DNA of 64,000 nt from Eledone cirrhosa (Eukaryota): contig OZ024763.1 of the NCBI GenBank assembly GCA_964016885.1, positions 22,258,001 to 22,322,000 on the forward strand, written 5' to 3'. A program made the position numbers and the translations under genes. How positions within the stretch are numbered: the first letter of the stretch is position 1; each line of letters starts with the position of its first letter. The notes under the pieces are model-generated. The model worked only from the letters and a program-made list of their open reading frames with translations. It had not been told where the DNA came from and did not search any database. Below are positions 1 through 64,000 of the stretch, piece after piece.

Positions 1-1078
1 CCCCTACACCGTTATTTTTGTACTATTTTATACTAAAACTATACTTTTATTCATGAATTTACATAATGGCTTCCCTAAAAAGAATTATTAAAGTGAAACC
101 CCCAACATCCCTTGGTGTGGTGGTGTGTTTGTGTGGGTGGGTTTTCTCTCCCACTCCTCCCTATACCTTTATAAATAAATTTTCCACTGTTTTACACTAA
201 AATCATACTTCATTTATTCATGAATATAGATAATGGCTTCCCTAAAAATATTATTAGAGAGAAACCCCAGCATCCTTTGGTGTGGTGGGTGTTTGTGTGG
301 GCAGGTTTTCTCTCCCAATTTTGATATCATTTTTTTTTAAAATTAATACCCTTTTAAATATATTTCCCAATGTTTTAAACTAAAATCATACTTTCAAATT
401 TATATGATTCCCCTAAAAAAATTATTAATCTGAAACCCCAGGGTCCCTTGGTGTGTTGTGTGTTTGCGTGGGTGGGTTTTCTCTCCCACTTCCTCCTAAT
501 ACCTTTATAAATAAATTTTCAACTGTTTTACACTAAAACTATACTTTATTTATTCATGAATTTATATAACGACCTCCCTAAAAAAATTATTAATGTGAAA
601 CCCCAGCATCCCTTGGTGTGGTGTGTTTTAGTGTGGGTGTATTAGCTCTCCCGCAAACCCCTACACCATTATAGATAATTTTGTACTGTTTTATACTAAA
701 ACTATACTTTATTTATTCATGAATTTACATAATGGGTTCCCTAAAAAAAAATTATCAAAGAGAAAGCCCCAGCATCCTCTGATGTGTTGTGTGTTTGTGT
801 GGGCCTCTTTTCTCTCTCCATTCATTTTTTTCTTTGTAATACCTTTATTTACAAATACTAAAATTGTATTTTATTTATTCATGAATTTACATAATGGGTT
901 CCCTAAAAAAATTATTAGAGAGAAACCCCCAGCATCCCTTGGTGTGTGTTTGTGTGGGCGTGTTAGCTCTCCCACTTTTAATATAATTATTTTTCTCCTG
1001 ATACCTTTACAAATGTTTGTTTTTTGTTGTATTCTACTAAAATCCTACTATATTTATTCATGCCATTTACATAATCCG
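1..1078. repeat. Degenerate tandem repeat, ~165-180-bp unit, about 6 copies
   Basis: Recurring ttattcatgaatttacataatgg-ttccctaaaaa...ccccagcatcccttggtgtg. Confidence 0.85.
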
Positions 1079-1204
1079 AAAACAGGTAACCCTGTCGTAA
1101 ATATGGTTACGGCAGTGGTGGAGAGGACAGGGGGATAGAAATAGCACGTGATATATATATATTTTTAGATCTATTTCTCTTGCTGCCACCCCCGCCTTCC
1201 TTTC

Positions 1205-2090
1205 TGATGGTGGTGATGGTGGTGGTGATGGTGGTGATGGTGGTGATGGGGATGGTGGGGATGATGGTGATGGTGGGGATGATGCTGATGATGGGGGTGA
1301 TGATGGTGGTGGTGGTGGTCGTGGTGGTGATGATGGTGATGATGATGATGGTGATGATGATGATGGTGATGATGATGATGGTGGTGGTGATGATGCTGAT
1401 GATGGTGATGATGGTGATGATGGTGGTGATGATGATGGTGATAGTGGTGATGATGATGGTGGTGATGATGGTGATGATGGTGGTGATGATGATGGTGATA
1501 GTGGTGATGATGATGGTGGTGATGATGATGGTGATAGTGGTGATGATGATGGTGGTGATGATGATGGTGGTGGTGGTGATGATGGTGGTGGTGATGGTGG
1601 TGGTGATGATGGTGGTGGTGGTGGTGATGATGGTGGTGGTGATGGTGATGATGGTGGTGGTGATGATGGTGGTGGTGATGATGGTGGTGGTGGTGGTGAT
1701 GATGGTGGTGGTGATGATGGTGGTGGTGATGATGGTGGTGGTGGTGATGATGGTGGTGGTGATGGTGGTGGTGATGATGGTGGTGGTGGTGGTGATGATG
1801 GTGGTGGTGGTGGTGATGGTGGTGGTGGTGGTGATGATGGTGGTGATGATGGTGGTGGTGGTGGTGATGATGGTGGTGGTGGTGATGATGGTGGTGATGG
1901 TGATGGTGGTGATGGTGGTGATGGTGTTAGTGATGGTGACAGTGCTGATGATGATGGTGGTGGTGGTGGTGGTGGTAACGATGATGGAGGTGATGGTGAT
2001 GATGGTGGTGGTGATGAAGATGATGATGGTGATAATAGCGATGACTATGACAATGATGATGATAATGGTGAAGGTATTGATGATGATGAT
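1205..2090. repeat. (GAT/GGT)n microsatellite
   Basis: Read directly from the sequence. Confidence 0.95.
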
Positions 2091-2098
2091 GTTCCTAC

Positions 2099-2203
2099 AT
2101 ATAATCCATACACTGCCACCAATTACGTCTCGGCCCCACTCCCCGGCAAAAATGACAGGATGGTCACGATTGGAATACCTGTGGTCACAGGTCTGCCTTG
2201 GGA
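2099..2203 (-). CDS. Candidate 105-nt symmetric (phase 1) exon
   Basis: Unique island between two microsatellites, with acceptor tttttgttattgtttAG and donor AT|gtagga. The open frame is PRQTCDHRYSNRDHPVIFAGEWGRDVIGGSVWII. Confidence 0.55.
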
Positions 2204-2219
2204 CTAAACAATAACAAAA

Positions 2220-2588
2220 ACTACCACCACTAGTCTTACTACTACTACTACTACTGCTAATAGTGTTACCACCACCACCACCACTACTACTATAACCACT
2301 ACTACTGCTAATAGTGTTACTACCACCACCACCACTACTACTATAGCCACTACTACTGCTAATAGTGTTACTACCACCACCACCACTACTACTATAACCA
2401 CTACTACTGCTAATAGTGTTACCACCACCACCACCACTACTACTATAACCACTACTACTACTAATACCAGTACTAATACTACCACCAATACTGCTACCCC
2501 TACTACTACAGCCACCATTACTGCTACCATTACCATCGCCACAACTACTACCACTACTACTAATATTAATAATTCTACCACCACCACG

Positions 2589-2622
<34 letters not shown>

Positions 2623-2712
2623 TTAGCATCACCACTATCACCATCAACACTACCACCAGCACTACTACTACCACTACCACCACTACTTCCACCACCATAA
2701 CTACCACTACGT
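2220..2712. repeat. (ACT/ACC)n microsatellite with a higher-order unit
   Basis: Read directly from the sequence. Confidence 0.95.
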
Positions 2713-2771
2713 CCATATCTTACTATTAAAACACATGATCAACAGCGTGAAATGAAATCAAATAAAACCAT

Positions 2772-3510
2772 CAGCTAATGACTTGCTAGAAACCACAGCT
2801 AAATAGGCCTCAAATCACAACAGCTAATGACCTGCTAGAAACCACAGCTAAATAGGCCTCAAATCACAACAGCTAATGACCTGCTAGAAACCACAGCTAA
2901 ATAGGCCTCAAATCACAACAGCTAATGACCTGCTAGAAACCACAGCTAAATAGGCCTCAAATCACAACAGCTAATGACCTGCTAGAAACCACAGCTAAAT
3001 AGGCCTCAAATCACAACAGCTAATGACCTGCTAGAAACCACAGCTAAATAGGCCTCAAATCACAACAGCTAATGACCTGCTAGAAACCACAGCTAAATAG
3101 GCCTCAAATCACAACAGTTAACGACCTGCTCGAAACAACAGCTAAATAGGCCTCAAATCACAACAGTTAACGACATGCTCGAAACAACAGCTAAACACCC
3201 CTCGAATCACAACAGCTAATGACCTGCTAAAGACAACAGCTAATGACCTGCTAAAAACCACAGCTAAACACCCCTCGAATCACAACAGCTAAAGACAACA
3301 GTTAAATAGGCCTCAAATCACAAAAGCTAATGACCTGCTAGAAACCACAGCTAAATATACATCAAATCACAACAGTTAATGAGCTGCTAGAAACCACAGC
3401 TAAATACCCCTCAAATCACAACAGCTAAATAGCCCACAAATCACAACAGCTAAAAAAAAAACTCAAACCACAAACCACTAAAAGCAACAGCTAAATAGCC
3501 CTCAAATCAC
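2772..3510. repeat. 49-bp minisatellite
   Basis: Unit cagctaatgacctgctagaaaccacagctaaataggcctcaaatcacaa, decaying rightwards. A related single copy lies near 30115. Confidence 0.95.
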
Positions 3511-4306
3511 ACGACTGTTTTGACCAAATATAATTCAACAATAACATAGTCCCCGGATAGAAAAGAGTCTTTGAATAAAACGATGGCAGTGTCATGGATG
3601 GAACGGCAATGATCAGAGGTGAGAGCTAGGTCATTGATGACCTAGGAGATATTTATATAAAGCGGTGGTGGTGGTGGTAGGAGAGGAGATAGTGAAATGA
3701 GGTCGCAAGTAACGAACTAAAATCACCAGTGGTGTGTGTGTAGGTATATATATATGTGTGTGTAGGTATATATATATATATGTGTGTGTGTGTAGGTATA
3801 TATATAATATGTGTGTGTGTATTTATATATTTGCGTGTATATATATGTGTGTGTGTATATATATATATATACATTTGTGTGTGTATAAATATATATATAT
3901 ATATGTGTATATATATATGTGTGTGTTTATAAAATATCTGTATGTGTGTATATTTATATTTTTGTGTGCGTGTATATATGTTTGTGGGTGTGTGGATTTA
4001 TATGTGGGTGTGTGTGTATTTGTGTGTAAATATATGTGTGTATGTGTACAAACACACACACATATATATATGTGAATGTGTGTGTGTGTGTATATATGAG
4101 GGTATGCATATGTACATATGAGTGAATGTGTGTGGTAGTTAAGTAGATATTGTTCATATGTATATATAGACATAAACATTTATAAATATATGGAGATAGA
4201 CAGATAGTTAAAGAGATAGATAGATATGTTTTCTTTTAGATAGATAGATAGATAGATAATCAACATACACAGACACATACATAGACACATACAAATGTAA
4301 ACTTAC

Positions 4307-4368
4307 GGTGCTCGCCACGCTTAAAATATTTAACATCACCATGATTCGGCAGGTCAGCGGCAAATATA
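4307..4368 (-). CDS. Candidate exon
   Basis: Unique island ending ACC|GTAAGT on the minus strand. It reads IFAADLPNHGDVKYFKRGEH (phase 2 to 1, weak acceptor) or, alternatively, ATG-initiated MVMLNILSVAST. Confidence 0.4.
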
Positions 4369-4416
4369 CTACTATTAGCATAAAATTTGTACATAATATA
4401 TATATATACATATATA

Positions 4417-4783
4417 CAGTTGTCCACAGTATTCGCGGTGTTTACGTTTCTAGATCACCCGCGAAGAGTTGAAAACCGCGAATATCGGACGTGGTCCATA
4501 AAAATGCCTATAAACGTCAAAATATAACGTAAAATATAATAAAATAAAATAAGATAAAAAAGAGGGACCGTCTTATGCGAAGGGTGCGTCCAATAGGCTG
4601 ACAAATACGGTATATTGTTATTAATAATTTAGCATTAATATTAAAAAGATATATATTGCCACGAAAAAAGCCATAAGAAAAATTGCAGAAGATATTTACG
4701 ATTTCGCGACTATGCGGTGGTTTCCACGAACAATTCTTAGTTAGGTTCTAATCTAAGGAAGATTCCGCGAATAAGCGGGGCTA

Positions 4784-4788
<5 letters not shown>
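4417..4788. mobile_element. pogo/Tigger-like MITE inserted in (TA)n
   Basis: Imperfect TIRs ta-CAGTTGTCCACAGTATTCGCGG and CCGCGAATAAGCGGGGCTAAACTA-ta. Confidence 0.65.
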
Positions 4789-4844
<56 letters not shown>

Positions 4845-4865
4845 TATACGTCAAGACAGAGACGG

Positions 4866-4896
<31 letters not shown>

Positions 4897-5074
4897 GGGG
4901 AATAGAGAGAGAGAGGGGAAAAGATAGATGTTTACGTTTGTAATTTGTAATGTACATTTTATGTGGGTGTAACGCGTGAGACTTTCATATATGAATGAAT
5001 GAATGAATGAACACACATACATTACATAAATATATATATATATATACACACACACACTCACACATATTACATTT

Positions 5075-5110
<36 letters not shown>

Positions 5111-5112
5111 TT

Positions 5113-5158
<46 letters not shown>

Positions 5159-5480
5159 TTACATTTTATATATATACACACACACACATTACATATATAT
5201 ATATATATATACATACACACACATTACATTTTATATATATACACACACACATTACATATATATATATACACACACACACATTACATATATATATATATAC
5301 ACACACACACATTACACATATATATATATATACACACACACACATTACACATATATATATAGTTAATAAATGAAACAAAACAAAACAGGAAACATAATTA
5401 CAGTTATATTAGGTTGACGTTATATACATATATATATATATATACATTATATATTCTATATATATATATATATATATATA

Positions 5481-5666
5481 CGTTATTCCGGGTTGAATCG
5501 GAGGTAACCACAGTAAGTAAGGTGCTCAATACATTGCAGAGTATAAAAGTTTTAATATAGATGAGATTCTACAGGACTAGAACTGTTTCATTCTTTAGAA
5601 ATCATCTGATGATTTCTAAAGAATGAAACAGTTCTAGTCCTGTAGAATATCATCTATATTAAAACT
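5481..5666. mobile_element. Penelope-like inverted terminus: 119-bp palindrome centred on a hammerhead core
   Basis: Arms 5548-5606 and 5608-5666 have one mismatch. The right arm reads CTGATGA...GAAACAGTTCTAGTC. A related copy lies at 49730-49857. Confidence 0.65.
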
Positions 5667-5811
5667 ATATATATATATATATATATTCTATTATATATAC
5701 ACATATATGCATTAAAAAAGGTAGAGAGGGAGAGAGAGAGAGAGAGGAAAGACTATTATAATAGGTTTTACCCAGAATTACATCCATTTCTCATATATAT
5801 GACGATGTGTT

Positions 5812-6340
5812 AGGGAGAGAGAAGAGAGGCGGAGGAGAGAGAGATGGGGTTGAGGGGAGAGGGAGAGTTGAGAGAGACAAGGGAGAGAAGAGAGAGAGGA
5901 GAGAGAGACGAAAGAGACGAGGGATAGGAGAGAGAGAGAGGAGAAAGAGAGATGAGGGAAGGGGCGGAGCGAGAGAGAGACGAGAGAGAGAGAGATGAGG
6001 GGGAGAGAGAGAGATGAGGGGGAGATGAGGGAGAGAAGAGGTATAGATGAGGAAGAGAAAAGAGAGAAGAGGTATAGATGAGGAGGAGAAAAGAGAGAAG
6101 AGGTATAGATGAGGAAGAGAAAAGAGAGAAGAGGTATAGATGAGGAGGAGAAAAGAGAGAAGAGGTATAGATGAGGAAGAGAAAAGAGAGAAGAGGTATA
6201 GATGAGGAAGAGAAAAGAGAGAAGAGGTATAGATGAGGAAGAGAAAAGAGAGAAGAGGTATAGATGAGGAGGAGAAAAGAGAGAAGAGGTATAGATGAGG
6301 AAGAGAAAAGAGAGAAGAGGTATAGATGGGAGAGAGAGCA
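5812..6340. repeat. Polypurine tract including a 31-bp minisatellite
   Basis: Unit agagaagaggtatagatgaggaagagaaaag at 6030-6325. Confidence 0.95.
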
Positions 6341-6519
6341 TGTGTTCGTATCACCTTGCTTCACCTCCGACTACTACTGCTACTACTACCACAACCACTA
6401 CAACTACTACTACTACTACCACAACCACAACCAGTACTACAACTACCACCACCACTACTACTACAACTACTACTACAGTCTGTCCAGGTGTTTTTTACAC
6501 ATGACCAATTGCTGTTGAC

Positions 6520-7215
6520 AGTGACTTACAAGTGACTGAGTATTTAAATGTAATTCTCAGGGAGATTCAGCATGACACAGCGTATATGTATGACAAGGTT
6601 GACTGACCCCATTGAATTTATAGGTACAGCTTTCGTTGATGATTTTTTTTAGAGGGGGGGGGGTCCAGCTGATTGAACTGGAGCAAAACCAAAGATGAAA
6701 CTGATTATGCTCAAAAATGTCGACGAGGATCGAACTCACGACCTGACGATCTAGACCAGACACCTCTAACCTTACCACTGACTCACGAACCTTGACTGAC
6801 GGTGGTGGGGTGGTGGTGGGGTATCTAAAAAAAGTCTAAAGTCTGTCTTGAACCCCGGAAGCTCATCAGGCCAGAGCTTATCCCGGTTTTCGTGGCGTTA
6901 AGCGACTGAAAGGAGAAGACTTCCCCCTGGACAGGACACCAGTCCATCGCATGGTTAAACCTCTGACTACTGCTGCTGGTACTCATTTTCAGCTGAGTAT
7001 CCTGGAGCAATGTGAAATGACGTGTTTTGATCAAGAACACAACACACCACCCAGTCCGGGAATTGAACCCAAGTTGATATGACAGTAATTCCAACACCTT
7101 AACCACTGGAGTGACATGAAATGACGTGTTTTGATCAAGAACACAGCACACCACCCAGTCCGGGAATTGAACCCAGGACATTATGATCGTAAGTCCAACA
7201 CCGCTAGGCCATGCG
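6520..7215 (-). mobile_element. Two adjacent degenerate CORE-like SINEs
   Basis: Reverse B boxes (gatcgaactcac, gaattgaaccc) and the reverse core ctggagcaatgtgaaat...tcaagaacac. Confidence 0.7.
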
Positions 7216-7409
7216 TTACCATTAAGAATGGTGTTAAATATACATCTTAGGGGCAGACATTCAGACATTCAGACAGGGAGAGGATCAGACAAAGGGAGAG
7301 AGAATCAGGTGTAGGAAAGAGAGAGCGAGAGAGATGATGGGGTGGCTAAACCTGATGGGTGCCTAAAAAAAGAACACTGGTTAGATGAATGAACGAGGGG
7401 GGGGGGGGC

Positions 7410-8630
7410 ATGAGGGTTGTGGGGTGGTTGTATGGCCGGGGAGAGGGGGGAAGAGCTGGGTAGGTGTGTAATGGTTGTGGGGTGGTTGTATGGACAGGGT
7501 GGAAGGGGGAAGAGCTGGGTAGGTGTGTGATGGTTGTGGGGTGGTTGTATGGACAGGGGAGAGAAGGGGAAGAGCTGGGTAGGTGTGTGATGGTTGTGGG
7601 GTGGTTGTATGGAGAGGGGGGAGAAGGGGGAAGAGCTGGGTAGGTGTGTGATGGTTGAGGGGTGGTTGTATGGACAGGGGAGAGAAGGGGAAGAGCTGGG
7701 TAGGTGTGTGATGGTTGAGGGGTGGTTGTATGGACAGGGGGGAGAAGGGGGAAGAACTGGGTAGGTGTGTGATGGTTGAGGGGTGGTTGTATGGACAGGG
7801 GAGAGAAGGGGGAGAGCTGGGTAGGTGTGTGATGGTTGTGGGGTGGTTGTATGGACAAGGGGAGGGGGGAAGAGCTGGGTAGGTGTGTGATGGTTGTGGG
7901 GTGGTTGTATGGACAGGGGGGAGAAGGGGAAGAGCTGGGTAGGTGTGTGATGGTTGAGGGGTGGTTGTATGGACAGGGGGGAGAAGGGGGAAGAGCTGGG
8001 TAGGTGTGTGATGGTTGTGGGGTGGTTGTATGGAGAGGGGGGAGAAGGGGGAAGAGCTGGGTAGGTGTGTGATGGTTGTGGGGTGGTTGTATGGAGAGGG
8101 GGGAGAAGGGGGAAGAGCTGGGTAGGTGTGTGATGGTTGTGGGGTGGTTGTATGGACGGGGGGGGGGAGCTGGGTAGGTGTGTGATGGTTGTGGGGTGGT
8201 TGTATGGACGGGGGGGGGGAAGAGCTGGGTAGGTGTGTGATGGTTGTGGGGTGGTTGTATGGACAGGAGGGAGAAGGGGGAAGAGCTGGGTAGGTGTGGA
8301 TGGTTGAGGGGTGGTTGTATGGACGGGGGGGGAGAGCTGGGTAGGTGTGTGATGGTTGTGGGGTGGTTGTATGGACAGGGGGAAGAAGGGGAAGAACTGG
8401 GTAGGTGTGTGATGGTTGAGGGGTGGTTGTATGGACAGGAGGGAGAAGGGGGAAGAGCTGGGTAGGTGTGTGATGGTTGTGGGGTGGTTGTATGGACAGG
8501 GGGAGGGGGAAGAGATGGGTAGGTGTGTGATGGTTGAGGGGTGGTTGTATGGACAGGAGGGAGAAGGGGGAAGAACTGGGTAGGTGTGTGATGGTTGAGG
8601 GGTGGTTGTATGGACAGGGGGTGGGGGGTG
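7410..8630. repeat. ~60-bp G-rich minisatellite, about 20 copies
   Basis: Unit gggggagaagggggaagagctgggtaggtgtgtgatggttgtggggtggttgtatggaca. Confidence 0.95.
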
Positions 8631-8699
8631 AAGGAGGAAGGAAAGAGCAGTCAGCTGAAATATTTACATTTCTTAAACTGCTGGTGACATCCCAATGTA

Positions 8700-9950
8700 G
8701 TGGCAGTAGTAGTAGTTGTGGTGGTAGTAAGAGTAGTAGTGGTTGTGGTGGTAGTGGTGGTGGTGGTAGTAGTAGTTGCTATTGTTGCAGCTATATTATT
8801 AGTTGTTACAGTTGCATTTGAAGTGGTGATTTTAGTAGTAGTAGTAATAGTGGTGGTGGTGGTGGTGGTGGTGGTGTAGTAGTAGTAGTGGTGGTGGTGG
8901 TAGTGGTGGTGGTAGCAGTAGTAGTAGTAATAGTGGTGGGAGGCAACGGTAATGTGATAAACATTGATTACTGCTCCTACTACTACTGCCACCACCACAA
9001 TTACAATAACTACTATCACCACTACTATAATTACAATAACTACCACCTCCACCACCACAATAACTACTACCACCACCACCACAATTACAATAACTACCAC
9101 CACCACCACAATTACAATAACTACCACCACCACCAGAATTACAATAACTACCACCACCACCACCACAATAACTACTACCACCACCACAATTACAATAACT
9201 ACCACCACCACCACAATTACAATAACTACCACCACCACCACCACCACCACAATAACTACTACCACCACCACAATTACAATAACTACCACCACCACCACCA
9301 CAATAACTACTACCACCACCACCACCACAATAACTACTACCACCACCACCACCACCACAATAACTACTACCACCACCACCACAATAACTACTACCACCAC
9401 CACAATTACAATAACTACCACCACCACCACCACAATAACTACCACCACCACCACCACAATAACTACCACCACCACCACCACAATAACTACTGCCACCACC
9501 ACCACAATAACTACTACCACCACCACCACAATAACTCCCACCACCACCACAATTACAATAACTACTGCCACCACCACCACAATAACTACTACCACCACCA
9601 CCACAATAACTCCCACCACCACCACAATAACTACTGCCACCACCACCACAATAACTCCCACCACCACCACAATAACTACTGCCACCACCACCACAATAAC
9701 TACTACCACCACCACCACAATAACTCCCACCACCACCACAATAACTACTGCCACCACCACCACAATAACTACTACCACCACCACCACAATAACTCCCACC
9801 ACCACCACAATAACTACTACCACCACCACCACCACCACAATAACTACCACCACCACCACCACCACCACAATTACAATAACTACCACCACCACCACCACAA
9901 TAACTACCACCACCACTACCACTACACATACTATTAACTCTACTACCACA
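8700..9950. repeat. (GGT/AGT)n followed by a compound (CAC)n-AATAACTAC repeat
   Basis: Read directly from the sequence. Confidence 0.95.
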
Positions 9951-9994
9951 GACACCCATGATATTTGATAGCACAAGCCAGGTACTTTTTCTTT

Positions 9995-12190
9995 ATGATG
10001 ATGATGATGGCTACAATAAAGATGATGATGATGATATTGGCTATCACAATGTTGACTATGATGATGATGATGATATTGGCCATCACAATGTTGACTATGA
10101 TGATGATGATGATATTGGCCATCACAATGTTGACTATGATGATGATGATGATGATATTGGCTATCACAATGTTGACTATGATGATGATGATGATATTGGC
10201 CATCACAATGTTGACTATGATGGTGATTATGATGATGATGATATTGGCCATCACAATGTTGACTATGATGGTGATTATGATGATGATGATATTGGCTATC
10301 ACAATGTTGACTATGATGATGATGATGATGATGATGATATTGGCCATCACAATGTTGACTATGATGATGATGATGATGATGATGATATTGGCCATCACAA
10401 TGTTGACTATGATGGTGATGATGATGATATTGGCCATCACAATGTTGACTATGATGATGATGATGATGATGATGATATTGGCCATCACAATGTTGACTAT
10501 GATGGTGATTATGATGATGATGATATTGGCTATCACAATGTTGACTATGATGGTGATTATGATGATGATGATATTGGCCATCACAATGTTGACTATGATG
10601 ATGATGATGATGATGATGATATTGGCCATCACAATGTTGACTATGATGGTGATGATGATGATATTGGCCATCACAATGTTGACTATGATGATGATGATGA
10701 TGATGATGATATTGGCCATCACAATGTTGACTATGATGGTGATTATGATGATGATGATATTGGCTATCACAATGTTGACTATGATGGTGATTATGATGAT
10801 GATGATATTGGCCATCACAATGTTGACTATGATGGTGATTATGATGATGATGATATTGGCTATCACAATGTTGACTATGATGGTGATTATGATGATGATG
10901 ATATTGGCTATCACAATGTTGACTATGATGATGATGATGATGATGATGATATTGGCCATCACAATGTTGACTATGATGATGATGATGATGATGATGATAT
11001 TGGCCATCACAATGTTGACTATGATGGTGATGATGATGATATTGGCCATCACAATGTTGACTATGATGATGATGATGATGATATTGGCCATCACAATGTT
11101 GACTATGATGATGATGATGATGATATTGGCCATCACAATGTTGACTATGATGATGATGATGATGACATTGGCCATCACAATGTTGACTATGATGATGATG
11201 ATGATGATATTGGCCATCACAATGTTGACTATGATGATGATGATGATGATGATGATATTGGCCATCACAATGTTGACTATGATGGTGATTATGATGATGA
11301 TGATATTGGCCATCACAATGTTGACTATGATGGTGATGATTATGATATTGGCTATCACAATGTTGACTATGATGATGATGATGATGATGATATTGGCTAT
11401 CACAATGTTGACTATGATGATGATGATGATGATATTGGCTATCACAATGTTGACTATGATGATGATGATGATGACATTGGCCATCACAATGTTGACTATG
11501 ATGATGATGATGATGATATTGGCTATCACAATGTTGACTATGATGATGATGATGATGATGATGATATTGGCCATCACAATGTTGACTATGATGATGATTA
11601 TGATATTGGCCATCACAATGTTGACTATGATGATGATGATGATGATGATGATATTGGCCATCACAATGTTGACTATGATGATGATGATGATGATATTGGC
11701 CATCACAATGTTGACTATGATGATGATGATGATGATGATGATGATATTGGCCATCACAATGTTGACTATGATGATGATGATGATGATGATGACATTGGCC
11801 ATCACAATGTTGACTATGATGATGATGATGATGATGATGACATTGGCCATCACAATGTTGACTATGATGATGATGATATTGGCCATTACAATGTTGACTA
11901 TGATGATGATGATGATATTGGCCATCACAATGTTGACTATGATGATGATGATGATGATGATGACATTGGCCATCACAATGTTGACTATGATGATGATGAT
12001 ATTGGCCATTACAATGTTGACTATGATGATGATGATGATATTGGCCATCACAATGTTGACTATGATGATGATGATGATGATATTGGCCATCACAATGTTG
12101 ACTATGATGATATTGGACATCACAATGTTGACTATGATGATGATGATGATATTGGCCATCACAATGTTGACTATGATGATGATGATGATA
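9995..12190. repeat. Compound minisatellite: constant ATTGGC(C/T)ATCACAATGTTGACTAT core plus variable (GAT)n, about 50 units
   Basis: Read directly from the sequence. Unit lengths vary in multiples of 3. Confidence 0.97.
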
Positions 12191-13049
12191 AGCTATCCGT
12201 GTGTTCTTGGTTATGATGGCTGCCAGCAAGAGAATAATTAATTGTTTCTACTTTAGGCACAAGGCCAGCAATTACCCAGTGTATTACTGGTACTTTATTT
12301 TATCGACCCCGTAAGGATGAAAGGCAAAGTAAATCTCGGCGGGATTTGAACTCAGAATGGCAAGGGCCGTAACTCTAAGCTGGAAAGCATAGCGTCCAAC
12401 CCTCTACCGATACTGCCAATCCACTGCCTAAGAGAATAATTTATAAACACACGCTAGTACTACTGTTGTTGATGTTGTTGCCGCTCTACACACACACACT
12501 TTCTATAGTGTGTAGATAAGTGTGGATATAGGTGTGTGTGTGTGTGTGTGCATGAGTAGGTCTATGTGTATGTATGTGTGTAGCTGTGTGTGTGTGTGTG
12601 CATGTGTAGGTCTATGTGTATGTGTGAAGCTGTGAGTATGAGTGTGTGTGTGCATGTGTATGTGTGTGTGTGCATGTGTGCATGTGTATGTGTGTGCATG
12701 TGTAGATGTGTGTGAGAAAGAGAGACATCCAGCTGGTGCTTGTCCAGGTTTCATTGGTGTTAAGTGACTGAGGACTGAGAGTACATGACTCCTTCCCGGA
12801 CAGGACGCCAGTCCATCACAAGGCTAACATCTAACTACTGCAGGTATTCATTTTCAGCTGACTATACTGGAGCAACATGAAATAAAGTGTTTTGCTCAAG
12901 AACATAACACACAACCTGGTACAGGAATCAAACCTATGACAATATGATTGTAAGTCCAACACCTTTACCACCAGGCCACGTGCTGTGCCATCACAAGGGT
13001 TGGACATAGCTAACAATTTTCCAATTCTAATTAGACATTTTTGGATAAC

Positions 13050-13092
13050 CTCCCAACCACAAGGGCGAGAACGATATATTCCACTGTATACC
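13050..13092 (-). CDS. Candidate 43-nt exon
   Basis: The acceptor gttcttggtgtcttttAG is strong but the donor AG|gttatc is weak. The phase 1-to-2 reading is (R)YTVEYIVLALVVG. Confidence 0.25.
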
Positions 13093-13823
13093 CTAAAAGA
13101 CACCAAGAACATCATCATCATCATTTAACCTTTTCATGACATCATGTTTCTAATGAAATACTCTCTATTTTAATTAATTAATGAATGAAGAATTTTGAAG
13201 GATTTACTAAAATTATTAATTATATCCCTAATCCACACCATAAAACAGCCATCCTGAAGCCACGACAAAAAGTACCCAGTACACACTGTAAAGTGGTCAT
13301 GTTGGTGACATGACAAAAAGCACCCGGTCCACACTATAAAGAGGTCATGTAGGTATCACGACAAAAAGCACCCAGTACACACTGTAAAGTGGTCATGTTG
13401 GTGACATGACAAAAAGCACCCGGCCCACACTATGAAGAGGTCATGTAGGTATCACAACAAAAAGCACCCAGTACACACTGTAAATGTGGTTGGCATTAGG
13501 AAGGGCATCCAGTCATAGAAACTAAGCCAAAATCAGTTCTGTGTGAGCAAAACACTGTCCTCTAACTTGGCTTTCTCACAATGGGACAACTCGCCTAACG
13601 TGGAAAATGGATATTAAATGATGATGATGATAGTGATGATTTCATTATTAAGAGGGTAACTTAATGTAAGGTTCTTATATAAAATTATGTTGGAAGATTA
13701 GAATTTAAATAGGAACTCTGCATTTCAATTAATTAATAAAGAATTTTGAGGGATTTGCTCAAAGTATTAATTATTTTTTTACTAAGATAGTAAGTATCTA
13801 CTGACTCTGACAATCCAACACCC

Positions 13824-40029: not shown

Positions 40030-40376
40030 GTCTCGCGTTGGAGGTGAAATCTTTGTGGGTTCTTCAGTGGGAAATTTTTTTTTCTTGTGATATCAACTAA
40101 TCTGCTTCCAACATGCTCGCAATCAACTTTTTCTCCCAGAAAACGGAGACCCTAACTCCTATCACTAAATCTAACCCTAACACTAAATCTGACCCTAACT
40201 CCTAATACTAATCCCTAACCGTATATCTATCTCTAACTCCAACAACTAAACCTTAATCCGGTGGGGGGGGGGGTCGATTACGAGCATCTACGAGGTGAGA
40301 TTAGTTGATGGCTCACAAAAAAAAAATAAACAAAAGAAATAGAAAAATAATTATTCCCCACCAAACGCGAGAGGTA
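40030..40376. mobile_element. Foldback element with long imperfect inverted ends and internal CCTAAC/CCCTAA-like repeats
   Basis: The left end tctcgcgttgg...atcaactaatct...atgctcgcaatcaac mirrors the right end gtcgattacgagcat...agattagttgat...ccaaacgcgaga. Confidence 0.65.
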
Positions 40377-41019
40377 TGGGTAGATCTGTGAAACTCTGAT
40401 GGTCTTTCCGCCCGCTCTTATTGTGTACAAAGCTCAGGTGGACTACAACTCATCAAAGCTGCATGAAGAATAGAATAATGTACAAATGTCAGGAAAGTGA
40501 ACAGTGTACGAGTCGTGATATACACACACATGCATGCCCGTGTATGGAGGGGGAATATCAGGTGTAGTGTTGGCGGATTTCGGAAAGCATGGAGGTTTTG
40601 AAGGATATAGTGTCCCAACTGATGCAACTCTGAGCATGAAAAAATGTTTCATGTGTTTTTAATGAATATGACCTTCAAATCCCGTCGGAAATTATCCATT
40701 ATTTATTTATTTATTTTTTAGTTGTATGTATGGTCCCATAACTCCTGATGGAATCGTGAGGGCACTGTATTGACATACAGCGTTTCTTGGACATTTTTTA
40801 CATCTGGCAGAGCCCATCTCCTCTCCAGGTCTAAATACAGCAGATTTCTTCCAGAGAAGGATAGAATATGAGAGAGAGGAATTGAGAAAGAGATATAGAG
40901 GAAGAATTGACCCCAGTACTAGTACTTTTTTTCAGAATTGACCCCAGTACTGGTACTTTTTTTCATCGACCTCGAATAGATGGAAAGCAAAGTTTGTTTT
41001 GTTTTATTTGTCATACTTT

Positions 41020-41412
41020 CATCATCATCATCATCACTGTTTTACGTCTGTTCTTCCACGCCAGCATGGGTTAGACGGGTTGTCCTTTTGTGGGCAGTGT
41101 CCGGTCGGCTGACCTTGTCTTGCTCATACAGGAACTGATTCTGGCTTGATTTCTACAGCTGGATGCCCTTCCTAACACCAACCTCATTTTCAGTGAATGC
41201 TGGGTGCTTTTTTGCCGTGGTGCCTACACGTCCACTTTACAGTGGAATGATAGGGACCCCAGTCCTATCTTCTCATTTCTACAGCTGAGTAAACTGGAGC
41301 AATGTGAAATAAAGTGTCTTGCTCAAGGAAACAACACATCACCCGGTCCGAGAATTGAACTCACCACCTTTCAATTGCAAGCCCAATGCTCTAACCACTA
41401 AGTCATGCACCT
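41020..41412 (-). mobile_element. CORE-like SINE with RTE-type tail
   Basis: Reverse complement of the 21435 element. Confidence 0.85.
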
Positions 41413-41934
41413 TCATCATTTAACCTACTGCATTATACCAATTTTCTGAAATTTGTCAGTCATATATTACATATCTCACAATGCTTCATATTAACTATTC
41501 TACTATATCATCATCATTGTTTAATGTCCATTTTCCATGCTAGCATGGGTTAGACGGGTTGTCCCATTAGAGGCAAGTTTGGTCATGTGACCATGTCTTG
41601 CTCATATAGGACTGTTTCTGGCTCAATTTCTACGGCTAAATCTCCTTCCTAATGCCAACCACATTTACATTGTGTGCTGGGTGCTTTTTGTTGTGACTCC
41701 TATACGTTCACTTTGCAGTGTGGGCTGGATGTTTCTGTGATACCATACATAAGTATTTTAGGTACTTAGACCAGTTAGGGAAGAACACATGGAGCGTTCA
41801 TTTTTGTTTCGATCCATTTCTATTTTAAATTTGAAAAGTATTAGTCCTGAAATATTATGTTGAAATATACTGGGTAAAACATTTCTTTGTTTTGTTTTAT
41901 TTGTCATCTTTTGCCCTTTATATATTTCTACTGA

Positions 41935-42965
41935 CAAAAAGCACCCAGCCCACACTGTAAAGTGGTCGTGTAGGAGCCATAGCAAAAAGCACCAGCCCAC
42001 ACTGTAAAGTGGTCGTGTAGGAGCCACGGCAAAAAGCACCAGCCCACACTGTAAAGTGGTCGTGTAGGAGCCATAGCAAAAAGCACCAGCCCACACTGTA
42101 AAGTGGTCGTGTAGGAGCCACGGCAAAAAGCACCAGCCCACACTGTAAACTGGTCGTGTAGGAGCCATAGCAAAAAGCACCAGCCCACACTGTAAAGTGG
42201 TCGTGTAGGAGTCACGGCAAAAAGCACCAGCCCACACTGTAAAGTGGTCGTGTAGGAGTCACGGCAAAAAGCACCAGCCCACACTGTAAAGTGGTCGTGT
42301 AGGAGCCATAGCAAAAAGCACCAGCCCACACTGTAAAGTGGTCGTGTAGGAGTCACGGCAAAAAGCACCAGCCCACACTGTAAAGTGGTCGTGTAGGAGT
42401 CACGGCAAAAAGCACCAGCCCACACTGTAAAGTGGTCGTGTAGGAGCCATAGCAAAAAGCACCAGCCCACACTGTAAAGTGGTCGTGTAGGAGCCATAGC
42501 AAAAAGCACCAGCCCACACTGTAAAGTGGTCGTGTAGGAGCCATAGCAAAAAGCACCAGCCCACACTGTAAAGTGGTCGTGTAGGAGCCATAGCAAAAAG
42601 CACCAGCCGACACTGTAAAGTGGTCGTGTAGGAGCCATAGCAAAAAGCACCAGCCCACACTGTAAAGTGGTCGTGTAGGAGCCATAGCAAAAAGCACCAG
42701 CCCACACTGTAAAGTGGTCGTGTAGGAGCCATAGCAAAAAGCACCAGCCCACACTGTAAAGTGGTCGTGTAGGAGCCATAGCAAAAAGCACCAGCCCACA
42801 CTGTAAAGTGGTCGTGTAGGAGCCATAGCAAAAAGCACCAGCCCACACTGTAAAGTGGTCGTGTAGGAGCCATAGCAAAAAGCACCAGCCCACACTGTAA
42901 AGTGGTCGTGTAGGAGCCACAGCAAAAAGCACCCAGCCCACACTCTAAAGGGGTTGTGTAGGAGT
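41935..42965 (+). repeat. 47-bp minisatellite, about 21 copies, derived from the RTE 3' UTR unit
   Basis: Unit aaaaagcaccagcccacactgtaaagtggtcgtgtaggagccatagc. Confidence 0.97.
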
Positions 42966-43049
42966 CTTATCAGTCTTTTATTACATATCTGTGAATGCTT
43001 TGTATTAACTACACTATGTTAATTGAAATGTTTGTATTTCTTGCAGACC

Positions 43050-43826
43050 ATGAATAAACACATTGATTTCTACTGGGTAAATGACATGATTCCTTTTGAG
43101 GAAGATTCCAGGCATGAATTCAAATGTCATAAAAATTTGGCAGTCGAAGACCTACCACCATGGACCCAGGAGAACCAGAGACGTACGCGGAGGTCAGTAT
43201 CTCGCACTCTGAATGCTTTTCTGAACACGGGCCAAGGAGGTACAGTCTACCTCGGTGTTGCGGACGATGGTGCGATTGTAGGGTTGCCGTTAACACTCTT
43301 ACAGAGGGACCACATGAAGGTTAACCTCGACAACCTGATGAAACGCTACAAACCGAAAGTGGACGTGAACCGATACGCAATTCATTTTGTACCGGTTATC
43401 AGTCATACACTTTCGAAGATCGAAGCCTATCGGAAATGCAGCAAAATCAGCCAGGAGAATGAAATCTACTCGAAAGAGGAGCGCCTGCAAAACCATTTAT
43501 GTCAGTCATATGCCAGATGCTGGTGTGATGCACACGCCAACATGATGGTGAAAGAAGGGATAGCTATACACAAGTTTGTTATTGAAATCTATATGAAACC
43601 CTGGGACCAGGAGACCATGATCTGGAACGACATCGTTCCCGGAGTCAACCTGCACCCTTTACATACGAATGAGGAGGGTTTGGTATTTACAAGGACTTTG
43701 GCAGGGGTTAAACCCTGTGATGACCAAGACATTATAAATATTACCACAAAAGATGTGCAACTGATATTCCAGACAAGAATTAATAATATTAAGAAAAAAA
43801 TTGAAGCATTAAAAGCTGAGAATTAA
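43050..43826 (+). CDS. Schlafen-like / AlbA_2 (PF04326-type) domain protein, 258 aa, single coding exon
   Basis: This is a complex, non-repetitive ORF with Schlafen core motifs FEEDSRHEFK and LNAFLNTGQGGTVYLGVADDGAIVGL. The acceptor tttgtatttcttgcAG ends at 43046 and is followed by accATG at 43050. The track's TTG start at 43023 is intronic. Confidence 0.9.
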   Translation: MNKHIDFYWVNDMIPFEEDSRHEFKCHKNLAVEDLPPWTQENQRRTRRSVSRTLNAFLNTGQGGTVYLGVADDGAIVGLPLTLLQRDHMKVNLDNLMKRYKPKVDVNRYAIHFVPVISHTLSKIEAYRKCSKISQENEIYSKEERLQNHLCQSYARCWCDAHANMMVKEGIAIHKFVIEIYMKPWDQETMIWNDIVPGVNLHPLHTNEEGLVFTRTLAGVKPCDDQDIINITTKDVQLIFQTRINNIKKKIEALKAEN

Positions 43827-44434
43827 TTATGTTAGATGTTGTTGTTGTTGATTATCACCGTTTCAAGTCCACTTTCCATGCTAGTATGGGTTGGACAGGT
43901 TGTCAAAGTTTGAAACTGGTGTTAAAACTCTCGATGACCATCATCATCACTATTTAACATCCATTTTTCCACGCTTGCATGGGTTACATGGGTTGTTACG
44001 TTATGAGATAGGTCAGGTCCAGCGACTATGTCTTGCTCACATGGATCTGTATGTTGGCTTGGTTCCTATGGCTGGATGCCCTTCCTAACGCCAACCACTT
44101 TACAGTGTGGGCTGGGTGCTTTTTATCATGACACCAACATGACCACTTTACAGTGTGGACTGTGTGCTTTTTTATCATGACACCAACATGACCACTTTAC
44201 AGTGTGGACTGTGTGCTTTTTTATCATGACACCAACATGACCACTTTACAGTGTGGACTATGTGCTTTTTGTCATGTCACCGAAACAACCACGATATATG
44301 TGTTGGACAAAGCCTTTGCTTGCACTGCATCCCTCCACTTGTCATTTCAGTTAAGTAGATAAAGATGAAGAGACCCTGCACAAAATGGAGTACACTCTCA
44401 ACAGCAGCATCAGCAACATTCTGTGGCTAAGGTT

Positions 44435-45095
44435 TAGTCTGATCCTGAGCGAGGCTGTTGATATCTTCCGATCCAGCCACGCAGTCACAGTCACCTAGCA
44501 GCTTGTAGATATTGTCCCCCGGTCGGGGAGATCAGGTGATCCTGAGCCATGCTGGTAATATCCTTCGGTCCCACCATACAGCCTCAGTCAGCCAACCACT
44601 TCTAAATCTGCTCTAGATATTATCTCTCCAGTTGGAGAATTCTAGTGATCCTAAGCCATACTGGTGATATCTTTCAGTCCCACCACACAGTCTCAGTCAG
44701 CCAACAGCTCTTAGATGTGCTCCAGATATTGTCTTTTCTGTCAGGGGAGCTCTAGTGATATCCTTCGGTCCTACCACAGAGTCTCTACCCAACAGCTCTA
44801 AATACGGTCTCTTCTAGTGATCCTAAGCCATGCTGGTGATATCTTCCAGTCCCACCACACAGTCACAGTCACCAAAACAGATTCTAAACATGCTCTAGAT
44901 ATTATCTCTTCTGTCGGGGAGCTCTGATGATCCTGAACCAGGCCGATGATATCCTCCAGTCCAGCCACACAGTCTCAGTCAGCCAGCAGCTCCCTCTGTG
45001 ATGTACTCTACTGTCACATTTGGTGATCCTGAGCCAGGCTAGTGATATCCTCCTGTCCAACTACACAGTCTCAGTCAGCCAGCAACTCCTAGACT
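44435..45095. repeat. Degenerate ~100-110-bp tandem repeat
   Basis: gtgatcctgagccatgctggtgatatcc...cacagtctcagtcagcca units. Confidence 0.8.
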
Positions 45096-45275
45096 ACTGG
45101 CTGTTCTTCTGGTCTAACTTTCTGATAACATCTTGTGGGGTGTACATCACATATTTGTGCAGGAGCTCAGTTACTGAGAGTTTGTGTCACCCAGACCATA
45201 ATGTCTAACCTAACCAGGGAGATGACTTTTGAATCCTTTCATATAGTGTTTGAAGGGCAGCTGCACCCTCATTGT

Positions 45276-45680
45276 GGAGGCACATGGCCTAGTGGTAAGG
45301 GCATTGGACTTACGATCATAACATCGTGGGTTCGATTTCTGGACTGGGTTGTGTTTTGTGTGTGTGTTTTTGAGCAAAACCCTTCATTTCATGTTACTCT
45401 AGTATACTCAGCTGAAAAGAAATACCAGCTATAGCTGGAGGTTTAACACTGTGATGGACAGACGTCCTGCCCAGGAGAGAGTCTTAGTCGCTTCACGCCA
45501 TAGAAACCAAGTTAAGGGCCAGCCTGATGACCCTCCAGGGTCGAGACAGACTTTAACATTGCGATGGACTGGCATCCTGTCCAGGGGATGTTTTGTACTC
45601 TCAGTCGCTTTGTGCCACAGAAACCACAATAAGCATCGGCCTGATGGGCCTCAGGGTTGAGACAGACTTCAGACTTCACC
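45276..45680 (+). mobile_element. CORE-like SINE with a different, duplicated tail
   Basis: Same head and core, then gatggactggcatcctgtccagggg...ggcctgatg...gagacagacttt twice. Minus-strand relatives lie at 6830-7215 and 12730-12985. Confidence 0.8.
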
Positions 45681-45880
45681 CTCATTAATGTTGTTCTCAT
45701 GGATGTCAGAGAAGATTGGTAGAGTCAATAATACATCGGACAAAATGCCGTCATGGTTAACTTTGCCTTTCATCCTTCCACAGTTGATAAAATAAAGTAC
45801 CAGTCACATACTGGGGACCGGTATAATCGGCTTTCCTTTCCCCCATAAATTGTTGACCTTGTGCCTAAAATAGAAATTAT

Positions 45881-46101
45881 TTAAAATCTTTAGCATTCAC
45901 ATTACTCTATATTTATTATATCAATCATATTATTGCCTCCATCTCTCTATTTACTATTGTATTTCACAGAAAAGGCTTTATCTTTTATAATATCGAATCT
46001 ATAAGAACAATACCTTAACAAAAGTATGAGCGGCCAGTTTGAACAGAATGAGGCGAGAGAATTCTAGCTGGATGTGGCCGGTTTAAGTGCTAAAGGGTTA
46101 G
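45881..46101. mobile_element. piggyBac-type MITE, degenerate
   Basis: ttaaaatctttagcattcac...taagtgctaaagggttag, with the same internal sequence as the 34169 copy. Confidence 0.75.
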
Positions 46102-46599
46102 CGCATGGTGTATCTAAGATTATATTGTCCACACATCTTTCCTATTTTTTTTAAGGTATGTGGAAGAGACATAAATTTGAGTTGGGCGAAGGCATCTGAC
46201 AACTGGCAGCCTTGTGTGTTGGAGATATCATCACTCAATGTCCCACAAGGTGGAAAACGAAATTAAGATATAGTCAGGCACAACCAGGAAGATTTACTCT
46301 TTAAAGGGGGTGACAACTCTTCATAACCAAAATCTAAGCACATATATCTGTACATAACACACTTATATATTCGTATGTGTATATATATATTTATTAATCA
46401 GTTGATTCAGGTTTATTTAAAACTCCGTTATATATATTTCACTGAGGACTATCAGCTATGAAAGCCTGAGCTCTTCAGATGGCAAAACCTACAAAAACTT
46501 GAAAACATTGAAAGTTTCTCAAAATTGTTGTTACTACTACCATTGTTGTTATTACTACCACTGTTGTTGTTGCTTTCATATATATATATATATATATAT

Positions 46600-47280
46600 C
46601 ATCATCATCATCATCATCATCGTTTAACGTCCATCTTCAACATTAGCATGGGTTAGACTGTTTTGTTCCATTTGATGTGGGAATGGTCGGGAGACCACGT
46701 CTCGCTCGCACAGAAGCGTCTCTGGCAGGTTTTTTACAGCTGGATGCCCTTCCTAACGCCAAGCCAACTACATTTACAGTCTGGACTGGGAGCCTTTTCA
46801 CTGTGTCTCCTACACGGCCACCTTACAGTGTGGACTGTTGTGTCATCGACACAGTGGACAGAACGGGAGAGGGAGGGTGGGGTGTACATTGGGTTAAGAG
46901 GTGTCTACTGACTGTAGGTTTGTATGCAATGGCAGTCGGGACTTCTGTACAACTGCATGGCACCAAAGGTCTCGATCCAGTGTCATTGTCTTAGAGAAGT
47001 GTAGGTGAGCAAGGTCAGTTTTTATCACCTCGTCCCAGGTTTTTCTTGGTTTACTCACTTCACAGCTTCCATCAATTTTCATTGCCCTGCACTTTATTAT
47101 ACAGCTGTCGTCCTCATACGCATCACATGTCCATACCAACGCAATCTCCTCTCCAGAACACAACATTTGATACCTCTTATACTTAGTCTCCCTCTTAATT
47201 CGTTTATGCTTTGCCTTTTGCGCGCATTACTATTACACATCCATTGGAGCCTGCAAGCTTCATTTCTTTCTAATCTAATA
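46600..47280 (-). mobile_element. 5'-truncated RTE LINE copy
   Basis: RRLRWYGHVMR and KPRKTWDEVIKTDL, followed by the 3' UTR and a (CAT)n tail on the + strand. Confidence 0.9.
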
Positions 47281-47384
47281 TCTATATGAGATGTCAACAT
47301 GAATGGACCTTTTATTTTTATCTAAAGACATTTTTTCCAATTCCAACCCGCCCGTCCACTCAATCTATCTTATTTCTCATTCTT

Positions 47385-47420
47385 TCTTCTGATGAAGGAC
47401 TAGCATCCGAAACGTTAAGA
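47385..47420 (+). ncRNA. Minimal type I hammerhead motif in a Penelope-like pLTR fragment (47330-47510)
   Basis: TCTT-CTGATGA-a-GGA ctagca TCC-GAAAC-GTT-AAGA. Decayed copies lie on the minus strand at 35400-35580 and 49275-49390. Confidence 0.65.
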
Positions 47421-47577
47421 CCCTCTTCCTGCTATATCAAGCATTAACCTAATATATCCCTTCCATATACTGTACCGATTGTGTTGTTATTTCTGTTTAC
47501 CTTTTACATTATATATATATATATATATTAACAAATGGAAACTACATATATATATATGTGTGTGTGTGTGTATGTAT

Positions 47578-47875
47578 GAGGAGCAGTGGAAGTTCCTGAG
47601 AGATAATCTACTGAAGGCCACAAATGAGGTATGTGACTGAAGCACAGGTCCAGGGAGTAGGTGAGTAACTTGGTGGAATAGTAGGGTGGGTGAAACAAGA
47701 CTAAGAGACAGTCATGGAAAGAATGGCAAAATGGGGGTAGCAGAGAACTTTACCAAGAGGCCAGGAGAGGGGCTATAAAGTGACATGTATACTTTGCAAA
47801 GAGGCAAGCAGAAAATAAAGTTTATGCATGTTATGTGACATGATGACCAAAGATTTTAGGTGTTCTGGATCGCAA
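47578..47875 (+). mobile_element. Degraded internal RTE fragment
   Basis: EQWKFLRDNLLKATNEV...VTWW is homologous to EQWEFLKANLLKATDET...VTWWW in the ORF at 20461-20853. Confidence 0.7.
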
Positions 47876-47884
47876 GGTAGTGCA

Positions 47885-48472
47885 TCAGCTTTTCATTATG
47901 ACACCAGCACTACCACTTTACAGAGGTGCATTTTATCATGGTACCAGCACAACCACTTTACAGAATGTATTGGGTGCATTTTATCATGGCACAAGCACTA
48001 CCACTTTACAGAATGTACCAGGTGCATTTTATAATAGCACCAGCACTACCACTTTACAAGGTGGACTGAGTGCTTTTCATTATGACTCCAGCATTACAAC
48101 TTTACAGACTGTACTAGGTGCATTTTGTCATGGCACTAGCACTACCACTTTACAGAATTTACTGGATGCATTTTATCGTGGCACCAGCACTACCACTTTA
48201 CAGAATATACTGGGTGCATTTTATCATGGCATCATTACAACCACTTTACAGAATGTACTGGGTGCATTTTATCATGGCACAAGCATTAAAACTTTACAGA
48301 GTACACTGGATGCTCTTTTTTTGTGGCATGAGCACAACGACTTTACAGAATGTACTGGGTGTATTTTATCATGGCACCAGCGCTAACACTTTACAGCATG
48401 GATTGGGTCTTCTTTATCATGGCACCAGCACAACCACTTTACAGAATGTACCGGGTGTATTTTATCATGGCA
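47885..48472 (-). repeat. ~48-bp degenerate minisatellite (RTE 3' UTR unit)
   Basis: Unit ggcaccagcactaccactttacagaatgtactgggtgcattttatcat. Confidence 0.9.
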
Positions 48473-48924
48473 TGCTCATAATAATTTAATCAATATCTAC
48501 CACATGTCTACTTTCCAAACCAACACACACACTCACTCACCTGAACAAATCATCAACATCTGTTGAAATACAATACCTGTGTCCTTCAGATCAATGGCAA
48601 AGATCATTTTATCGACATTGAAAGAAATCAATACCAAACAACAACAAAAAACAGAAGGAGGATTAACATGAAGCAACAGTGTAACCAATGGTTACATTTG
48701 CGACAGCTGTACTTTGTATTTCAGTTATAATTATTGTTGAATTAGTTATTTGTGTTTTTGATCTGTGTGGGTCAGCCATGCTGATAGCAGATCTATAATT
48801 GATGCTGTATCAGCTGTGATAATCTACTACTTTCAGACATAGCATATCTAGGACACTCTACATTCACACACACACTTATATATATGTGTGGTGTGGTGTG
48901 TGTGTGTGTGTATATATATATATG

Positions 48925-49250
48925 TGGTTAGAGCATTAGCCTTGCAATCGAAAGGTTGTGAGTTCAATTCTCAGACCGGGTGATGTGTTGTTTCCTTGAG
49001 CAAGACACTTTATTTCACATTGCTCCAGTTTACTCAGCTGTAGAAATGAGATGATAGGGACTGGGGTCCATATCATTCCACTGTAAAGTGGTCGTGGAGG
49101 TGCCACGGCAAAAAAGCACCCAGCACTCACTGTAAATAAGGTTGGTGTTAGGAAGGGCATCCAGCTGTAGAAATCAAGCCAGAATCAGTTCCCGTCCCAC
49201 CCTTGCAAGCAGGGAAAAGCGGATGCAAAATGTTGATGTTGTTGATGATG
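48925..49250 (+). mobile_element. CORE-like SINE with RTE-type tail
   Basis: Near-identical to the 21435 element. Confidence 0.85.
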
Positions 49251-49914
49251 TTTGTGTGCACACGCATATATATATATAAAAGGTAAACAGAAATAACAAC
49301 ACAATTGGTATAGTATATGGAAGGAATATATTAGGTTAACGCTTGAAATAGCAGGAAGAGGGTCTTAACAGACAGGGTGGAATTTGAAAAAAAAATATAT
49401 ATATATGAAAAGATTCAGGACACCGACAGCTGAGCTCTGGCCCTGTCGGCAGCTAGATCTGAACTAAGCCACCAGTATATATATATATTGAAGACGTGTG
49501 GCTGAGTGGTTGGAGAATTGGAATCGCAATCGTAAGGTTGTGAGTTCGATTCCTGGACCAGGCGATGCGTTATGTCCTTGAGCAAGACACTTTATTTCAC
49601 GTTGCTCCTTCTACCTGGAGTTGCGACCGATAGATAGTATTAGCAATTGGAAAGACCAACGGAAACATTGTTCCCTCGGTCCGATTTGACGAAAGTCGAT
49701 CGTTCTTTCATATATATGTGTGTGTGAGTCCCGGGTTCAATCAGGGTAACCACAGTAATTGAAGTACTCAATACATTAATAAAGTATATACAAAATTTAA
49801 TATAGAAATGGCTTCTATGATTTCTTTCAAATGAAACAGTTCTAGTCCTGTAGAAGTCATTTATATATATATATATATGTTAGAAAAAACGAGGACGTTT
49901 CATTTACGATCGAC

Positions 49915-50732
49915 TCCGCTGGATGTAATATACGTGAACGGCAAAGCATAAACGAACTAAGGAAAAAATTAGAAATAAGAGGGATCAGATGCTGTTTACT
50001 CGAGAGAAGGCTACATTGGTATGGGCACGTGATGAGCATGAAAGATAACAGCTGTATAACAAAGTGCAGGGCAATAAAGATAGATGGTAGCCACGGAGTA
50101 GGCAGACCCAGAAAAACCTGGGACGAGCTGATAAATTCCGACCTCACACACTTACACCTCTCCAAGACAATGTCACTGGACCGAGACCTTTGGCGGTACT
50201 CAGTAACAGAGAAGACCCGCGTTACCTAAATACAAAGTAAAACCTACTACAGTCAGTAGGCATCTCTAACAAAATACACCCCCGTCCCACCACCCCCACC
50301 CCATCCACACCGCCCCTTTCAATGTAAAGTTATGTTGGTGCCACAAAATCCAGGCCGAAACAAATGAGATCGTGTAGGTGTCACGAAAAAAAAAACACAC
50401 AGTCTACGCTGTAATGTGACCGTGTAGGCAACACGGTAAAAACGTCCCAGTCCCACACTGTAAATGTGGTTGGTGTTAGGAAGGGCATCCAGCTGTAGAA
50501 AACCTGCCAGACAGTCCACGCTGTAATGTGGCCGTGTAGGCAACACGGTAAAAACCTCCCAGCCCCACACTGTAAATGTGGTTGGTGTTAGGAAGGGTAT
50601 CCAGCTGTAGAAAACCTGCCAGACAGTCCTATGCGAGCAAGACAATCACTCTTGCCTCAAGTGGGAAAACTCCCGTCCAAACCCATGCAAGCATGGAACA
50701 CAGACGTTAAACGATGATGATGATGATGATGA
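49915..50732 (+). mobile_element. 5'-truncated copy of the same RTE LINE
   Basis: Closely similar to the reverse complement of 18165-18835 (CNIRERQSINEL...GRPRKTWDELINSDL). The 3' UTR has an internal duplication and ends in (GAT)n. Confidence 0.9.
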
Positions 50733-51434
50733 AAAATATTTATTGCGTATCGACCTGTTGCACCAATATTTCACCGTACTAGCTACACTATATATATATA
50801 TATATACATACACACAATATCATATATATAAAACATATATACACCGTATATATACAAACATACATAAATATATATATACTATATATACAAGCATGCATAA
50901 ATATTTATATGATGATGTGTGTGTATATATGTAAGTATGTATATATATGTAAGGCATATATGACGTGTGTATATGATACTTGCATGAAAAATGGCTGTTA
51001 AACAACGATGATGATGATATATATGCTAAGTTTGATTATATATATATATACATATATATATATACAAAGATAGCACAGCAGTGTGATCTGACAGCGTATT
51101 TAGAAATAAATCAACAAACAATGTATGGAAGATTTAGATTGATGCTGTCTGTTGATTGAAATGTTGTGACATCTGGACTGGATTAGATTTTGACAGTAGG
51201 GATTTATGTATGTGTGGGTATCTGGTCAGTGAAGGTGATCAAGGTGATGTATCATATATATATATATGTGTGTTTGTGTATATATATATGATGTGTTGTT
51301 TCCTTGAGCAAGACACTTTATTTCACATTGCTCCAGTTTACTCACCTGTAGAAATGAGATGATAGGATTGGGGTCCCTATCATTCCACTGCAAAGTGGAC
51401 GTGTAGGCGCCACGGAAAAAATCACCCAGCACTC

Positions 51435-51848
51435 AGTAATAGAGAAGACCTGCCTTACCTAAATACATAGTAAAACCTACTACAGTCAGTAGGCATCTCT
51501 AACAAAATACACCCTGCCCCACCACCCCCACCCCATCCACACCGCCCCCTTCTATGTAAAGTTGTGTTGGTGCCACACTATCCAGGCCGAAACAAATGAG
51601 ATCGTGTAGGTGTCACGACAAAAAACACACAGTCCACGCTGTAATGTGGCCGTGTAGGCAAGACGGTAAAAACGTCCCAGTCCCACACTGTAAATGTGGT
51701 TGGTGTTAGGAAGGGCATCCAACTGTAGAAAACCTGCCAGACAGTCCTATGCGAGCAAGACAATCACTCTTGCCTCAAGTGGGAAAACCCCCCGTCCAAA
51801 CCCATGCAAGCGTGGAACACGGACGTTAAACGTTGATGATGATGATGA
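51435..51848 (+). mobile_element. RTE LINE 3' UTR fragment
   Basis: Matches 50200-50730 and ends gacgttaaacgttgatgatgat. Confidence 0.85.
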
Positions 51849-51925
51849 CTATACACATGCACACACACAGACACATATTTTTACATAAAGACATGTACAC
51901 ATATAGATGTATACATACACACATA

Positions 51926-52240
51926 TGGAGGCACATGGCTTAGTGGTTAGAGCATTGGCCTTGCAATCGAAAGGTTGTGAGTTCAATTCTCAGACCAGGT
52001 GATGTGATGTTTCCTTGAGCAAGACACTTTATTTCAGTGCTCCAGTTTATTCAGCTGTAGAAATGAGATGATAGGGATTCCACTGCAAAGTGGTCGTGGA
52101 GGTGCCACGGCAAAAAAAGCACCCAGCACTCAATGTAAATGAGGTTGGTTTTAGGAAGGGCATCCAGCTGTAGAAATCAAGCCAGAATCAGTTCCCGCCC
52201 CACCCTTGCAAGCAGGGAAAAGCGGACGTAAAATGATAAT
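51926..52240 (+). mobile_element. CORE-like SINE with RTE-type tail
   Basis: ggaggcacatggcttagtgg head, with the same body and tail as the 21435 element. Confidence 0.85.
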
Positions 52241-52566
52241 ATATATATATATGTATATGTATTGTTATACTTGGGGAGGGTCATATTGTTGTAATAATAT
52301 TGCCAGAAATAATAACAGAACACACTCACTCATAAGGTTGGTTTTCGCTTTTGTATCTTTTATATCTCCATCGTTAATTTATTTGTTAATCAATGTTTAT
52401 CATTGATTGACCAACGGTTAATGTTCCCTCCTATTGTATTGTAATGTTTACGCCATTTTGAAAAATGGCGTAAACATTACAATGCAATAGGAAGGAACAT
52501 AATAGTACCACTGATGATGTCGCAGATGTGCAACAAAAGAACTTTGTTTGACTCTATATATATATA

Positions 52567-53030
52567 TGTAGCAAGAGTTGCCTCCCTTGTCATGACAATC
52601 TCATCACCGCTCTCTAGACAGGAAGTAGCTGAAGTTGCTTCCCTTTGGGGGTGATAGAACCCTGTTGGTCACTTCCGGTCGGACCCTATAAAAGGAACAG
52701 GTTAGGACGATCTCCCTCTCTCGCCTCCTGAATCCCAAAGTGGTAACAACACCTGCGACCTTATCATAAGATGACTCCTCTCTCATTTTCCTTTGCCACT
52801 CAAGAAGAATGCCACCGGCAGCCTAAGAACCTAAGAAGATGTTAACACCTCCAAGAGAAGATCTCTGTTCTTCTCCACACACTTCAGCCTAGGAGTTGTG
52901 ATCCACGGGTAATTATTCATTTATATTAATCCCTTTGACTTCTGTGAAGTAAAAACATTGTCACAACACACACCGACATTTATTGTCTTTTCTAATAATT
53001 TTATATGTACACCTATACTAATCTCCTAAA
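52567..53030 (+). mobile_element. Probable solo LTR inserted in (TA)n
   Basis: A ~460-bp GC-richer island starting TGTAG, with TATAAAA near 52687 and an agtaaa/polyA-like signal near 52948. It is flanked by TA runs, and the 3' CA terminus is degenerate. Confidence 0.5.
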
Positions 53031-53539
53031 TATATATATATCTGAGACCTTCCAACAGAAATGGTCGCATTCTTTAAGGGTATGTCAATATTTATTTATA
53101 AAACTGATCTATATTATATTTTATCTGATGAAAGCGTACCATAATTTGACTTGGTGTCCTTGAAATATGTATAATGAAATAAATATGGTTTTATAAATAT
53201 AGTTTCCATTTGTTAATATATCGTATATATATATATATATATATATCTGTATTTTTAACTGTTGCTCAATCAATGATAAACATGCACACATATACACAGA
53301 CATGGCTAAATACATATACACACACGCAGACATGCACATATATACACAGACAGACAAAGACTTATAAACACACACACATACATACACATATACACAGGCA
53401 CACACACACACACACACAGAGATACGCAGACTGACATTGACATATAAACACACACACAGACATGCAAATATACACAGGCATACATATACACACACTGAGA
53501 CATGCACACATATACACACACAGATACACAAACCTATAC

Positions 53540-56500
53540 ATATACAGACATATTACCACACACACCTACCACCAGACAACACATATACACACACACACAG
53601 ACATATTACCACACACACCTACCACCAGACAACACATATACACACACACACACAGACATATTACCACATACACCTACCACCAGACAACACATATACACAC
53701 ACACACAGACATATTACCACACACACCTACCACCAGACAACACATATACACACACACACAGACATATTACCACACATACCTACCACCAGACAACAAATAC
53801 ACACACACACACGGACATATTACCACATACACCTACCACCAGACAACACATATACACACACACACAGACATATTACTACACACACCTACCACCAGACAAC
53901 ACATATACACACACACACACAGACATATTACCACATACACCTACCACCAGACAACACATATACACACACACACACAGACATTACCACACACACCTACCAC
54001 CAGACAACACATATACACACACACACAGACATATTACCACACATACCTACCACCAGACAACAAATACACACACACACAGACATATTACCACATACACCTA
54101 CCACCAGACAACACATATACACACACACACAGACATATTACCACACACACCTACCACCAGACAACACATATACACACACACACAGACATATTACCACACA
54201 CACCTACTACCAGACAACACATATACACACACACACAGACATATTACCACACACACCTACCACCAGACATCACATATACACACACACACAGACATATTAC
54301 CACATACACCTACCACCAGACAACACATATACACACACACACAAACATATTACCACACACACCTACCACCAGACATCACATATACACACATACACAGACA
54401 TTACCACACACACCTACCACGAGACAACACATATACACACACACACAAACATATTACTACACACACCTACCACCAGACAACACATATACACACACACACA
54501 GACATTACCACACACACCTACCACCAGACAACACATATACACACACACACAGACATATTACCACACACATCTACCACCAGACAACACATATACACACACA
54601 CACAGACATTACCACACACACCTACCACCAGACAACACATACACACACACACACACAGACATATTACCACACACACCTACCACCAGACAACACATACACA
54701 CACACACACACAGACATATTACCACATACACCTACCACCAGACAACACATATACACACACACACAGACATATTACCACACACACCTACCACCAGACAACA
54801 CATATACACACACACACAGACATATTACTACACACACCTACCACCAGACAACACATATACACACACACACAGACATTACAACACACACCTACCACCAGAC
54901 AACACATACACACACACACACAGACATATTACCACACACACCTACCACCAGACAACACATATACACATACACACAGACATATTACCACACACACCTACCA
55001 CCAGGTAACACATATACACACACACACAGACATATTACCACACACACCTACCACCAGACAACACATACACACACACAGACATATTACCACACACACCTAC
55101 CACCAGACAACACATATACACACACACACAGACATTACCACACACACCTACCACCAGACAACACATACACACACAGACATATTACCACACACACCTACCA
55201 CCAGACAACACATACACACACACACAGACATATTACCACACACACCTACCACCAGACAACACATACACACACACACAGACATATTACCACACACACCTAC
55301 CACCAGACAACACATACACACACACAGACATATTACCACACACACCTACCACCAGACAACACATATACACACACACACAGACATTACCACACACACCTAC
55401 TACCATACAACACATACACACACACACAGACCTATTACCACACACAGCTACCACCAGACAACACATATACACACACACACAGACATTACCACATACACCT
55501 ACCACCAGACAACACATATACACACACACACAGACATATTACCACACACACCTACCACCAGACAACATATACACACACACACAGACATATTACCACACAC
55601 ACCTACCACCAGACAACACATATACACACACCCACAGACATATTACCACACACACCTACCACCTGACAACACATATACACACACACACACAGACATATTA
55701 CCACATACACCTACCACCAGACAACACATACACACACACACACAGACATATTACCACACACACCTACCACCAGACATCACATATACACACATACACACAG
55801 ACATATTACCACACACACCTACCACCAGACAACACATACACACACACACACAGACATATTACCACACACACCTACCACCAGACAACACATATACACACAC
55901 CCACAGACATTACCACACACACCTACCACCAGGTAACACATATACACACACACACAGACATATTACCACATACACCTACCACCAGACAACACATACACAC
56001 ACACACACAGACATATTACCACACACACCTACCACCAGACAACACATATACACACAGACATATTACCACACACACCTACCACCAGACAACACATATACAC
56101 ACACCCACAGACATTACCACACACACCTACCACCAGGTAACACATATACACACACACACAGACATATTACCACATACACCTACCACCAGACAACACATAC
56201 ACACACACACACAGACATATTACCACACACACCTACCACCAGACAACACATATACACACAGACATATTACCACACACACCTACCACCAGACAACACATAT
56301 ACACACACCCACAGACATTACCACACACACCTACCACCAGGTAACACATATACACACACACACAGACATATTACCACACACACCTACCACCAGACAACAC
56401 ATACACACACACACACACACAGACATATTACGACACACACCTACCACCAGACAACACATATACACACACACACAGACATATTACCACACACACCTACCAC

Positions 56501-59500
56501 CTGACAACACATATACACACACACACACATAGACATATTACCACATAAACCTACCACCAGACAACACATACACACACACACACAGACATATTACGACACA
56601 CACCTACCACCAGACAACACATATACACACACACGCAGACATTACCACACACACCTACCACCAGACAACACATATACACACACACGCAGACATTACCACA
56701 CACACCTAGCACCAGACAACACATATACACACACACACACAGACATATTACCACACACCTACCACCAGGTAACACATATACACACACACACAGACATTAC
56801 CACACACACCTACCACCAGACGACACATACACACACACACACAGACATTACCACACACACCTACCACCAGACAACACATACACACATACACACAGACATA
56901 TTACCACACACACCTACCACCAGACAACACATACACACACACACACACAGACATATTACCACACACACCTACCACCAGACAACACATACACACACACACA
57001 CAGACATATTACCACACACACACCTACCACCAGGTAACACATATACACACACACACAGACATTACCACACACACCTACCACCAGACAACACATATACACA
57101 CACACACAGACATATTACCACACACACCTACCACCAGACAACACATATACACACACACACAGACATTACCACACACACCTACCACCAGACAACACATATA
57201 CACACATACACAGACATTACCACACACACCTACCACCAGACAACACATACACACACACACACACAGACATATTACCACACACACCTACCACCAGACAACA
57301 CATATACACACACAGACATTACCACACACACCTACCACCAGACAACACATATACACACACACACACAGACATTACCACACACACCTACCACCAGACAACA
57401 CATATACACACACAGACATTACCACACACACCTACCACCAGGTAACACATACACACACACACACAGACATTACCACACACACCTACCACCAGACAACACA
57501 TATACACACATACACAGACATTACCACACACACCTACCACCAGACAACACATACACACACACACACACAGACATATTACCACACACACCTACCACCAGAC
57601 AACACATATACACACACAGACATTACCACACACACCTACCACCAGGTAACACATATACACACACACAGACATTACCACACACACCTACCACCAGACAACA
57701 CATACACACACACACACAGACATTACCACACACACCTACCACCAGACAACACATACACACACACACAGACATATTACCACACACACCTACCACCAGACAA
57801 CACATATACACACACAGACATTACCACACACGCCTACCACCAGACAACACATATACACACACACACAGACATTACCACACACACCTACCACCAGGTAACA
57901 CATATACACACACACACAGACATTACCACACACCAACCACCAGACAACACATACACACACACACAGACATTACCACACACACCTACCACCAGACAACACA
58001 TACACACACACACACAGACATATTACCACACACACCTACCACCAGACAACACATACACACACACACACAGACATATTACCACACACACCTACCACCAGAC
58101 AACACATATACACACACACGCAGACATTACCACACACACCTACCACCAGACAACACATATACACACACACGCAGACATTACCACACACACCTACCACCAG
58201 ACAACACATATACACACACACGCAGACATTACCACACACACCTACCACCAGACAACACATATACACACACACGCAGACATTACCACACACACCTACCACC
58301 AGACAACACATATACACACACACACAGACATTACCACACACACCTACCACCAGACAACACATATACACACACACGCAGACATTACCACACACACCTACCA
58401 CCAGACAACACATACACACACACACACAGACATATTACCACACACACCTACCACCAGACAACACATATACACACACACGCAGACATTACCACACACACCT
58501 ACCACCAGACAACACATATACACACACACGCAGACATTACCACACACACCTACCACCAGACAACACATATACACACACACGCAGACATTACCACACACAC
58601 CTACCACCAGACAACACATATACACACACACGCAGACATTACCACACACACCTACCACCAGACAACACATATACACACACACACAGACATTACCACACAC
58701 ACCTACCACCAGACAACACATATACACACACACGCAGACATTACCACACACACCTACCACCAGACAACACATATACACACACACACGCAGACATTACCAC
58801 ACACACCTACCACCAGACAACACATATACACACACACGCAGACATTACCACACACACCTACCACCAGACAACACATATACACACACACACAGACATATTA
58901 CCACACACCTACCACCAGACAACACATATACACACACACATAGACATATTACCACACACCTACCACCAGACAACACATATACACACACACACAGACATAT
59001 TACCACACACACCTACCACCAGACAACACATATACACACACACACAGACATTACCACACACACCTACCACCAGGTAACACATATACACACACACGCAGAC
59101 ATTACCACACACATCTACCACCAGACAACACATATACACACACACGCAGACATTACCACACACACCTACCACCAGACAACACATATACACACACACGCAG
59201 ACATTACCACACACACCTACCACCAGACAACACATATACACACACACACAGACATTACCACACACACCTACCACCAGACAACACATATACACACACACGC
59301 AGACATTACCACACACACCTACCACCAGACAACACATATACACACACACACAGACATATTGCCACACACCTACCACCAGACAACACATATACACACACAC
59401 ACAGACATATTACCACACACACCTACCACCAGACAACACATATACACACACACGCAGACATTACCACACACACCTACCACCAGACAACACATATACACAC

Positions 59501-60262
59501 ACACGCAGACATTACCACACACACCTACCACCAGACAACACATATACACACACACACAGACATATTACCACACACCTACCACCAGACAACACATATACAC
59601 ACACACATAGACATATTACCACACACCTACCACCAGACAACACATATACACACACACACAGACATATTACCACACACACCTACCACCAGACAACACATAT
59701 ACACACACACACAGACATTACCACACACACCTACCACCAGACAACACATATACACACACACGCAGACATTACCACACACACCTACCACCAGACAACACAT
59801 ATACACACACACGCAGACATTACCACACACACCTACCACCAGACAACACATATACACACACACGCAGACATTACCACACACACCTACCACCAGACAACAC
59901 ATATACACACACACACAGACATTACCACACACACCTACCACCAGGTAACACATATACACACACACGCAGACATTACCACACACACCTACCACCAGACAAC
60001 ACATATACACACACACACAGACATATTACCACACACCTACCACCAGACAACACATATACACACACACACAGACATATTACCACACACACCTACCACCAGA
60101 CAACACATATACACACACACGCAGACATTACCACACACACCTACCACCAGACAACACATATACACACACACACAGACATATTACCACACACCTACCACCA
60201 GACAACACATATACACACACGCAGACATTACCACACACACCTACCACCAGGTAACACACACC
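53540..60262. repeat. 6.7-kb minisatellite, ~46-54-bp unit with variable (CA)n
   Basis: Unit cagacatattaccacacacacctaccaccagacaacacatat(ac)n. Confidence 0.98.
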
Positions 60263-60427
60263 TTCAACTTATGTAAGTAACACAGTGAGTATTTTGTTGT
60301 TGTTGTTGTTTTCTTCTCTCAAATATAGAAAAGATGTCTCAGGTGTGGTTCGTTAGTTTTATAAAGCTTTGTTTCTTTCATTGTTTTCTTATTTCTTACA
60401 GAAACCATTATTACTAGTTTTCTCTGA

Positions 60428-60887
60428 GTTTTCTTCTTCTTCATCTTCTTCTTCTTTTTTGCCTTCTCCTTCTTCTTTGCCTTCTTCTTCTTCTTCTTCT
60501 TTGCCTTTTTCTTCTTCTTTGACTTCTTCTTCTTTGACTTCTTCTTTGCCTTTTTCTTCTTCTTTGACTTCTTCTTCTTTGCCTTCTTCTTCTTCTTTGA
60601 CTTCTTCTTCTTCTTCTTCTTTGCCTTCTTCTTCTTCTTTGACTTCTTTGCCTTCTTCTTCTTCTTCTTCTTCTTTGCCTTCTTCTTCTTCTTCTTTGAC
60701 TTCTTCTTCTTCTTCTTCTTTGCCTTCTTCTTCTTCTTTGACTTCTTTGCCTTCTTCTTCTTCTTCTTCTTTGCCTTTTTCTTCTTCTTTGACTTCTTCT
60801 TCTTTGACTTCTTCTTTGACTTCTTCTTTGCCTTCTTCTTCTTCGCCTTCTTCTTCTTCTTCTTCTTCACCTTCTTCTTCTTCTTTG

Positions 60888-60918
<31 letters not shown>

Positions 60919-60959
60919 CTTCTTCGCCTTCTTCTTCGCCTTCTTCTTCTTCTTCTTTG

Positions 60960-60990
<31 letters not shown>

Positions 60991-61243
60991 CTTTGCCTTT
61001 TTCTTCTTCTTTGACTTCTTCTTCTTTGACTTCTTCTTTGCCTTCTTTGCCTTCTTCTTCTTCTTCGCCTTCTTCTTCTTCACCTTCTTCTTCTTCACCT
61101 TCTTCACCTTCTTCTTCTTCTTCTTTGCCCTCTTCTTCTTCTTCTTCGCCTTCTTCTTATTATTATTTGCCTTCTTCTTCTTCTTCTTCTTCTTCTTCTT
61201 CTTCTTTGCCCTATTCTTCTTTGCCCTATTCTTCTTCTTCTTC
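60428..61243. repeat. Interrupted (CTT)n microsatellite
   Basis: TCT runs interrupted by ttgcc, ttgac and tcgcc. Confidence 0.95.
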
Positions 61244-61371
61244 TATGGCCGCAGGAGCAGTGTCCTCAAACACTCCTTCTTCCAGTGGGTATCCTGTCAT
61301 AAGCAACCATCTCCAACTGATCCGGCTGGATCTCCAAGCGAGACCAGCTAAGCTCAGTTACATCCCTTTAC

Positions 61372-62070
61372 GTTCCGATTTCAAATCCCACCAAGGTTAA
61401 CTTTGTCTTTCATCCTTACAGGATCGATAAAATAAAGTACCAGTAATACACTGGAGTTTATTTAATTGACTTTCTCTTCCCCTAAAGTTGTTGGTCTTGT
61501 GCCTAAATCAGAAACCATTTATGCCTCTTTACTTTCTGAGTTCAAATCCCACCGAGGTTAACTTTGCCTTTCATCCTTACGAGGTCGATAAAATAAAGTA
61601 CCAGTAATACACTGGGATAATTGCTGGCCCTGTGCCAAAAGTAGAAACCATTATTATGGCAGTATCGGTAGAGGGTCGGACGTCATGCTTTCCAGCATAG
61701 TTACGTCCCTTTATGATCTGAGTTCAAATCTTGCCAAGGTTGACTTTGCCTTTCATCCTTACGGGGGTCGATAAAATAAAGTACCAGTAATGCACTGGGT
61801 AATTGCTGGCCTTGTGCCTAAAGTAGAAACAATTATTATTATTATTATTATTGGATTGCTAGTATCGGCAGAGCATCAGACAATTATATGCTTTGGCATA
61901 TAGTTATGACCCTTTACATTTTCAGTTCAAATCCTGTCGAGGTTAGCTTTGCCTTTCATCCTTACGGTATCGATAAAATAAAGTACCAGTAATGCACTGG
62001 GGTTGATTTAATCGACTTTCCCCTCCCCCACAATTGCTGGCCTTGTGCCTAAATCAGAAATCATTATTAT
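61372..62070 (+). mobile_element. Tandem cluster of four copies of a second SINE family
   Basis: B box gagttcaaatcc and body gaggttaactttgcctttcatccttacggggtcgataaaataaagtaccagtaa...gtgccaaaagtagaaacaatt. Dispersed copies lie at about 12240 (-), 22725, 28070 (-), 32355, 37670-37990, 38550, 39640-40020 and 45715. Confidence 0.85.
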
Positions 62071-62666
62071 TGTTGTTTTGCCTTTTCGTCTCTTATTAAC
62101 ATTTCCACTTATGTGAAGTAAAACCATTGTTCTTACGTCTTGAGAATTTTTCTGTTGTACATGGGAATATTATCTTGGTAGTCCTTGGGCTTTCACTTGA
62201 AGACACCAGCTAATACAATATTGCTTCCATTGTTCACATAGAAGGATTGGCTTTTCTTTTGAGAACATGTCTACCAAGGGTGGAGTGATGCTAGAGCTGT
62301 GAAATCTTGCATGCATTAATTTCAACTTTTCTTATTAATAACTGCATTGTTTCTTTCCAGGGACTATGTTGAAAATATAAACCTCATTTGGTCGTTCCAT
62401 GAGAGTATCTTGGTCAGCTAATGAACTTGCTTTATTGCATGATATATATTTCTTTTACATGGTTATGCATGTGACTTCATCAGATGTTCATACAATCATA
62501 GGTGTAGTTATGCAATCATGGGGATATGTTGCTGGCATCACAACTGCATGGTATTACACATGCTCGCATATATTGACAGACATGAGAATGAGTACTCAAT
62601 ACCGAAGTAGATTTTAAATATTGTCTATTTAGGCTAAATGGTGTGTCTGGAGTTGTTACTCTAGAG

Positions 62667-62958
62667 CAGGTGTGTGTAACAGGTCACCTGCGGGCCAGTC
62701 AGAGTGGCCATTTTTTATTTTTACCTTGTAGGCTTATTTAGAAGTTTTTTCGTAACCGTAATAAAATGTTATATTAAATGACCTATACTAAAGGGCTTCA
62801 CTGATAGGGTTATGTGTGTTATAATTTCCCAGTTCCATGTTATGGGAAGAAGTTGTGGGGAATCTTTGGAATAGTGCTTAATAAATATTAATGGCGCTAA
62901 TAGTTGTTCAAAATGTTCAAGAATAGTTGTCCGCCAATGAATATGTTGCACACCCCTG
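62667..62958. mobile_element. hAT (Charlie-type) MITE, 292 bp
   Basis: TIRs CAGGTGTGTGTAAC and GTTGCACACCCCTG match at 12 of 14 positions. A perfect 8-bp TSD, CTCTAGAG, lies at 62659-62666 and 62959-62966. Confidence 0.9.
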
Positions 62959-62989
62959 CTCTAGAGTTTTAACTGTGTACTCACAGGTT

Positions 62990-63300
62990 CATCAGACAGG
63001 ACAAACTGAAGTACAATCTTAAGTCTGTCAACGTACCTTTTTCTTCGTTTGAAGCCATGGCTGCCAACCATAAAAGATGGAGAACCGTCTGCCACGAAAG
63101 TATAAAGAACTTTGAGAAATCTCGTTTAGCCCACCTCTGTGAGATAAGATCTGACACCAGATTCCGGTCAGGCATTCCAGCCTGTCTGTACAAGATCCTG
63201 TCACCTGCACCAGATGCAGATTGATGTGTAAATTGGCAGCTGGACTGAAATGTCATTTGAGGCATAAACATAAAACAATGAACTGAAAAGACTGTTGAAC
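62990..63300 (+). mobile_element. RTE-BovB-like LINE 3' end with C2H2 finger, frameshifted
   Basis: The + strand reads QDKLKYNLKSVNVPFSSFEAMAANHKRWRTVCHESIKNFEKSR, then CTRCRLMCKLAAGLKCHLRHKH in another frame. Confidence 0.75.
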
Positions 63301-63326
63301 CCTCATACGTCAAATCGACAGGAGAG

Positions 63327-63357
<31 letters not shown>

Positions 63358-63809
63358 TATATACATACCTACAGTATATATACAAAGAGGGGCGGCCTAC
63401 CAAAACACTTATCTGACTCCAATAAGAGCTTCGGCACGAGGCTCTAGGCACCTGAATGAAACATTTTACAATCTCAGACCTGTCAACTCTCCCCGTCCAA
63501 CGAGATCTCCCTCCCACCTTGGGGTGGAAGAGAGATGTCTTCTCTTGTGAAAAATGGGTATAGCTTTCATTATGTAAAATCTCCCCATTTTGCATCACTC
63601 CTCCACGTTTTGGGGCACCTTTTTTCATGGTACTCTCCATTTGGGTTTTAAGAGGTTGGCAGGTCTGGGTATGGTATCGTGTTGTATTGAAGCTTGGCAG
63701 TGAAAATTTGTATGACATGTCTCAATCTTCCATAAGTAACACATTGAATTCATTTTCTCTCGTTTTGTAAATACAAATGTACTTATATATATATATATAC
63801 ATATATATA

Positions 63810-64000
63810 TAGACCCAAGATGACTTGGGATGAGGTGATAAAAGCCGACCTTACCCAACTACACCTCTCAAAGTCAATGACACACGACCGTGACTTCTGG
63901 CGTCACGCAGTAATACAGGGTACCCGACCTCCCATGGGTACATGCTGAAGCATATAAACAATATGCCCCCCCCCCCCACCGCAAGGTGGCCGTGGAGGTG
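63810..64000 (+). mobile_element. RTE LINE 3' fragment (runs off the window)
   Basis: RPKMTWDEVIKADL...DRDFWRHAV. It matches the reverse complement of 32200-32330. Confidence 0.75.

What the first reader, a model, noticed from the sequence alone, without database searches (positions are those of the whole stretch)
43050..43826. Stand-alone Schlafen/AlbA_2 nuclease-like gene in an invertebrate (probable cephalopod) genome
Seen: an intact 258-aa ORF in a single exon, with E-x4-E-F-K (E17, E22, K24), AFLNT-x-x-GG-x-x-YLGV-x-D-D-G, a His/Cys cluster (HLCQSYARCWCDAH) and a short C-terminal coiled-coil-like tail. There is no helicase domain. Known: the ExxxxEFK and GVxD acidic residues form the metal-dependent RNase site of mammalian SLFN11/13/14 (tRNA/rRNA cleavage, antiviral). 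Single SLFN-like domains assemble into the C. elegans PUCH piRNA-precursor nuclease, and prokaryotic Schlafens act in phage defence. Inference: this may be an active, oligomerising RNase serving invertebrate innate immunity or small-RNA/transposon control. I know of no functional description of such a protein in molluscs.
Basis: partly seen in the sequence, partly recalled or inferred. Interest (0 to 1): 0.8.

Follow-up and report, generated by a model that had tools for sequence, protein, structure and literature searches.

The report
Octopus relative of worm piRNA cutter
This octopod gene encodes a small stand-alone Schlafen protein of the same subfamily as TOFU-2, the cutting subunit of the worm piRNA-making enzyme PUCH, with relatives from sponges to lancelets, so it is likely an active RNA-cutting enzyme and would represent the old animal stock from which worms built PUCH, though its RNA target is untested.

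Summary
The 258-aa ORF at 43050-43826 is real and is a Schlafen/AlbA_2 domain with no helicase (Pfam E 7e-10; fold matches SLFN5/11/12/13 and the SAMD9 tRNase domain). Corrections: the motif residues are E18, E23, K25, D72, and a splice acceptor lies 3 nt before the ATG, so only the coding part is one exon. It was the only Schlafen match found in this genome. It belongs to a conserved animal subfamily (sponges, sea anemone, molluscs, annelids, arthropods, priapulid, orthonectid, lancelet, tunicate, nematodes) marked by a His/Cys set: H27, H88, H149, C157, C159. C. elegans TOFU-2, the catalytic subunit of PUCH, carries all five, aligns over 222 columns (E216 = E23) and nests in the family (100/99; AU p 0.0016). 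TOFU-2 adds a DDX1-like SPRY domain. Databases already auto-name such proteins 'tofu-2-like', but my searches found no paper on them outside nematodes. Most likely an active metal-dependent endoribonuclease for small-RNA processing (about 0.45); SAMD9-like tRNA cleavage is the main rival (about 0.3). Substrate, oligomer state and zinc binding are untested, and this genome also has Zucchini-like genes.

The parts
43050..43826 (+). Coding sequence, 258 aa, stand-alone Schlafen/AlbA_2 protein of the TOFU-2 subfamily
43030..43046 (+). Pyrimidine tract and AG splice acceptor (AG at 43045-43046); the exon would begin at 43047, 3 nt before the ATG, so an upstream exon (not located) is inferred
   Evidence: sequence; run X4 contig laid from exactly 43047 while contigs of X1-X3 continue upstream; annotated Octopus isoforms join three different N-termini at the same I-M junction
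43101..43124 (+). E18-x4-E23-F-K25 catalytic motif; E23 = TOFU-2 E216 = SAMD9 E196; K25 = TOFU-2 R218 = SAMD9 K198
   Evidence: PMC10567574, PMC10246899, PMC13056530
43263..43265 (+). D72 of G-V-x-D, third acidic active-site residue; = TOFU-2 D269 = SAMD9 D241
43128..43130 (+). H27, subfamily-specific histidine, candidate zinc ligand (inferred)
   Evidence: 98 of 99 family rows, 0 of 12 outgroup rows
43311..43313 (+). H88, candidate zinc ligand (inferred)
   Evidence: 100 of 101 family rows; also in 3 of 12 outgroup rows
43398..43571 (+). Subfamily-specific insert (about residues 117-174) holding H149 (43494-43496), C157 (43518-43520), W158 and C159 (43524-43526)
   Evidence: the H149/C157/C159 set is absent from the 12 outgroup Schlafen domains and from the 27 prokaryotic and viral loci
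43722..43820 (+). C-terminal long helix 225-257, matching the C-terminal helices of TOFU-2 (residues up to 429); possible oligomerisation element (untested)
   Evidence: PMC10567574 construct boundaries

Best explanation
The gene encodes a stand-alone Schlafen domain of the TOFU-2 subfamily that is likely an active Mg/Mn-dependent endoribonuclease and would cut short RNAs near their 5' end during small-RNA processing, as TOFU-2 does in the worm enzyme PUCH. Steps: (1) shown: fold, intact E18/E23/D72 site and membership of the TOFU-2 subfamily. (2) Inferred from TOFU-2, SAMD9 and SLFN11: these acids hold the catalytic metal, K25 and the R45-R52 helix bind RNA, and cutting leaves a 5' phosphate. 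(3) Inferred: H27/H88/H149/C157/C159 bind zinc and shape the substrate pocket. (4) Inferred: activity needs assembly with copies of itself or with partners not found here, perhaps through the C-terminal helix. (5) Least sure: the substrate is a short capped or structured RNA, in a pathway that runs beside Zucchini; nematodes would have fused a DDX1-like SPRY domain to this enzyme and, lacking Zucchini, made it their main piRNA 5' cutter. Separate odds: TOFU-2 subfamily about 0.9, active RNase about 0.8, small-RNA processing role about 0.45.
For: Searching with a C. remanei hit of the query retrieves C. elegans TOFU-2 at 77% identity. Family profile against TOFU-2 205-429: probability 99.9%, E 9e-34, 222 columns. 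With the 4 nematode-like or orthonectid rows removed from the profile, TOFU-2 scores 113 bits in one domain across the insert, against 50-105 bits in split matches for 14 other Schlafen domains. TOFU-2 keeps 12 of 13 key residues and has R for K25. A tree without the insert and without the H27/S51/H88/E208 columns puts TOFU-2 inside the family at 100/99; grouping it with the outgroup is rejected, p-AU 0.0016. In this genome the Schlafen part of TOFU-2, the C. remanei domain, the query and PF04326 each match only this locus. The triad is intact in 87 of 96 family rows. 66 of 74 near-full-length relatives are 350 aa or shorter, so no sensor domain is the rule. It is kept even in the orthonectid Intoshia. 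TOFU-2 E216A abolishes PUCH cleavage, which is metal-dependent and leaves a 5' phosphate (PMC10567574 section 7).
Against: PUCH needs TOFU-1 and SLFL-3/4 as well; TOFU-1 plus TOFU-2 alone did not cut (PMC10567574 sections 6-7). No second Schlafen gene was seen here, though that search scored only 2 candidates, works exon by exon and would miss divergent pseudo-enzymes. The genome has two Zucchini/PLD6-like and two PIWI-like loci (assignment by recalled motifs), so the usual piRNA 5' cutter appears to be present. The protein has no SPRY and no strongly hydrophobic segment (maximum 19-residue hydropathy 1.47). On core columns alone TOFU-2 scores no better than the best outgroup (82 against 84 bits). 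With the long-branch outgroup P0165 kept in, support was only 80. Cephalopods group with an annelid and a sponge rather than with other molluscs, so hidden paralogy is possible and one-to-one orthology is not shown. The outgroup lacks TOFU-1, SLFL-3/4, SAMD9, SLFNL1 and mammalian SLFNs. Most Schlafens in the papers I read cut tRNA.
Confidence: 0.45

Rival explanations
1. A SAMD9/SLFN11-like stress or antiviral effector: once activated by a partner or by infection it would cleave tRNA (or rRNA) and shut down translation.
For: The best solved-structure hit of the family profile is the SAMD9 tRNase domain (E 1e-6, with a second weak match over the C-terminal half), and VIA-align gives Z 9.0, rmsd 3.3, 153 aligned. 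SAMD9 E196, D241, K198, K214, R221 and D192 line up with E23, D72, K25, R45, R52 and D19 (alignments; numbering check; roles from PMC10246899). Bacterial and CRISPR-linked Schlafens are tRNases (PMC13056530, PMC13462974). Unspecified Schlafen transcripts rise in Vibrio-infected mussel gills (PMC7772429, passage only; subfamily unknown).
Against: No sensor or NTPase domain, unlike SAMD9, SLFN11 and the prokaryotic effectors. SAMD9's essential E218 aligns with S49, a variable column. One copy found, and steady conservation (35-42% identity to bivalves, sea anemone and sponges), unlike the expanded, positively selected mammalian cluster (10.1101/2024.01.12.575368, passages). The only characterised member of the subfamily is not an immune tRNase.
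Confidence: 0.3
2. A housekeeping RNA-processing or quality-control nuclease unrelated to piRNAs, possibly working with the DDX1 helicase (a partner of the tRNA-ligase complex, recalled).
For: TOFU-2's SPRY domain is 40% identical to the SPRY of this genome's DDX1-like gene (E 3e-36), a fusion that may hint at a functional link. Retention in Intoshia and broad, low-copy occurrence.
Against: The phenotypes reported for tofu-2 mutants are piRNA defects (PMC4015493, PMC10567574 passages). A domain fusion in one lineage is weak evidence.
Confidence: 0.15
3. A catalytically silent or incomplete subunit that acts only as a scaffold or with partners too divergent to be seen.
For: TOFU-2 is inactive without its two partners (PMC10567574). 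9 of 96 family rows lack one triad residue, 5 of them D72N.
Against: E18 in 95 of 96, E23 in 93 of 98 and D72 in 95 of 102 rows indicates selection on catalysis. Needing a partner does not make it silent.
Confidence: 0.1

Closest known systems
C. elegans TOFU-2 (SLFL-2), catalytic subunit of PUCH
   Same: Single Schlafen fold plus C-terminal helices, alignable end to end (TOFU-2 205-429). E211/E216/D269 = E18/E23/D72. Shared H220/H285/H342/C349/C351 = H27/H88/H149/C157/C159, and N-E-E-G...R. Same clade in the tree.
   Different: Only 25-29% identical. No N-terminal SPRY domain. No TOFU-1 or SLFL-3/4 partner found. The host keeps Zucchini-like genes. Substrate unknown.
Human SAMD9 tRNase domain (PDB 7ksp)
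   Same: Single-lobe AlbA_2 nuclease domain of similar span (VIA-align Z 9.0, rmsd 3.3, 153 aligned); counterparts of E196, D241, K198, K214, R221.
   Different: No SAM, SIR2, NTPase, TPR or OB domains. No counterpart of E218; E184 could not be aligned by sequence. SAMD9 lacks the C-W-C motif and H27.
Mammalian SLFN5/11/12/13/14 N-terminal nuclease
   Same: C-lobe fold (Foldseek E about 1e-5; VIA-align Z 8.8-9.9, rmsd 2.5-4.6, 119-136 aligned) and the Ex4ExK motif (PMC13056530).
   Different: One lobe instead of two, no helicase, 9-18% identity.
Prokaryotic Schlafen defence effectors (pSlfn, Cash, Avs9) and AlbA_2-NB-ARC proteins
   Same: Ex4(E/D)xK and GVxD core.
   Different: They are sensor-fused. 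The 27 prokaryotic and viral loci fetched match only the core (46 bits or less) and none has the H-x-C-x-C motif.

Membership tests
Schlafen/AlbA_2 domain (PF04326) | Profile match over the curated cut-off | tested here: met
   39.9 bits against 25.3, E 7.3e-10
Schlafen/AlbA_2 domain (PF04326) | Schlafen C-lobe fold | tested here: met
   Model pLDDT 82.8; top Foldseek and VIA-align hits are SLFN13/5/11/12/14 and SAMD9
Schlafen/AlbA_2 domain (PF04326) | Catalytic acids Ex4ExK and GVxD | tested here: met
   E18, E23, K25, D72; triad intact in 87 of 96 family rows
Schlafen/AlbA_2 domain (PF04326) | Metal-dependent RNase activity | not testable with these tools
   needs biochemistry
TOFU-2 (SLFL-2) subfamily | Full-length alignment to TOFU-2 200-433 with the shared His/Cys set | tested here: met
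   hhalign 99.9%, 222 columns; all five His/Cys residues shared
TOFU-2 (SLFL-2) subfamily | One clade with TOFU-2 against other Schlafen domains | tested here: met
   100/99 and p-AU 0.0016 with 11 outgroup rows; 80 with the long-branch row P0165 included; outgroup incomplete
TOFU-2 (SLFL-2) subfamily | One-to-one orthology (reciprocal best hit, tree matching species) | tested here: inconclusive
   TOFU-2's Schlafen part hits only this locus; the C. elegans proteome could not be searched back; cephalopods do not group with other molluscs
PUCH complex | SPRY domain on the catalytic subunit | tested here: not met
   Absent from the ORF and from the 7 annotated Octopus cluster members of 258-292 aa
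PUCH complex | TOFU-1 and SLFL-3/4 partners in the genome | tested here: inconclusive
PUCH complex | m7G-cap- and U-dependent cleavage of piRNA precursors | not testable with these tools
   needs biochemistry
SAMD9/9L | SAM-AlbA_2-SIR2-NTPase-TPR-OB architecture | tested here: not met
   258-aa single-domain protein
SAMD9/9L | Four acidic residues E184, E196, E218, D241 | tested here: not met
   E196 and D241 have counterparts, E218 aligns with S49, E184 not alignable
Mammalian SLFN (groups I-III) | Two-lobed N-terminal nuclease domain | tested here: not met
   Only one lobe aligns (119-136 residues)

The most novel reading that the evidence does not exclude
PUCH's cutter is not a worm invention. 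Animals from sponges to lancelets carry a zinc-containing, stand-alone TOFU-2 orthologue that works as a self-assembling, cap-proximal endoribonuclease and defines an unrecognised, Zucchini-independent route for making small RNAs from short capped transcripts. Nematodes fused a DDX1-derived SPRY domain to it and added pseudo-enzyme partners when they lost Zucchini.
Probability: 0.3. Interest if true: 0.85.

Novelty: new variant of a known kind. Interest (0 to 1): 0.6.

Why it matters
PUCH was described as unrelated in sequence to Zucchini, and earlier commentary framed the TOFU factors as worm-specific (PMC10567574 discussion; PMC4015490 title and passages). A low-copy subfamily with an intact active site across most invertebrate phyla gives PUCH a traceable ancestor. 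It makes two open questions testable with one small protein: how nematodes replaced Zucchini, and whether animal Schlafens began in small-RNA processing or in tRNA-cutting immunity. It also points to a conserved His/Cys site in TOFU-2; the word 'zinc' does not occur in the main text of the PUCH paper. The locus itself is an ordinary member of that family and is already auto-named in databases, which caps the score.

Tried and rejected
Homotrimer plus 3 Zn prediction: no answer, score 0.00 in both runs; the alignment was not used and no controls were folded; not evidence either way. Dimers were not tried (one job only). Sequencing runs: no RNA holder listed. Upstream exon: tblastn of six relatives' N-termini against the window gave only chance hits, and the 44 unlaid letters of the X4 contig were not printed, so the exon is not located. 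dN/dS: no orthologue DNA available, not computed. The insert 117-175 searched alone in the ESM Atlas gave nothing at 0.9 or above. Horizontal transfer or viral origin: rejected; 25 prokaryotic and 2 viral loci match only the core, BFVD hits are 8-14% identical, and the Atlas clusters shown are all eukaryotic. Pseudogene or retrocopy: rejected; frame intact, relatives have the same length, acceptor upstream. Expression data for the Nematostella member: its accessions were not found in the supplements of PMC8476169 (file cut when stored; the row shown uses other gene ids) or PMC11464780 (1 file unreadable), so this is uninformative. TOFU-1, SLFL-3/4, SAMD9, SLFNL1 and whole mammalian SLFN sequences could not be obtained for the tree. 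The Cullin_Nedd8 hit (E 0.095) and the coiled-coil VIA-align hits at Z 4.4 or less were taken as helix noise. PMC7685563 (a survey of eukaryotic reformulations of prokaryotic immune components) was not held and may discuss this clade. Earlier findings of the scan: none returned.

Full report
Observation. Window 43050-43826 (+) is an open frame of 258 codons from ATG to TAA in otherwise repeat-rich DNA. Pfam gives SLFN_AlbA_2 at residues 18-141, 39.9 bits against a cut-off of 25.3. An AlphaFold2 model from an 18-sequence alignment (pLDDT 82.8) matches SLFN13, SLFN5, SLFN11, SLFN14, SLFN12 and SAMD9 by Foldseek (E 1e-5 to 9e-4). By VIA-align, all 5 chains with Z of 8 or more are Schlafen-family chains: SLFN12 (Z 9.9, rmsd 2.5, 119 aligned), 7q3z, pig and human SLFN11, and SAMD9 (Z 9.0, rmsd 3.3, 153 aligned). 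Only one Schlafen lobe is present and there is no helicase.

Gene structure. A pyrimidine tract and AG (43045-43046) lie 3 nt before the ATG. Four runs of one study hold the sequence, none with its kind on record. Contigs of X1-X3 run unbroken from 42960 to about 43900. One 808-letter contig of X4 is laid from exactly 43047 to 43810 with 44 letters left over. The output does not print those letters or say at which end they lie, so this is a weak hint of a spliced transcript. Independently, annotated Octopus isoforms join three different N-termini at the same I-M junction (P0189/P0002, P0190, P0192). The coding sequence is one exon, but the gene very likely has an upstream exon, which I did not locate. 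The query, PF04326 and the C. remanei relative each match only this locus in the 3.0-Gb genome (4, 2 and 1 candidates scored, exon by exon, so these are lower bounds).

The family. Named relatives: Octopus (76%), Argonauta (67%), seven bivalves, Ephydatia, Lamellibrachia and Scylla; Paralvinella, Nematostella, Bulinus and C. remanei; Styela; Branchiostoma, Priapulus, Halichondria and Lymnaea; Pristionchus, Intoshia, Strigamia and Anabrus. No vertebrate or Drosophila name appeared, which is weak evidence of loss. The exhaustive search found 558 proteins at E 0.001 or better and listed 150. Of these 150, 74 passed a near-full-length plus H-x-C-x-C filter (one, P0142, is an NB-ARC protein that passes by a match outside the domain), and 66 of the 74 are 350 aa or shorter. 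I aligned the 109 proteins of 195-450 aa out of the 167 then held; 102 have C157 and C159 and were counted as family. Among them E18 is kept in 95 of 96 filled rows, E23 in 93 of 98, K25 in 94 of 98, D72 in 95 of 102, H27 in 98 of 99, H88 in 100 of 101 and H149 in 102 of 102; the full triad is intact in 87 of 96. C151 (7 of 102) and D73 (36 of 102) are not conserved. Three His and two Cys this conserved suggest a zinc site (inference; geometry not checked).

It is the TOFU-2 subfamily. NCBI names the O. vulgaris member 'protein tofu-2-like' and the lancelet and Halichondria members 'schlafen-like protein 2'. The C. remanei hit P0157 (E 2e-10) retrieves one longer protein, C. elegans Schlafen-like protein 2 (TOFU-2, 433 aa, SPRY plus AlbA_2), at 77% identity. 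The query aligns with TOFU-2 at 29% over 217 columns (E 4e-17 for the pair). The 75-sequence profile, which contained P0157, aligns over 222 columns at 99.9%. With P0157 and three other divergent rows removed, TOFU-2 still scores 113 bits in one stretch through the insert, while 14 other Schlafen domains score 50-105 bits in split matches; on the core alone it is level with the best outgroup (82 against 84 bits). The mapping is E211/E216/R218/H220/D269/H285/H342/C349/C351/E384 to E18/E23/K25/H27/D72/H88/H149/C157/C159/E208. None of the 12 outgroup rows has H27 or the H149/C157/C159 set; 3 have H88. A quick tree of 49 rows without the insert separated family from outgroup at 80. After dropping the long-branch row P0165 and four diagnostic columns, the careful tree gave 100/99, and forcing TOFU-2 and P0157 into the outgroup was rejected (p-AU 0.0016). 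Limits: the outgroup holds only what the searches returned, and cephalopods group with Paralvinella and Ephydatia rather than with other molluscs, so paralogy inside the family is possible. Searching this genome with whole TOFU-2 gave 4 matches: the Schlafen part hits only this locus, and the SPRY part hits three others, the best a DEAD-SPRY-helicase (DDX1-like) ORF at 40% identity. PMC4015493 already noted the DDX1 likeness. TOFU-2 is thus a fusion of a DDX1-like SPRY domain and a member of this family.

How it likely works. In PUCH, E216A abolishes cleavage, which needs Mg, Mn or Ca, is cap-dependent, leaves a 5' phosphate and requires TOFU-1 plus SLFL-3 or -4 (PMC10567574, sections 6, 7, 11). 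In SAMD9 the equivalents of E23, D72, K25, R45 and R52 are needed for tRNA cleavage or binding (PMC10246899); R or K is kept at position 52 in 77 of 100 rows but at position 45 in only 46 of 98, and SAMD9's E218 has no counterpart. An active RNase is therefore likely (about 0.8). For the substrate I commit to small-RNA processing (about 0.45). The only characterised member does this, and a sensor-less, low-copy, steadily conserved enzyme fits a constitutive job better than a triggered toxin. Against it, no PUCH partner was found, and the genome has two two-exon PLD6/Zucchini-like loci and, among four Argonaute loci, two with PIWI-like motifs (clade assignment by recalled motifs). The protein is therefore probably not the main piRNA 5' cutter here. 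SAMD9-like tRNA cleavage is the main rival (about 0.3).

What is in print. Ten searches were run. 'schlafen' with 'octopus' gave 0 papers. 'tofu-2' gave 18 papers, 15 listed, and no title or abstract start shown concerns non-nematode relatives. The PUCH paper's discussion names SLFNL1 and poxvirus proteins as other single-domain cases and no invertebrate family. A Schlafen phylogenomics preprint found no significant homologue outside jawed vertebrates with its mammalian queries. What I saw: PMC10567574 passages and sections 6, 7, 11; PMC13462974 abstract and the first part of its results; PMC12027330 part 1 of 4; passages only of PMC12680541, 10.1101/2024.01.12.575368, PMC10246899, PMC7772429, PMC4015493, PMC4015490, PMC13056530, PMC3710099 and PMC11114477; supplement searches only of PMC8476169 and PMC11464780. 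PMC12680541 built an all-kingdom AlbA_2 tree that includes EukProt proteomes; I could not see its figure and supplements, which may contain this clade unnamed. PMC7685563 was not held, and most subscription journals are not searched.

Verdict. A real, intact gene and an ordinary member of a widespread but apparently unstudied animal subfamily whose one characterised member is PUCH's catalytic subunit. It differs from TOFU-2 in lacking SPRY and visible partners. Novelty: new variant of a known kind. Interest 0.6.

Noticed in passing
window 41935-42964: 47-bp tandem array, 21.9 copies, 96% matches, ending about 80 nt before the splice acceptor; related 46-49-bp units at 32128-32222, 36910-37126, 44094-44281 and 47925-48472. 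The stretch at 44052-44110 has very high contig depth, so the unit belongs to an abundant genomic repeat.
   Followed up: partly
window 18627-20141 (-), with 20045-20874 (-): 505-codon stop-free frame and neighbours that look like a LINE reverse-transcriptase remnant (recalled motifs, not scanned).
   Followed up: no
window 62984-63721 (-): 246-codon stop-free, non-repetitive frame, not examined.
   Followed up: no
window 45280-45350 (+): tRNA-like A-box/B-box text, probably a tRNA-derived SINE head (by eye).
   Followed up: no
L031 106-2316 (-) = G000:C1 near 341128887: Uninterrupted 735-aa DEAD-SPRY-Helicase_C (DDX1-like) ORF whose SPRY is 40% identical to TOFU-2's.
   Followed up: partly
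L035/L039 and L036/L040 (G000:C5): Two separate two-exon, single-HKD PLD6/Zucchini-like genes on one contig (assignment by recalled motifs).
   Followed up: partly
P0157 (C. remanei CRE_27298): Annotated as the Schlafen domain alone, without the SPRY domain of its 77% identical C. elegans counterpart: either a split gene model or a natural SPRY-less TOFU-2.
   Followed up: no
P0121 and P0092 (unnamed): One family member is fused to three CCHC zinc knuckles (a nucleic-acid-binding add-on); another protein of 2337 aa carries about 20 AlbA_2 repeats.
   Followed up: no
P0142, P0147, P0149, P0158, P0160, P0161 (unnamed): A separate group of AlbA_2-NB-ARC (STAND-like) proteins among the closest outgroups of the family in these searches.
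   Followed up: partly
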